Part shown: one piece after another, positions 1 to 64,000 of the stretch | Layout of the letters: every line of letters begins with the position of its first letter | Position numbering within the stretch: position 1 is the first letter of the stretch | Assembly (NCBI GenBank): GCA_963764625.1 | Contig: CAVXTH010000006.1 | Location: forward strand, 256,001 to 320,000 | Length of the DNA: 64,000 nucleotides | Reading direction: 5' to 3' | From: Candidatus Krumholzibacteriota bacterium | GTDB lineage: Bacteria > Krumholzibacteriota > Krumholzibacteriia > JAJRXK01 | Translations under genes and position numbers: made by a program | The notes under the pieces: generated by a model | What the model saw: the letters and a program-made list of their open reading frames with translations, nothing else | What the model was told of the DNA's origin: nothing | Databases searched by the model: none

Positions 1-459
1 CTCGCTGTGGCCCTTTTGCACCAGGTTCGCTGCTCCGGCTTGCCAGCCGTTGAACATGGTATCGGCGATGTTCACGATTCCCCACTGGACACCCGTCATG
101 TTCGTGGCGCGGTTGTACCAGCCCCACTGCATGCCCTCAACGTCGGCGCGGGTGTAGTTCACTACGCTCCATTGGAGGCCGGTGACGTCGCCGTCCACCA
201 CGTTCGCGATTCCCAGGGAGAGTCCGCTGAATGGACCCTTCGTCATCAGCGCGATGCCCACATCGAGACCCATGACTTCGGAATTGCTGCCCGCGATGGC
301 CAGGCGGATCCCGTGGATCGCGGTGGCCTCGGGGAAGAGCTGCACCGAGGGAACCAACGAGAGCTGGATGGGGCGGGCACTCTCGGCCTGCGCCAGACCG
401 GGCAGGAGCAAACCCGTAAGGAGCACGAATGCCAGTGCAAGTCGGGCGGCGCGATTCAT
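1..459 (-). CDS. Secreted surface repeat protein (LA_2272-like 'GxQxGxxN' repeats); runs off the window edge
   Basis: Manual translation from ATG at 459: signal peptide MNRAARLALAFVLLTGLLLPGLAQA, then PIQLSL and repeats GLSLGIAN / GLQWSVVN / GMQWGWYN / GVQWGIVN / GWQAGAAN; GGAGG RBS upstream; absent from the ORF track because it has no stop in the window. Confidence 0.7.
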   Translation of the reverse strand, partial: MNRAARLALAFVLLTGLLLPGLAQAESARPIQLSLVPSVQLFPEATAIHGIRLAIAGSNSEVMGLDVGIALMTKGPFSGLSLGIANVVDGDVTGLQWSVVNYTRADVEGMQWGWYNRATNMTGVQWGIVNIADTMFNGWQAGAANLVQKGHSE

Positions 460-573
460 TGGACGATCCTCCAAGAGAGATGAGATGGTGATATCAGGGG
501 GAATAAGGGGAAGCTAGCACGGAGCGAATCGCCGGAAAAGCCCAATGAGGGACTCCCAGGGCGTTCTCCTTCG

Positions 574-602
574 TTGACAGCTCGTCACGGCGCTGGCAGG
601 AT
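574..602 (+). promoter_or_regulatory. Sigma70-type promoter, probably giving a leaderless BMC-T mRNA
   Basis: TTGACA (574-579), 17 bp, TGG-CAGGAT (597-602), 6 nt, ATG 609; no SD. Confidence 0.55.
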
Positions 603-608
603 CCGCCC

Positions 609-1226
609 ATGATCGATCTGAGAACCTACGCATTTCTGGACGTACTACAGCCCCAACTCGCCGCCGCGGTGGGGACCACCTGCCGTGGATTCCAGCCCGT
701 TCCCGGGGTGGCCTCTCTGTGGGTGGAGATCGCGCCCGCGATCCGGATTCACGAGGTTCTGGACGCCGCCCTCAAGAGCACCGCGGTTCGCCCGGCCACC
801 ATCGCCACCGAGCGCGCTTTCGGTCTCTGCGAACTGAACCACTTCGACCAGGGAGAGGTTCGCGAGGCGGGGGCCGCGATTCTCCGCGCGTTGGGCAAGG
901 CGGAGAGCGACCGCGCGAAACCGCGGGTCGTCTCCTCCACCGTGATTCGCGGGGTCGAGTCCTACCACACCCAGCTCATCAACCGCACTCGCTTCGGCGC
1001 CATGATCGTGCCCGGAGAGTCCCTGCTCATTCTCGAGACCGAGCCCGCGGCGTACTGCATGCTCGCGGCGAATGAGGCGGAGAAGGCGGCTCCGGTGCGA
1101 CTGGTCGATTCCAATCCCATCGGCGCTTTCGGCCGCCTCTACATGTGTGGGGGCGAGGCCGAGATCGATGCGGCGAGAGAGGCCGCCGAAAGGGCCCTGA
1201 AGAACCTGACCGGACGTAAGCTCTGA
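609..1226 (+). CDS. Bacterial microcompartment shell protein, tandem-domain BMC-T (CcmP/CsoS1D-like, double-stacking type)
   Basis: LRTYxFLDxLQPQLA, SLWVEIAP, ERAFGxxExxHFDQGEV, [24 protein letters not shown] motifs; 205 aa. Confidence 0.9.
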
Positions 1227-1232
1227 GCTGCG

Positions 1233-2495
1233 CTAGAGGCTGAGCGCGGGCTCTTCGGCGTAGATCTGCACCAGGTTCAATAGGGTCGCCGTGGCCAGGG
1301 CCATCGCCCGATCGCTCACCCACTCTTTGGGCCCGTGGAAGTTCACGCCCCCCGCGAAGAGATTCGGCGTCGGCAGTCCCATCGCGGTGAGCTGGGAACC
1401 GTCCGTGCCACCGCGGATCGCCACCGTTCGGGGCGTCAGCCCCGTGGCTTCGATCGCCAGGCGGAGGGTCTCGGCGATTCTTGGATGCCTGGCGAGTTCG
1501 TCGTGCATGTTGCGGTACTGCTCGCTGATCTCCACTTCGATTCCAAGCTTCGGTTCCTCCGCCACGAGGCTCTCCGCCATAACGCGCAGACGCTGCCCTC
1601 TCATTCTCAATTTCTCGCTTTCGAAATCGCGGAGGATGAGATCGAGACTGCAGACCGCGGCGTCGCCCTTGGCCCCGGTGGGATGGTAGAAGCCCTCTTT
1701 TTCGTGGGTGCACTCCGGACTCTCGGCCATCGGCAGGCGGTCGAGGAACTTACCCATCCAGGTGAGGGCATTGACCATCTTTCCCCGGGCGGTGCCCGGG
1801 TGCACCGAGACTCCGGTGAAGGTCACGGTGGCTTTGTCGGCCGAGAAGGTCTCCAGGTTCATCTCGCCGGGAAAGCCTCCATCGATCGTGAAGCAGAGAT
1901 TGGCTCCGAAGCGCTCCAGAGGAAAGCGGTGCGGTCCCCGACCGATTTCCTCGTCGGGATTGAAGCAGATCTTCAGAGTGGGATGAGGAAGGGAAGGATC
2001 GCTCTGCAGGATCTCCAGCATGCTCATGATCGCCGCGATTCCCGACTTGTCATCGGCGCCCAGAAGGGTGGTGCCGTCGGAGGTGATGATCGTGTCCCCC
2101 AGACATTCCAGGAGCTCCGGGTTCTCCTTGGGGTCGATCACCACTCCGTTCTTCAAGTCGATGGCGTTCCCGGTGTAGTGCTCGTGCAATTGCGGCGCGA
2201 CCCCGCTCCCCGAGAAAGCAGGCGCGGTATCCATGTGCGCGCAAAGCCCCAGCACCGTGTCTCCACTGCCGGGAAGGGTCGCGAGCACGTAGCCATTCTC
2301 GTCCAGCTCCACCGCTTCTAGCCCGAGCTGAGTGAGCTCCTCGACCAGAATCCGGGCCAGATCGAGTTGCTTCGCGGTGGAAGGGCAGGTCTCGCTCTCC
2401 TCGGACGACTGAGTGTCGACCCGTACATATCTTAGAAAACGGTCGAGTAGTCCTGTTGTGGCCAAGATTTTGGCTGGGTCCTGCTGTGCGCGCAT
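1233..2495 (-). CDS. pepT: Peptidase T (tripeptide aminopeptidase, M20B)
   Basis: RFLRYVxxDTQS, AHMDTAP, DGTTLLGADDKSG, PDEEIGRG, IRGGTDG, NFHG motifs. Confidence 0.95.
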   Translation of the reverse strand: MRAQQDPAKILATTGLLDRFLRYVRVDTQSSEESETCPSTAKQLDLARILVEELTQLGLEAVELDENGYVLATLPGSGDTVLGLCAHMDTAPAFSGSGVAPQLHEHYTGNAIDLKNGVVIDPKENPELLECLGDTIITSDGTTLLGADDKSGIAAIMSMLEILQSDPSLPHPTLKICFNPDEEIGRGPHRFPLERFGANLCFTIDGGFPGEMNLETFSADKATVTFTGVSVHPGTARGKMVNALTWMGKFLDRLPMAESPECTHEKEGFYHPTGAKGDAAVCSLDLILRDFESEKLRMRGQRLRVMAESLVAEEPKLGIEVEISEQYRNMHDELARHPRIAETLRLAIEATGLTPRTVAIRGGTDGSQLTAMGLPTPNLFAGGVNFHGPKEWVSDRAMALATATLLNLVQIYAEEPALSL

Positions 2496-2525
2496 GGCTG
2501 ATTCTCCCGCATGGAAGGAAGCGAA

Positions 2526-2558
2526 AGGGGCCCGCCACGCGTCGCGCGACGGGCCCTT
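2526..2558 (-). terminator. Hairpin between transporter and pepT
   Basis: GGGCCCG(T/C)C stem followed by CTTT on the minus strand. Confidence 0.4.
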
Positions 2559-2562
2559 GGAG

Positions 2563-4329
2563 CTAGGCCGCCGCTGTCTCGGCCGGCCGACGTCGAATGA
2601 CGATCTTGTCGTAGAGGAAGAGGATCACCGCGGTGGCGATCCCGATGAGACCGAAGATCAACCACATGGTCCCCGGCTTGTTGATGCCACCCTTTTCGAC
2701 GGGGCCGAAGTGGCCATACAACTGACCGGAGAGGATACCCGCGAAGAGGTTACCGAGCGCCACGCTCACGAAGTAGTAGCCCATGTACATTGCGGTCTTG
2801 CTCTTGGGCGCGATGAGGGAGACGTACTCCTGACTCTTGGGACTCGCCATCATTTCCCCGATCGCAAAGACGAAGATGGCTGCCACCACGATCCAGCCCA
2901 TTCCTCCGTAGACGTTCATCGCCATCCCCACCCCGGTGAGAATGGTGCCGACGATCATGGTGGTGAAGGGCTTGCGTTTGGCGAAGAAGGCCGAAATGAG
3001 CACTTGAAAGAGAATGATCGCACCCGCGTCGATGTTGATGAGGAACTCGGGGTTGATGTTGAACTGAGGGTTCACACCCTCCGCGCGGGTGAGGCTGTGT
3101 AGCATTCCATCCCAGCTGCCGCTCATGCCCAGAGTGTTTATGAGACCGTGCATCCAGTTGAGGATGTCGTTGGTGTTCGTGTAATCACGAATGTACTCCG
3201 GGAGCGTGATGAAGAGCTGATTGAACTCGGTCCAGAAGCCGGACAGCACCAGCAGGTAGAGAGCGAAGCGCCAGTCGCCGATCTTGGCGGTTTGCCAGAG
3301 GCCCTCCGCGTCGTGGCGACCCTTCAGGAACATGTCGACGATGAGATTCCCCACGATGAGTACCGCGATCAGGATTCCCATGTCTTCCCAAGAAATCCAG
3401 TCTCCACCGGCGAGCATGAGCAGGAAGATGGTGCCAACCGTGCTCACGAAAAACGCTCCGTTGCCCAGCACCTCGACCACGTCCTCGCCCGACTTGCGCA
3501 GAAGCAACCTGACTTCGTTGGGAACCACCGCGACGAGAAGCCGGATGGCCAGGCTCAACACCACGAGTCCGGCCAAGGCGATGAGAGTGGGAGTCCAGCC
3601 CAACAGAAATCCGGCTGCGATGAAGGTCGGAGCGCCGCGCAGGATGCCCGCGAAAATCTGCGGCGGACCACTCTTGATGGGACCGTGAACCACATTCGCG
3701 AGTTTCGCCTTGGCTTCCTCGAGCTCTTTGGTCAATGCGGCTTTACGTCCCAGTGGTTCCTTGTAGAACGCGAGCCAGATGAAGTTGCACGCGATCCAGA
3801 TGGAGCTCATGCGGAAGACCCACGGCCATCCCAGATCGTTGCGGACGATTCCCGCCACGATGGGTCCGATGAAGCCGCCGACGTTCACCATCATGTAGAA
3901 GATGCCGAAGCCGAGTGACTTGTCCTTGTCGGCGATGACGTGGCTCACCGTTCCCACCACAACCGGCTTGAAAGTGGCGGCGCCGAGCGCGACCAATAGG
4001 AAGGTGAAAAAGAAGCCCCAGAATCCGTCGGGTTGCCCCATCAGATAGTAGGCCGGGGTCATGATGGCGTAGGCGGTGAAGAAGGTGCGCTTGTACCCGA
4101 ACTTGTCTGCCAGGGCTCCGGTCACGACCGGGAAGAGGTAGAGCAGGAAGGGGATGATCCCCTGGATGATCCCTCGCTTTTCGCTGGTGAGTCCGAGCCC
4201 GCCGGTCTCGACCGAACCGGTCAGGTACAGCGTGGATACGGCATAGAAGCCGTACCAAGCCATGCGCTCGAAAATTTCCATGGTATTCGCAAGCCAGAAG
4301 GCGCTCGGGAATTTCTGAAAGAATGGCAT
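2563..4329 (-). CDS. POT/PTR-family proton-coupled oligopeptide transporter (MFS)
   Basis: EIFERMAWYG (ExxER motif), GALADKFGYK, FYMMVNVG, GEMMASP; start at ATG 4329 with GGAGG RBS. Confidence 0.85.
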   Translation of the reverse strand: MPFFQKFPSAFWLANTMEIFERMAWYGFYAVSTLYLTGSVETGGLGLTSEKRGIIQGIIPFLLYLFPVVTGALADKFGYKRTFFTAYAIMTPAYYLMGQPDGFWGFFFTFLLVALGAATFKPVVVGTVSHVIADKDKSLGFGIFYMMVNVGGFIGPIVAGIVRNDLGWPWVFRMSSIWIACNFIWLAFYKEPLGRKAALTKELEEAKAKLANVVHGPIKSGPPQIFAGILRGAPTFIAAGFLLGWTPTLIALAGLVVLSLAIRLLVAVVPNEVRLLLRKSGEDVVEVLGNGAFFVSTVGTIFLLMLAGGDWISWEDMGILIAVLIVGNLIVDMFLKGRHDAEGLWQTAKIGDWRFALYLLVLSGFWTEFNQLFITLPEYIRDYTNTNDILNWMHGLINTLGMSGSWDGMLHSLTRAEGVNPQFNINPEFLINIDAGAIILFQVLISAFFAKRKPFTTMIVGTILTGVGMAMNVYGGMGWIVVAAIFVFAIGEMMASPKSQEYVSLIAPKSKTAMYMGYYFVSVALGNLFAGILSGQLYGHFGPVEKGGINKPGTMWLIFGLIGIATAVILFLYDKIVIRRRPAETAAA

Positions 4330-4506
4330 GAACGAAACGCCTCCAAGGCTGAGATCGTTAAGCGGAGTTTCGTGGACATTGAAGAAAAGACGGCCAAAGG
4401 TCAAGAACGAGCCTAAAGGAAGTCACCGGCCCCACGACCGGGCCGACCGGCGGGCTCGGTTCCCGGCTCTGGGCGTGAAGGCGCAAGGGGGAAAGGACCA
4501 CGGTTC

Positions 4507-6787
4507 TCAGCTGCGGAAGAGGTACTGGATCTTGAAGAAGAACTGACGGTGATCCTCCCGGAATTCGCTCCGGGGCGGCGGGCCACCGCTGCCCACGAGC
4601 TCCACGTCCTGGGCGCGGTGGCTGCTCCCCAAGTAGAGGGCGGAGAAGGCGTTGATTCGGTAGGAGAGTAGAGGTTCGAGGGTGAGAATTCGGTTGAAAC
4701 TGTCGTACTGCGCAACCAGCCGGAGGAACCATTCACGGCTGAATTGCAGATTGAGTTTGTTGCGCAGCACGTAGCCCGCGAAGATCATCTCGCCGTGTTC
4801 CGGGTAACCCAGTTCCTGGTAGTCCCAGTTGGTCTCGAGCGTCAGTCTCTCCGTCGGTTTCAGAGTGCTCCACGCCGAGGCATCGAATCCATCTCCGAGC
4901 ACGGGGGTCTGAAGATTGCGGGCGATTCGACTCCCGTAGGAGAATGAGAACCCCAGGCCCAAGGCCTCGCTGAATTTGCTGTCGACATTGAGCTCCCAGC
5001 GGCGAATCCCCCGGTAATCGCGGCCGTGGAACCGCTCGTTGGAAAACAGCCAGTCCGCGCTGACCGAGGTCTGCCCCTTCAGATTGGCGCTCATTTGGGG
5101 GACCAGCCACTCGTCCTTGCGAAGACCGCTCCAGTTCCAAACCCTCCCGATGCTCACATTGGGCCGCCACTCTTCCACGATGGGACTGTTCTGGGGGTCG
5201 ATGGTGTAGCCGGTCCAGAAGTCCATTTCGTGCCGGTCGTTGCGAAACACGAAGCCGTTGTCCGAACGAAAGGTGGGGGATGTGGCCCACCAATCGGCGT
5301 CGAAATCCCAGTGGCGGGCGTTCCGCTCGAGGCTCAGGTAGTGGGCGTAGCCGCTGAAGGTCTCTCCGTCGAAGGCGGCGGTGTGCTTTCCTTTGTCGAA
5401 GGTCTCTCCGTCGAGATCCTTGGTGAGTTGGGGATCGTCCGGCTCCTCGGTGTGACTGGCCACGAGCTGGTACTCGAAGCTGTAGTTGTGCAGTAGGCGC
5501 TGCTTCCCATCGATGCCGAAAGTCGTTCCCGAGCCGCCTCCCACTTGCCGGCGGTCGGTGCCCAACACTCCGATGGCGTTGTCGTCGCCGTAGCTGTGCT
5601 TCACCCGGAAGAGATTCGACCACGATCTTCCCGCCAGAACGAACTCGCTTTTCTCCTGAAAGGGGAGGGTGTAGGGAGTGTTTTCGTCCTGGGCGATCAG
5701 ATAGCCGGCACTCTCGTTTGGAGTGCGGGCAGTGAGTTTGCCGGCCCACTGGGGATCGTTGATCGAGCGCGTGTACACCTGATCCACCCAGGTGTCGTAG
5801 AGATCACTCCCTTCCTGGAAGAAGGGCCGCTGTTCGGGAAAGAACAGGGCAAAGGTCGTGTTGACGGCGATCTGCGCCGCGTCGGATTCGACCTGGGAAA
5901 AATCGGGATTGAAGCTGGCCTCGGCCGCGAGGCTGGAGGAGATGGAGTAGCGCGCGCCGACTCCCAGCTCGAGGCCGCTGTCCACGCTCTTCAGCGCGGG
6001 GCTCGTGGGATCGTCGTTCAGCTCCTCGGTGTCGAAGCCCACCAGGGAGGGGAGAATCTCCAGCGCCCCTCCCGCGCTCACGCCCTCGATTCCCTTCAGC
6101 GTCCCGAACTGGCAGATCCAGCACGGGTTCATCCCGATCGACGGCGGACCAGCCGTAGCGTCGACGGCTCGCGCGGGGTTGGTTTCGCCAGAAAGTCGCG
6201 CGCCACTCTTGGACCGGACGATTGGGAAAGCGCAGGCTCTTGAACGGCACCGCCATCTCCATCGCCCAACCATCCTTGCGCAGATTCGCCTCGGTCTTGA
6301 AGACGATGTTGAAACTGAGATCCTCGCCGTTGGGGGTCCAACGCAGATCCCCCTGCACACCAAGCGGGTTCGCGAAGAGCTCGTAGGCCCAGGCGCCCGA
6401 CCCGTAGGTGTCCAGGATGATGCCGACGTAATCGTCGTTCCAAATGCGGTCTCGCTCGGTGAGAGTGGCGCGCACCAGTTTGGGATCGTCCTTCATGAGG
6501 AAGGCGAGGTAGAGATTCTTGTCGTCGTAGGTGATCCAGGCCTCGGTGTCGACCGGGGGCTTCACCTGATCTCCCGGCCAATTCTCGCTCCAGTTGGACG
6601 CTTTGGCGGCCTGGATCCACCCCTCGTCGTCGAGTTTGCCATCGACCACGATCGTTCCCTGTCTGCGGTGGACCGTGAGTTCCGGCTTCACCTGGGCGTA
6701 AAACTGCGCCGACGCGTTCGAGGCGAGCAGGCAGATCCAGAGAATCGCGAGCGAAGAGATTGCGAATCGATGGAATTGAGAGCGCAT
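4507..6787 (-). pseudogene. CBM9-like + DUF5916 outer-membrane protein, one frameshift near 6128 (real or sequencing indel)
   Basis: N-half: signal peptide, IVVDGKLDDEGW, YDDKNLY, RDRIWNDD, EMAVPFKSLRF; C-half: NPDFSQVESDA, LFFPEQRPFFQEG, C-terminal FFFKIQYLF; frames switch at ...GATCGGGATGAACCCGTGC... Confidence 0.8.
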
Positions 6788-6791
6788 GCTC

Positions 6792-6833
6792 GGAGAGTCC
6801 AGTGCGGTTGGAGTCGAACTCATCAAGGAAGGG
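6792..6833 (+). repeat. Copy 1 of a 42-nt dispersed direct repeat (copy 2 at 53696-53737)
   Basis: 39/42 identity, including exact 25-mer CGGTTGGAGTCGAACTCATCAAGGA. Confidence 0.9.
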
Positions 6834-6867
6834 GCGGGAGTGAATCGGCCCAACGGAGCCGTAAATC

Positions 6868-6896
6868 TTAGACGGCGTTTCCACCCAGAATGTTTC
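6868..6896 (-). promoter_or_regulatory. ECF-sigma-type promoter of the DUF5916 gene
   Basis: GAAAC-N17-CGTCTAA on the minus strand, ~80 nt upstream of ATG 6787. Confidence 0.55.
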
Positions 6897-6981
6897 GGGG
6901 AATTTGCGGCGTTCTGGCTCCCAGGGCGAAGGCGTTGGAGTCCACTTCCAGCAGGAACCAACTCGCGAGGGTGCGGGCTCC

Positions 6982-7770
6982 CTATTCCTCGAAAATCCGC
7001 GAGATGCCGCCCAGAATAGAACCCTCCCCCTTGCTGCTCCCGCCGGCGCGCGGCGCGTGCGCGATGACGCGATTCGCTAGACGCGAGAACGGGAGACTCT
7101 GCAGCCACACTTTGCCGTAGCCGTGGAGGGTAGCGAGAAAGAGACCCTCACCTCCGAACACCATGCTCTTGAGATTGCCCGCGCGCGCGATGTCGTACTT
7201 GATTCCAGGAGTGAAGGCGACGAGACAGCCGGTGTCCACCCGCAGGGTGTCACCGTGCATTTCGCGTTCGACCACGGTTCCACCCGCGTGCAGAAACACC
7301 AAGCCGTCTCCATCGAGCCGCTCAAGGATGAACCCCTCGCCCCCGAAGAGTCCGGCTCCGAGCCGCTTGTTCAGGGCGATGCCTAGTTTGGTGCCGAACG
7401 CCGCGCACAGGAACGCGTCCTTCTGACACAGGAGTTCCCCCCGGAGCTTGCTCATGTCGACCGCGACGATCTTGCCGGGGTAGGGGGCCGCGAAGCACAC
7501 TCGGCTCTTGCCGCTTCCCATTGTGTTGGTGAAATGGGTGATGAAGAGGGACTCACCGGTGATCACGCGCTTGCCGGCGCTGAAGAGCTTTCCCATGATG
7601 CCCTCGTCGGCCTGCGAACCGTCACCCATGTGAGCCTGGAAGTCGATCCCCTCCTCCATGTAGTTCATGGCGCCGGCCTCGGCGATGATGGTCTCACCCG
7701 GATCGAGCTCGATCTCGACCATCTGTAGATCGTCGCCAATGATCTCGTAATCGACTTCGTGACAGCGCAT
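6982..7770 (-). CDS. TIGR00266 / AIM24 family protein
   Basis: [56 protein letters not shown]. Confidence 0.9.
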
Positions 7771-7958
7771 GGGTAGCTCCTCATGGAAAGATTGGAACTT
7801 CGAATCTCTAGCGCGCGCGGGTGCGCACAAAATATCCTAAACCTCCTCGGCGACTTCAGAAAGTCCCGATTCGCAAGGTCCATGAGCACCCGGTGGACAA
7901 GCAGGCCGGCTCTAGTATCTTGCTGCGGAGCAGGGTTCCTCCATCGGCGGATGAAACA

Positions 7959-8642
7959 GTGCAAGATGACTCCAGACGAAAGCTCGAGGCTCCCGAGCGG
8001 GTTCGAACCCTCGCGCATTCGCTGCGCGGAACCCTACCCGGAGAGCGGGGTCAACGCCTGATGTGGCCCCAAGGTCTGTCCTCCGATCGCTTCAACCGAC
8101 CGCCTGCCGATGCACGTCTCGCCGCGGTGCTCATTCTGCTCTACGAGAGCGAGGGGCGGATCTGTTTCCCGCTCCAGCGGAGAAAAGAAGTCATCGGTGA
8201 TCCTCACGGGGGACAGATCTCCCTGCCCGGCGGCAGCCGAGAGGGCAACGAGAGAGTGGAAGCCACCGCTCTTCGCGAAGCTCGAGAAGAACTCGGGATC
8301 GAGCCGGAGCGCGTGAGAATCCTGGGAAGATTGAGTCGTCTGTGGATTCCCGTGAGTCACTTCAAGGTGCGGCCGGTCGTGGCGTGGACCGAGTCCGAGC
8401 CGGCCTACCGCCTGGATCCCGGCGAGGTGGAACAGCTCATCGTCTGCTCTCTGGAGGAACTCGAAAGTCCTCAGCGGCTGGTGAAGTTCCGGCGCAGAAT
8501 CGGCGGCAGCGATCGCCACGTCCCTGCCTGGCGTCTCGACGAGGGTTACCTGTGGGGCGCCACCGCGATGATCTTGGCCGAGCTCATTTCGATTGTGCGT
8601 GCTGCGGAAGGTCTTCCTTCGCTTCTTCCGCCACCAGACTGA
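7959..8642 (+). CDS. Nudix hydrolase, CoA pyrophosphatase-like (start uncertain)
   Basis: AAVLILL, HGGQISLPGG, ALREAREELG Nudix box, LWGATAMIL. Confidence 0.9.
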   Translation: MQDDSRRKLEAPERVRTLAHSLRGTLPGERGQRLMWPQGLSSDRFNRPPADARLAAVLILLYESEGRICFPLQRRKEVIGDPHGGQISLPGGSREGNERVEATALREAREELGIEPERVRILGRLSRLWIPVSHFKVRPVVAWTESEPAYRLDPGEVEQLIVCSLEELESPQRLVKFRRRIGGSDRHVPAWRLDEGYLWGATAMILAELISIVRAAEGLPSLLPPPD

Positions 8643-11088
8643 AATCGACGACGAGGGGGAGGTGATCCGAAGCCACCCGCGTCAACCGGTTTCTGGGTAC
8701 GATGACCCGGTCGGTCCGCATGAAGTCGGTAGTGAAGACGTGATCGATGCGGCGTAGGGGAAGGCGTCCGCTCCAGGTGCGGGAGACCACGGTGCGCGTG
8801 GGTCCGCTGCCCACGTTCGAGAGGACCTCGCTGAGCCGGCGGCAGGTCCAACTCGACATTCCGGCATTGAGATCGCCGCAGAGAATGAGGGGCACCCGGT
8901 CCAACTCCGCGCCCAGCCAGCCCCGCTGCAGGATGAACTCGACTTGAAGACGCCGTTCGCGCTCGAGAATACTGAGATGTGTGTTCAGCACCTGGATCTT
9001 CGATCCCTCCACGTCGGCTTCCACCCAGAGAATGCCGCGTTCCTCCAAACCCGGGAAGCCCTTGAGTCCGGGTAGAGCCGCCTGGTCCACCATGCGGAGG
9101 GGGTAGTGGCTCAAGATGGCGTTTCCGAATCTCCCGTCGACGAGGTGGCTCACCGCGTGAAAGCGGAAATCGGTCTGCAGACTCTTCGAGATGATCTCGA
9201 CCTGCCGGATTCCACCGGAGCGATCGCGTTCGTCGTCGAGTTCTTGGAGGCAGATGATGTCGGCCTGGAGACGCGAGAGGACGCGCGCGATTCTCTGGGG
9301 GGAGATCTTTCCGTCCATTCCGCGACAGCCGTGCACGTTATAGCTTGCTACGCGCAAATGGAGACGCGGCGTTCGTTCGTAGCGTTGCAGTTGCCGCACC
9401 TGGGCCAGACGGCGAGTCAACTTCCGGTCCGGCAAAATAATTCCCGCCAACGAGCGCAATGCCATCTCCCGCAAGTGGGTTGGACGCAGAACCCCTTCCA
9501 TGGGCTGACCGAGCGTGGCCTCCTTGGGCAAGAGAACGAAGGCGGTGCACTCGCGTGGACCGGGTCCACCGTGCGCACCATTTTCCGTCTGCAGAGAGAG
9601 CGGGTTTCGTCGTTGGAATCCGAACAGCGCGATGGGACCGGCATCGGGATGGTGGAGGAGCCTGAGTGAATCGGATGTGACGTGCTTCAAGTAGGGATGG
9701 TCTTCTCCGAACACTTCGGCCGCATCATCGGGGAGTCTGCACGTCGGCGCATCGCGGCGGAAGACGACGGCTCCGTCTCCATCGGCGACCATCACGGTGG
9801 GCACGGCGGCGTCCTTGGCGATGAGTCGGGCCAGTCGCAGGTGCGCCTCGTGCGTCATCTCGTGAGCGGGATACACGAAACCGGTGGGACCCTGGTGGGC
9901 TACTCGCAAGACCTTGGGCGGCTCGAGGCGAGGAGCGAACTCGATCTGGGATGCGAGTTCGGTGCCGCGACGGCCCTGCATCCACAGCGGCAGTTCCGAG
10001 CGCAACCACTGGGAACGCCCCTTCTCGGGTGGATAGACCCATCCACTCTCCGGTTTTTCCCGATGGCCGACCGCTTCATTGACTTCGAAGCGCTGCACGA
10101 CTCGCTCGACCGCGTGGCTCAGATCTTCTGGGCGCTCCTTGGGATACGGAATGGTCGCCTCCTGGCCGTGGTCGGAGTAGATCCAGACCTGGTAGTCGCG
10201 GTGCTTCGAACGGTGCGCCGCGAGCCACACCCGACGCAAGGAGTGGTCGATTCCCTTGAGCGTCCAGCGCGCGAAGCGCGAGTCAGGACCTCGGCGGTGG
10301 GCATGCTCATCGTATCCCAGGAAATTCAGTTGAATGATGGGCAGGCCCCGTTCGCAGTCGATCGAGGCCCCCGCGGTGACGATCTCGCGCATGACCGAAC
10401 TGACGATGACGCGAGTGGGAATGAATCGCAGTTCGGCGAAAAAGCTGTGGCCGGCCAGAGTGCCGAGCGTGAAGTCGTAAATGGCCAAGGCCAACTCGAC
10501 CAGGGCGTAGGCAAGAATCCGGACCAGACTCCAGCCGTACCACAGAACCAAGCCGATCATGCGGAGGGGATTCAGTGCCTGCCAGATCATCTCCAGGCCG
10601 GCGGTGGACGCGCAGAGGTGCGGCTCGTCGGCGTCACCGTGAAAGATGTTGGACCAGGAAGATCCCCCGCGCATGAGCCCTTCGCTTTCGCTCTGGAGTT
10701 TGTCCTCGACTGCGGAGGCGGCGGTCGGATCGTTCATGCTCACGATGCGTCCGAGTTTGGAGTTGTAGTAACCGAACGCGGGAACGGCGCCTTTGACTCC
10801 GTAGAAGAACTCGGCCTGGAACCCCGGAGTGGAGGAGGGCATACCGGTGTACATGGGATGGAGCTGCTGATCTTCGTTGTCCAGAAGATGCTTCAGGAAG
10901 GGCATGCGCCCTTCCCTCATCGCGCGTTGAACCACGTCGTAGCCGAGGCCGTCGATCTGCATGAGAACGAGTCCGGCCTCCTGGCGGTCCTCACCACCGG
11001 GGACATAGCCCAGGATGCGCGCGCTCCAGCGATTACGGCTGAATAGACGCCGAAAGCGTGACGCGAGGATTTCCACCCGATCCATCAT
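8584..11088 (-). CDS. Alkaline-phosphatase/nucleotide-pyrophosphatase-like domain fused to EEP (endonuclease/exonuclease/phosphatase) domain
   Basis: QIDGLG, PSSTP, YDEHAHRRG, SDHGQ, HGG in the N-part; SYNVH, LQE, GNAILS, NTHL, GDLN, IDH, SDHLP in the C-part. Confidence 0.85.
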   Translation of the reverse strand: MMDRVEILASRFRRLFSRNRWSARILGYVPGGEDRQEAGLVLMQIDGLGYDVVQRAMREGRMPFLKHLLDNEDQQLHPMYTGMPSSTPGFQAEFFYGVKGAVPAFGYYNSKLGRIVSMNDPTAASAVEDKLQSESEGLMRGGSSWSNIFHGDADEPHLCASTAGLEMIWQALNPLRMIGLVLWYGWSLVRILAYALVELALAIYDFTLGTLAGHSFFAELRFIPTRVIVSSVMREIVTAGASIDCERGLPIIQLNFLGYDEHAHRRGPDSRFARWTLKGIDHSLRRVWLAAHRSKHRDYQVWIYSDHGQEATIPYPKERPEDLSHAVERVVQRFEVNEAVGHREKPESGWVYPPEKGRSQWLRSELPLWMQGRRGTELASQIEFAPRLEPPKVLRVAHQGPTGFVYPAHEMTHEAHLRLARLIAKDAAVPTVMVADGDGAVVFRRDAPTCRLPDDAAEVFGEDHPYLKHVTSDSLRLLHHPDAGPIALFGFQRRNPLSLQTENGAHGGPGPRECTAFVLLPKEATLGQPMEGVLRPTHLREMALRSLAGIILPDRKLTRRLAQVRQLQRYERTPRLHLRVASYNVHGCRGMDGKISPQRIARVLSRLQADIICLQELDDERDRSGGIRQVEIISKSLQTDFRFHAVSHLVDGRFGNAILSHYPLRMVDQAALPGLKGFPGLEERGILWVEADVEGSKIQVLNTHLSILERERRLQVEFILQRGWLGAELDRVPLILCGDLNAGMSSWTCRRLSEVLSNVGSGPTRTVVSRTWSGRLPLRRIDHVFTTDFMRTDRVIVPRNRLTRVASDHLPLVVDFSLVAEEAKEDLPQHAQSK

Positions 11089-11184
11089 ATCTCGTTGGGA
11101 GGGTTCGACCGGGAACCGCTAATCCCGGTGCTTCTCTCACGAGAACAGAATCGCGCCAACTTGCTTGCTTGTCACGCCGTCGCT

Positions 11185-12759
11185 TCAGGTCCGGGCGTCC
11201 GTACTCGGCGGAGGCAACTGGAGATCGATCATGTCGGGCAGAGGTTCGACCGGATCTTCGAGCCCGAACGGCGGGTTCGTGTCCGTTCGTGGCGGAGTAC
11301 GGTGCGATACGATCGACGACTGCAGCGTTTCTTCCGAGGGCAGGTTTGCCGCGCCGAGAGGAAGATCGGAAGGCTTCACCACGAAGTGTTGGATCGCGAA
11401 CACCACGGCCGCGGCCAGAAGGAGCGCGACGAACGCTCCCACCAGCGTCTTCCAGACCGGTTTGGGGTGCCCCTCGAGAAGCTCCCGGGGCTCGCTCGAG
11501 GGGGAGAGCGGACGGGCCGGGCGCGTGGGTATCCTCGACTTCTTCAACTTCGGAGCCACGGGGGAAGCGACGCGTTTGGACGCGAGCGGACCGGATCGCG
11601 GATTGGCCGGCGGCATCGCGCGTGTCGAAGGATCTGCTTCCAGCGGATTCACGGGATGGGAAGGCGGAATATTCACCGCGCCCGAACGCGGTATTTGCAC
11701 CGCGCCAGAGCGTGAAGGGCGCGCATTCAATTCGGGAATGTCGGTGCTTCCCACTCGCGCATCCATTCTCGACGACCTGCGCCCCGACCGCGACTGCGTG
11801 TGGGTGGCGCGCGGAGGGGTCTTTCGCGAGCCTGGGCCACGAGTGGAACCCGAAGCAGGTTGGGTGCTCGTGCTGTGCCGGCGGCGCAGGGACTCGGTTT
11901 CCAGACCCATCGTGAGTTCGGAGATGAGATCGTGTGGCCCACGCCGCGTCGAGCCAGCGAGTTGCTTCAGCACCAATACCAGTTCTTCCATCGACTGCGG
12001 TCGGTTCTTGGGATCTTTCTCCAGACAGCCCGTGATGATCCGCTCGAGTCCGGGCGGAAGGTCGCGACGGAGTTCGCGCGCCGGACGCGGCTCACGAGAG
12101 ATGATCGCGTGCAGGGTCGCGAGATCGTTTTCCCCCGGGAAGGGCAACTGGCCGGTGACCATCTGGTAGAGCAATGACCCGAAGGAGAAGATGTCGGTGG
12201 CTGCGGTCAGTTCGTCACCGCGCGCCTGTTCGGGGGACATGTACGCCACCGTTCCGTAGCTCTCGGGCCCGGTGGTCTCGACGGTGCGGCGCGGCCTGAG
12301 GGCTAAGCCGAAGTCCATGACCTTCACTTCACCGCGACTGGTGATGGCCACGTTTGCCGGCTTGATGTCGCGATGGATGATTCCGTGTTCGTGCGCGGCG
12401 GCGATTCCCAGCGCGGTGCCCAGCGCGATTTCAACGATCCGCGGGATCTCCAGACGCTTGGACGCCATGATCTCCCGGAGCGTGCGTCCTTCGACGTACT
12501 CCATGCAGATGGCGTAGACGCCGCCGTTCTCCTCGACGGAATGGATGACCGCGATGTTGGGGTGCTGGAGACGTGCGCACGACCGCGCCTCGTCCAGGAG
12601 CCGTCCCTGCGCGACCCGATCGCTGGTAAGCGAGCGCGGGAGAAATTTGAGCGCCACCCGCCGTTCGAGGTTCATGTCTACCGCGAGGTAGACCTCTCCC
12701 ATCCCACCGGTACCGAGAAGGCGCTCGATTTCGAAGTGACAATAGCGTGAACCGATCAT
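11185..12759 (-). CDS. Membrane-anchored Hanks-type Ser/Thr protein kinase
   Basis: LGTGGMGEVY, VALKFL, HRDIKPAN, DFGLA, GTVAYMSPEQ, DIFSFG; long S/R/P-rich linker and a single TM helix. Confidence 0.92.
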   Translation of the reverse strand: MIGSRYCHFEIERLLGTGGMGEVYLAVDMNLERRVALKFLPRSLTSDRVAQGRLLDEARSCARLQHPNIAVIHSVEENGGVYAICMEYVEGRTLREIMASKRLEIPRIVEIALGTALGIAAAHEHGIIHRDIKPANVAITSRGEVKVMDFGLALRPRRTVETTGPESYGTVAYMSPEQARGDELTAATDIFSFGSLLYQMVTGQLPFPGENDLATLHAIISREPRPARELRRDLPPGLERIITGCLEKDPKNRPQSMEELVLVLKQLAGSTRRGPHDLISELTMGLETESLRRRHSTSTQPASGSTRGPGSRKTPPRATHTQSRSGRRSSRMDARVGSTDIPELNARPSRSGAVQIPRSGAVNIPPSHPVNPLEADPSTRAMPPANPRSGPLASKRVASPVAPKLKKSRIPTRPARPLSPSSEPRELLEGHPKPVWKTLVGAFVALLLAAAVVFAIQHFVVKPSDLPLGAANLPSEETLQSSIVSHRTPPRTDTNPPFGLEDPVEPLPDMIDLQLPPPSTDART

Positions 12760-12802
12760 GAAACATCGAGTGATCAACCTACGTGCCAGGGCGTTCGGGG
12801 GC

Positions 12803-13624
12803 TCAGGGGGCGCTGCGAATCGCCGCCACGAGGCGCTTGGCACGGTCTAACTCTATTGGTCTATCCCACTTACCGTCGTGCTTGAGGCTCGTGCCCACGA
12901 TGAGCGCATCCGCCAGCCGGGCCAATCGTGGCGCATTTTGCACCGTCAAACCGCTCCCGAGCACCAGAGGCAGGGTGCTGGCCGCGCGGGCGCGCTCGAA
13001 GTCCTCGGGGGCAGGAGCGATGCCGGTCGAGGCGCCCGTGATGACGGCCGCGGAAGCCCCATGGAGTTCCAGCGTGGACAGGACGTCCTCGAGGCTCAAA
13101 TCGGCGGTGGCCGCGTGGCTCGCGTGCTTCTTCTTCACATCGGCCCACACCGCCAGCTCGGCGGCGCCAATGGCCCGGGCGTAGCGCAGAGTGGCGCCCG
13201 CGCTGGCCTCCGCCCAGCCCTTGTCGGAGAGGTGGCCGTAGGTCCAGGCTTCCGCGCGCAGAAAGTCCAGTCCGGCCGCGTGGGCGACGGCCACCGCCAC
13301 TTTGTGGGCCGCGAAGAGGACCTGGATGCCCACCCGGATCTCCGGGGGGGCCAGTTGACGGATTTCGTGGGCGAGAACCGCCATGTAGGCTGGAACCTCC
13401 GGCCCCATCTCGCTCTCCCGGAGGGGCGGGAAGTCATGCATGTTCTCCAGGAGGAGTCCGTCAAACCCAGCTTTCAGAAGGGCTTGCGCATCCGCCCTGG
13501 CCCGGGCCAGGCACAGCTCCATCGGCTCCTGGCCGGGGCTGCCCGGAGTAGGCAAGACGTGGATCATCCCCACCAGGGCGGGTTTGTGGCGAAAGGAAAG
13601 TGAGGTTCGAGCTGGGTGGACCAT
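12803..13624 (-). CDS. BtpA/SgcQ family TIM-barrel protein
   Basis: GMIHVLPTPGSP, LENMHDFP, ADVKKKHASH, VITGASTG, GSG, IVGTSLK. Confidence 0.9.
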   Translation of the reverse strand: MVHPARTSLSFRHKPALVGMIHVLPTPGSPGQEPMELCLARARADAQALLKAGFDGLLLENMHDFPPLRESEMGPEVPAYMAVLAHEIRQLAPPEIRVGIQVLFAAHKVAVAVAHAAGLDFLRAEAWTYGHLSDKGWAEASAGATLRYARAIGAAELAVWADVKKKHASHAATADLSLEDVLSTLELHGASAAVITGASTGIAPAPEDFERARAASTLPLVLGSGLTVQNAPRLARLADALIVGTSLKHDGKWDRPIELDRAKRLVAAIRSAP

Positions 13625-13688
13625 GCTGAGTCTCCCGAAGAATGTGCTGATTTCCGCCGAGAATCCGCTGGATTCTCCTAAGTTTTGT

Positions 13689-13717
13689 TTGACACCTCAG
13701 GGGCCGGTCCAGAAGAT
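13689..13717 (+). promoter_or_regulatory. Sigma70-type promoter of the histone gene
   Basis: TTGACA-17 bp-GAAGAT; AGGAGG RBS at 13755-13760. Confidence 0.55.
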
Positions 13718-13769
13718 ACCGGCACTGGAGCTACCTTTCCCCAGATCCTTTTGCAGGAGGGCTTACACT

Positions 13770-13940
13770 ATGGCCGAGATGATCATCTCCAAGGCGCGGA
13801 CCAAGGCCGCCGCCAACGAATGCAACGTTTCCAGCGATTTTTACGAGGCTCTCGATGCGAAAGTGCGTCAACTCATCGCCACTGCGGAGAAGCGCGCTAC
13901 GGAGAACGGCCGGAAGACGATTCGCCCCTACGATCTTTAG
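13770..13940 (+). CDS. Prokaryotic histone-fold protein (short alpha3, DUF1931/face-to-face-like), 56 aa
   Basis: MAEMIISKARTKAAANECNVSSDFYEALDAKVRQLIATAEKRATENGRKTIRPYDL: L1 'NVS', long alpha2, L2 motif RAxxxGRKTIxxxDL; AGGAGG RBS 9 nt upstream. Confidence 0.88.
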   Translation: MAEMIISKARTKAAANECNVSSDFYEALDAKVRQLIATAEKRATENGRKTIRPYDL

Positions 13941-13986
13941 GCCATTCTTCGACCTTTTTCCGGGAGAGCGGAAGTGATCCCGGCTC

Positions 13987-14015
13987 CGAAGCCTCTGGCG
14001 TGGCCAGAGGCTTCG
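13987..14015. terminator. Bidirectional hairpin between convergent histone and epimerase genes
   Basis: CGAAGCCTCTGGC-GTG-GCCAGAGGCTTCG, perfect 13-bp stem. Confidence 0.65.
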
Positions 14016-14026
14016 ATGTTGTGTCC

Positions 14027-15040
14027 TCATTGGGGCCCGACGCCCAGGCCGGGCGAGCCGGGAATCGTGATGCGACCCTGCTCCACCACGCGGGGTCCGA
14101 AGGGGTCTTCCGCCAGGAGGGCCGCGCCATCCAGATCGGCCCAGCGCGCCAGTGGGGCCAGGTGGGAGGCCGCGGCGATCCCCAGCGAACTCTCCACGAA
14201 ACAGCCCAGCATGACCTCGAGTCCCAGACCGCGGGCGGCGTGAATCATCGCCACCGCCCGTCGCAGGCCGCCGGCTTTCATGAGCTTCACGTTGATTCCG
14301 TCGTAGACGCCGACCAGCTCGCTGATTGCGTCCAGGCTCGCTGCGTCCTCGTCTGCGATCAAGGGTAACTTGGTGACCCCACGCAAACGTCGGATCGCCT
14401 CGAGCTGACCCGCGGGCAGGGGTTGCTCGACGAGCTCACAGCCCATCGCTTCCAGCCAGGGCAGCTTCTCCTCGGCCTCTTCCTCGCTCCAGGCTTCGTT
14501 CACATCTACCCGAAAGGGACGCTCGCTCCACTTGCGGAGACTCTCCACCGCCACTTCATCTGCCGGGCCCCCGCCCAGCTTGAGTTTGAAGATGGGCCAC
14601 GCTTCGGCTTCCTTTGCCCGTTCCAGGAGTAGACTGGGGTCGTCGATCGAAATCGTGAAGGAGGAGGGCGGAGTCTGGCCCGGATCGATGGCCAAGAGTC
14701 GACAGAGAGGGAGACCGCGCGCCTGCCCTACCCAATCGAAGAGCGCCGCTTCGAGTGCGCAATGGGCCGAAGTCTCCTTGGGGTGATGCGATTCGAAACG
14801 CCCCATCACTTCCTCGAGGTAGAAGGGACTCAACTCCGCCGGCGGAGAGAAGCTCGAAAACGCGGCCAGTGCGCTTGCTTGACTTTGCCCGTAACGGGAA
14901 TTGGGGGCGCCTTCACCGCGACCGGTGATTCCCTCGTGCTCGATCTCCACCAGGATGTTCGAGGCGATGAGCTTGCTTCCGCGCGCGATCGTGAAGGGTC
15001 GAAGGAGAGGCAGATCGAGAGCTCGGGCGTGAATCTTCAT
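14027..15040 (-). CDS. Dipeptide epimerase (L-Ala-D/L-Glu epimerase, enolase superfamily)
   Basis: PFTIARG, FKLKLG, RVDVNEAW, EQP, ADE, NVKLMKAGG, DLDG. Confidence 0.9.
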   Translation of the reverse strand: MKIHARALDLPLLRPFTIARGSKLIASNILVEIEHEGITGRGEGAPNSRYGQSQASALAAFSSFSPPAELSPFYLEEVMGRFESHHPKETSAHCALEAALFDWVGQARGLPLCRLLAIDPGQTPPSSFTISIDDPSLLLERAKEAEAWPIFKLKLGGGPADEVAVESLRKWSERPFRVDVNEAWSEEEAEEKLPWLEAMGCELVEQPLPAGQLEAIRRLRGVTKLPLIADEDAASLDAISELVGVYDGINVKLMKAGGLRRAVAMIHAARGLGLEVMLGCFVESSLGIAAASHLAPLARWADLDGAALLAEDPFGPRVVEQGRITIPGSPGLGVGPQ

Positions 15041-15232
15041 GGGGAACTCCCTTTGTTCTAACATCTTCTGTTACGCCAGGCGGGGCCTTTCGGCAAGCGC
15101 TGATTCGCGATGAGACCTCGATTCGTCCGTCCTGAAACCCGGGTGACGCCCCGAGCTGCCATCATGGGGAATCCACTCTAGATTGAAGGAGCCTCCCCGC
15201 ACCATGCTTCGCCTCCCGGGGGAGAACTCCTG

Positions 15233-16753
15233 GTGCAACAATCGGAAATCGCCCGCGTCGTCGCGGGCACACTCGACGGCCTCGCGGGACTGCGCGTGCA
15301 GGTGGAGGTAGATCTGGCGCGGAGCCTTCCCGGATTCCATCTGGTGGGTTTGCCGGGCACTGCGATTCGTGAAAGCCGAGAAAGGGTGGGCGCGGCCCTA
15401 CGCCACGCTGGGTTCCGCTGGCCGGACCGGCGGATCACGGTCAGCCTCGCACCCGCCGATCTTCCCAAGGAGGGAGCGGGGATGGACCTTGCCATCGCGG
15501 CAGGGATCCTGTTCGCCTCGGGGCAGGTCTCGACCACTTCGTCCGCGCTGCTGGGAAAGACTCTACTGGTGGGGGAACTCGCCTTGGATGGTTCCCTGCG
15601 GCCAGTTCGTGGGCTCTTGGCACTCGCGCTCGATGCGAAGCGTCTGGGGATCGATCGCCTCATCGTTCCTTTCGACCAAGTACCGGAGGTCGACGCGGCG
15701 CACTCCACGCGCCGGATCGGTCTGCGTCACCTGGCGGAACTGCCCGAGGCCGTCGACGCCTTGGATCGCCTTCAGCCCAGTTCCGTCTCGATACCCGTCC
15801 ACGATGAAAGTGGAGAACGCGACGCTCTCGCTCTAGCACTGGTGAAGGGTCAAGAGGAAGCCAAGCGCGCACTGACCCTCGCCGCGGCGGGAGGGCATCA
15901 CATGCTCATGATCGGGCCTCCGGGGTGTGGGAAGACCATGCTCGCGCATCGTCTCTGCTCGCTGCTTCCCTCTCTCAGTGGCGAGCAGCGCGCTGAACGT
16001 CTGCGCGTGGAGTCCTGCGCAGGCCTTGCGATCGATCTCGCGCGCGCCTCACGGCCTCCCTTTCGCGCGCCTCACCACACCGTGACCGGAGCTGGCCTCA
16101 CGGGGGGCGGCCGTCCGCCGCGCCCGGGAGAGGTGACGCTGGCGCATCGCGGGGTGCTCTTCCTCGATGAAGCGGCGGAGTTCGAGGGAAGCGTCCTCGA
16201 TCGTCTGCGCGAGCCCCTGGTCACCGGAGAGGTTCGCTTGGCGCGCCTGGGCCGAAGCACCTCGTTTCCCGCCGCGTTTCAATTGATCGCCGCGACCAAT
16301 CCCTGTCCCTGTGGGTGGTACGGCAGCCGGGTCAAGGAGTGCGCCTGCAGACCCGCACAGGTCGATCGCTACCTGCGCCGACTCTCGGGTCCCCTGCGGG
16401 ACCGGATCGAACTTTGGACGGTACTCGATCGTGAACCGGCGGAACACTGGTGGGAGGAACCGGACGATCCGCGCGAAGAAGAAATCCGCCGGCAGATTCG
16501 CGCGGCGAGAGAGCGGGCGCTTTCACGAGGTTCGCTCAACGCGGCACTGGATGGAGATGAGCTCAAGGACGCGTGCCGGCTCGATGAGAGCTCCCGGCTA
16601 TGGCTTCAGAGCTGGGCCGATCGCATGAACCTGAGCCTACGGGCCCTCGCCGGCACGATGAGGGTGGCGCGCACCGTCGCGGATCTTCAAGAACGAGCGC
16701 GAGTCATTCAGGAAGACCTCGCGGTGGCCCTGGCGTTTCGTCCGCCGGCGTGA
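15233..16753 (+). CDS. comM: YifB/ComM Mg-chelatase-like AAA+ ATPase
   Basis: VGLPxxAIRESRERV, LAPADLPKEG, GPPGCGKT, PFRAPHHT, LAHRGVLFLDE, NPCPCG. Confidence 0.92.
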   Translation: MQQSEIARVVAGTLDGLAGLRVQVEVDLARSLPGFHLVGLPGTAIRESRERVGAALRHAGFRWPDRRITVSLAPADLPKEGAGMDLAIAAGILFASGQVSTTSSALLGKTLLVGELALDGSLRPVRGLLALALDAKRLGIDRLIVPFDQVPEVDAAHSTRRIGLRHLAELPEAVDALDRLQPSSVSIPVHDESGERDALALALVKGQEEAKRALTLAAAGGHHMLMIGPPGCGKTMLAHRLCSLLPSLSGEQRAERLRVESCAGLAIDLARASRPPFRAPHHTVTGAGLTGGGRPPRPGEVTLAHRGVLFLDEAAEFEGSVLDRLREPLVTGEVRLARLGRSTSFPAAFQLIAATNPCPCGWYGSRVKECACRPAQVDRYLRRLSGPLRDRIELWTVLDREPAEHWWEEPDDPREEEIRRQIRAARERALSRGSLNAALDGDELKDACRLDESSRLWLQSWADRMNLSLRALAGTMRVARTVADLQERARVIQEDLAVALAFRPPA

Positions 16754-16783
16754 GTTGGTGAGGAAGCGAAAGAGAAAACCCGA

Positions 16784-17659
16784 TCAGAAGGTGGCGACGA
16801 CTCCGATGGAGTACCAGAGGCTGGACAGGCTCTCTTTCTGGAAGCCTGAGAACGGTTGCTCCTGTCCTTGCGCGTCGAGAACACTCAACGGGATGTCGAT
16901 CTGACGAGTGTCATCCTGGGGGTCGACGACGCCCGGCCGGAAGATGGCGCCGCTTCGATGCTGCACCTTGGAGAAGTAGTCGCGCACCTCGACAGTGACC
17001 GAAAAGAGATCGTCACCCACGATTCGGATTCCTGCGCCGATATTGTAGGCCAAGATGGGGGGCGTGTCGTTGATGTAGGAGCTGTCGACGTACCAGTACT
17101 GTCCGCCCACTCCTCCCATGAGGTAGGGAATAACGCGTCCCTTGGTGAGCACGTTGTAAACGAGCGCGGTGTCGTGGTACCACATGGCCAACGAACCACG
17201 CTCGAGGTCGGTCTCCAGGAGAACGACATCTCCCTGGTTTCCCGAGACGGACCGTTCCTTCGAGTTGCTCACCGACTGCGCGAAGTCAGTCAGGGTCAGG
17301 CCGAATGTTTGTTGCCAACCCAGGTGTCCCCAGTTGCGAGCGATCCGCAGCTGCGGGCTGAAGGCGGACTGTCCCTTCACTTCCATGTCACCGAAGATCT
17401 TGCCCTTGGAATTCCACTTCACCACGATTTGATCGGCGCGGAACAGAGTTTGGGCCAGATTCATGAACCCGATCTGGAAGGACAGTTCCCACTTGTCGGT
17501 GTCGATGCCGGCCTCGAAGGGCTTCTCAGTCACGACATCTTGGTCGAGGCTCTCCAGGTCATCCAGATTGTCGAGGTCCTGAGCCCGGCAGATCCCCGCA
17601 GTCAAAGCCATGAATAATACCAGCAGGAGACATCCCTCGGCGAAGGCGGTTCGGCGCAT
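16784..17659 (-). CDS. Outer-membrane beta-barrel protein (OmpA/porin-like small barrel)
   Basis: Signal peptide, amphipathic strands, PYLMGGVG, YNIGAGIR, VEVRDY, C-terminal F. Confidence 0.7.
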   Translation of the reverse strand: MRRTAFAEGCLLLVLFMALTAGICRAQDLDNLDDLESLDQDVVTEKPFEAGIDTDKWELSFQIGFMNLAQTLFRADQIVVKWNSKGKIFGDMEVKGQSAFSPQLRIARNWGHLGWQQTFGLTLTDFAQSVSNSKERSVSGNQGDVVLLETDLERGSLAMWYHDTALVYNVLTKGRVIPYLMGGVGGQYWYVDSSYINDTPPILAYNIGAGIRIVGDDLFSVTVEVRDYFSKVQHRSGAIFRPGVVDPQDDTRQIDIPLSVLDAQGQEQPFSGFQKESLSSLWYSIGVVATF

Positions 17660-17951
17660 CGGCAAGTCTCTCCCCGTCTAACGTGAGATCTCGAGGATCG
17701 ATTGAAGGCCGGCGTTTTCGATGCCGGCGGGAACAGATCTGGCGCATGGGATGAGGATGCATGCCAGGGCCGTTCCGGAGGCCAAAGAGCCGTAACCCCA
17801 CCTCCGGCGGCCTACATAAGTACCCCAACGCCCCCACGATTGTCAATGCGAGGCATTGCACAAGCTTGGGTTGTGAGGTGATATTGAATCGTGACCCGCG
17901 AGAATAGCGAAGGAGAGAGCCATTTCCAGCGCCAAACTGCCGAATCGCAGG

Positions 17952-20600
17952 GTGAAATTGCTCTTTGGCGCCCTTATGCTCACGTGCAGCGTCGTCGGCA
18001 GCGCACGCGCCCAGGATGGGCCGTTTCCGGGGCCGCATTATCTGAGTGCTCCTGGTGGACCCGCCTACATGATCGCCCAGGATCTGAACTCCGATGGCAT
18101 CACGGACCTCCTCTCCACCTGTCCGCGGCTGGGCACCCTCCTTCTGCACGAGGGGCTGGGGAACGGGCTGTACAAGCTCGTCCAGAACCTCAACGTGGCG
18201 GGCACGCCGTACCGAATCGCGGTCGGCGATCTCAATCGGGACACGCGGACCGACCTGGTCTGGATCGACCAGGACTCGGGAACTCTGTACTGGGCCTATG
18301 CGAATGTCCCGCCTGGCATCTCCTTCTCCGGCGGAAGCTTCTTGCCCGAGGGAGAGGAGGCGAGCGGTCTGGCGCTGACCGATTTCGACGGTGACGGATG
18401 GCTCGATGCCGTGGTGAGCGTGGGTGGAGGTGACGAGCTCGCCATCCACTTAAACGATGGTGCCGGGTCGCTGCTCGCGGGCCAATTTCAATCGGTGGGC
18501 GACCACCCGACCCAGGTGCTGACGACGACAGCGCCCTCCACCGGCTTGCCTCGACTGATCGTGGCGCAAGAGGGGGTTTTGTCGCAGAACGTCGCGGTGT
18601 ACGACGGACTCACTCCGACTCTTTCGCAAGAGATTCCCAGCGGGCAACCCGACTGGCTCGAATCGGATCCATGGGACGGTGATTCCCTGGATGATCTTTT
18701 CCTCGTGGTGCAGGGCGGGACGCAGCTGCAGGTTTATCGAGCCCTTCCCGATGGCTCGTACCAGTTCGCGCAGGGCGCTCCTCTGGAACCGGGAACGGTT
18801 TCCCTGACGCAGCTCGAGCCCATGGCATCTCTACGGCGCTTGATCGTCGGAGAAGCGAGCCGCGACCGGCTCACTCTCCTGGAAGGAACCCCCGGGGTGA
18901 GCATCACTCCGCGCCGGTCATGGTTCGTGGGACACGGCTTCGAGCAGGTTTTGAGCGCACAGACCGATGGAGTGGGGCGGAAGGAAGTCCTGGTGCCCTT
19001 GCAGGACGAAGAGACGATCGCGATCATCCAGCAGAACGGCGAAGGTCTCCTCGCGTATCCCTCGGTGGCCGTCGGCACGCAGGCGCGCAGCGTGCACTAT
19101 CTTGCCCCCAGCCCTTCGCATCCGGCGCGGGTCGTGGTGCTGCACCAAGCCAACCCCATCCTGCGCATCTACGAACCCTATGAACAATCGTTGCGGCAAG
19201 TCGCCCAAATCGACGGCAGCACAGGATTGAGCCGCCTCCGCTGGGATGAACTGGACGGGAACGGCCAGCCCGATCTGATCGGATTGCGGACTGGGGTGGG
19301 AGTCGAGGTGCGCCTGGCCGACGGTGCCGGCGTGTTCGGTCCGCCCACGCTCGTCCCCCTCGCGGCCGATCTCACCGGCCTCGATGCCGAAGACATCGAC
19401 GGCGATGGCATCCCCGATCTGATGGTGGCGGATCACGATGCCTCTCTGGTTCATTTCTTTCTCGGGGACGGCAGCGGCGGTTTCACCGAAACCTCCGCGG
19501 TGGAGACCGCATTACCTCCCACGCTGGCGATCCTCAGCGATCTCGATCTCGATGGTTACGCCGATCTCCTGCTTCTGGACGGCACGAACTTTCTCTCGAT
19601 CTTCTATAACGACGGCGGACACTTCAGCTCTCCCATCCGACCGTTGATCGGAAGCGGAAGCGACCAGATTCTGGTGGAGAGAATGAACGCCGATGAGTAC
19701 CCCGACATTCTCGTGGCCAAGGGCGGCTCTCAGAGCAGCTATACCACCTACATCAGCACCGCGAAGCGAGTGTATGCACTGGCGTCCTTGGGGGAGACGA
19801 CCAAGACCGGCCTGAACCAGGTTCGACTGGCGGACATCTCGGAGGACGGGCTCGCCGATCTCGTGTTTTCTTCCATTGCGGTGAAGGGGGTTCGCATCCG
19901 GGAGGGCTTGGGCGACGGCACCTTCGCCGAGGGAATCACCCTCACCGCGGCGTCTCTGGTGCTTTCCCTGGATGTCGGTGACGTCGATGGCGACCTGCGG
20001 AACGACATCATCCTCCTGGATGGAATCTCCGGGAGCATGCATTTGCTCCTGCGCGATCCCCAACCTCTCGTCGACGCCGCCCCGCGTCTGCAGGCCACTC
20101 GAACCGAGAGTGGGGTGGAGCTGAGCACGCAGACTCTGCAGCGAGTTACGGTAACGCGGCTGCGCGATGGCTTGCCGATCGCTCTGCGCGAGGAGGGCGG
20201 GGGCATCTGGCGCGCCCTGGACTCTTCGGCATCGCGCGATGCAGAAGAGTACTCCCTGTTGGATGCTTCAGGCCGCGAGCTGGATCGAACCCGGGTGCAA
20301 GCGGCCGTCGGCCTGGGGACGCAGGTGCTGTTGTCCGCGCCTTCGCCCAATCCGGGCAGCGGAACGGTGCGCTTTCGCTTCAGGGCCACGACTGGTTCTT
20401 CACCGCGCGTGCGTCTCGTCGACGCGCGGGGTCGGGTGGTCGCTCACCTCGTGAGCGCGCTGAGCCCGGACGGCTGGTATCAGAGTTCGTGGAACGGACT
20501 CGACGCGCACGGGCGCGCGGTGGCCAGAGGACGTTATCACGTCGATCTGGAAGTGGAAGGGAGGCACCTCAGCCGTGCGTTGGTGTGGTTGGGACGTTGA
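17952..20600 (+). CDS. Secreted FG-GAP/VCBS repeat protein with C-terminal FlgD-Ig (T9SS-CTD-like) domain
   Basis: Repeated DxNxDGxxD motifs; C-term PSPNP...DARGRVV...WNGLDxxGRxVARGxY. Confidence 0.85.
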   Translation: MKLLFGALMLTCSVVGSARAQDGPFPGPHYLSAPGGPAYMIAQDLNSDGITDLLSTCPRLGTLLLHEGLGNGLYKLVQNLNVAGTPYRIAVGDLNRDTRTDLVWIDQDSGTLYWAYANVPPGISFSGGSFLPEGEEASGLALTDFDGDGWLDAVVSVGGGDELAIHLNDGAGSLLAGQFQSVGDHPTQVLTTTAPSTGLPRLIVAQEGVLSQNVAVYDGLTPTLSQEIPSGQPDWLESDPWDGDSLDDLFLVVQGGTQLQVYRALPDGSYQFAQGAPLEPGTVSLTQLEPMASLRRLIVGEASRDRLTLLEGTPGVSITPRRSWFVGHGFEQVLSAQTDGVGRKEVLVPLQDEETIAIIQQNGEGLLAYPSVAVGTQARSVHYLAPSPSHPARVVVLHQANPILRIYEPYEQSLRQVAQIDGSTGLSRLRWDELDGNGQPDLIGLRTGVGVEVRLADGAGVFGPPTLVPLAADLTGLDAEDIDGDGIPDLMVADHDASLVHFFLGDGSGGFTETSAVETALPPTLAILSDLDLDGYADLLLLDGTNFLSIFYNDGGHFSSPIRPLIGSGSDQILVERMNADEYPDILVAKGGSQSSYTTYISTAKRVYALASLGETTKTGLNQVRLADISEDGLADLVFSSIAVKGVRIREGLGDGTFAEGITLTAASLVLSLDVGDVDGDLRNDIILLDGISGSMHLLLRDPQPLVDAAPRLQATRTESGVELSTQTLQRVTVTRLRDGLPIALREEGGGIWRALDSSASRDAEEYSLLDASGRELDRTRVQAAVGLGTQVLLSAPSPNPGSGTVRFRFRATTGSSPRVRLVDARGRVVAHLVSALSPDGWYQSSWNGLDAHGRAVARGRYHVDLEVEGRHLSRALVWLGR

Positions 20601-21525
20601 GCTGCGGAGGGACGTAGCTCACTTCCTCCTCGAGCTCGATGCCGAATTGTTCGCGCACTCGTCGCTTCATCTCCGTGGCCAGCGTGAGCACGTCTTTCGC
20701 GGTGGCGCCACCGGCATTGATGATGATGTTGGCGTGCTTGTGAAAAACGGCCGCACCTCCCACGCGAAGTGCTTTCGCTCCGACTTCCTCCAGCAACTTT
20801 CCCGCGGGAATGCGGCGCTCGTTCGGATCGAGAGGAGGGACATTCTTGAAGTAGCTCCCCGCGCAGGGCTCGATTTGGGGATGCTTGCGTTCGCGCAGCT
20901 CGACGTTCTTTCGGATCGTGGCCTGGCTCTGCTCCCGCTTGCCCTCGTCCAAATGCAGGGAGAGATCGACGAGGACGTTTCCGTTCCGTTTCAGGGCGCT
21001 CTCCCGGTAGGCGAAATGGAAGTCCCCGGGTCCAACCTCGGCCAGTCGTCCGTCGCTCTGGATCCAGCGGGCGCTCACCAGAAAATCGCCGATCGACTGG
21101 CCATAGCAACCGGCGTTGCCCCACAGCGCGCCCCCGACGGTCCCGGGAATCCCGGCCGCGAATTCGAGCCCTGAGAGGCCCTTTGCGACAGTTTCGAGGA
21201 TCAGCTCGTGGAAGCCCACTCCCGCTTCCACCCGAATCGTTCGGTCCTCGTAGCTCCGGTGCATCATGCGGACGGCGATGACCAGGGCCCTGAGTCCTTC
21301 GTCGTCGAAGAGCAGGTTGCTACCGCCTCCCATGAGAAAAATAGGTATCTTGAGTTCTCGGGCCGCGCCCAAGAGCTCGGCCAACAGGACGCGATCCTCG
21401 ACCTCGACGAAGCGGTCCGCCTTTCCGCCGATCTTGAAGGTGGTATAGGGGGCGATCGGGTGGTCTATTTGAAGACGTCCCGGGAATCTCAGATCGAGTT
21501 CGGAGTATTGAATAGGTGCGCGCAT
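20569..21525 (-). CDS. murB: UDP-N-acetylenolpyruvoylglucosamine reductase
   Basis: TTFKIGG, GGGSNLL, GIPGTVGGA..NAG, FAYRES, AGSYFKN, HANIIIN, LEEEV. Confidence 0.95.
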   Translation of the reverse strand: MRAPIQYSELDLRFPGRLQIDHPIAPYTTFKIGGKADRFVEVEDRVLLAELLGAARELKIPIFLMGGGSNLLFDDEGLRALVIAVRMMHRSYEDRTIRVEAGVGFHELILETVAKGLSGLEFAAGIPGTVGGALWGNAGCYGQSIGDFLVSARWIQSDGRLAEVGPGDFHFAYRESALKRNGNVLVDLSLHLDEGKREQSQATIRKNVELRERKHPQIEPCAGSYFKNVPPLDPNERRIPAGKLLEEVGAKALRVGGAAVFHKHANIIINAGGATAKDVLTLATEMKRRVREQFGIELEEEVSYVPPQLNVPTTPTHG

Positions 21526-21607
21526 GGACTCCGAAGTGGCGAAACCGGGCATTAGATTACACCCTGATGGAGACTTCGAGGCGCCAGCTTAGAGAGGACC
21601 CCAGAGC

Positions 21608-22675
21608 TTGTCAATCCGACCCGCAAATGAGAGCACGCGGAGGAACACAGGATCGACCGATGCGAAGATCTGGCTGTGGGCCTTTCTGCTCACGCTCTTT
21701 CTGCACGGCCTCTTCCTCTCCCTGGTCGTGGTCCTCAGACCCTTCGATGCCAAGCCGGTGCAGGCCAAGGAACCGGATCCAATCCGGATGGTGTTCCGGC
21801 AGGACGCGGCCCCCGTGACTGCGCCGAGCGAGAGGGATAAGCCGAAGACCTTCAGTGAGCTCCCTCCTGACCGGCAGGACAAGGCTCCCGAGCAGGCGGA
21901 CTTGCTCAGCAACGTAAACAGTCGCGCGCGCGATCAAGTGCCCGATGGAGAAAAGGGAGCTCTCCCGCGGATGACGGGCGAGTCCGAGATTCCCCAGGTG
22001 GCCATGCGCCCCAGTCCGATCGGTAGCGCCACCGCGGCCCCGCAAGAGGCCAATCCGAAGGGTGACTCTCAGGCGAAGTCCGACGAAGATCGACACACGC
22101 CCAGTGTCGGCGGAGAGCAGGAGTTGCCCGCTTCCCTCGATCAACAAAACGGGAAGGACGACCGCGAGGCTTTCCTTCAGGGGAATCCCCAGGGCGAGCT
22201 CGAGCGCAGAAAGACCGCGAGCGATCCCAAGCAGGATCTGCTGCGCAACCAGGGCCGGGCAGTTCCTCAGCTGGTGCGCCCCGACAAGGGGATGCAGGAC
22301 ATCTTTCAGGAGGAGATGCACAACCCCGGGGGCGACACCGCTCTCTTCGGTGACATCAGCCTCAACACGCTCGAATGGCCCTGGGCTCCCTGGCTGCAGC
22401 GCTTTCGACGCGACTTCGTACGGAACTGGGTGGCGCCCTACGCGTACTATCTGGGCCTCATCGACGGCTATACGGTCGTGGAACTCGAGGTTGCCCCCGA
22501 CGGCCGTATGTTGCGCCTGGACGTTCTCGATGAGAAAGGACACGAATCCCTGGGACAGAACAGCGTGGCCGCGTTCAAAGCGACCGCCCCATTCCGGCCG
22601 CTGCCCCCCGGATTCCCTGAACCCACTCTCGTGCTGCGAATCAAGCTCATCTATCCTCCGCTGCGCCGGCCTTAA
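21608..22675 (+). CDS. TonB/TolA-like energy transducer
   Basis: N-terminal TM with H (TLFLHG), low-complexity linker, C-terminal domain ending APFRPLPPGFP. Confidence 0.75.
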   Translation: MSIRPANESTRRNTGSTDAKIWLWAFLLTLFLHGLFLSLVVVLRPFDAKPVQAKEPDPIRMVFRQDAAPVTAPSERDKPKTFSELPPDRQDKAPEQADLLSNVNSRARDQVPDGEKGALPRMTGESEIPQVAMRPSPIGSATAAPQEANPKGDSQAKSDEDRHTPSVGGEQELPASLDQQNGKDDREAFLQGNPQGELERRKTASDPKQDLLRNQGRAVPQLVRPDKGMQDIFQEEMHNPGGDTALFGDISLNTLEWPWAPWLQRFRRDFVRNWVAPYAYYLGLIDGYTVVELEVAPDGRMLRLDVLDEKGHESLGQNSVAAFKATAPFRPLPPGFPEPTLVLRIKLIYPPLRRP

Positions 22676-22771
22676 GGCCCCGGCTCAGCAGAGGCCGCCT
22701 GCTTGCCAGCGGCTGCCCTTGCCCCTATGGTGGGGGCCGAATCGACTCGAAAACCGCCTGGAGCGCGACAG

Positions 22772-23428
22772 ATGTTGGATAGCCTTCTCAGTGCCGGCCC
22801 CGTGATGATTCCCCTCGCGCTCTGTAGTTTGCTCGCGGGAACGATTGCGGTGGAACGCGTATTCGCGCTTCGACGTTCGCGCGTCCTGCCCAAGGAAATC
22901 GTGGAAGCGGTCGAGTCGGTGCAGGCGGGGAAGGACCTTTCGGTCGCCATCGAGATCTGCCGGCGCAACCCCGGAGTGTTCAGCCACATCATGCGCGAAG
23001 GCCTGGAAAGGGCCAACGAACCCTGGCAGGAGATGCGTGACGCGGTCATCGACACCGGCCGCCAGGAGACTCCGCAGCTGGAGCGCAATATGGTGTGGTT
23101 GGAGACCATCGCCCAGGCCGCGCCCCTGTTGGGTCTTTTGGGGACCGTATTGGGGATGATCAAGGTGTTCGCTGCAATCTCGATCGCCGGTCTGGGTGAC
23201 CCCTCGGCGCTGAGCGAGGGAATCAGCGAGGCGATGATCACCACCGCGGTGGGACTGGCCATCGGGATTCCCACCCTGATCGCGCACAACCTGGTGGCTT
23301 CCCGCGCCACGAATCTCATCACCGAAATCGAAGCGTACGCGTCTCGCCTCGTCACCCGCTTGCGTCGCGGAGATGCCAGCGTCTCCGAGCTGCAGCCGGT
23401 CGAGTTCCATCGGGGGGTCGAAGCTTGA
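22772..23428 (+). CDS. exbB: MotA/TolQ/ExbB proton channel protein
   Basis: APLLGLLGTVLGMI, GISEAMITTAVGL. Confidence 0.9.
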   Translation: MLDSLLSAGPVMIPLALCSLLAGTIAVERVFALRRSRVLPKEIVEAVESVQAGKDLSVAIEICRRNPGVFSHIMREGLERANEPWQEMRDAVIDTGRQETPQLERNMVWLETIAQAAPLLGLLGTVLGMIKVFAAISIAGLGDPSALSEGISEAMITTAVGLAIGIPTLIAHNLVASRATNLITEIEAYASRLVTRLRRGDASVSELQPVEFHRGVEA

Positions 23429-23868
23429 GCGAGATGGTCTTCCGCGAGCGCAAGAAGCGGTCGAATGTCACTCTGAACGTGACCTCGCTCGTCGACGTGC
23501 TCTTCCTGCTCTTGATCTTCTTCATGGTCACCGGCACCTTCAAGCGCGCGGGTGAGATGCAATTGGATCTTCCCGAGTCCTCGACCTCATCGCCGCGGTC
23601 CGAGGGCGCGCACAGCTATCAGAGCAAGCTCGTTCTCCACGAGGACGGCACGGTCATTCTGAACGACGAGTCGGTGGAGCTGTCCCAGCTGGCCGCGAAG
23701 CTCAAGAAGCTGGCGGGGCAAGACGCCAGCGCCACGATCCTTCTGGAAGCCGAGGCGGGGGCGCGCTACGGGGACGCGATTCACCTCATGGACTTGGTGC
23801 GCGAGGCGGGCTTCGGTGGGGTCTCCGTGGGGACGCAGCTGAAGACCTTCCGGGACGAGAAACCATGA
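23425..23868 (+). CDS. exbD: ExbD/TolR biopolymer transport protein
   Basis: NVTSLVDVLFLLLIFFMV. Confidence 0.92.
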   Translation: MSEMVFRERKKRSNVTLNVTSLVDVLFLLLIFFMVTGTFKRAGEMQLDLPESSTSSPRSEGAHSYQSKLVLHEDGTVILNDESVELSQLAAKLKKLAGQDASATILLEAEAGARYGDAIHLMDLVREAGFGGVSVGTQLKTFRDEKP

Positions 23869-25308
23869 AGAATATTTTTCGCCGGTCCCGCGGCGGACAG
23901 GGCGTGCTGCTCGCTTCCTTTCTGGTGGCTATGCTAGCCTTCGGGTGCAGCAGCAACGAGTTCGGTCCCACCGGCTCGGATCTGCCTGCCGACGTGAGTC
24001 AGGACAGCCTGGCCATCCCGCTACAGATCAACGGCACGATGCAGGAGCAGCGCTTCGACATGCCCTTGCTCGATCCTCCGCAGGGAGCTCCCATCAACCA
24101 GCGTGAGTTCCTTTACTTCGGAACGCGGCCGAACGCGGGGTTGAAGGCCACGCCTTTCATCCAGTACGACTTTTCAGACATCCGACAGAGCGCTCTCGAC
24201 TCGTTGCAGGCGGATCCCGATCTCATCACCTCGATTCCCGTCACCCTCCGCGTCGGCAAGTACGATCAGGACCAGGCGATCCACGTGGGAATCTATGAGC
24301 TCTCGGCCCCGCTCGATTCCACCATGGTCAAGAATCCCATCGCCGATCATCTGGGGGATGAACTGGGCGAGTACACGGTCCTGGGAGGTGGAGGCACTCG
24401 GGTGATCGACCTTCTCGAAGGTCAAGACGCGGCCAACGCTTTGGCTTTGAAACAGAAAGTCGTCGGCTGGATGCTTGCTGGGGAGCACAACGGTTTCGCC
24501 TTCGTCGATCTGGACGGCGACACGCCGCTCGTCGCCATGACCAGCCGGGACTTCAATTTAGGGGCCCACGAATTCCTGCTCTGGGACGCGCGTCCCAATC
24601 GACGTGACCCTCGTCGTGTATCCCATTTTCACCGTCAACTACTGCGCCGGGTGTGACTGATGGACAGGACTATGGCTTCATCTTCAATTCGAAGCGGGAC
24701 CTGACCGTATTCGAGCGCTCGCAGCCGGTAAGCACCTTGGTGCTCGCCAGCCATCTTACGCGCCGGGTGTTGCTCAACTTCGATCTCTCCACCATTCCGC
24801 GCGCCGCGACCATCAACAGCGCGGAGTTGGTGCTGCACATCGACAAGGATCACGTAGTCGCCGGCGGTCTGCCCGGTCAGGAACCACCCCGATCCCGGAC
24901 TCGCCGAGCGCCGAGCAATCAACGCGCGCCACCGGTGATCGTACCTTCGACAACAGCACCCTCACTCCCATCGACTAGAGCGTATTGGTCTACGAAGCCA
25001 GCGGCAAAGGGAGGACTCGACCACCGCGGGGCTGCCCCAGGTGCTCGGCGCTCTGACCACGCTCCGGCCCGACGTGATCCTGAGCGGGACCCGAAGCCAC
25101 CGACGAAGATCTACGTATCAACATCGCCGATTACGCACAGCGTCTGGTGAATGGAATCTTCGGGAGCAGTCCACCCGGCCTCTTGTTGGCCTTCGCGAGT
25201 GAACAGTTGCAGTACTTCGAGGTTCCTCTCTTCGACAGCACCGCGAGTGATTCCCTGCGGCCGCGCATCGAGATTCGCTTCACCCCGCCCGCGGACTTCG
25301 GAAATTGA
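23865..25308 (+). pseudogene. Lipoprotein (DUF4270/DNRLRE-like), broken by several indels at ~24590-25095
   Basis: Lipobox LAFGC; LLNFDLSTIP...INSAELVLH; C-terminal PRIEIRFTPP ending TGA 25308; coherent protein recoverable only by repeated frame switching. Confidence 0.6.
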
Positions 25309-25319
25309 GGGTGGGGAAG

Positions 25320-26552
25320 ATGTTCACACGCGCTCACTGCCTGACGGCCGGGACACGGCACTCGTTCGCGACCGCGCTGACCATCATGGTCTGTCTGATG
25401 GTGGCACTTCTGTTCAGGGCCGAGTCCGCGCGCGCCGATTCCATCTTCAACCAGTCGTATTTCGGTGGGGTCTCTTCCATGACGGACGCGCGTGGAGAAG
25501 GACGGGGAGGGGCCAACTTCGGCTACACGGACTCTCTCAACGCCAACGTGGGGATCCCCACCCAGCTTCTGGACCTGCGGCGGGTGACCTTTTCGCTGAC
25601 CACGAACTGGGGCAGCACTAATTCCAAGGATGAGTACGGTTCGGTCAAGCGCTTCGACATCGCCAATCCCACCCTGCGGGTGGGGATGCCGCTGGGGCCG
25701 AACCTGGCCTTCGGTACCGGATTCGTCGCCCGGCGCAGCGCGCAGTGGACAATCGTGCGCGACGCGGCCGCCAGCCCAGATCCGAATGCGCCCGCGCAGG
25801 AGACCCTCGAACGCGAGGGCACGCTCTTCGACTTCCCCTTCGAATTGGGCGCCCAGCTCCATCGCAACCTGCGGGCCGGCGTGGGCCTGCTTCTGGTGCG
25901 AGGGACTCTCCGGCAGCGCTATTCGGCTGTCGTGCCCGGGGCGGGAGCCGATCCGGCTGACGTGCGCGAGGACGTTTTCTCGGGAGAAGCAGCCAAATTC
26001 GCCCTCGGGTTGTATGATGTAGGACCAGTGACGGTAACGGGATTCTACGTCCCGCAGTACGGCGCGAACGTGAACATTCAGGTGAGCGGCGTCTCCAAGG
26101 ACTCACGCCGCGAGGACCACCGAGTGGACACACTGCCGGCGCGGATTGGAGTGGGAACGCGCATCGATTTGCCCGGACGACTGAGTTGGGGTGGCGATTA
26201 CCGTAGGGAGTACTGGTCGAAGTACGAGGGTCGCCAGATCTACGATGGGCAACTGCAGGATGAGTGGTCGATCCACACCGGCCTCGAACTGGAGGAGCGG
26301 GGGTTGGGAAGACGCCGGAAGGCGCCGTGGCGCGTGGGATACTGGTACCGTAGCTGGAACTACTCCCTCATGGGAGAGCGAGTGAGCGAGTGGGCCACCA
26401 GTGTGGGAACCAGCCTCCGTTTGCTCGGGCCTTACAGTCGGGCGGACGTGGCGCTGCAATACGGCCGGATCGGTTCGATGGATCGCAATGGGGCGTCCGA
26501 GAGTTTCTTCCGTCTGGTGGTTTCGATCACCGGGGGAGAGAAGTGGTACTGA
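25320..26552 (+). CDS. Outer-membrane beta-barrel (FadL/OmpP1/PorV-like)
   Basis: Signal peptide, N-terminal ARGEGRGGA motif, amphipathic strands, C-terminal EKWY. Confidence 0.7.
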   Translation: MFTRAHCLTAGTRHSFATALTIMVCLMVALLFRAESARADSIFNQSYFGGVSSMTDARGEGRGGANFGYTDSLNANVGIPTQLLDLRRVTFSLTTNWGSTNSKDEYGSVKRFDIANPTLRVGMPLGPNLAFGTGFVARRSAQWTIVRDAAASPDPNAPAQETLEREGTLFDFPFELGAQLHRNLRAGVGLLLVRGTLRQRYSAVVPGAGADPADVREDVFSGEAAKFALGLYDVGPVTVTGFYVPQYGANVNIQVSGVSKDSRREDHRVDTLPARIGVGTRIDLPGRLSWGGDYRREYWSKYEGRQIYDGQLQDEWSIHTGLELEERGLGRRRKAPWRVGYWYRSWNYSLMGERVSEWATSVGTSLRLLGPYSRADVALQYGRIGSMDRNGASESFFRLVVSITGGEKWY

Positions 26553-26598
26553 GCAGAAGTCTCGCCGGCTCTTGCCGCGTGAATTCAGGGAGCGAATC

Positions 26599-27297
26599 AT
26601 GAAGCTGAATCGATTGCTTTACGGCTTTTTCATCCTGGCGCTTGCAGCCATCCCCGCGAGTGCCTCGACCAAGGGTGTCGAGCACGAATTGTCCAAGGAG
26701 ATGCAGAAGAAGGTCGACAGCCTGCCTGACAATCTCACGCGCATCGACTACTTGAAGGAGCAGGCACAAGCTCATCCCAAAGATCCGGGAATTCACTTCT
26801 CGCTGGGCAACCTGCTCCTGGACGAAAGCAAGAGCGACGAGGCCATCGAGGAGTACAAGAAGGCCACGGCCCTGGACGATTCGTTCCTGGGCGCCTGGGT
26901 CAACCTAGGCAATGCCTACGACGATTTGGACAAACTCGATCTGGCCCAGCAAACCTATTTGAAGGCGCTCAATCTGGATCCCACCGACGAAAAAACTCTG
27001 TGCAATCTGGGCGGAGTGTATTTCAAGAAGCGGCAGATCAACTCGGCTCTCGAGTGCTTCAAAAAGTCGCTAAAAAGTCATCCCGATTCGCAACTCACCC
27101 GCTACAACCTGGCGATTCTCTTCGCGGACTCGGAGATCTATCGTGAGGCCAAGCGGGAGTGGGAGAAGGCGGTCGCACTGGATCCCCAGAGCGATCTGGG
27201 AAAGCGCAGCGCGGAAAACATCAAGATCATCGACGATCTCATGAAGTCCGGTACGCCCGATCTTCCCAAGGCAGGGGAGAGCAAAGCCTCCAAGTAA
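26599..27297 (+). CDS. Exported tetratricopeptide-repeat protein
   Basis: Signal peptide; repeats HFSLGNLL, WVNLGNAY, CNLGGVY, YNLAILF. Confidence 0.85.
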   Translation: MKLNRLLYGFFILALAAIPASASTKGVEHELSKEMQKKVDSLPDNLTRIDYLKEQAQAHPKDPGIHFSLGNLLLDESKSDEAIEEYKKATALDDSFLGAWVNLGNAYDDLDKLDLAQQTYLKALNLDPTDEKTLCNLGGVYFKKRQINSALECFKKSLKSHPDSQLTRYNLAILFADSEIYREAKREWEKAVALDPQSDLGKRSAENIKIIDDLMKSGTPDLPKAGESKASK

Positions 27298-27336
27298 TTT
27301 CCTTGGGAAGCTGAGAACCGCCCCTCGAGGAGAGCG

Positions 27337-28443
27337 ATGTGGAAGGAAGTGAAACTCCCCGCTCCCGGGTCCCGCGTGGTGGTGGGACTTTCCGGCGGTG
27401 TCGACAGCGCGGTAGCGGCGCTGCGTCTCCAAGAACACGGCTGCGAAGTCCTGGGCGTTACCACCCGTAATTTCTGCGAAGACGATCTCCCGGGCGGAGC
27501 TGCCAGCACGGAACGCTCCTGCTGCTCAAAGGAAGCCGTCGCGGCCGCTCGCGAACTGGCGTCCGACTTGGGGGTGAGCCACCACGTCCTCGATCTGGCC
27601 GAGCCCTTCTCCAAGAATGTCATCGACGACTTCGTCGCGGAATACCAGTCGGGACAGACTCCGAATCCCTGCGTACGGTGCAATCGTTTCGTGCGCTATC
27701 CCTTCCTGTTGGATTTCGCCCGGACCATGGGAGCCGACTTGGTGGCGACCGGCCATTACGCGCGCCTCGTCGAGCATCCGGAGAGCGGTCGTCATGTCGC
27801 GCGCGCGGCGGACGAGGCCAAGGACCAATCCTACTATCTGCACGGTCTCTCGCCGGCCATCCTGAAGTTCTGCGCCTTTCCGTTGGGAGGGCTGCACAAG
27901 AGCGAAGTGCGGGAGCAAGCGCGGCGGCGCGGCTTGCCCGCGGCCGAAACTCCGGAGAGCCAGGAGATCTGTTTCGTTCCCGGAGGAGATCGCTCCGCCC
28001 TGGTTGCGGGGGGAATGGGTTCCGGCGAGATCGTCGATCGAGCCGGAAGGGTGCTGGGGCAGCACCGCGGACTCGCGCACTACACGGTGGGACAACGACG
28101 CGGACTGGGGCTTTCCGCCAATGGGACCCACTACGTGGTGGAACTGCGCGCGCAGGAGAACCGGGTTGTGGTGGGGATGGAGGAAGATCTGCTGCGCGAC
28201 TCATTGCTCTGCGATCAGGCGTGGCTGCGCGACCCTGCAGGGGGAGCGCCCGGGCTCGTTGCGCGTACCCGCTCGCGTCACCGCGGTCATCCGGTTGGCC
28301 GTCTCGCGTTCGAGCAGGGACGGCTAGAGGTCCAGCTTCAAGAAGTCGACCGGGCTCCGGCACCCGGGCAGTCACTCGTACTCTACCGTGATGGAGTCGT
28401 CGTGGGCGGCGGACGCATCAAGGAGTCGCAATGCGCAAGTTGA
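27337..28443 (+). CDS. mnmA: tRNA 2-thiouridine(34) synthase
   Basis: SGGVDS, TPNPCVRCN, ATGHY, KDQSY, ESQEICF, YTVGQRRGLG, PGQS. Confidence 0.96.
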   Translation: MWKEVKLPAPGSRVVVGLSGGVDSAVAALRLQEHGCEVLGVTTRNFCEDDLPGGAASTERSCCSKEAVAAARELASDLGVSHHVLDLAEPFSKNVIDDFVAEYQSGQTPNPCVRCNRFVRYPFLLDFARTMGADLVATGHYARLVEHPESGRHVARAADEAKDQSYYLHGLSPAILKFCAFPLGGLHKSEVREQARRRGLPAAETPESQEICFVPGGDRSALVAGGMGSGEIVDRAGRVLGQHRGLAHYTVGQRRGLGLSANGTHYVVELRAQENRVVVGMEEDLLRDSLLCDQAWLRDPAGGAPGLVARTRSRHRGHPVGRLAFEQGRLEVQLQEVDRAPAPGQSLVLYRDGVVVGGGRIKESQCAS

Positions 28444-30941
28444 TTCGAGTGCTCATCGGACTCGCGGTCGTTTTCGTTCTGGTGGTGGTTGCGGTCCGTC
28501 TCTTTCTTCCCGCCGACAAGATCCAGGACTTTCTTTTCCACGAGCTGGAATCTCGCACCGGATTGCACGCACAGGCAGAGAAGGCCTCGATTCAATTCCC
28601 TTGGCCCGTGGGCTTACGGTTGGAGGGGCTCAAAGTCACCGCTCCCGGCGGTACCAAGGGCGGCATCCCCCGTCTGAATTGCGAGGTGGAAAGTGCTCTG
28701 GCGCGAGCGGAATTCTTCTCGCTGCTGCGGCGCAAACCGCAGGTACAGGAGATTCGACTCGAGCGTCCGCGGCTGGAGATTTGGATGCCACAGGCTCACG
28801 AGTCCACGGCGGCGCCTGGCGCGGCCGTGGGGAGTGGCAAGAAGTCGCCCCCGCAGTCAATGGTCTCGGCCCTCGCTCTGGGTCTGCTCAGCATCGACGA
28901 CGGGAAACTCATCCTGCATCAGGCCGACGCTTCGACGGTGACAGTCGAGGGATTGAATCAGAGCGCGCACTTTCAACTCGATGCGACAGGGCACTTCGCC
29001 GGCCGACTCGATTCGAAGATCGATTCCCTGCTCCTGGAAGGCGGGGGACGGGCGCGCCCGCAGCGTCTCGAGCAGCTTCAGGCTGAGATCGAAGTGGCGG
29101 GCACCAGCGCTCCGCTTCTGGTGCGCGCGCAGATCGCGCGCCTTTCCGCGAGTGGATTGAGTGTGAAGGGTCCGTTCGAATACCGGGAAGGTCCGTCGAG
29201 ACCCTCGGTCGACACCGAGCTGCAATGGGAGCTCGACCCCGACGAGCTACGGACGCGCCTGAAAGCCTCCGCACCGGCGAAGCTCGGCGAGTGGGATCTG
29301 CAAGTGAAGAGCGTGTCGGGAACGCTGCAGGCGAAGGGAGAGTTACCGGCTCCTTCCGCCGAACCCTCCGCCTGGCTCGCCTTGGTGCGGACCGAAGGAC
29401 ACGCCGACGGAGTGTCGCTCAGCGCTCTGGGCAAGGAGAACCTCGCAAGCGGTGCGATGAACTTCGTGCAGCACGGCGATCAGATCACGGTCGATCTCCT
29501 GAAGATCCAGCTTTCCGGCGCCTCCCTCAGCGGCCGGATCTCGGTTCCCGCGCTGGGGAAGGGCCAGGCGAAGGGAACGCTTAGGATCGAGCGAGCCCAG
29601 CTCGGCGAGTTGGAGAGTCTTTTGACGTCGGTCTGGAGCGAATTGCCCGACAGTCTGGTGGCCTCCGCTTCGCCGCCCGCCCAGTGGCCCCAGCTCCGCG
29701 GAAATCTCACCGGCACGCTCGAGGTGAATCTGCCTCTCCCCCAGCCGCCGAAGCTGCCGGCGACCGCGGTTAAGGGAGAGTTCGCGCTAGGACGCATTGC
29801 CATCGCTGCCCAGTCCCTGCAGGACAGTTTAATCCTTCGAGGCGGTACGATCTCCGCCACCACCCAGAGCGCCGAGCTCAAACACATCGCGGTGTCCAGC
29901 GATGGGCTCGAAGGCACGGTCGATGGCACGCTCGACGGTTGGCCGCAGCGGTACCGCTTTCGGGGAAACGCAAATCTCGCTCTCGTCGATCTCGATCGAC
30001 TCGTGAAGCAGAGCAACCAGAATCATGCCCAGGCGAGTGGCCGATGGTGGAAAGTGAGCGCGGCGCGAGCGCAGGAGAAGAAGGAGGAGTTTCCCGCGCC
30101 GCCGCAAAATCTCGAACTCCAGATGCAGCTTGCGTCGAACCACTTTCGCAGCCGTGGCTACGAGGTGGAGAATCTGCGCGGCCAACTCGATCTGCGTGCG
30201 CGCTTGATGAAACTGAGCGAGCTGAAGGGAAGCATGGGAGGGGGGCAACTGACCGGCGACGGAAGCGTGGACTGGAACAAGAAGCCATCGAGCTGGAAAG
30301 GCCACCTCGAGGCGCAGCAGGTAACCGCGTCTTCACTTCTCGCACCCTTCGCGCCCAAACTCGCCGAGGCCTTCCAAAGCTCGTTTTCCGGCATGATGAC
30401 TCTCAGCGGACCATTGAGCGACGACCGTAAGGCCATTCTCGCCGCTCTTAGTGGCGGCGGCGTACTCAAAGGCGGCGCCGGCGAATTCTTGACGAGTTCC
30501 ATCTTGGGGGAGGAGCTCGCCAAATTACCCGGAAAGGCGGCCGAGAAGCTTCGTGACCTTCCCTTCAAAGAGTTCTTGGCCCAAATACGGATCGAAGCGG
30601 GCAAGGCCCATTTCGATCAGGCGATTCTCAAGGGGCCCACGCAACTGAAGGCCGACGGATGGGCCGGATTCGACGGAACCGTCGACTACAAGTTGGAGTT
30701 GAAGCTTCCGCCGGGGGAGAGTTTGGATCTGGGCTCGCTCACTCCCCTCACCGAATTCTTGCGGGAGGCGGACGGGCGGATCACCGTTCCCATCCACGTG
30801 AGCGGTAGCGGCTCCAAGCCGCAGGTGTCTCTCGAACTGGGGGTGGCGGAGAAGCGCGCGAAGGACGCGGTGAATCAGAACCTGGGCAACAAGCTGCAGG
30901 ATCTGCTGAAGGGTCTGGGAAAGAAGAAGGGTGGAGGGTGA
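28431..30941 (+). CDS. AsmA-family (bridge-like lipid transport) protein
   Basis: N-terminal TM, long beta-rich body, C-terminal VPIHVSGSGSKPQV and amphipathic tail. Confidence 0.8.
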   Translation: MRKLIRVLIGLAVVFVLVVVAVRLFLPADKIQDFLFHELESRTGLHAQAEKASIQFPWPVGLRLEGLKVTAPGGTKGGIPRLNCEVESALARAEFFSLLRRKPQVQEIRLERPRLEIWMPQAHESTAAPGAAVGSGKKSPPQSMVSALALGLLSIDDGKLILHQADASTVTVEGLNQSAHFQLDATGHFAGRLDSKIDSLLLEGGGRARPQRLEQLQAEIEVAGTSAPLLVRAQIARLSASGLSVKGPFEYREGPSRPSVDTELQWELDPDELRTRLKASAPAKLGEWDLQVKSVSGTLQAKGELPAPSAEPSAWLALVRTEGHADGVSLSALGKENLASGAMNFVQHGDQITVDLLKIQLSGASLSGRISVPALGKGQAKGTLRIERAQLGELESLLTSVWSELPDSLVASASPPAQWPQLRGNLTGTLEVNLPLPQPPKLPATAVKGEFALGRIAIAAQSLQDSLILRGGTISATTQSAELKHIAVSSDGLEGTVDGTLDGWPQRYRFRGNANLALVDLDRLVKQSNQNHAQASGRWWKVSAARAQEKKEEFPAPPQNLELQMQLASNHFRSRGYEVENLRGQLDLRARLMKLSELKGSMGGGQLTGDGSVDWNKKPSSWKGHLEAQQVTASSLLAPFAPKLAEAFQSSFSGMMTLSGPLSDDRKAILAALSGGGVLKGGAGEFLTSSILGEELAKLPGKAAEKLRDLPFKEFLAQIRIEAGKAHFDQAILKGPTQLKADGWAGFDGTVDYKLELKLPPGESLDLGSLTPLTEFLREADGRITVPIHVSGSGSKPQVSLELGVAEKRAKDAVNQNLGNKLQDLLKGLGKKKGGG

Positions 30942-30956
30942 GGTCCCCCCGTTATC

Positions 30957-30985
30957 TTGACACCCCTGGGGGGCGGTGCTAGATT
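30957..30985 (+). promoter_or_regulatory. Sigma70 promoter of tRNA operon
   Basis: TTGACA-17 bp-TAGATT with extended TG. Confidence 0.7.
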
Positions 30986-31097
30986 ACTCCTCCGCTGCCG
31001 ACACAGCCCTTTGTTGCCGTGCAAGTATGCGATTTCAAACGGCTTACGGTGCTCTTTGGGCCGAGACCAAAGGCGCGGAGACGCCGTTTCGGTTTGA

Positions 31098-31184
31098 GGA
31101 GGGCTAGACCTAACTGGTAAGGCAGCGGTCTTGAAAACCGCCGGGCTTTTGCCCTTGGGGGTTCGAGTCCCCCGCCCTCCGCCA
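31098..31184 (+). tRNA. tRNA-Ser(TGA)
   Basis: GGAGGGC/GCCCTCC acceptor, anticodon loop CT-TGA-AA, long variable arm, TTCGA, CCA. Confidence 0.92.
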
Positions 31185-31245
31185 TCTGGCGACCTGGCGC
31201 GACTGGAGCGCGCCTCGGCCAAGGAGGCCAACGAAGGAGATTACG

Positions 31246-31333
<88 letters not shown>

Positions 31334-31358
31334 GATCGGGGGCTTTTCCCGAAAGACT

Positions 31359-31435
31359 GCGCCCATAGCTCAACTGGACAGAGCGTTTGGCTACGGACCA
31401 GAAGGTTGGGGGTTCGAGTCCTCCTGGGCGCACCA
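31359..31435 (+). tRNA. tRNA-Arg(ACG)
   Basis: GCGCCCA/TGGGCGC, CT-ACG-GA, TTCGAGTCC, CCA. Confidence 0.96.
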
Positions 31436-31442
31436 TCGAGGA

Positions 31443-31476
31443 GGAAGGGCCGGAAGCTGAAGACTCCGGCCCTTCC
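31443..31476 (+). terminator. Hairpin after tRNA-Arg
   Basis: GGAAGGGCCGGA...TCCGGCCCTTCC inverted repeat. Confidence 0.5.
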
Positions 31477-31524
31477 ACTACTCCCTTATGACTTCATCGA
31501 AAGGTAGTCCTCGTGACAATCCGC

Positions 31525-32127
31525 ATGAACACCTTGAGTCGAGTCCTTTCGGCGGGTGTTTTCCTGGCCGCATTCGCCGTTGCCGGTTACGCCCAGGACT
31601 CAACTTCCACTGCTGCCGAGGAGATGACCGTGCCTCAAGATGGTACCCACGTTCGGCTCGAGACCTCTCTCGGAGCCATAACTTTCCGTCTCTACGACGC
31701 GCTCGCACCCAAGGCGGTCGAGAACTTTCTCGGGCTCGCGAAGAAGGGCTACTACGATGGCGTCATCTTCCATCGAGTCATTCCCGGATTCATGATGCAG
31801 GGAGGCGATCCCACCGGCACCGGGTATGGGGGGCAGAGTCTGTGGGATAAGCCGTTCGAGGACGAAATCTCCGATAGCCTCACCTTCGACAAGCGCGGCA
31901 TTCTCGCGATGGCGAACTCCGGGCCTAAGACCAACGGCAGCCAGTTCTTCATCACCTTTGCTCCGACGACCTGGCTCAACGGCCACCATACGATCTTCGG
32001 GGAAGTGATCGACGGAATGGACGTGCTCGACAAGGCGGAGAAGGTCGAGATCGGTCCGAAGGACAAGCCGGTCGAGGACATCGTCATCACCGGAGTGAAG
32101 GTGCTCAAGTCCGCAGGCAAAGAATAG
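31525..32127 (+). CDS. Exported cyclophilin-type peptidyl-prolyl isomerase
   Basis: FHRVIPGFMMQGGDP, AMANSG, TNGSQFFIT, WLNGHHTIFG; signal peptide. Confidence 0.95.
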   Translation: MNTLSRVLSAGVFLAAFAVAGYAQDSTSTAAEEMTVPQDGTHVRLETSLGAITFRLYDALAPKAVENFLGLAKKGYYDGVIFHRVIPGFMMQGGDPTGTGYGGQSLWDKPFEDEISDSLTFDKRGILAMANSGPKTNGSQFFITFAPTTWLNGHHTIFGEVIDGMDVLDKAEKVEIGPKDKPVEDIVITGVKVLKSAGKE

Positions 32128-32239
32128 AGAACGGAACTTGGTTCGTGCCTTCTGAACCCCTGCCCCCGCATTCCCGATCCGGGACGGGGGCTTTATCTTG
32201 AATCCACTTGGGTCCCAAACCTGGGCAAAGGAACTCTCC

Positions 32240-34114
32240 GTGCGCGGACTTCTCAGATCGGTTTTCCTGCTTCTGGTCTTGGCCCCTGGACTCGCCTGGG
32301 GCTACCCCGCCACTGGCAGCCACGGCTACGGCATGACCGTGTTCGAAGGGAAGGAGCCGCAGCGCTTCGAGGTCGAGATTCTCGGTGTGCTCGAGCGGGC
32401 GGGTTCCACTGGCGACGTCATTCTGGCACGACTCTCCGGTGGGCCTCTTCAGGAAACGGGCGTGCTCCAGGGAATGAGCGGAAGTCCGGTCTGGGTGGAT
32501 GACGAATTGGTGGGGGCGGTGGCGGCCACCTGGGCCTTCGCCAAAGAACCTCTCGCATTGATTCGTCCCATCCAGGAGATGCGGCCGCTGCGCGACTATC
32601 TCGATGGAGGCAAGCACCCCACCTGGTCGCCGGGCGATCGGCTCGCTCCGGCGCCCAATGCGGTTTCGACTCCCATGCCTTTCGATCAAGCACGCGAGCT
32701 GCGCGAGCTCGGGCTCTCGAGCGAGAACGACCCGCAAGAGACGGCGACGCCGCTCCCTCTAGATGAGCTCTGGCCGTTGGGTAGGGTGGGTGGACTCAGC
32801 TGGAGTGAGTCGGGTTGGTCTCCCGCTGTGCGCGAAGCTCTGGAGCGGCGGATGGGTGTCTCGCTGGTTCCAGCTCTGAGCGCCGGCAATGCGCCGGCGA
32901 GCCCTTCGAGCGAGCGGGACCAAAGCGAAGCGTTGCCTCCGGCGCGGGTATCCGCGGGCGATGCGGTCGCAGTGCTCCTGGTCAGCGGCGACGCCCAGTT
33001 GGCGGCTACCGGAACCGTGAGTGAAGTCGACGGTGAGGACATTCTCGCCTTCGGTCATCCCTTCCTCGGGGCAGGCCCGGTGAGCCTGCCGATGTACGCG
33101 GCCGAAGTGGTTGGCGTGCTTCCCAGCCTGCAGATCTCCTTCAAGTTCACCAATCCCACGCAAGAGATCGGAGCTCTCCTCTTGGATCGACCCCAAGGGG
33201 TCGCGGGAAGGCTCGGAGTGCGCGCTGACACTCTGCCGGTGGAAGTGACGGTCGAGTCGGATGACGGGGAAAGTCGCATCTTTCATTACCGCGTCGCCCG
33301 GCATCCCACGGTTGGCCCTCCCCTGGTCTACTGGTGCGTGCAGAACTCTCTCTCATCACTCTCCGACCTGGCTGCGGTCGCGACGGCGCAGATGAAGCTG
33401 GAGCTGGACATCGAGGGGGAGGAACCGCTCCGCAGCGCCGCCGCGGTCACCGGACTGGAGACCGGCGGGACGCTGGCGAAGGAAGTGATGCTTCCGCTGA
33501 GTTTGCTCACCTTCAATCCGGGACACTCGGTGCGGGTGGAAAGGGTCAAGCTGTCGCTCCAACTGCAAAGTGGAGTGCGGTCGGCTCAGTTGGGTCGCGT
33601 CCGCGTTCGCCCCGCCCGCCCGAAGCCCTCTGATTCGCTCGAGGTGGGCGTCGAGCTCTTGCCCTACCGCTCGCAGCCGCAATGGGTGGAACTGAAATTC
33701 ACGCTGCCGCCCGATCTTCCCGAAGGCAAGTACGTGTTGCATCTCAGCGACGGAACCACTGCCTTCGCAACCGAAGTGAGCCGTGCCGAGGAACGTTGGG
33801 GCTATCCGGGGCTGCGTCCCATTCGCGAAGCGTTCGCGCGCCGGCGCTCAGCGAGAACACTCGTCGCGGTCCTCTACGGTCGCGCTTCGGCCGCGGTGGT
33901 GCAGGGGAGGGAGTGGGAGGACTTGCCGGGTAGCGTGGAGAGCGTGATGCGAGCTTCCCACGGAAGTCAGGGAAGCGAGGGTGTGAAGGCCGCGGTGATC
34001 CAGCGCCAGGAGAAGGACACCGAGTGGGTGCTTTCAGGTGATGTCGTGCTGCCACTCACCATCGCCTCCCCCAAGCACCAAGCCGGAGAGCTGGTCTCTC
34101 CGAAGGGCCCTTGA
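32240..34114 (+). CDS. SpoIVB/S55 family serine peptidase, exported
   Basis: GYGMTVFEG, GVLQGMSGSPV, GTV...AFGHPF; signal peptide. Confidence 0.88.
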   Translation: MRGLLRSVFLLLVLAPGLAWGYPATGSHGYGMTVFEGKEPQRFEVEILGVLERAGSTGDVILARLSGGPLQETGVLQGMSGSPVWVDDELVGAVAATWAFAKEPLALIRPIQEMRPLRDYLDGGKHPTWSPGDRLAPAPNAVSTPMPFDQARELRELGLSSENDPQETATPLPLDELWPLGRVGGLSWSESGWSPAVREALERRMGVSLVPALSAGNAPASPSSERDQSEALPPARVSAGDAVAVLLVSGDAQLAATGTVSEVDGEDILAFGHPFLGAGPVSLPMYAAEVVGVLPSLQISFKFTNPTQEIGALLLDRPQGVAGRLGVRADTLPVEVTVESDDGESRIFHYRVARHPTVGPPLVYWCVQNSLSSLSDLAAVATAQMKLELDIEGEEPLRSAAAVTGLETGGTLAKEVMLPLSLLTFNPGHSVRVERVKLSLQLQSGVRSAQLGRVRVRPARPKPSDSLEVGVELLPYRSQPQWVELKFTLPPDLPEGKYVLHLSDGTTAFATEVSRAEERWGYPGLRPIREAFARRRSARTLVAVLYGRASAAVVQGREWEDLPGSVESVMRASHGSQGSEGVKAAVIQRQEKDTEWVLSGDVVLPLTIASPKHQAGELVSPKGP

Positions 34115-34137
34115 AAGGAAAACCCGAGGAGTCATTC

Positions 34138-36207
34138 ATGCGGCGGTTTGCTTTTTCCATTGTGACGGTTCTCTTGCTGTCTTACCCCGGCTTGTCGTTC
34201 GCGGCGGGAACGCGCAACGCGGTCCATCGAGGGGACGGTTTTCTGCTGGGAGAAATGAAGGGGCTCGGGCTCGATGCCGAGAAGCGTCTCTCTCCCGCTC
34301 CCCTGCAGAGCAAAGAGTGGAAGACCGACGCCGACTATGTGTGGTGTCTCGCCCGTGATTCCAAGGGCCGTCTTTTGGCCGGCACTGGCAACTCGGGAGT
34401 GATCTATCGCGAGGAGGACGATGCCCTCAAACCCTGGTCGGTCCCCCTGGGTCTAGAGGTCCTGTCGATCTTGGCGGTTCAGAATGCGGTGTTGGCGGGC
34501 ACCGCCCCCGATGGCACCGTCTATCGGGTCGCCGAGGACGGTTCGGCGAGCATCGCCCTCGAATCGAATCTGCAGAGCATCTGGTGTCTATCCCCGGGAT
34601 GGAAGGAGGGCGCTTGGCTGGCCGGAACCGGTCCGGAGGCCAAGCTCTTTCGGCTGAAAGCGAAGCAGACGAGCGGGGAATTGATTCACGAATTTCCCGC
34701 CGCAAACCTGGTGGCGATCCTCAAGGACGAGGGGGGCTTCTGGCTGTGTACGCACAGTCCCGCGCTGCTCTATCGCGTGGAAGGCAAGGAGGAGAATCCT
34801 CCACAGCTGAAGTACGAGGCGCCGAAGGCGGAGATTCGGACCATCGTGAGCGATGGAGCGCAGGGCGTGTTCTTGTTGATCCTGGACGACCCGACCCAAG
34901 CAGACATCCAGGGGCAAAGCTCCAAGGTGCAAAGCAGAGTTCTCTGGCTTCCATCGGACGGGGGTGAGGTGCAGGTCTACGCGGTGGATCACCGGCTGTT
35001 GAGCTTGGCTCGCATGCCCGATGGTTCCCTCCTGGCGGGTGAATCCGAAACGGGACGACTTCATCACATCGAACCCTTGCGAGCGCGCGGAACCATCTGG
35101 GGCGATCTCGAAGGAGGCGATCCTCTGGCGCTTCTGGTGGGCGAGAAAGGTGGAATCGACATCGGCACCGGAAATCCCGGCAGCGTGTTCCATCTCGAAC
35201 CCGCGGCCGCGTCCGAAGGACTGTACACCTCGCCGGTGATCGACACCGCGGGCGCCATCGCCTGGGGACGCGTTCAAGTGGACTCCGAAGACGGGTCGGT
35301 CGAGGTGAGAACTCGCAGCGGCATTCGCGCCGAGCCCGACGCGAGTTGGAGCCACTGGAGTGCTCCGGTCCCCGCAGGGGAAAGGGTGGACGCGCCGTTG
35401 GCGCCGTACCTGCAGTATCGCCTCGTCCTTCAGGGCGGCGACTCGCCGGCGCGCGTGAGCGCCACTCGCGTGAGCTGGCGCGAGAGAAACCTCGCACCGC
35501 GTTTGCAGGAAGTTCGGGTGGAACCGGCCGAAGCTGTATTGTACTCGGGAGGTGGCAACAGCAGCCCTCCGGCTCCGGTGAGTCAGCAGTTCGACGACGG
35601 GCTCGAGGTCGAGTATTCCCTCTATCAGAGCAAGCAACCGGCGGCGCCGGAGTTGAGCGCCTGGTCGCGCGGTCTGCGAAGTGTTCGCTGGAAGGCCGAA
35701 GATCCCAATTCCGATCGGCTCGAGTTCACGGTCGAGGTCAAACGACAGGGAAGCAAAAGCTGGTATACCCTGGGCAAGGATCTGATGGCGCCGGTGTATG
35801 CCTGGGACACGCGCTCATTCGAGGACGGAGCCTATCGCGTACGCGTGCGCGCCGATGACCGTCTCGACAACGACGCGGATTCCGCGCTGAACAGCGATCA
35901 GACCAGCGCGCTGATCATCGTCGACAACACTCCGCCGGTCTTTGAGAACCTGAAGTGGACGGACAAGTCCAAGCTCGAGCTATCCGGTGAGGTGAGGGAC
36001 CAGAGCTCTCCTCTCACTTCGCTCTCGATCAAGAGTGGTAAGAGAGAGTGGATTCCGGTGGAGCCTTCCGATGAAGTTCTCGATGGACCATACGAGACGT
36101 TTACGCTGCGTCTGAATCCACTGGACGATCAGGACACGAATCGGGTGTGGCTCCGCGCCGTCGATGCGGCGGGCAACGTCACCCTCCGCGAATTGCAGCG
36201 TCAATGA
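34138..36207 (+). CDS. Exported beta-propeller (WD40-like) + fibronectin-III-like protein
   Basis: Repeated xGTGxxGxxY blades; VRTRSG...PDxSWSxWS; WKAEDPNSD, DNTPP. Confidence 0.75.
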   Translation: MRRFAFSIVTVLLLSYPGLSFAAGTRNAVHRGDGFLLGEMKGLGLDAEKRLSPAPLQSKEWKTDADYVWCLARDSKGRLLAGTGNSGVIYREEDDALKPWSVPLGLEVLSILAVQNAVLAGTAPDGTVYRVAEDGSASIALESNLQSIWCLSPGWKEGAWLAGTGPEAKLFRLKAKQTSGELIHEFPAANLVAILKDEGGFWLCTHSPALLYRVEGKEENPPQLKYEAPKAEIRTIVSDGAQGVFLLILDDPTQADIQGQSSKVQSRVLWLPSDGGEVQVYAVDHRLLSLARMPDGSLLAGESETGRLHHIEPLRARGTIWGDLEGGDPLALLVGEKGGIDIGTGNPGSVFHLEPAAASEGLYTSPVIDTAGAIAWGRVQVDSEDGSVEVRTRSGIRAEPDASWSHWSAPVPAGERVDAPLAPYLQYRLVLQGGDSPARVSATRVSWRERNLAPRLQEVRVEPAEAVLYSGGGNSSPPAPVSQQFDDGLEVEYSLYQSKQPAAPELSAWSRGLRSVRWKAEDPNSDRLEFTVEVKRQGSKSWYTLGKDLMAPVYAWDTRSFEDGAYRVRVRADDRLDNDADSALNSDQTSALIIVDNTPPVFENLKWTDKSKLELSGEVRDQSSPLTSLSIKSGKREWIPVEPSDEVLDGPYETFTLRLNPLDDQDTNRVWLRAVDAAGNVTLRELQRQ

Positions 36208-36719
36208 ATCTGCAAGATGGCGGGCTAGAAGCTGAGTTCATGGCGATTCGTCCCGCGGACGAGCGCTTCATGCGTCTGGCTCTGGCCGAAGCCACGGTGG
36301 CGCTCGAGGAGGGTGAGACTCCGGTGGGCGCGGTGGTGGTGCACGATGGGCGGGTGATCGGACGCGGTCACAACCGGGTGGAAGCGCTCGGCGATGCCAC
36401 TGCGCACGCGGAGATCCTGGCCATCGGCGCGGCGGCGGCGACTCTGGGAGATTGGCGCCTGAGCGACGCGACCCTCTACGTGAACATGGAACCCTGCATC
36501 ATGTGCGCGGGAAGCCTCCTCTTGGCGCGAATCCAACGACTGGTCTACGGGCTCAGGGATCCACGCGCGGGCGCGTGCGGTTCCTGCCTGGACCTCCTGC
36601 AGGCGAACCCCTACAAGCTCGATCTCCAGCTGCGCGACGGATGCCTGGCGGAGGAGAGCGAGGCGTTACTCACGGAGTTTTACCGCAAACTGCGCGGGCG
36701 AGGTTCCCTGCTCCCTTGA
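36204..36719 (+). CDS. tadA: tRNA adenosine(34) deaminase
   Basis: FMRLAL, ExPVGAVV, HAE, EPCIMCAG. Confidence 0.92.
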   Translation: MNLQDGGLEAEFMAIRPADERFMRLALAEATVALEEGETPVGAVVVHDGRVIGRGHNRVEALGDATAHAEILAIGAAAATLGDWRLSDATLYVNMEPCIMCAGSLLLARIQRLVYGLRDPRAGACGSCLDLLQANPYKLDLQLRDGCLAEESEALLTEFYRKLRGRGSLLP

Positions 36720-36782
36720 AAATGGAGGGCGAGACACTATCATCTTGTGGCCGGATAAGGAGCATTCCCCCCGGCGCTTCAA

Positions 36783-36870
36783 GGAGAGATGCGAGAGCGG
36801 TTTAATCGGCACGACTGGAAATCGTGTGTACCGAGAGGTACCGTGGGTTCGAATCCCACTCTCTCCGCCA
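36783..36870 (+). tRNA. tRNA-Ser(GGA)
   Basis: GGAGAGA/TCTCTCC, CT-GGA-AA, variable arm, CCA. Confidence 0.95.
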
Positions 36871-36915
36871 CATTTTCGACCCGAGCCCGCAAATGAGCGG
36901 GCTCGTAGACTCTGC

Positions 36916-37005
36916 GGAGAGGTGCCGGAGCGGTCGAACGGGACGGTCTCGAAAACCGTTGATCCCGAAAGGGGTCCCAGGGTTCGAATCCCTGCCTCTC
37001 CGCCA
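36916..37005 (+). tRNA. tRNA-Ser(CGA)
   Basis: GGAGAGG/CCTCTCC, CT-CGA-AA, variable arm, CCA. Confidence 0.95.
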
Positions 37006-37031
37006 GAACCCCCGGCTTCCGTGCCTTGGAC

Positions 37032-37460
37032 TCATGCGCGCGGACGCAGCCGCACCAGAAGAGCCCCCGTCCCACCCTCGTGGGACGGGGCGTCCTCGAA
37101 TCCGGCGACCAGCTGCGGATGTTCCCCAAGCCACTGCCGCACTGCCGGGGCGAGGATGGGGATGCCGTCCGGTGAACTCCGACCTTTCCCCACGATCACG
37201 ATCAACTCTTCGGTCCCCAGTGCACGCTTGGCGTGAAGGAAACTCTCGAGGCGAGCGAGGGCCAGTTCGAGGGGCATCTTGCGCAGCATCAGGCGGGGAC
37301 GCGAGGGCTTGGCCACCGGCGGCGGCTTGGAGCGGGTGGAGCGTTTCGTGGGGGCTTTGGGCTGCGATTTTCCGGCCGGAGGGGGATTCTCCGAGAGGTG
37401 CCGGAGTATCTCCTCGCGGATCTCTTGCGCGGAGCTTTTCTGCTTTCTTCGCTTGGCCAT
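37032..37460 (-). CDS. Stand-alone Smr/MutS2-domain protein
   Basis: LxLRxM..A..LxxFL, VIVGKGRSS, L...V..WL, GGTGALLVRL. Confidence 0.8.
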   Translation of the reverse strand: MAKRRKQKSSAQEIREEILRHLSENPPPAGKSQPKAPTKRSTRSKPPPVAKPSRPRLMLRKMPLELALARLESFLHAKRALGTEELIVIVGKGRSSPDGIPILAPAVRQWLGEHPQLVAGFEDAPSHEGGTGALLVRLRPRA

Positions 37461-37480
37461 GGGACTTTGGGGGCGAGGAA

Positions 37481-37509
37481 ATTGACAAGGGGCTGCTCCC
37501 ATGCTACTT
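37481..37509 (+). promoter_or_regulatory. Sigma70 promoter of tRNA-Ala/ffs/dnaX
   Basis: TTGACA at 37481, TGCTACTT -10 region ~17-18 bp downstream. Confidence 0.55.
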
Positions 37510-37521
37510 CATACGCGGCAT

Positions 37522-37598
37522 GGGGATGTAGCTCAGTTTGGGAGAGCGCCTCGTTCGCAACGAGGAGGTCGGCGGTTCGAGCCCGCTCATCTCCACCA
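37522..37598 (+). tRNA. tRNA-Ala(CGC)
   Basis: GGGGATG/CATCTCC with G3:U70, TT-CGC-AA, CCA. Confidence 0.95.
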
Positions 37599-37678
37599 GT
37601 TCTCGATCGCTCAAGCGCCGAATTCGCCGTGTCAGCCCCCGTAGCGGGAACGATTTGCGAGGGCGGATCGCGCCAGTT

Positions 37679-37778
37679 TGGGCCAGGTCCTGCGCAGCAT
37701 CAGCTTGCTAATCCGGTCAGGACTGGAAAGTAGCAGCCGCGTGCGAGTCCTGTTGTGTGCCGCAGGCAGCCTGGCCCA
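37679..37778 (+). ncRNA. ffs: Signal recognition particle RNA (core)
   Basis: Long hairpin TGGGCCAGG...CCTGGCCCA with helix-8 motif GGTCAGG-ACT-GGAA-AGT-AGCAGCC; canonical position before dnaX. Confidence 0.85.
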
Positions 37779-37819
37779 TCTACTCCTCACGGGCAAAGCG
37801 CCCATAGCCCTGGGTCATC

Positions 37820-39550
37820 ATGTCCTATCAGGTGCTCGCGCGCAGATGGCGCCCCCAAACTTTCGGCGACATCGTCGGTCAGGAACATGTGACCGCCACC
37901 CTGGCCAACGCGCTGGCCAAGGGCCGCGTGGCGCACGCCTATCTCTTCACCGGTCCCCGGGGCTGTGGCAAGACCACAATGGCGCGGCTTCTCGCGAAAG
38001 CGCTCAATTGCGATGAAGGTCCCACCGCGGCGCCGTGCGGAGTCTGTCCCAGCTGCAAAGGAATCGCCGAAGGGAACATGTTGGATGTTCTCGAAATCGA
38101 TGCCGCATCGCATACCGGGGTCGACAACATTCGCGAGCTGCGGGAGAACGCGCAGTATCAACCTTCGGCAGGCAAGAAGCGCATCTTCATCATCGATGAA
38201 GTGCACATGCTCAGCAAAGGCGCGTTCAACGCTCTGTTGAAGACGCTCGAAGAGCCGCCCGAACACGTCCATTTCATTTTCGCCACCACAGAACCGGCGC
38301 GAATCCCGCGGACCATTCTCTCGCGCTGTCAGCGTTTCGATTTTCGACTCTTCACTCTGAAGGAGATTCGCCAGCGGCTCGAACTCATCGTGAAAGACGA
38401 GAAACGTGAGGTCAGTGAGGATGCTCTGGAACTTCTCGCCGCCATGGCGGAGGGGAGCATGCGCGATGCCCTGAGTCTTCTCGATCAGGCGTTTTCCTCG
38501 GTGGACGGGAAGCTCGAGAAAGACGCCGTCATGGGTCTCTTCGGTCTCGCCGGACCCGATACTTACCTCGCGCTCAATGATGCCATCCTCGCTCGCGACA
38601 GCCGCGCCGCCCTCGACCTGGTCGACGAGCTCAATCAATCGGGATTCGACCTGGTCGATTTCGCGCGCGGACTGGTCGGTAATTTCCGCGACCTCCTGCT
38701 CATTTGTCTCGATGAGGAACTCGCGAGCCGGGTGGAAAAACCCGAAGCGGTGAAGAAGCGAATGCACGAGCAAGCCCGGGAGTTCTCGCCGCAAGATTTG
38801 CTCTATCTCACCCAGCGCGCGGCGGAGAATTACAGCCGGCTCGAGAGGGCTCCTCAGCCCCGTTGGTTGCTCGAGGCCCAGATCGTCGAATACACGCGGA
38901 TGGAGAGTCAGGTTCTCCTCAGCGAGATCTTGGGCCGTCTCCAGGAGCTTCAGGGAGACGGCCAGGGCGGGACGAGTTCCGGTCTGGAGGGAGGGAAGCC
39001 CTCCGTCGGCGCTTCGCCTCCACGCGAGGGCAAGGCGCGGGCGAAACGCGCTTCCAGTCAGACTTCGTCCACTCCGGACGGTGATTCCGCCAAGAAGGGC
39101 AGCTCACGGCCAGCGGCTCGCATGGCGGATGAGGTGGAACTTTCAGCGCCCGGCGAGATCGACACGACCGCGGCATTCACCAGCCTGGCCAGTCGCGTCT
39201 GCTCGGACAACATGGGATTGGGCACCTGTCTGTTGAATGCGGTGCCACTGGTGGAGGGTGATCGCTTGCTTCTGAAGTTCGCGCCCGAGCACGAGTTCCA
39301 TCGCGGGCAGCTGAAAGAGAAGAAAACCCTGCTCTGGCTGAGTTCCCTGACCCCCGAGTGCTTTGGGCGGAGACTGCAGATCGTGACGGTCTCGTCGTCG
39401 CCCGATTCCCAGGAGGACCTCGTGCGTTCGCGAGTGCAACGAGAGATCGCTCCCACCGCGAAGCAGAGGATCGAGAAGCTCAGTCAAAAACACCCCGGAT
39501 TGAATCATCTGCTCACGAGTCTGGGTGGCCGGGTCACCGACGAGAGCTGA
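37820..39550 (+). CDS. dnaX: DNA polymerase III subunit gamma/tau
   Basis: YQVLARRWRPQTF, GPRGCGKTT, EIDAAS, IIDEVHMLS, FNALLKTLEEPP, SRCQRF. Confidence 0.97.
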   Translation: MSYQVLARRWRPQTFGDIVGQEHVTATLANALAKGRVAHAYLFTGPRGCGKTTMARLLAKALNCDEGPTAAPCGVCPSCKGIAEGNMLDVLEIDAASHTGVDNIRELRENAQYQPSAGKKRIFIIDEVHMLSKGAFNALLKTLEEPPEHVHFIFATTEPARIPRTILSRCQRFDFRLFTLKEIRQRLELIVKDEKREVSEDALELLAAMAEGSMRDALSLLDQAFSSVDGKLEKDAVMGLFGLAGPDTYLALNDAILARDSRAALDLVDELNQSGFDLVDFARGLVGNFRDLLLICLDEELASRVEKPEAVKKRMHEQAREFSPQDLLYLTQRAAENYSRLERAPQPRWLLEAQIVEYTRMESQVLLSEILGRLQELQGDGQGGTSSGLEGGKPSVGASPPREGKARAKRASSQTSSTPDGDSAKKGSSRPAARMADEVELSAPGEIDTTAAFTSLASRVCSDNMGLGTCLLNAVPLVEGDRLLLKFAPEHEFHRGQLKEKKTLLWLSSLTPECFGRRLQIVTVSSSPDSQEDLVRSRVQREIAPTAKQRIEKLSQKHPGLNHLLTSLGGRVTDES

Positions 39551-39579
39551 ACACTGACCCTCAACCAGGACACCACACC

Positions 39580-39888
39580 ATGGACATGAATCACTTGATG
39601 AAGCAGGCCCAACAGATGCAGCAGCAGATGCAGAAGGCGCAGGAGGAGCTGGCCGAACGGACCGTCGAGGCGGAGAGCGGTGGGGGAATGGTCAAGGTGG
39701 TGCTCAACGGAAAACAGGAGCTGGTCTCCATTCACATCGATCCCAAAGCGGTGGATGCCGAGGAAGTGGATCTGCTCGAGGACCTGATTCTGGCCGCGGT
39801 GCAGGAAGGTCAGAAGAGGGTGGCGCAAATGAGCCAAGAATCCCTGGGTAAGGTCACCGGCGGTCTCTCCTTCCCCGGCCTCTTCTAG
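39580..39888 (+). CDS. ybaB: YbaB/EbfC nucleoid-associated protein
   Basis: MKQAQQMQ, SGGGMVKV, LEDLILAA. Confidence 0.95.
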   Translation: MDMNHLMKQAQQMQQQMQKAQEELAERTVEAESGGGMVKVVLNGKQELVSIHIDPKAVDAEEVDLLEDLILAAVQEGQKRVAQMSQESLGKVTGGLSFPGLF

Positions 39889-39898
39889 GCATCATCCC

Positions 39899-40510
39899 AT
39901 GGAACGACATTTCCTCGGCTCTCCCCGCCTCGAGCATCTGGTCAAGCTCTTCTCGCGCTTCCCCGGCATTGGCAGGAAATCCGCCACGCGGATGGCGTTG
40001 CACGTCTTGGCCGCATCACAGGACGAGGCGGTGGAACTGGCCGACAGCCTGAAGGAGGTCGTGAGCCGGGTCCGCGCCTGCGAGCGCTGCGGAGCCATTT
40101 CCGAGGAGGCGAGTTGCGAGCTCTGCCGCGATCCCCGGCGGCAGGCTGCCCTGCTCTGCGTGGTGGAACAGCCCACCGATATCTTCTCCCTGGAAAAGGC
40201 GGCCGTTTTTCGCGGCCGGTACCACGTCTTGGGAGGGCTTCTCTCTCCCCTGGACGGGGTGGAGGCCTCCGACCTGCGTCTGGGGGTCCTGCGCAAGCGC
40301 GTCGAGGAAGAGGGTGTGAAGGAAGTGGTTCTGGCCCTGCCGGGCAGCGTGGAAGGAGAGGCCACCTCCCTCTACGTCGCGCGCCTTCTCTCGGACAGTG
40401 GCGTTGCGACCAGCCGTCTGGCCACCGGGATCCCGGTGGGGGGACAGCTGGAGTACGTGGACGAGGTGACCCTCGAACGGGCATTCTCCGGCCGCCGTCC
40501 CCTCGACTGA
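39899..40510 (+). CDS. recR: Recombination mediator RecR
   Basis: PGIGRKSA, C4 zinc finger, CVVE, YHVLGG, EGEAT, GIPVGGQLEYVD. Confidence 0.96.
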   Translation: MERHFLGSPRLEHLVKLFSRFPGIGRKSATRMALHVLAASQDEAVELADSLKEVVSRVRACERCGAISEEASCELCRDPRRQAALLCVVEQPTDIFSLEKAAVFRGRYHVLGGLLSPLDGVEASDLRLGVLRKRVEEEGVKEVVLALPGSVEGEATSLYVARLLSDSGVATSRLATGIPVGGQLEYVDEVTLERAFSGRRPLD

Positions 40511-40751
40511 GATCTTTTGCTTTTTATTCTCCCACGACCCTCCGCGCGCGCTCGCCCTTTCATCTCGGGGCGTGGGGTTCTCTGTGCATGCTTCTTGCGT
40601 GTCAGAGAGGCGTTCCCGGGAGATTGCGGGTCTTCGGTGCCTGTCACCGCGATGCTCTCCCTCTGATGCGGGCCGCGATGTCCGATCTTTCTAGTCTCAA
40701 AAGTCCTTCAATGAGAAGGACTTGTATGAGTGAGAGTGGAGCGAGGCAAAC

Positions 40752-41255
40752 ATGGTCAAGGCCGATTGGTCGATCTTCGAAGAGGACTACTGGGCCATCA
40801 ACAGTATCCTCTCCGATTTGCTCAAGAGCAGCAATTCGCGTTCGACGCTTCTCATCGACCGCACGGGACAGCTCATCAGCAAGGTGGGGATGCCACCGGA
40901 CTTCGATATGATGTCCTTCGCCAGTCTCTGTGCCGCGGATTTCGAAGCAAACAATCAACTGGCCCAGCTCATCGGAGAAAAGGACTTCTCGACCCTCTAC
41001 CACCAGGGTGCCGAGGAGAGCATGTATCTGAGCAAAATCGTTCGGGACGTGATTCTCGTGGTCCTCTTCGACAAGAGCACGACGCTCGGCCTGGTGCGCC
41101 TGAGGGTCAAGCGGGCAGTGGGGGAACTGTCTACCATCGTGGAGAGCTTGTTCCAGAAACTCGAGTATCGGAACGAAGAGTACGATACGCCGCTCATGGA
41201 TGAAGAGTTCACCAAGGAAGTCGAGGCTGAAATCGATAGCCTCTTCGCAGACTAG
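40752..41255 (+). CDS. mglB: MglB roadblock/LC7 protein (MglA GAP)
   Basis: LIDRTGQLI, ASLCAADFxA..QLAQLIGEKDFSTLYHQG, FD..TTLGLVRLRVK. Confidence 0.92.
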   Translation: MVKADWSIFEEDYWAINSILSDLLKSSNSRSTLLIDRTGQLISKVGMPPDFDMMSFASLCAADFEANNQLAQLIGEKDFSTLYHQGAEESMYLSKIVRDVILVVLFDKSTTLGLVRLRVKRAVGELSTIVESLFQKLEYRNEEYDTPLMDEEFTKEVEAEIDSLFAD

Positions 41256-41276
41256 AGCCACCCAGGGGATGAATCC

Positions 41277-41855
41277 GTGTCGCTGATCAATTACAGCTCT
41301 CGCGAGATCAACTGCAAAATCGTCTACTACGGTCCTGGTCTGGGCGGGAAGACCACGAACATCCAGTACGTCTACGACAAGGTGTCACCGGATACCAAGG
41401 GCAAGCTCGTTACTCTGGCGACCGAGATGGATCGAACCCTCTTCTTCGATTTTCTGCCCCTCGAGCTCGGGACCGTGAAGGGATTCAAGACTCGCTTTCA
41501 TCTCTACACCGTTCCGGGACAGGTGTACTACAACGCGTCGCGAAAGCTCATTCTGCGAGGCGTCGACGGCATCGTCTTCGTGGCCGACAGCGACGAAAAT
41601 CGGATCGACGCCAACATCGAGTGCCTGTACAACCTCCACGAGAACCTGGCGGAACATAACTTGAAGCTCGAGGAACTTCCCTTCGTGCTGCAATGGAACA
41701 AACGCGATCTGCCCAGCGCTCTTCCCGTGGCGAATCTGGAGGAAGAGTTGAATCCGGAGAAGCACGCCGCGTTCGAAGCGGTGGCGGTCAAGGGCCAGGG
41801 AGTCTTCGAGACTCTGAAACAAGTTTCCAAGATGGTGTTGCACAAGCTCAACTGA
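41277..41855 (+). CDS. mglA: MglA small Ras-like GTPase
   Basis: [46 protein letters not shown]. Confidence 0.96.
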
Positions 41856-41913
41856 GCTTTCCGTTCCTTAGGGAAACGAAAAGACACCATCCAGCTCCGG
41901 GCGAGGCGCCCCC

Positions 41914-44008
41914 CTACCTGAGGCCATTTGGCTGACTGCGTGGAGGGGCGCCTTTATTGTCGTGTGCCGTCGGTAAACCGGAAAGGTGCCTCGTCCAGAT
42001 TTGAAACTTCGAAGTCTTCGCATCGACTTCCTGGAATCCACACTCCGAGCTGGCCGAAAAGGCGTGGTTGGTTTGCTGGTCGAGGTTCTCTACACACCAC
42101 CCATCGATGGAATTACGCTCTGCGAGGGCGCAGATGCTCTTTGAGCTGTGGAGACGGTTATCCGGTTGGGAGACCGAACCCATGAGCGCGCGGCGGAACT
42201 CCAACTCGGTCGAGTCGACGCGAAGTGCCAAATAGCATTGATAGTACAAGCGAGTATAGAGAGGGTATACCGGCTTGCTAAAGGTGGGTACCCAGACCGC
42301 GACTTGTTCAGGGGCGATCACCTGTGCGCCCGCATCGACGCTGTTCACGAGACACTTTGCGGCCTCATAAGTCTTCCATCGGCGCCTTCACCCGCGGCGG
42401 CCAGTGCCACTCGTTCCCGTTCTGCGCCGCTAGCGTCGTACGCCCCACACTCGTCGACAGCAGCCAGGCCGCGAACACCGCGGTGACTTCCCATTGGAAT
42501 CTCTTTCTCGACTCCAGGATCACGAGGGGAGCGCAGAGTCCGACTGCGATGAAGTGGGGCAGCGGAATGGCCCAGAAGGCACGGAACCAAACATCGTGGC
42601 TTTGGGGCGTCGTGGCGAAGAGACGCACTGCGATCGGATTGAAAGCCAGGAGGAAGAAAGCGAGCGGTAAGACGACCATCATGCGCGCGACGCGCCGATC
42701 GCGAGGGATGCTCCATGCGCTGAACATGAAGAACAGTGCGAGTAATCGCATCCGGCCCTGACCCAGGGTCACCCTGATACTGTCGACCAGGACATAAGAA
42801 TGATCGGCGGCCCCGCTGGTGGGAGGGCACACCTTCAAGAGGGCCGTGGACATGGCGTGCATGGGAGAAGCCAGGACTGCGACCATGAGCAAGGGATAGA
42901 ACGAGGCAAAAAGTCCCAAAATCACCCGACGATCGAGGCGACGATCCCACGAGCCCAATATCGAGAGCCAGGCCACCGCCGGGGCCAGGAAGACGGCGCT
43001 GAAGTTCATACCCACCGCCATGATCTGGGACGCGAACAAGAGAAAGGCATTGGCTCTCGTCGGTTGTTTCGTGTAGCGCAAGGCGTAGGCTGCAATGAGT
43101 GGAAGCGCCACCGTCACGAGGGCGCTCTTTCCCTGCTGCATACGAACGAAGGCGAAGTTGCCGTACGAGGCGTGCGCGTCGCCCATGCACACGAGCACCA
43201 CGAGCCCCAGGACCGTCGCGAGCAACCAATAGTGGGGGAGGAGTTTCTTCAGAAGAAGGGAGATCGCGAAGGGGGCAAGGAACGCTGCGAAGCAGGCCAG
43301 AATCCAGTGCAGGGCCAGGATGGGGGCGATACCCGTGACGCAGCTGATTGCGGCGGCGAGGGGTTCCCACGAGTGAATTCGATACCCAGGTAGTATCACC
43401 GGCTGGTTGGGGAACCCGAAGATTCCATCGTGCTGGAGGAAAGGCGCGTGTGGATTCTCTGCCGCTCGGGCTGCCACGTTGATATAGAAGCAATCGTCCG
43501 CGTCGGGGCGGTGCGCTGCGAGGGTGAGGATCAAAAGAGCCACTCCGAGAACCAGAAGTGCAGGATCTCCCCCCCGGTGCGGTTGGGTCGCTTGGCGAGG
43601 CCGGCGGTAGGTGGAGATGAGAGCGCCCAGAAGAAGGACGATTCCGGCCTGCGCCAGGAGGCTGGGATCCTGATGCAGAGCGAAGAGCACGACGACCCCG
43701 AACGCACCGAGGGCGGCGCAGGCGATGCGAAACAGGTCGGATTGGAAGAAGCGTCGAGATCTCTCGGGCGCGGGCTCGACCAGGGTCTCGGGAAATTCGG
43801 TCTCGTCCAACCAGCCCAGGGAGGACTTGCCGCTGCGGTGTCGCGCGAGGGCGAGAAGCCCTAGAACCGTGAGACACACCATATAGGCCGCAATCAAGAG
43901 ACCGAGCGACAGGCCGATCCAAACGGCGAGGTTGCAGAGCACGGTCCAGAGAGCGAGCAGGAGCACGACGACCCCGCAGATTCTCTCGGCCATACCCTTC
44001 AGTGTCAT
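41914..44008 (-). pseudogene. Polytopic membrane protein (DUF6077-like, possible GT-C fold), +1 frameshift near 42369
   Basis: RPDADDCFY, FVRMQQGKS, many TMs; removing one T from GAC-T-TAT-GAG joins ORF 42365-44008 to ORF 41914-42348. Confidence 0.65.
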
Positions 44009-44098
44009 GCGATGCCCTCGCGGCAGGTCTTCCGTGGGTCAATTTGGGCCAGTATTACCCGAGCAGGGGTGAGAGCGGCAAGCAGAAGCTTCGCGATC

Positions 44099-44127
44099 TT
44101 GACCGTGGACGCGCGCGCACCTACCCT
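44099..44127 (+). promoter_or_regulatory. Sigma70 promoter, probably giving a leaderless pgpA mRNA
   Basis: TTGACC-17 bp-TACCCT-6 nt-ATG 44134; no SD. Confidence 0.55.
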
Positions 44128-44133
44128 GCCTCC

Positions 44134-44580
44134 ATGAAACGCCGTTTTGGTCACATTTTCGGGACCTTCTTCGGAGTCGGCTTCGTGCCGGTCGTGCCTG
44201 CCACCTGGACCAGCCTGGTGGTGGCGATCCTTTTTTTCGTGGTGCCGGTGCAGGACGCTCGTCTACAAATTCTCTTCATCGTTTTCGCGCTCGTGACCGG
44301 GATTCCCGCCTGTGGATTCCTGGAAGAGGAATTCGGAGAGGACCCCAAGCAGGCGACGATGGACGAAGCCGCGGGAATGGCGATCACTCTGCTCGCGGTT
44401 CCTCTGACTCCCCTCAACGTCTTCGTGGCTTTCGTTCTCTTCCGCGTGTTCGACGTACTCAAACCCCAACCGGCGCGATGGGCAGAGAGCCTGCACGGAG
44501 GTTTGGGAATCATGGCGGACGATCTCATAGCCGGGGTCTATGCACGAGCCGTCATGGCGGTGCTCCTGTGGCTGCTTTGA
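44134..44580 (+). CDS. pgpA: Phosphatidylglycerophosphatase A
   Basis: DP...DE.AG, FRVFDVLKP, GGLGIMADD.IAG. Confidence 0.92.
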   Translation: MKRRFGHIFGTFFGVGFVPVVPATWTSLVVAILFFVVPVQDARLQILFIVFALVTGIPACGFLEEEFGEDPKQATMDEAAGMAITLLAVPLTPLNVFVAFVLFRVFDVLKPQPARWAESLHGGLGIMADDLIAGVYARAVMAVLLWLL

Positions 44581-45836
44581 ATCGCCTTCGGGCCGTCGGC
44601 CTGGTCATGGTGGGGGACGAGATCCTCGATGGGCGGACTCTCGAGACCAACTCCCGGTATCTCATCGAGAGGCTTCGGAGACATCGCGCTAGCGTCGCCT
44701 CCATCCGAATCGTGGCGGATCGGCACGAGGCAATCGTCGAAGCTCTCCGCGAGGCCCAAAGAGAATGCGTGGCCGTGGTGGTCAGCGGTGGGCTCGGACC
44801 CACTCCCGATGACCGCACGCGCGAAGCGTTGGCCGCATTCGTGGATGAACCGCTGGTGCTCGACGAGACACTGGTCGAGAACCTGAAGCAGAGATACCAG
44901 GCGCGCAATCGTCCCATGCCGCAGAGCAATCTGCGCCAAGCGATGAGGACGGTCCATGGGCGCTCCATCGACAACCCGCGCGGCACCGCCCCTGGTCTCT
45001 TGCACCTGTGCGAGGGCGTTCCCATCATCCTGCTCCCCGGCGTCCCGGCCGAATTGAAATCGATGTGGGAGGCTACCGCGGAAAGCATCGTGTTTCCCCT
45101 GGTGGAAAACTCGGCCCCCGAGATCTTGCGACTACGCACCGCACGTCTTTCCGAATCGGTCGCGGCCGATCTGGCCAAGAGCATCGATCTCGACCCCACG
45201 CTCTGCGATCTTTCGTTCTGCGTGACTCGCTTCGGAGTCGATGTGTTGCTCACCAGCAAGAGAGAGAGAACCGATCTGTCGCCACTCGCGCGCCCGCTGG
45301 TGGAGGCGCTCGGTGAGAGTCTCTACGCCGTGGGTGAGCGCGGACTCGACGAGGTGGTCAGCGAATCACTCGCCTCCAGAGAGGAGACGGTGGCCGTGGC
45401 CGAGTCCTGCACTGGAGGACTCTTGGGGGCCGCTCTCAGTGCGTGGCCCGGAAGCAGCCGCAGCTTCCTGGGTGGAATCGTGGCGTACTCCAATCAGGTC
45501 AAAGAGGAGCAGCTCGGCCTGAGTGCCGCCCTGCTGGCCGAGCACGGAGCGGTGAGCCGCGAAGTGGCTCAGGCCATGGCACGCGGAGTCCGCAATCGGC
45601 TCGGCTCGGACTGGGCGCTGGCGATCACCGGGATCGCCGGCCCCGAGGGCGACACGAGTGGAAAGCCGGTGGGCACGGTCCATATTGCGCTGGAAGGCGC
45701 CACCCACTCCGATTCCCTTCTGCTTCACCTTCCCGGCGACCGCGCGCAGAACCGACAGTGGAGTGTCGCTGCCGCCCTCGACCTTCTGCGCCGCGCCATG
45801 GGGGTCAGCGTGTCCGCCGATTCACTCTCGCGATGA
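44577..45836 (+). CDS. cinA: CinA-family NMN deamidase with molybdopterin-binding domain
   Basis: GDEILDG, GGLGPTPDDRT, PGVPAE, AESCTGG, HGAVS, ITGIAGP. Confidence 0.93.
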   Translation: MNRLRAVGLVMVGDEILDGRTLETNSRYLIERLRRHRASVASIRIVADRHEAIVEALREAQRECVAVVVSGGLGPTPDDRTREALAAFVDEPLVLDETLVENLKQRYQARNRPMPQSNLRQAMRTVHGRSIDNPRGTAPGLLHLCEGVPIILLPGVPAELKSMWEATAESIVFPLVENSAPEILRLRTARLSESVAADLAKSIDLDPTLCDLSFCVTRFGVDVLLTSKRERTDLSPLARPLVEALGESLYAVGERGLDEVVSESLASREETVAVAESCTGGLLGAALSAWPGSSRSFLGGIVAYSNQVKEEQLGLSAALLAEHGAVSREVAQAMARGVRNRLGSDWALAITGIAGPEGDTSGKPVGTVHIALEGATHSDSLLLHLPGDRAQNRQWSVAAALDLLRRAMGVSVSADSLSR

Positions 45837-46396
45837 GGCTCTTTCTCGCCGTCGTTCCACCCGGCTCGATTCGCCGTGAAGTGGCACTCGCGGTGGAGGA
45901 ATTCGCGCGCCGCGGCGTGGGCCACTTCGTGATCGAGGACAATCTCCATCTCAGCCTGAAGTTTCTGGGAGAGACGCCTGACACTCTCGTCCCCCGCATC
46001 CAAGAGGCCACCGAAGCCTGTTTGCACCGCGCGCCTTTCGAACTCCAGTGGGGGGGAGTGGGCGTATTTCCCAATCCCTCTCGCGCGCGAGTGGTCTATC
46101 TGAGCGTGGGCTCGGAGCGGGACGAGCTGCTCGTGCTGGCACGCGATCTGACGGAGAGCCTCCGCCGCGAGCTTCCTGGCAAGAAAGAGCTGCAAGACGG
46201 CCGGCCCTTCCGCGGCCACCTCACTCTTGCCCGATTCAAGCAACCACCTCCGGATTCCTACCTGGAGGAGCTGCGGAATGAGCTGACCCCGCTCTCGTGG
46301 CGCAGCACTCTCTCGTCGGTGGTTTTGGTGCGGAGCGTCTTGAGGCCGCAGGGCGCGCATTACACGGCGCTTTCCGAGCATTCCCTAGGGGATTGA
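45833..46396 (+). CDS. thpR: RNA 2',3'-cyclic phosphodiesterase (2H family)
   Basis: MRLFLA, HLSLKFLG and HLTLAR (two HxT/S motifs). Confidence 0.9.
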   Translation: MRLFLAVVPPGSIRREVALAVEEFARRGVGHFVIEDNLHLSLKFLGETPDTLVPRIQEATEACLHRAPFELQWGGVGVFPNPSRARVVYLSVGSERDELLVLARDLTESLRRELPGKKELQDGRPFRGHLTLARFKQPPPDSYLEELRNELTPLSWRSTLSSVVLVRSVLRPQGAHYTALSEHSLGD

Positions 46397-46415
46397 ATCC
46401 CGCCCGCCGGCCGCC

Positions 46416-46444
46416 TTGCGTAAGGTGGAAGCGCGTGCTAGAGT
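46416..46444 (+). promoter_or_regulatory. Sigma70 promoter of recA
   Basis: TTGCGT-17 bp-TAGAGT with extended TG. Confidence 0.6.
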
Positions 46445-46545
46445 GCCGCTTGCGGCGTCGATCCGGGCTACCCCACGGGCTCGGTCTCTCTTTCGACAAT
46501 CCTCCCGAGAGATGTACATCCAGCTTCCACCAGGAAGGGTAATTC

Positions 46546-47655
46546 ATGGCTAAGGACTTAAGAGACGACCGCCTCCAAGCACTGGAACTCACGAGAGCCC
46601 AAATCGAAAAACAATACGGCAAGGGCGCGCTCATGCGCCTGGGAGATGAAGGCGCCGTCGACGACGTCATTCCCATCTCCACCGGAAGCGTCTCCCTCGA
46701 CATCGCCATCGGCATTGGAGGCTTGCCTCGAGGGCGAGTGTCCGAAGTCTACGGCCCCGAGGGAAGCGGCAAGACGACCCTTTGTCTTTCCGTCATTGCC
46801 AATGCGCAACGCGAGGGAGGGATGGCGGCATTCATCGACGCCGAGCACGCGATGGATCCCATCTACGCACGCCGCTTGGGGGTGGATATCGACAATCTGC
46901 TCGTCAGCCAACCCGATACCGGCGAGCAGGCCCTGGAGATCACGGAGATGCTGGTCCGTAGCGGCGCCCTCGATGTCATCGTCATCGATTCGGTGGCCGC
47001 ATTGGTGCCCCGCGCGGAGATCGAGGGCGAGATGGGTGATCAGCATGTGGGCTTGCAGGCCAGGCTCATGAGCCAAGCCCTCCGCAAACTCACCGGCGCG
47101 ATCAAGAAGACCAATACGATGGTGATCTTCACCAACCAAATCCGTATGAAGATCGGAGTGATGTTCGGCAACCCCGAGACGACTTCCGGAGGAAATGCGC
47201 TCAAGTTCTATGCTTCAGTGCGCCTGGACATCCGGCGCATCGGGGGAATCACCGAAGGTGAGAAGGTCACGGGGAATCGCGTGCGCGTGAAAGTAGTGAA
47301 GAACAAGGTCGCTCCGCCGTTCAAGAAGTGCGAGTTCGACATTCTCTACAACGAAGGCATTTCCTTCGAAGGCGATCTCATCGACCTGGGAGTCGAGGGG
47401 AATTTGATCAAGAAAAGCGGCGCATGGTTCTCGTACGGTGAGGAACGACTGGGGCAAGGGCGCGAAAACGTACGGATCTTCCTCCAGGAAAACACTGACT
47501 TGCGCGCGAAGATCCAGAAGGATGTATTCGAGCACTACGGAATCCCCATGCCCAAAGCCAAAGGCGAGAGGCCGGCGTTGCAGGAGCTTCCGAAATCCTC
47601 CTCCGCCGATGCTTCCCGACACAAGAGCCGTAAGGCGAAGAGTTCGGCGGCGTGA
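46546..47655 (+). CDS. recA: Recombinase RecA
   Basis: [45 protein letters not shown]. Confidence 0.99.
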
Positions 47656-48311
47656 ACCGAAGCGATGAAGCGGTCGATCTCACCGGCTGGGACGAGGATT
47701 CCCGAGCCGGGAGCATCACAGTCCACACGAGCGACGGGGCCATCTTCGAGGTGGCCCCGTCGGCGCCTGAACTCAAAGGCCTCGCGCTAGGAAGCCCCCT
47801 CTCGGCGCAACAGCTGGCTGCCCTCGGCTTTGCCGCCACGCGCAAGCAGGTGGCCAAGTCGGCCTTGAAGCTGCTGAATCGGCGCTTCTACTCCTCCTCA
47901 CGCCTGCGGACCCGACTGGTGCAGAGGGACTTTCCCCCGGACGCGGTGGACGTGGTGCTTGGAGAGCTCGCCCGCCAGGGGCTCCTCGATGACCGGCGCT
48001 TCGCGCAGGCGTGGTGTCACGATCAGCTGTTACGGCGGCCAGTGGGTCCGCGCTGGTTGCGCAGCGGCCTTCGCGGTCAGGGGGTCGCCGACGATGCCAT
48101 CGAGGACGCTCTGGCCTCGCTCTTTTCGGGCGACCGCGAGAGGGAGGCCTGCGGACGCGCCCTCGCGACGCGCCACTATTCGCTAAGCGACGAGAAGGGA
48201 AGAGCACGGGCCATGCGCTTTCTGGCCAGCCGTGGATTCTCCGCCTCGTTGGCCCGTGAGCTGATCTTCGAGGCCTCCGAGCGCTTGGAAGCTCGGGAGG
48301 AAGATGCGTGA
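47652..48311 (+). CDS. recX: Regulatory protein RecX
   Basis: ALx[23 protein letters not shown]; overlaps recA stop. Confidence 0.85.
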
Positions 48312-49480
48312 GCACAGCCGAGGATTCGCTGCCGAAGGATCTGCGGGTGGCCTTGGTCCACGATTGGCTCAATGGCTACCGGGGGGGAGAGAAAGTCCTT
48401 CACGCCCTCTGCCGAATCTTTCCTCAGGCCGAACTCTTCACGCTCTTCTACCTCAAAGGCTCGAGTCACCCCGAGATCGAGAACCGGCCCGTTCATACCT
48501 CCTGGATGAACCGGCTTCCCGGCATTCAGAGCAGGTATCGGTACCTACTGCCCGCGTTTCCCACTTGGGTCGATCATCTCGATCTGAGCCGTTTCGATCT
48601 GGTGGTGAGCACCAGCCACTGCGTGGCCAAGGGCGCCAAGGCGGGACCCGACGCGGTTCATGTGTGTTACTGCTTCACCCCAATGCGCTACGTGTGGGAT
48701 CGCTTCGAGGACTACTTCGGCCACACGAAGGGCCTCAAGCGCCGGCTCATCGAATGGCAGTCTGCGAGGCTGCGCGCATGGGACCGGCGCACCGCCTCCC
48801 GGGTGGATCGCTTCCTGGCCGACAGCACCTTCGTGCGGCAGCGCATCCTGCGTTACTACGCCGCCGATCCCCAGCGAGTCGAGGTTCTCTTCCCGCCCGT
48901 GGATCTCGCCGCCTTTCCACCTCCACCCAAAGAGTCCAAACGCGAGGACCGCTACCTCGTGGTCTCGGCTCTGGTTCCGTACAAGAAAATCGATGACGCC
49001 GTCGAGGCCTGCGCCGGCAGCGGACGTCGTCTCACCGTGGCGGGCACCGGACCCGAGCTGTCTCGGCTCGAGGCCCTGGTGAAGCAGCACGGAGCCGGCG
49101 ACCGGATCGAGTTCTTGGGGTACGTGCACGACGAAGACCTTCCCGCCCTGATGGCGAGCCACCGGGCCTTTCTCTTCCCCGGGGTGGAGGACTTCGGAAT
49201 TACACCCTTGGAAGCCGCGGCCTCGGGTCTTCCCGTCCTGGCGCTGGGAGAGGGCGGTGCCCTCGATACCGTGGTCGACGGGGTGACGGGACGTCTGTAC
49301 AAAGAGCCCGGGGTTCGGGGTTTGCTCAACGCGCTCGAGGAATTCGAGACCGAAAACCGCAACTACGACCCACAGGCCATGCGGGCGCACGCCAAGAATT
49401 TCTCTCTGACGAGCTTTCTTCGAGAGTTGGAGCAACGCGTAGCCTTCGCATACCATCAGGGACCCGTGCGAGGGGACTGA
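48308..49480 (+). CDS. GT4 glycosyltransferase
   Basis: VALVHDWL..RGGE, YCFTPMRYVWD, EDFGITPLEA. Confidence 0.93.
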   Translation: MSTAEDSLPKDLRVALVHDWLNGYRGGEKVLHALCRIFPQAELFTLFYLKGSSHPEIENRPVHTSWMNRLPGIQSRYRYLLPAFPTWVDHLDLSRFDLVVSTSHCVAKGAKAGPDAVHVCYCFTPMRYVWDRFEDYFGHTKGLKRRLIEWQSARLRAWDRRTASRVDRFLADSTFVRQRILRYYAADPQRVEVLFPPVDLAAFPPPPKESKREDRYLVVSALVPYKKIDDAVEACAGSGRRLTVAGTGPELSRLEALVKQHGAGDRIEFLGYVHDEDLPALMASHRAFLFPGVEDFGITPLEAAASGLPVLALGEGGALDTVVDGVTGRLYKEPGVRGLLNALEEFETENRNYDPQAMRAHAKNFSLTSFLRELEQRVAFAYHQGPVRGD

Positions 49481-49489
49481 GGTGCCGTC

Positions 49490-50863
49490 ATGGTCAAGAC
49501 GCGAATCGGACGAAGGCGAGACCTACTGAGGCCGACGCTCTTTTTGCTCGGAGATCTCATCGCCTTGGAGGCGGCGTTTCTCTGCAGCTACGCGCTGAGG
49601 TTTCAAAGCGGATGGTTCGCGGTTCCTTTGGGGGTGCCGGCTCTCGGTCCCTACCTCGTGACCAGTCTCGTACTCATGGTCATCTGGGTGGGAATCTTCT
49701 ACTCCGAGGGTCTCTACGATCCCACGCGGAGAACCTGGTTCGAGGAAGATCTGGCCGCTCTGGGACGCGGCGTCGTGGTGGGGAGCCTGGTGGTCCTGGC
49801 GCTGGCGTTCTTCGTGCGCGAGATGAGTTACTCCCGGACCTTCTTCGGGCTCTTCTTCTGGATGAGTCTTTTCTTTCTCATCCTCGAGCGACTTTTCATT
49901 CGCGTGATTCTGCGGCGCCTGTACCGCCGGGGCGTGGGAGCATTGAGCGTGCTTCTGGTGGGCAACACCAGCATGGCCAAGCGGATCGCGGAAACCTACG
50001 AGCGCCTTCCCGGTCTGGGCTTCAAGGTGGTGGGCCAGACCAGCCAGCTCGATCCGGACGCGGTGGAAGCCAAGATGATCGAGCTCGGGGCGGACACGGT
50101 GGTGCTGGCGCTCTCCTTCGAGGATCTTCGCACGGCGGCGGACATCGCCGAGCGTCTGGGTGGCCATCACGTCGACGTGTTCTTCGTTCCGGACATGGAT
50201 CGCCTTCGCGTGAGCCGCATGCGCCTCAGCGAGATCGCGGGCATTCCCTTCATCAGTTTGCGCGGGTGCGGGCTGTCGGGGATGGACCGGATCATCAAGC
50301 GCACATTCGACATCGTGTCGTCGGCGCTGGCTCTGCTGCTGCTCTCTCCGCTCTTGCTCCTGCTCGCGATTCTGGTGAAATCGAATTCACCGGGTCCCGT
50401 GTTGTATCGGCAGGAGCGGCTGGGCCGCGAAAATCGACCGTTCTCGATGCTCAAGTTTCGCACCATGCGGCGCGACGCGGAGACACAGTCGGGTCCGGTG
50501 TGGACGGTGGAGAACGATCCGCGGCGCACGTGGGTCGGGAGCGTGTTGCGGCGATTCAGTCTCGACGAGTTGCCGCAGCTGTGGAATGTTCTCAAGGGAG
50601 ACATGAGCATGGTGGGTCCGCGCCCGGAGAGGACCCACTTCGCGGAGGAATTCGATCGGAGGGTCCCCCGTTATCTCGAACGGCATCGAGTGCGGAGCGG
50701 ACTCACGGGCTGGGCACAGGTGAACGGTTTGAGGGGCAATACACCCATCGAGGACCGGACGCTCTACGATTTGCACTACGTGGAGAATTGGTCGCTGGGC
50801 TTCGACCTCCGCGTCCTTCTGCGCACTGTGAAGAGCGTGATCAAAGGCGACAACGCCTACTAG
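49490..50863 (+). CDS. Undecaprenyl-phosphate hexose-1-phosphate transferase (WcaJ/WbaP type)
   Basis: KRTFD, KFRTM, SLDELPQLWNVLKGDMSMVGPRPER, GLTGWAQVNG, YVENWS. Confidence 0.93.
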   Translation: MVKTRIGRRRDLLRPTLFLLGDLIALEAAFLCSYALRFQSGWFAVPLGVPALGPYLVTSLVLMVIWVGIFYSEGLYDPTRRTWFEEDLAALGRGVVVGSLVVLALAFFVREMSYSRTFFGLFFWMSLFFLILERLFIRVILRRLYRRGVGALSVLLVGNTSMAKRIAETYERLPGLGFKVVGQTSQLDPDAVEAKMIELGADTVVLALSFEDLRTAADIAERLGGHHVDVFFVPDMDRLRVSRMRLSEIAGIPFISLRGCGLSGMDRIIKRTFDIVSSALALLLLSPLLLLLAILVKSNSPGPVLYRQERLGRENRPFSMLKFRTMRRDAETQSGPVWTVENDPRRTWVGSVLRRFSLDELPQLWNVLKGDMSMVGPRPERTHFAEEFDRRVPRYLERHRVRSGLTGWAQVNGLRGNTPIEDRTLYDLHYVENWSLGFDLRVLLRTVKSVIKGDNAY

Positions 50864-50882
50864 GCCGAAGGGATAGTCGACG

Positions 50883-51764
50883 ATGGACCTGGCGAAACTC
50901 CTTCGTAGTATGCGCCCCCACCAGTGGATCAAGAATCTGGTGCTGTTCGCCGCGCTCATCTTCGCCCAGCTCTTGGGCGAGACACCTCTGTTGCTCAAGA
51001 CCGCCGCCGGCTTCGTGGTGTTCTGCCTTCTGTCCTCCACCGTGTACCTGTTCAACGACCTCAAGGACCGGGAGAGCGACGCCCAGCACCCCACGAAACG
51101 ACTGCGACCCCTCGTCTCAGGGGAGATCTCTGCGCAAACCGTCGTGATCGCGCTATGTGTGTTTCTGGTGGTCGGACTGTTGGCCTCGTGGTGGATCGGC
51201 CGCGGGTTCTTTTCCGTCGCGGTGGCCTATCTGTTGCTCAACCTCATCTATGGCCTGTCGTTTCGAAACATCGTCATTCTGGATCTGATCACCATTGCGG
51301 TGGGCTTCGTGTTGCGGGCGATCGCCGGCGCCGAGTTGCTCAGAGACGCGGGACACCCGGTGGCGATCTCGCCCTGGCTCTTGATGTGCACCTTCTTGCT
51401 CTCCCTCTTCTTGGGTTTGGGGAAGCGCTACCACGAGCTCCACGTCGCCGGAGGGGGGCACCGCTCGACCCTGCACGGGTACACCGAGGCATTTCTCAGC
51501 CGCCTTCTCACCATGACCGCGGCGACCACCCTCCTGAGCTACGGGCTCTACACCATCTGGCCGGACACGGTCGAGCGCTTCGGCACCACCCACCTGCTCT
51601 ACACCATCCCCTTTGTCTTCTACGGCCTGAGCCGTTATCTCTATCTGGTGACCGAGGAGGCGGAGGGGGGAGATCCTTCCGAGACCCTCGTGTCCCGCAG
51701 ATCCATCGTTTTGACGGTCGCGCTCTGGTTCGCGGCGGTGCTTTTGATCGTCTATCGGCGCTGA
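50883..51764 (+). CDS. UbiA-family polyprenyl-phosphate phosphoribosyltransferase (DPPR synthase-like)
   Basis: RPHQWIKN, YLFNDLKDRESDxxHPTKRxRP, GFVLRAIAG, KRYHEL. Confidence 0.88.
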   Translation: MDLAKLLRSMRPHQWIKNLVLFAALIFAQLLGETPLLLKTAAGFVVFCLLSSTVYLFNDLKDRESDAQHPTKRLRPLVSGEISAQTVVIALCVFLVVGLLASWWIGRGFFSVAVAYLLLNLIYGLSFRNIVILDLITIAVGFVLRAIAGAELLRDAGHPVAISPWLLMCTFLLSLFLGLGKRYHELHVAGGGHRSTLHGYTEAFLSRLLTMTAATTLLSYGLYTIWPDTVERFGTTHLLYTIPFVFYGLSRYLYLVTEEAEGGDPSETLVSRRSIVLTVALWFAAVLLIVYRR

Positions 51765-51800
51765 CGGACCCGGCGGCTCACATCCGAGGAGTTCTCGCTC

Positions 51801-52862
51801 ATGGCGTGCAGCAAGGTGGCGGTGGTTTCGGCGACGCCCGAGACCATCCTGGAGGATTACTCGCGGGTTCTGACTCTGGCCGGGCTGGCGGAGCTCGCAT
51901 CCCCTTCGCAACGCCTGGCCATCCTGCTCGACCTGGTCTGGAATCGCTACCAGCCCGCGGCCGGCCCCGCCCCCTGGCAACTGGAGGGAGTCCTGCGGGC
52001 CCTGCGCAAGCTCCACTTGGAGCCCTCGGAGTTCGTCGTCGCGGCGCGGCGAACCCCGGAGGTCTCTCCGCGCCGGGCCGCCGATCGATACCTTCTGAGC
52101 CGGATCCTGAAGAGCCACGAACTGAGGTTGGAGAGTCTACCCGGCGAGACCTGGCCGTACCAGGCGCCGAAGCGGCGTGCGACGCTCGAATCGCCGCTCG
52201 AGGGAACGATCGCGGCGCCTATCATCACCAAAGACCGCAACCTACTCTATCTCAGCAGTCTGAAGACGCACGCGACGCTAGCGCTGTCCAGCGCGGTATC
52301 GGCGGTGGCCTCGGAATTTCTCGATCGGGACGAACTCAGCGAGCATCCTCGAGCGGCCGAGACCCTGGCCGACTCGCTGCAGACGGCGCGCGAACTCCAT
52401 CCCCGTCTCTTCACCGTGATCGATGCCACCGTCTGTGGCCTGGGCCCGGGCCCGCGAAGACTTCGGCCCAGCGTGCAAAACCTCCTCATCGCCTCTTCGG
52501 ACCCGGTCGCGGCCGATGCGGTGGGCGCGCGGATCCTGGGGCTGGATCCACTTCGGGTTCCCTTTCTGGCGGAATGCGCTCGACAGAACCTGGGTGCGAT
52601 TGCGGCCAACGACATCCAGATCGTGGGGGAGAGCTCGCCCGCTCTCGACCAGACCGTGGAGTCCCCCCGGCACCCGGGACTGCCGGAGAGAGTCTTCCGC
52701 TTGACCGGAGGAACCCGGCTGCGGGGGTCGCGGCGCATCGTTCGCAAGGCGGTGCGCGATTTTCTGTGGTATCCCTCGGTGGGAAGGCGCTGGCGGAAGC
52801 TCTGGCGGCGGACGCCCTGGGGTCAGCTCTTCGACGAGTACGCGCAGAGCGGAGGCCGCTGA
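51801..52862 (+). CDS. DUF362-like protein (divergent)
   Basis: PWQLEGV, LKTH, VIDAT..G.GPGP, LIASSDPVAADAV. Confidence 0.75.
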   Translation: MACSKVAVVSATPETILEDYSRVLTLAGLAELASPSQRLAILLDLVWNRYQPAAGPAPWQLEGVLRALRKLHLEPSEFVVAARRTPEVSPRRAADRYLLSRILKSHELRLESLPGETWPYQAPKRRATLESPLEGTIAAPIITKDRNLLYLSSLKTHATLALSSAVSAVASEFLDRDELSEHPRAAETLADSLQTARELHPRLFTVIDATVCGLGPGPRRLRPSVQNLLIASSDPVAADAVGARILGLDPLRVPFLAECARQNLGAIAANDIQIVGESSPALDQTVESPRHPGLPERVFRLTGGTRLRGSRRIVRKAVRDFLWYPSVGRRWRKLWRRTPWGQLFDEYAQSGGR

Positions 52863-53743
52863 TGAATCTTCGGGCCAAGGCCCATGCGAAGGTGAATCTG
52901 CATCTGGAGGTTCTGACGAAACGGGAAGATGGCTACCACGAAGTGGAAACCCTGCTACAGAGCCTCGAGCTGCACGATACTCTTCACTTTCGCCGCACCA
53001 AGGGTCCCATCCACGTTATCTGTGAACATCCTTCCGTTCCGCAGGATCGTCGCAACCTCTGTCACTTCGCGGCCCGGCTCCTTCGAAGCCACCTGAAGAA
53101 CTCGGAGGGCGTCGAGATCCGCATCGAAAAGCGAATCCCGGTGGCGGGGGGCCTGGGAGGGGGATCCTCGGACGCGGCCGCGACCCTCTTGGCCTTGCCG
53201 CGCCTGTGGGAGCGCGAAGTCGGAATGGAAGGACTGGAGCAGTTGGCGCGGCGCATTGGGGCGGACGTCCCCTTCTTCCTGCGCGGGGGGACCCAATTGG
53301 CGCGCGGAATTGGAGACGAACTGACCCCCTTGCACTCCTCGGGCAACGGGGTCTATTTCTTGATTACCCCACCCCTGGAACTGTCCACCGCGAGCATTTA
53401 CGAGGGTCTCAGAATGGGGTTGACCCATCATGGGCCCAAAGTTAACCTGCAAAATTATAAGAGCTTGCTGTCGCGATTTCCCGACCGCACCTGGCCTGGG
53501 TTCAACCGTCTGGCCGATGTGGTTCTGCCGGCATACCCAGCTCTGCATCGTTTGTATCTGAGTCTCCAAGACACAGATCCAAAGCTGGCGATGATGAGCG
53601 GTAGCGGGCCCAGTCTCTTCGCGGTCTACTCGACGCGCGAAGAAGCGGAGAGCGCTAAGCGGGAACTTGGCGAACTCGAAGGGTTCGACTGGATTGGAAA
53701 GTCCAGTCCGGTTGGAGTCGAACTCATCAAGGATGGGAACTAG
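52862..53743 (+). CDS. ispE: 4-diphosphocytidyl-2-C-methyl-D-erythritol kinase
   Basis: AKVNLHL, DGYHE, KRIPVAGGLGGGSSDAA, GADVPFF, MSGSG. Confidence 0.96.
   Translation: MNLRAKAHAKVNLHLEVLTKREDGYHEVETLLQSLELHDTLHFRRTKGPIHVICEHPSVPQDRRNLCHFAARLLRSHLKNSEGVEIRIEKRIPVAGGLGGGSSDAAATLLALPRLWEREVGMEGLEQLARRIGADVPFFLRGGTQLARGIGDELTPLHSSGNGVYFLITPPLELSTASIYEGLRMGLTHHGPKVNLQNYKSLLSRFPDRTWPGFNRLADVVLPAYPALHRLYLSLQDTDPKLAMMSGSGPSLFAVYSTREEAESAKRELGELEGFDWIGKSSPVGVELIKDGN
53696..53737 (+). repeat. Copy 2 of the 42-nt dispersed direct repeat (inside ispE 3' end)
   Basis: 39/42 identity with 6792-6833. Confidence 0.9.
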
Positions 53744-53796
53744 ACCACCCACGTTTCAGTTTTGTCCCAGACACCCCTGCTGACGGTGGTACGGCT

Positions 53797-54120
53797 TTGG
53801 AGATCACTGAAATCAGAATCACGCTGCGTGACGACGACAAGCTGAGGGCTTTCGCAAGCATCACTCTCGAAGATTCCCTCGTGATCCGGGGTCTCAAAGT
53901 CATCGAGGGCGCTAACGGTATGTTCGTGGCCATGCCCAGCCGGCAACGAAAAGACGGGTCCTACCAGGACGTCGCTCACCCGATCAATCGCGAAACGCGC
54001 GAGTGGTTGGAGAACATGGTCATTGGCGCTTACCAGGAGGAACTCGCCAGACTCGAACACGCGGAGCCCAGCTCCCAGTTGGGCACTGGCGAGGGCATCG
54101 CCGCCGAAGACGCCTACTAG
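53797..54120 (+). CDS. spoVG: SpoVG family nucleic-acid-binding regulator
   Basis: EITEIRI, AFASIT, KVIEG, FVAMPSR, DVAHPIN. Confidence 0.93.
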   Translation: MEITEIRITLRDDDKLRAFASITLEDSLVIRGLKVIEGANGMFVAMPSRQRKDGSYQDVAHPINRETREWLENMVIGAYQEELARLEHAEPSSQLGTGEGIAAEDAY

Positions 54121-54144
54121 GTCTCCTGGGAGGTAACGGGGTAC

Positions 54145-55083
54145 ATGGGCCGCAGATTGCGAGTGATCTCCGGGCGAGGCGACGTCGTCCTCGCGGAAAA
54201 GATCTGTCAGTATCTGGACGTTTCTCTCACCGAGGTCATCATCGTCGACTTCAGCGACGGCGAGATCTCGGTCAAGATCCAGGAGAACGTCCGCGGGACC
54301 GACGTCTTTCTGATCCAACCCACCAATCCCCCCGCCGGAAACCTGGTGGAGCTCTTGCTCCTGCTCGACGCGGTGCGCCGCTCCTCGGCCCAGAGAATCA
54401 CGGCGGTCATTCCCTACTTCGGCTACGCGAGACAGGACCGCAAGGACCAACCCCGCGTTCCCATCGCGGCCAAGCTGATGGCGAATCTCATCACGGAGGC
54501 GGGCGCCCAGCGCGTCCTCACCATGGATCTGCACGCGCCGCAGATTCAGGGCTTCTTCGACATCCCCCTCGACCATCTCTACGCCGCACCGGTTCTCTTG
54601 GACTATTTCCAGAGTCGGGTGGGAGAGGAAAACCTCGTCGTGGTGGCGCCGGACGTGGGAAGCATCAAGATGGCGCGCGCCTTCGCCAAGCGGCTCGGCG
54701 CCCCTCTGGCCATCATCGACAAGCGCCGGCCGCGTCCGAACGAAGCCGAAGTCATGAACTTCATCGGCGACGTACGCGGAAAGAACGTGGTGCTCTTCGA
54801 TGACATGATCGATACAGCGGGGACCATGAGCGACGCGATCCGGGAGTTGCAAAAGCAGGGAGCGATGAGCATCGACATCTGCGCCACCCACGCGCTGTTC
54901 TCCGGGCCCGCACTGAAGCGGCTCAACGATGCGCCAGTGCGCGAGGTGGTGGTCACGAACACCATCGCCTTCCACCGTCAGTCCGAGTGCCCCAAGGTGC
55001 AGGTCCTGGACATCTCTCCGCTTTTGGCCGAGGCGATCAAGCGTATCCACCTCGAGCAGACGGTCTCGAGCCTCTTCGTCTAG
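54145..55083 (+). CDS. prs: Ribose-phosphate pyrophosphokinase
   Basis: FSDGE, PYFGYARQDRK, DLHAPQIQGFF, DDMIDTAGT. Confidence 0.98.
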   Translation: MGRRLRVISGRGDVVLAEKICQYLDVSLTEVIIVDFSDGEISVKIQENVRGTDVFLIQPTNPPAGNLVELLLLLDAVRRSSAQRITAVIPYFGYARQDRKDQPRVPIAAKLMANLITEAGAQRVLTMDLHAPQIQGFFDIPLDHLYAAPVLLDYFQSRVGEENLVVVAPDVGSIKMARAFAKRLGAPLAIIDKRRPRPNEAEVMNFIGDVRGKNVVLFDDMIDTAGTMSDAIRELQKQGAMSIDICATHALFSGPALKRLNDAPVREVVVTNTIAFHRQSECPKVQVLDISPLLAEAIKRIHLEQTVSSLFV

Positions 55084-55342
55084 CGAATAAAAAGGGCAAA
55101 TTCGCCCCGTCGGGGATCGAGGACCCGTCTCACTTCCCTCTACCCAAATCAGCCGCTTCTGACTATACTCTTTTGCCTTGCCGCCCCTGGGGCCGCGAGA
55201 CGACACACCCGGCCGCCCCGAGCCGGGGACCCACCGACACCGCCTGGGGCGTCGGTTTCCGATCGGTACCATGATTCCAGCTCGCAGGAGCGCGGAATCC
55301 GCGTGGGTGGCGTCCCACGCGACCTTGAGGAGGATTCAATTC

Positions 55343-56032
55343 ATGTCCACGACCATCGAACTGAGCGTAAAGGCCCGCCGGGAGACCGGGAAGGGTGTCG
55401 CGCGCAAGCTGCGCGCGCAGGCTCAGATTCCCGCGGTGCTCTACGGCCTGGGAGCGGAATCCCGCTCCCTGACTCTCGATGCCGCCCAATTCCGTCACGC
55501 GATCTCTTCCACTTACGGTCGCCGGGTGCTCCTCCGCCTCAAATTCGAGGGCGAAAAGGAAGTCACGCACGCGATCGTCAAGGACATCCAGAAGCATCCA
55601 CTGAGCCGCAATTTTCTTCATGCCGATCTGCTCGCGGTCCAAATGGACCGGCCGATCGTGGTGCGGGTCCCGCTGCGGCAAAAAGAGGGAATTCCCTACG
55701 GCGTGAAGAACGAGAACGGCGTTCTGGAGTGGATGCTCAGGGATGTCTTGCTTCGTGTTCTCCCCGAAAAGATTCCGGCCGCGGTCGAGGTCGACGTCGT
55801 TCCTCTAAAGCTCGGACAACGGATCACCGCGCAAGAGGCGGTGGGCGGCGAGTTCGAGCTCGAGACGCCAGGCGATACGGCCTTGTGCCACGTCGTCGCG
55901 ACCAGAATGAGCGTGGAGGTCGCCACGGTCGCGGGTGAAGAGGGCGAAGAAGGCGCCGAAGGCGAAGCCGCCGTCGAAGGTGAAGAGGGCGAGGCGAAGG
56001 CCGCCGAGGATGATAAGAAGTCGCAGGATTGA
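55343..56032 (+). CDS. rplY: 50S ribosomal protein L25/Ctc
   Basis: GKGVARKLR..IPAVLYG, Q.HP....HAD, acidic tail; GAGGAGG RBS. Confidence 0.93.
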   Translation: MSTTIELSVKARRETGKGVARKLRAQAQIPAVLYGLGAESRSLTLDAAQFRHAISSTYGRRVLLRLKFEGEKEVTHAIVKDIQKHPLSRNFLHADLLAVQMDRPIVVRVPLRQKEGIPYGVKNENGVLEWMLRDVLLRVLPEKIPAAVEVDVVPLKLGQRITAQEAVGGEFELETPGDTALCHVVATRMSVEVATVAGEEGEEGAEGEAAVEGEEGEAKAAEDDKKSQD

Positions 56033-56034
56033 GC

Positions 56035-56619
56035 GTGACGGAATCGGAGAAAGTCGGAGAGTGGTTGTTCTTCGGCTTGGGGAACCCCGGTGGCCGCTAC
56101 GAGCGAACCCGACACAATCTCGGCTGGCTCTTGGCGGACCATTTGGCCCAACGGCATGGGATTAGGTTTTCAGCGGGAAGGGGCGAGTACTTTCACGCCA
56201 AGTATCCGCTCGAAGGCTGCCCGATTCGTCTCATCAAGCCCACCACCTTCATGAATCTCAGCGGCCGGGCGGTGCGCCAGTATCTGGCCATCGAAAGGCC
56301 ACTGGATTTCGAACTGATGGTTGCGGTCGACGACGTAAATCTTCCTTTGGGCCGCCTGAGGATGCGGCCGTCGGGGACTGCGGGAGGACACAACGGATTG
56401 AAGTCGGTGATCGAGAGATTGGGGCGCGAAGACTTCCCCCGGCTCAGGATGGGCGTGGGGCCCGGGCCCAGCGGGGAAGATCTCGCGGAGTATGTCTTGG
56501 AGGATTTCGAGAAAGAGGAGTGGGAAGCCGTCGACACGCTGCTCGAGCGAGCGGCGGATGGCTTCGAGCATTGGGTCCTTCACGGTCCCAAGTCGACCAT
56601 GGGTCGCTTCAACGGTTGA
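56035..56619 (+). CDS. pth: Peptidyl-tRNA hydrolase
   Basis: GLGNPG, TRHNLG, KPTTFMNLSG, GGHNGLKS. Confidence 0.96.
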   Translation: MTESEKVGEWLFFGLGNPGGRYERTRHNLGWLLADHLAQRHGIRFSAGRGEYFHAKYPLEGCPIRLIKPTTFMNLSGRAVRQYLAIERPLDFELMVAVDDVNLPLGRLRMRPSGTAGGHNGLKSVIERLGREDFPRLRMGVGPGPSGEDLAEYVLEDFEKEEWEAVDTLLERAADGFEHWVLHGPKSTMGRFNG

Positions 56620-56697
56620 GTTCGTCGACCGTGGGGTGAAAACGGCGGTTCCCGTTCCCGATGGGAGCTGTTTCAACGGATGGAGGATGAGTAGTTC

Positions 56698-58743
56698 ATG
56701 AACATGACGCTCGTAGCCGCGGCGCTCGCGGCCGTCGCGGCGCTGATCTTCGCCCTCATCAAGTACGGGGCGATCATGCGACGGGATGCCGGTACCGAAC
56801 GGATGCAGGAGATCTCGCGGCAGGTCCAAGAGGGGGCGGCTTCGTTTCTCAAAGCCGAATACCGCTGGCTCGTGGTCTTTGTCGTGATCGTCTTCGGCGC
56901 CATCTTCTTCTCGTCCTCGGAAAACGGCCTCGGCCCCAGGACCGCGATCGCTTTTCTCTCCGGCGCGTTCGCTTCGGCCCTGGCCGGGTACTTCGGCATG
57001 CACACCGCTACCCGCGCCGCCGTCCGCACCACGCAGGCCGCGCGCGATAGCCTGACTTCGGCTCTGGGCATCAGTTTCTCTTCGGGAGTGGTGATGGGGA
57101 TGAGCGTGGTCGGCCTGGCCGTCCTGGGGCTGAGCATCTTCACGCTCGTGTTTTCCCATAACGGGATCTTCGATTCGAAAGTGCTCGAAAACGTCCTGGG
57201 CTTCAGCTTCGGCGCTTCCTCCATCGCACTCTTCGCCCGCGTGGGTGGAGGGATTTTCACCAAGGCAGCCGACGTGGGCGCCGATTTGGTGGGGAAGATC
57301 GAGGCCGGGATTCCCGAGGACGATCCCCGCAACCCGGGGACGATCGCGGACAATGTGGGAGACAACGTCGGCGACGTCGCCGGAATGGGCGCGGACCTCT
57401 TCGAGTCGTTCGTGGGTTCGATCGTCGCCGCGATGACTCTGGGTGCACTCCTGTTCTCGGCGAATACCGCCATGGTGCTCTTGCCTTTGATTACCGCCGC
57501 AGTGGGAATCGGCGCCTCCATCGTGGGCACTTTCTTCGTCTCCACGAAGGACGAGAAGGGCCTGCATGGAGCGCTCTTCCGTGGATTGGTGGTCGCGACG
57601 ATCATCGTCATCGTGGCCGAGTGGTTCGTCATCAAGCGCTTGGCTCTTCCGGCGGATATCGTGGCATGGAAGCTTTGGGGCGCCATCGTGGCCGGTCTCG
57701 TCGTGGGCGTGGCCATCGGCAAGATCACCGAATACTACACCAGCACCGAGAGCAATCCGGCGCGCAAGATCGCCCAGCAGAGTCAAACGGGGGCGGCCAC
57801 CAACATCATCGCCGGTCTCGCGGTCGGCATGGAGTCGGTGGCTCTGCCAGTGGCATTCATCTGCGTGGGTATCTACGTCTCCTATCTGTTCGCCGGCGTC
57901 TACGGAGTTGCCCTGGCGGCGGTCGGGATGCTCTCGACCCTGGGAATCTCCCTGGGCATCGATGCCTACGGTCCGGTTGCCGACAATGCGGGCGGACTGG
58001 CCGAGATGGCCGAGTTGCCCGAAGAGATTCGCAAGCGAACCGATGCTCTTGACGCGGTGGGGAACACCACCGCCGCGATCGGAAAGGGCTTCGCGATCGG
58101 CTCGGCCGCTCTGACCGCGCTGGCTCTGTTCAACGCGTTCTGCACCCGCGCGGGCGGACTCCAGGGTTTGCCCGCGGGGAGGGCCCAGGTGCTGGACATC
58201 AACAGCACCGATGTCATCGTGGGGCTTCTCATCGGCGGCTTCCTGCCGTTCCTTTTCAGCGCATTGACGATGCGAGCGGTGGGACAGGCCGCGAACAAGA
58301 TGGTGGAGGAAATCCGCCGTCAGTTCCGCGAGATTCCCGGGATCATGGAGGGAACCGGCAAGCCCGATGCCGCGCGCTGCATCGCCATCTCGACCGCGGG
58401 ATCGCTGCGACAGATGGTTGTGCCCGGCCTCATGGCCATCGCGGCCCCGTTGCTGGTGGGCTTCTGGAGCATCGAGGCTCTGGGAGGACTCTTGGCCGGA
58501 GCGCTGGTCAGCGGCGTGATGATGGCCATCTTCATGGCCAATGCCGGAGGCGCCTGGGACAACGCGAAGAAATACATCGAGAGCGGAGCCTACGGAGGCA
58601 AGGGTTCCGAGGCGCATCGCGCCGCGGTGGTGGGGGACACGGTGGGAGATCCCTTCAAGGACACTTCCGGTCCCTCGCTGAACATTCTCATCAAGCTGAT
58701 GACCGTGGTGGCGCTGGTCTTCTTGCCCTGGTTCATCGGCTAG
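56698..58743 (+). CDS. hppA: Membrane-integral pyrophosphatase, K+-dependent, probably Na+-translocating
   Basis: [46 protein letters not shown]. Confidence 0.95.
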
Positions 58744-58752
58744 TCAAGGATC

Positions 58753-58788
58753 ACGGGGCCGCTCTTGCGCCGCGAAGAGCGGCCCCGT
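58753..58788 (+). terminator. Hairpin after hppA
   Basis: ACGGGGCCGCTCTT...AAGAGCGGCCCCGT, 14-bp perfect stem. Confidence 0.6.
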
Positions 58789-58811
58789 AAGCTCGTTGGT
58801 TCGCGGCACCA

Positions 58812-58856
58812 TCCCTGTCCGGCGTCGTTACGCCGGGCCGCTTGAGACCGAAGGGA
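58812..58856 (+). promoter_or_regulatory. S6:S18 ribosomal protein leader RNA
   Basis: TCCCT/AGGGA stem sequestering the SD, inner stem TCCGGCGT/ACGCCGGG, unpaired CCG immediately 5' of the SD. Confidence 0.7.
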
Positions 58857-58864
58857 GAAAATTC

Positions 58865-59230
58865 GTGCAGAAGTATGAATGCGTCGTCGTTCTCAGATCG
58901 GGACTTCCCGAGACGGACGCGAACGCGATCCTCGACCGCTTCGAGTCGAGTGTGAACAACCATGGTGGAGAAATCACGCTGAAGGATCCCTGGGGCACCA
59001 AGAAGCTGGCCTACGAGATCGAGAAGCAGACGATGGGGGACTACTACCTCTATCGCTTCACTGGCGACAACAGCCTCGTGAAGGAAGCCGATCGGGACTA
59101 TCGTCTCGACGACAGAGTCTTGCGCCATCTCATCGTGATCGACGAGGAGTGGGACGAGCGCAACCGCGTGGCGCTGGCCAAGCGAGCCGAGCAGCGCAGC
59201 CGAAACGAGGGGGTGTCCGATGGCCGCTAA
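58865..59230 (+). CDS. rpsF: 30S ribosomal protein S6
   Basis: [13 protein letters not shown], GxYY, VLRHLI. Confidence 0.94.
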
Positions 59231-59480
59231 ACCGCGAGTAAAACGACGCGAACGAGATCGCTTCGGGCGGAAGAAGAAGTGTTACTTCACCGAGCATGGA
59301 TATGCTTGCATCGATTACAAGGACATCGAGCTCCTGAAGCGCTTCGTTACCGAACGTGGAAAGATTTCCCCCCGGCGAAACACGGGCACCAAAGCCAAGT
59401 ACCAGCGCATGCTCGCCACCGCGGTGAAGAGAGCGCGGCATTTGGCGCTCCTTCCTTACGTACGCGAGTACTACCGATAG
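59220..59480 (+). CDS. rpsR: 30S ribosomal protein S18
   Basis: [38 protein letters not shown]. Confidence 0.97.
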
Positions 59481-59489
59481 GGGGACACC

Positions 59490-59930
59490 ATGGATGTCAT
59501 TCTGCTTCATGACGTGCAAAAGCTCGGGCGCCGGGGCACCAAAGTCGGCGTCGCGCGCGGCTATGCGCGAAACTATCTGTTTCCCCGGGGTCTGGCCATC
59601 CAAGCCTCTCTCGCCAAAGAGAGGGAACTCGCGAATCAGCTCAAGGCGTTCGAATCGCGCGACGAGCTACATCGTGAGCAAGCCGGGACCCTCGCGGAAG
59701 CGATGAAGGGCGCCGCGATCACTATCCAGGCCGCTGCGGGCGAGGAGAACCTTTACGGCAGCGTCACGGCCTCCATGATCTCCTCGGCTTTGGCCGAAAT
59801 CGGTCACGAGGTCGAGGCCAAGCAAGTGCTGCTGGAGGAGCCGCTCAAGAAGTTGGGTACCTTCACCGTACCGGTCCGCGTGCATCGAGACATCGAAGTC
59901 GATGTCCAGCTCACCATCGAGCGAGCTTGA
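59490..59930 (+). CDS. rplI: 50S ribosomal protein L9
   Basis: VILLxDV.KLG, GYARNYLFP, LYGSV. Confidence 0.96.
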   Translation: MDVILLHDVQKLGRRGTKVGVARGYARNYLFPRGLAIQASLAKERELANQLKAFESRDELHREQAGTLAEAMKGAAITIQAAAGEENLYGSVTASMISSALAEIGHEVEAKQVLLEEPLKKLGTFTVPVRVHRDIEVDVQLTIERA

Positions 59931-61306
59931 TGCCAATGGGCCTGCCTTCGCACATCTTCCGCGAGTACGACATTCGGGGGGAGGTCGAACGCGATCTCAC
60001 CCCTGAGTTCGTGCAATGCCTGGGACGTGGGTTGGGTACGGCGTTTCGGCGTGCGGGAGCCACTCGCGTGGGTGTCGCCCGCGACGTGCGTCCCAGCGGA
60101 GAGTCGCTCTTCGAGTGGCTTGCGTTGGGTCTGCGAGAGGCCGGATGCGACGCGGTCGACTTCGGCGCCGCTCCCACCGGTGTCTTCTACCATGCCATCG
60201 CGACGGGAGATGAGCAGGCCGGGGTTTGCATCACCGGGAGTCACAACCCGCCCGAGTTCAACGGTTTCAAGATCGTGCTTGATGGTCGCAGCTTCTATGG
60301 CGAACAGATTCGCCAGCTGCTCGCCCTGATGGAGAAGGAAGATTTCGAAACCGGCGAGGGGAGTTTGGACAGCCGGGAAATCATCGAGCCCTATCTTCAG
60401 GACGCGGTTTCGCGGGTGAAGATCGAGCGACCCATTCGCTTCGCGTACGACTGCGGTAACGGCGCTGCCTCGCTGGTGGCTCCCGCCCTCTTCAAGCGTT
60501 TGAATCTCTCGCCCATCGGTCTTTTCGACCAGCCGGACGGCACCTTTCCCAACCATCACCCCGATCCCACGATGCCGGAGAACCTGGTCGATCTTCGGAA
60601 ATGTATTCTTGCCGAGGGACTCGAGCTGGGGATCGCCTACGACGGCGATGCCGATCGCATCGGGGTACTCGATGAAAAGGGCGAGGTGCTCTGGGGCGAT
60701 CGCCTGCTCATGCTCTACGGAAGGGACCTCTTGCAGCGTCATCCCGGTTCGGGAATCATTTTCGACGTGAAGTGCAGCCAGACGCTCATCGACGAGATTA
60801 CCGCGCGCGGGGGCAAGCCGATCCTCTGGAAGACGGGTCACTCTCTCATCAAGGAGAAGATGAGGGAGAGCGGGGCGCAGTTGGCGGGGGAGATGAGCGG
60901 ACACGTATTCTTCGCCGAGAATTGGTACGGATTCGACGACGCGTTGTTCGCGACTCTTCGACTGCTCGAGATCGTGAGCCGCAGTGAGGCTTCGCTGAGC
61001 AGCCACTTGGCCGATGTCCCGACTTTGATCGCTACCCCCGAAATCCGGGTCGACTGTCCGGACGAAGTGAAATTCGCGGTGGTGGACAAGGTGAAGAAAC
61101 ATTTCTCCCGCGATTACGAGGTCAACGACATCGACGGTGCGCGCGTGACCTTTTCCGACGGCTGGGGGCTGGTCCGCGCCAGCAATACGCAGCCCGCTCT
61201 CGTCCTCAGGGCCGAGGCGAGCAATGAGGCGCTCACGCGGAAGTATTTGAAGCGTCTCGAAGACGCGATTGCCCGCGCGCAAGACGAGCTGGTGCGCGAG
61301 AAATGA
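59930..61306 (+). CDS. Phosphomannomutase/phosphoglucomutase
   Basis: IFREYDIRG, TGSHNP, DGDADR, GEMSGH, LVRASNTQP. Confidence 0.96.
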   Translation: MPMGLPSHIFREYDIRGEVERDLTPEFVQCLGRGLGTAFRRAGATRVGVARDVRPSGESLFEWLALGLREAGCDAVDFGAAPTGVFYHAIATGDEQAGVCITGSHNPPEFNGFKIVLDGRSFYGEQIRQLLALMEKEDFETGEGSLDSREIIEPYLQDAVSRVKIERPIRFAYDCGNGAASLVAPALFKRLNLSPIGLFDQPDGTFPNHHPDPTMPENLVDLRKCILAEGLELGIAYDGDADRIGVLDEKGEVLWGDRLLMLYGRDLLQRHPGSGIIFDVKCSQTLIDEITARGGKPILWKTGHSLIKEKMRESGAQLAGEMSGHVFFAENWYGFDDALFATLRLLEIVSRSEASLSSHLADVPTLIATPEIRVDCPDEVKFAVVDKVKKHFSRDYEVNDIDGARVTFSDGWGLVRASNTQPALVLRAEASNEALTRKYLKRLEDAIARAQDELVREK

Positions 61307-62391
61307 GTGCTTCCTTCGAAGGACACGCGGTCGTTCTCGCAGGTGGCCGTGGCACCCGCTTCTGGCCGCTCTCGCGGCGAAGCAAACCGAAGCAGCTTCT
61401 CGATCTGACCGGAAGCGGGAGCCTGTTGGCTCTCACCCTGGATCGTCTCGAGCCCCTTGTGCCAGCCGAGCGCCAGTGGATTCTCACCAGCGAGGATCTA
61501 GCGGATGCGGTCAGCGAACAGGCGCCCAAGATTCCTGCCCAGCAGATCATCGCCGAGCCGGTGGGTCGCAACACCGCCTGCGCGGTGGCGCTCGCGGCAG
61601 CGCTGGTCAGGGAAAGGGCGGGCGATTCGCCCTTCGTGGTGTTGCCGAGCGATCATATCATCACCCCCGTCGCGGAGTTTCAGAGTGCCTTGAGCCGGGC
61701 CTTTAGGATCACCGCCCAGAACGACGTGTTGCTCACCTTCGGGGTCACTCCCACGCGACCCGAAACGGGGTACGGCTATATCGAGAAGGGAGAACCGCTA
61801 CCTTCGGCCGCCCCGGCCCTGCGCGTCGTCGCGTTCACCGAGAAGCCCGATTTGCCCACCGCCGAGGCCTATCTGGAGGGGGGGCGACATCTCTGGAATT
61901 CGGGGATCTTCGCCTGGCGCCCGTCGGTGGTACTGGAAGGTCTGGACCGAGAGCTTCCCGCGTTGAGCGAGGCAGCGCGACGATGCGCTGCGTCTGGCGC
62001 AGTGGGAACCTCCGGCTTTTCCGAGGCGTTGAAATCCACCTACGAGGCGGCTCCGTCGATCTCGATCGATTACGCTTTGATGGAGAAGGCGGAGAACGTA
62101 GTGGTCTTGCCCGCGAGTTTCGCCTGGAATGACGTGGGGCAGTGGGTGTCCATGCGCGAGCTATGGTCCCTCGATGCCCAGGGCAACTGCAGTCGAGGCG
62201 AGACGCTCGCGCTGCAAAGCGAGAATTGTGTAGTCTACGGCCCCGAACGTTTCACCGCGCTGTTGGGCGTGAAGGATATCATCGTGGTGCAGACGGAGGA
62301 CGCCACCTTGGTATGCGATGCCAAGCGATCACAAGACGTAAGACTCATCCTGGAAGCCCTCGAGCAAGAGGGCCGCAAGGATCTCCAGTAG
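61303..62391 (+). CDS. Mannose-1-phosphate guanylyltransferase
   Basis: LAGGRGTRFWPLSR..PKQ, EPVGRNTA, PSDH, ETGYGYI, EKP, WNSGIF, ISIDYA, WNDVG. Confidence 0.95.
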   Translation: MSASFEGHAVVLAGGRGTRFWPLSRRSKPKQLLDLTGSGSLLALTLDRLEPLVPAERQWILTSEDLADAVSEQAPKIPAQQIIAEPVGRNTACAVALAAALVRERAGDSPFVVLPSDHIITPVAEFQSALSRAFRITAQNDVLLTFGVTPTRPETGYGYIEKGEPLPSAAPALRVVAFTEKPDLPTAEAYLEGGRHLWNSGIFAWRPSVVLEGLDRELPALSEAARRCAASGAVGTSGFSEALKSTYEAAPSISIDYALMEKAENVVVLPASFAWNDVGQWVSMRELWSLDAQGNCSRGETLALQSENCVVYGPERFTALLGVKDIIVVQTEDATLVCDAKRSQDVRLILEALEQEGRKDLQ

Positions 62392-62426
62392 AGTAAGCAT
62401 TCATGTATGAGGCGGAGGTAGCCAGA

Positions 62427-63665
62427 ATGTCGCGAGGAATCCGTTGGTTCTTGGTTCTTGCGAGCGTGATTTCGCTCGCAGCCTGTCAGAAAGAAAAGGG
62501 CTCGGGTTCGGCCTCGGCCGAGAAGCCCGGGATCTCGACGAGCAAGGATTTCACGCAGGTCATTGCGAAAGTCGGTGATACCGAGATCACCCAAGGCGAT
62601 TTCGACCGGCGTTACAGCCAGCTCAGCGAGGGTGATCGCAAGGCATTCGAAGGCGATGATTGGCGGAAGCGCTTCCTCGATCAGATCATCGAGGAGACAG
62701 TGCTCTACAAGAAGGCTATCGACGAGCACTACGATCAGGATCCCAAGATCCAGGCGCAGCTGGATCTCCTGCGCCGCCAGGTGCTCATCAAGGCCTACAC
62801 GAATCAGATCTCGGCGAATTCCGTGCCCGACGACGAGACCATCCAGGCCTACTACGATGCGAACAAGGAGCAGTTCAGGACTCTCGACCGAGTCGTGGTC
62901 TCCCACATCAGCTGCAAAGACGAGCAGAAGATCGACAAGGCCTACGCGGAACTGACCACCGGGACCAACTGGGACATCGTTGCCGCCAAGTACAACGAGG
63001 ATCCGAATTCACTGTCGAATCACGGCTTGATTGGCTGGATCAATCCCACGGGGTTCGTCCTGGGAGTGGGACTCCAGCCGGAGTTCAACAAAATTGCTTT
63101 CTCGCTGGAGCGTCAGAAGTTCTCCAAACCAGTGCTGATCAACCGTCGCTGGGAGATCATTCGGGCGGGAAACAAGGTCAAGGGCGAAATTCCCTCCATC
63201 GATCAAGTAAAACCGCGCGTGATCGAGAAACTCCGTTCCGTCGTGCTACGAAAGAATTACAAGAAGACGGTCCGGGATCTCGAGCAAGAGTACTCGGTGG
63301 AACGATTCGGAAAGTACAAGACGGTTGCGGCGAACAGTGCCGAGGAACTCTATCGCCGTGCGGCGGAAGTTCACGATCCACAGACACGGATCGACTTCTA
63401 CAACCAGATCGCGAACAACTATCCCAACTCCGATCTCGCGGACAAAGCGCTGTTCACCGCTGGCTTCATCTACAGTGAGCAACTCAAGCGGGTCAATTTC
63501 GCGTTTGAGGAATTCCACCAGCTCCTCAGCAAGTATCCGAACAGCGAATACGCCGACGATGCCAAGTGGATGATCAAGAACCTGGGGAAAGCCAACCTGG
63601 AGAACAGCGAGAGCAGTTCTGCCGAGGAGATTCAGCAACAGATCAATTCTCGCCAGGGGAAGTAA
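62427..63665 (+). CDS. Lipoprotein foldase: PrsA/parvulin-type PPIase with C-terminal TPR
   Basis: Lipobox LAAC, VIAKVG..IT, SHI, G.IGW, YP.S..AD.A repeats. Confidence 0.8.
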   Translation: MSRGIRWFLVLASVISLAACQKEKGSGSASAEKPGISTSKDFTQVIAKVGDTEITQGDFDRRYSQLSEGDRKAFEGDDWRKRFLDQIIEETVLYKKAIDEHYDQDPKIQAQLDLLRRQVLIKAYTNQISANSVPDDETIQAYYDANKEQFRTLDRVVVSHISCKDEQKIDKAYAELTTGTNWDIVAAKYNEDPNSLSNHGLIGWINPTGFVLGVGLQPEFNKIAFSLERQKFSKPVLINRRWEIIRAGNKVKGEIPSIDQVKPRVIEKLRSVVLRKNYKKTVRDLEQEYSVERFGKYKTVAANSAEELYRRAAEVHDPQTRIDFYNQIANNYPNSDLADKALFTAGFIYSEQLKRVNFAFEEFHQLLSKYPNSEYADDAKWMIKNLGKANLENSESSSAEEIQQQINSRQGK

Positions 63666-63818
63666 ATCGCGGTTTTGTCGCGGGGTTGCGGGGAGCCGTG
63701 AGCGGTTGCTTTCACGGTGGAAGCGCCTATAGTGTGCTTTGAGGTCTTTCGGTTAGTCCTCGAACCCAGGCAAGGCCCATAGGAGGCCTATAGAAGGCCT
63801 AGTAGAAGGAGAGTGGAG

Positions 63819-64000
63819 ATGAACCGCCGATTCCGTGTTTCAGGGCCCACGATGCTCGTCCCCTTTCTCGCTCTTCTCATCTTCTTGACACTTTCGCTCT
63901 CTCTCCCCGGACGCTCGTTCGCCAGTCTGAGGGAGGCCAGTGGCTTGAAGTCGAAATCCTCCGATGCGCCCGCGGACAGTCTGAATGAGCGCCAAGGTCC
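63819..64000 (+). CDS. Exported protein, N-terminus only (runs off the window)
   Basis: GGAG RBS, ATG 63819, signal peptide MNRRFRVSGPTMLVPFLALLIFLTLSLSLPGRSFA. Confidence 0.6.
   Translation, partial: MNRRFRVSGPTMLVPFLALLIFLTLSLSLPGRSFASLREASGLKSKSSDAPADSLNERQG

Follow-up and report, generated by a model that had tools for sequence, protein, structure and literature searches.

Bacterial histones have been accepted only in 2023-2025, and to our knowledge the tetrameric face-to-face (FtF) kind has been studied in bacteria in one genus, Leptospira. FtF histones are characterized by an alpha3 helix of 3-4 residues, a shortened alpha2 and an RxTxxxxD motif, and they differ from bacterial dimer histones in carrying the dimer-dimer residues R48 and N52 (logo numbering), which the latter lack according to the accessible text of Schwab 2024. 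The closest solved examples are HTkC from Thermococcus kodakarensis (9F2C) and HLp from Leptospira perolatii (9QT0-2); both bind DNA non-specifically and wrap ~60 bp per tetramer, as stated in the available portions of the two preprints (Hu 2025 preprint; HTkC preprint 2025). Changing R45 of HTkC to alanine converts the tetramer into a dimer (HTkC preprint 2025, available portion). HBb, or Bd0055, from Bdellovibrio bacteriovorus (8FVX, 8CMP) is another alpha3-truncated histone, described in the accessible parts of Schwab 2024 and Hu 2025 as binding DNA as a dimer and having no tetramer residues. The same parts name Planctomycetota as a phylum with FtF histones, and in that of Hu 2025 the DUF1931 pseudodimers cluster apart from FtF histones.

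We analysed a window of 64,000 nucleotides from a Candidatus Krumholzibacteriota genome (3.57 Mb, 96% complete) that encodes a 56-residue protein, here called P0001. We consider it likely that P0001 is a tail-less, alpha3-truncated FtF histone that would form tetramers and, on the model of HTkC and HLp, wrap DNA and act as a nucleoid compactor beside HU/IHF. Because bacterial FtF histones, Planctomycetota included, are already in print (accessible text of Schwab 2024), the novelty of the finding is below what a preliminary description of this DNA had estimated, and P0001 leaves the understanding of FtF histones as a class unchanged. In database records, relatives already appear as 'DUF1931 domain-containing protein' or 'histone H3/H4'. 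Our literature search found no paper joining Krumholzibacteri and histone, and the spread figures in the supplements of Schwab 2024 and Hocher 2023 may include the phylum. The additions are phylum-wide persistence, tail loss or gain within the phylum and a family in which two FtF types occur together. An uncultured phylum thereby joins the known carriers, with the gene retained by roughly two in three of the genomes searched, and natural contrasts become available within one phylum, between tail-less and short-tailed forms and in the one family with two FtF types. P0001 itself is very small and easily made, and suits the assays established for HLp and HTkC.

The histone gene and its flanking signals

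The gene for P0001 occupies window positions 13770-13940 on the forward strand, from an ATG at 13770 to a stop codon at 13938-13940 (included in the interval). An ORF lister reports the protein only as the C-terminal third of a 166-aa mechanical ORF (13440-13940). The front of that longer form runs antisense through a BtpA gene (12803-13624, reverse strand; PF03437, E 5e-48) and the 166-aa form is therefore spurious; it arises because the lister opens each ORF at the first start that follows a stop. The preliminary description had proposed a stand-alone histone gene missed as a separate ORF, and this holds. The gene has its own ribosome-binding site, AGGAGG at 13755-13760 (+), read from the sequence 9 nt 5' of the ATG, and GGAGG-like sites occupy the same position at relatives' loci. 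Downstream lies an intrinsic-terminator-like hairpin (13987-14015, +) with a perfect 13-bp stem, 9 G-C pairs and a 3-nt loop. Its predicted folding energy is -40.2 kcal/mol (z -3.30), with 0 of 200 shuffles folding as well, and the T tail that follows is weak. Strong hairpins lie within 100 nt downstream of the gene in all ten relatives compared, with unrelated sequences, which is the pattern expected of a working terminator. With an RBS and a terminator to itself, the P0001 gene forms a monocistronic unit. Its GC content of 0.579 compares with 0.623 across the window, nothing unusual in so short a gene.

The promoter is less clear. An exact TTGACA, a -35-like hexamer, can be read at 13689-13694 (+), and a weak -10 candidate, GAAGAT (13712-13717, +; three of six letters shared with TATAAT), may follow 17 nt past it. 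A two-hexamer sigma-70 promoter scan returned 0 sites in 13400-14300, so TTGACA remains a -35 alone. Among ten relatives' loci, the hexamer occurs within 110 nt upstream in six, comprising L006-L008, where its surroundings are kept, and L013-L015; it is absent upstream in the other four (L009-L012). The GAAGAT letters are identical in L006-L008, AAAGAT stands at a distance of 18 nt in L013 and L014, and the three same-genus loci conserve the sequence that extends from a T-rich run over TTGACA as far as GAAGATACCGGCAC. The initial reading of a TTGACA promoter with strong expression signals therefore survives for the exact -35, the RBS and the terminator, whereas it fails for want of a good -10, with the scan empty and an RNA contig that starts upstream of the hexamer.

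That contig comes from one of three salt-marsh metatranscriptome runs (X1-X3, from three studies) whose contigs are identical to the window, with 0 differing letters. The X1 contig spans 13682-13960 (+), the X2 contig 13740-13940 and the X3 contig 13750-13931; these are low-depth contigs that speak for presence rather than ends, strand or level, with DNA carry-over possible. The X1 contig begins 7 nt upstream of TTGACA, which counts against the hexamer as the -35 of a sole promoter. None of the X1-X3 contigs falls on the neighbouring-gene stretches 13400-13681 or 13961-14400, an absence that carries no weight for contigs. A further X2 record (record 3) was rejected as a copy of this gene; it represents a relative, with 2 differing letters and loose ends.

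A protein of only 56 aa inside a longer mechanical ORF could be suspected of being no gene at all, a chance tail of the 166-aa frame or an annotation artefact. This reading is refuted. P0001 has 77 homologues in one database and 236 homologue clusters in a second, its protein sequence is conserved at 55-98% in 137 genomes whose DNA on either side of the gene diverges, and the RBS and terminator keep their positions in relatives. A confident fold model and the identical contigs in RNA libraries point the same way.

Separately, just 5' of TTGACA the divergent BtpA/histone intergenic region contains an inverted repeat (8-bp arms, 3-nt loop; 13659-13677, +) and, behind it, a T-rich run. The repeat is conserved in L006 and not in L007 or L008, and could be an operator or a BtpA leader structure.

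Sequence class and the R-D clamp motif

P0001 has a mass of 6.26 kDa, a pI of 8.93, a net charge of +2 and no tail. Searched by phmmer against solved chains, it matched HTkC at 5.4e-7 (9f2c), HLp at 0.028 (9qt0) and HBb/Bd0055 at 0.46-0.51. A family profile built from 84 relatives (A1) returned the same order, with 4.6e-17 for 9f2c, 2.5e-14 for 9qt0 and 1.8e-11 and 6.9e-11 for HBb. The string NVSSDFYEALD, which the preliminary description had placed closer to archaeal DUF1931/FtF proteins than to Bd0055, appears letter for letter in the haloarchaeal relatives L017, L019 and L071, and together with the HTkC match this bears out the suggested affinity to the archaeal or FtF type.

Family databases place the protein less firmly. 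DUF1931 (PF09123), which the preliminary description had named for an HMM search, was the sole family matched in a Pfam search (E 2.7e-4, model positions 20-53 of 138), but at 21.6 bits P0001 stays just below the gathering cut-off of 21.8 bits. A DUF1931 match at E <= 0.01 was obtained for 26 of the 84 family members, and an NCBIfam search of P0001 gave 0 families. The DUF1931 model describes two-fold pseudodimers such as Aquifex Aq_328, of which one half is matched, whereas P0001 is a single fold. Among the matches from the second database we also observed pseudodimeric chains of the same FtF-like sequence type, in which two histone folds, seen as two matched stretches, share ~115-130 aa; these comprise P0096, P0105, P0112 and about 25 others.

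The motif of P0001 reads R42-x3-N46-x-R48-K-T50-x4-D55-L56, within which R48-K-T50-I-R-P-Y-D55 forms the R-D clamp. The pattern R-x3-N-x-R-x-T-x4-D is present in 77/77 homologues (E <= 1e-3, one database) and in 126 of 150 among the matches listed from the second database (236 clusters); many of the 24 listed matches that lack it show obvious frame-shifts or truncation. Invariant columns in profile A1 arise partly by construction, as its rows were selected by a pattern requiring the motif. The spacing of R42, N46, R48, T50 and D55 equals that of R41, N45, R47, T49 and D54 in the Haloferax FtF histone D4GZE0 (Schwab 2024), a match based on spacing. The same five residues align with R49, N53, R55, T57 and D62 of HLp, and R42 aligns with R45 of HTkC.

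The individual comparisons show both likeness and divergence. HTkC, the best sequence match among solved chains, is like P0001 about 56-59 aa long and tail-less with a one-turn alpha3, and the two share the tetramer arginine. In both, the chain stops immediately behind the R-D clamp, which lets its C-terminal carboxylate reach this arginine. Identity in the structural alignment is 35-36%, and at the position of N46, which P0001 shares with most of the family, HTkC has E. The setting differs too: HTkC is an archaeal protein that acts alongside nucleosomal histones, and P0001 belongs to a bacterium that also encodes HU/IHF and a tailed FtF paralogue. HLp is a bacterial FtF histone like P0001, but in the available portion of Hu 2025 it has a short tail at its N-terminus and is placed in a 'bacterial FtF' sequence group, into which the tailed paralogue falls and P0001 does not. 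That portion further describes Leptospira as being without HU, whereas the Krumholzibacteriota genome has three HU/IHF genes. Planctomycetota FtF histones, for example the Pla163 protein P0037, are nearest to P0001 outside its phylum, with 64-79% identity over the fold. The Planctomycetes-labelled proteins examined have Lys/Arg-rich N-terminal tails of ~12-35 residues or else have a gene call that starts at an inner Met, whereas P0001 and its f1 and f7 relatives are tail-less.

Predicted fold, tetramer and DNA binding

AlphaFold2, run with an 84-row alignment, modelled P0001 with a pLDDT of 91.3 and placed alpha1 at residues 8-14, alpha2 at 22-45 (24 residues) and a one-turn alpha3 at 53-55. 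The short alpha3, the R-D clamp, the lack of a tail and the net charge of about +2 that had been read from the letters are all borne out by the sequence and this model. In Foldseek, the first nine rows were HTkC, HLp and HBb chains (TMq 0.80-0.87), all of them alpha3-truncated histones, with HTkC first; the proposed histone fold is thereby confirmed at the level of prediction. We relied on ranking and TM-scores, since no row reached E <= 0.001 (best 1.7e-3), as expected for a model of only 56 residues. The fit to HLp is TMq 0.86 with an rmsd of 1.6. HMfA and HMfB ranked 10th or lower (TMq 0.46-0.54). Nucleosomal archaeal histones of the HMfB type have a full alpha3 of ~10 residues and an open dimer-dimer interface that permits hypernucleosomes, and the one-turn alpha3 sets P0001 apart from them.

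A four-copy model scored an ipSAE of 0.88, whereas none of three controls scored above 0.00, with a pLDDT of at least 90 and runs agreeing in at least 96% of contacts. In it, the scored copy holds one partner along its whole length, forming a handshake dimer, and meets one chain of a second dimer via residues 41-42, 45-46, 48, 52 and 54-55; one copy was scored and the closed ring is deduced from its two interfaces. The mark was calibrated on two copies, not four, and was reached by 20/30 proteins solved as pairs and by 1/23 single chains. A tetramer prediction had been among the checks proposed at first, and its outcome fits the FtF class. This denotes likeness rather than independent proof, as the solved tetramers 9F2C and 9QT0 exist and the score may stem from the model's memory of them. 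P0001 combines four marks of the FtF class, namely a truncated alpha3, the R-D clamp motif, the tetramer residues and a predicted tetramer.

Could P0001 instead be a bacterial dimer histone of the HBb type? HBb resembles it in the alpha3-truncated fold, the R-D clamp and size; the P0001 model fits HBb chains as well as it fits HTkC and HLp (TMq 0.83-0.87), the family profile also matches HBb (1.8e-11), and the tetramer model is perhaps driven by memory of solved tetramers. We nevertheless regard a dimer histone as improbable. By sequence, HTkC and HLp far outscore HBb, for which the phmmer E is about 0.5. The logo residues R48 and N52, which dimer histones lack in the accessible text of Schwab 2024, are both present in P0001 (as R42 and N46), as they are in 77/77 homologues, and the modelled second interface uses exactly these R42/N46-type residues.

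As an FtF histone, P0001 would be expected to act as follows. Two chains would form the usual head-to-tail histone-fold dimer, and two dimers would close into a ring-shaped tetramer through the alpha2 end, loop 2 and the C-terminus (R42, N46, R48, D55, L56). If it behaves like HTkC and HLp, the tetramer may bind DNA non-specifically through the start of alpha1 (S7, K8, R10, K12) and a loop-1/loop-2 bridge (K49, T50), and could wrap about 60 bp of DNA. P0001 might then be an abundant nucleoid-compacting protein beside HU/IHF. Tetramer formation in solution, DNA binding and wrapping, compaction and abundance are all inferred by analogy with these two proteins, and histone-based chromatin in this bacterium, as first suggested, is plausible on the same grounds. 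A check of the genome for HU/IHF, which had also been called for, found three genes above the Pfam cut-off, so that the leading part in the nucleoid does not have to fall to the histone.

Many eukaryotic histone-fold proteins act as protein-protein adaptors, and P0001 could likewise be a small adaptor with a histone fold that does not organise DNA. Its net charge of just +2 and lack of a basic tail would fit this, as would the three copies of HU/IHF genes and neighbours that hint at no function beyond a nearby YifB/ComM-like ATPase gene. The residue that aligns with the HLp DNA contact K21 is alanine in P0001, which like the low charge speaks against DNA binding. We judge an adaptor role to be quite improbable all the same. 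The S-K-x-R-x-K stretch (S7, K8, R10) and the loop-2 K-T (T50) align with the HLp DNA contacts S14, K15, K17 and T57 (Hu 2025, available portion), both of the nearest solved relatives wrap DNA in the available portions of their preprints (Hu 2025; HTkC preprint 2025), and close relatives in sister families and Planctomycetes have Lys-rich tails typical of DNA binders.

Spread, origin and a second histone

The genomes that match most closely are Candidatus Krumholzibacteriota (Krumholzibacteriia), in keeping with the earlier remark that the lineage is poorly studied. Three of the loci come from genomes of the same genus (L006, L007 and L008 from G025, G027 and G024), and some more distant matching genomes are submitter-labelled Fibrobacteraceae, Gemmatimonadetes or Eisenbacteria. 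Within the phylum, 137 of 208 genomes carry a match to P0001 at E <= 0.001, and the count among good-quality genomes is 85 of 125. The gene is near-universal in five of nine families (f1, 8/9; f2, 6/7; f7, 83/91; f8, 19/23; f9, 12/13) and, with P0001 as the query, rare or divergent in the remaining four (f3, 1/12; f5, 7/43; f6, 0/8; f4, 0/1). In G026, a 93% complete genome of the same genus, the P0001 query gave only the paralogue described below. Persistence across the phylum argues for a core role over a stray transfer.

Tails vary among these families. Across the 20 loci compared, f1 and f7 have tail-less proteins of 56 aa, f2, f8 and f9 have Lys-rich N-terminal tails of ~8-15 residues, and f5 has divergent tail-less forms. 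In two f5 genomes, L098 and L099 (G052 and G047) encode a third, divergent, tail-less alpha3-type histone of ~58 aa that ends in NKRKTIYPFDF and is 36-38% identical to P0001; 7 of the 43 f5 genomes have this type.

The nearest proteins outside the phylum (64-79% identity) belong to Planctomycetes wherever they carry a name; Haloarchaeal and Aenigmatarchaeota proteins come next (50-57%), and then tailed proteins of the Bacteriovoracia type (41-50%). We built a tree of 77 rows and 56 columns, its rows picked by eye for spread from the ~330 sequences that our searches returned (28 of 80 loci plus 47 proteins). P0001 falls in an all-bacterial group of 23 rows with Planctomycetes-labelled proteins, among them the Planctomycetota FtF histones mentioned above; its support is weak (61/91). 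This group is separate from an archaeal-type group and from a tailed bacterial group, in a tree where 40 of 74 inner branches are open. Uniting the P0001 group with the archaeal-type group, a grouping named post hoc from the tree, cost 0.32 log-likelihood units (p-AU 0.469). Given the weak tree and this p-AU, we claim no source for the gene, be it archaeal or bacterial. The possible inter-domain transfer raised at the outset is not sustained, since the tree neither nests the P0001 group in archaea nor rejects an archaeal tie (p-AU 0.47).

The source genome contains a second histone gene, on contig 9 of the assembly (G000) at 407553-407816 (+), which corresponds to positions 1414-1677 of locus L002. 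It starts with GTG after AAGGAGG, encodes 87 aa with a 28-residue Lys/Ala N-terminal tail and a net charge of +18, and has its own downstream hairpin. The protein is 36% identical to P0001 and lies in a clade starred in the tree, with Bdellovibrionota, Omnitrophota and Acidobacteriota-labelled proteins (99/92). Used as a query, it gave strong matches (E <= 1e-28) in f1 only, in 9 of 10 genomes, the source genome included; everything else it retrieved was a cross-match, either with the first gene or with the f5 type. Family f1 pairs a tail-less, archaeal-looking FtF histone with a strongly basic, Lys-tailed, bacterial-type FtF histone confined to f1. One could imagine the two, different in descent and the first of them old in the phylum, as true histone variants that join in mixed tetramers or take turns along the chromosome, giving different chromatin states beside HU/IHF, although we hold this to be unlikely. 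As a separate observation, GTTTGACA stands upstream of both histone genes (window 13687-13694; L002 1385-1390). The copy of GTTTGACA before the paralogue is 24 nt from the GTG, too close for the -35 of a transcript with that RBS, and the common element may be chance or a shared site.

Gene neighbourhoods differ between families. The BtpA, Ser/Thr kinase and mandelate-racemase-family neighbours are conserved within f1 only. A YifB/ComM-like Mg-chelatase-family ATPase gene lies downstream of the histone gene in the window (15233-16753, +), and it is directly 3' of the histone gene in L088, L089, L090 and L105 of f7 and in L010, L011, L012 and L015, all of these loci being outside f1. In f1, the mandelate-racemase-family gene (window 14027-15064, -) stands between the two. 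The linkage of histone and YifB/ComM-like genes is conserved.

Other features of the window were noted in passing. The Ser/Thr kinase ORF (11185-12843, -; Pkinase E 5e-49) shares 41 nt with the end of the BtpA gene, and the kinase start is probably further in than listed. On the forward strand, two three-tRNA clusters occupy 31099-31432 and 36783-37595, and a bacterial small SRP RNA (RF00169, 77.8 bits) lies right after the second, at 37681-37779.
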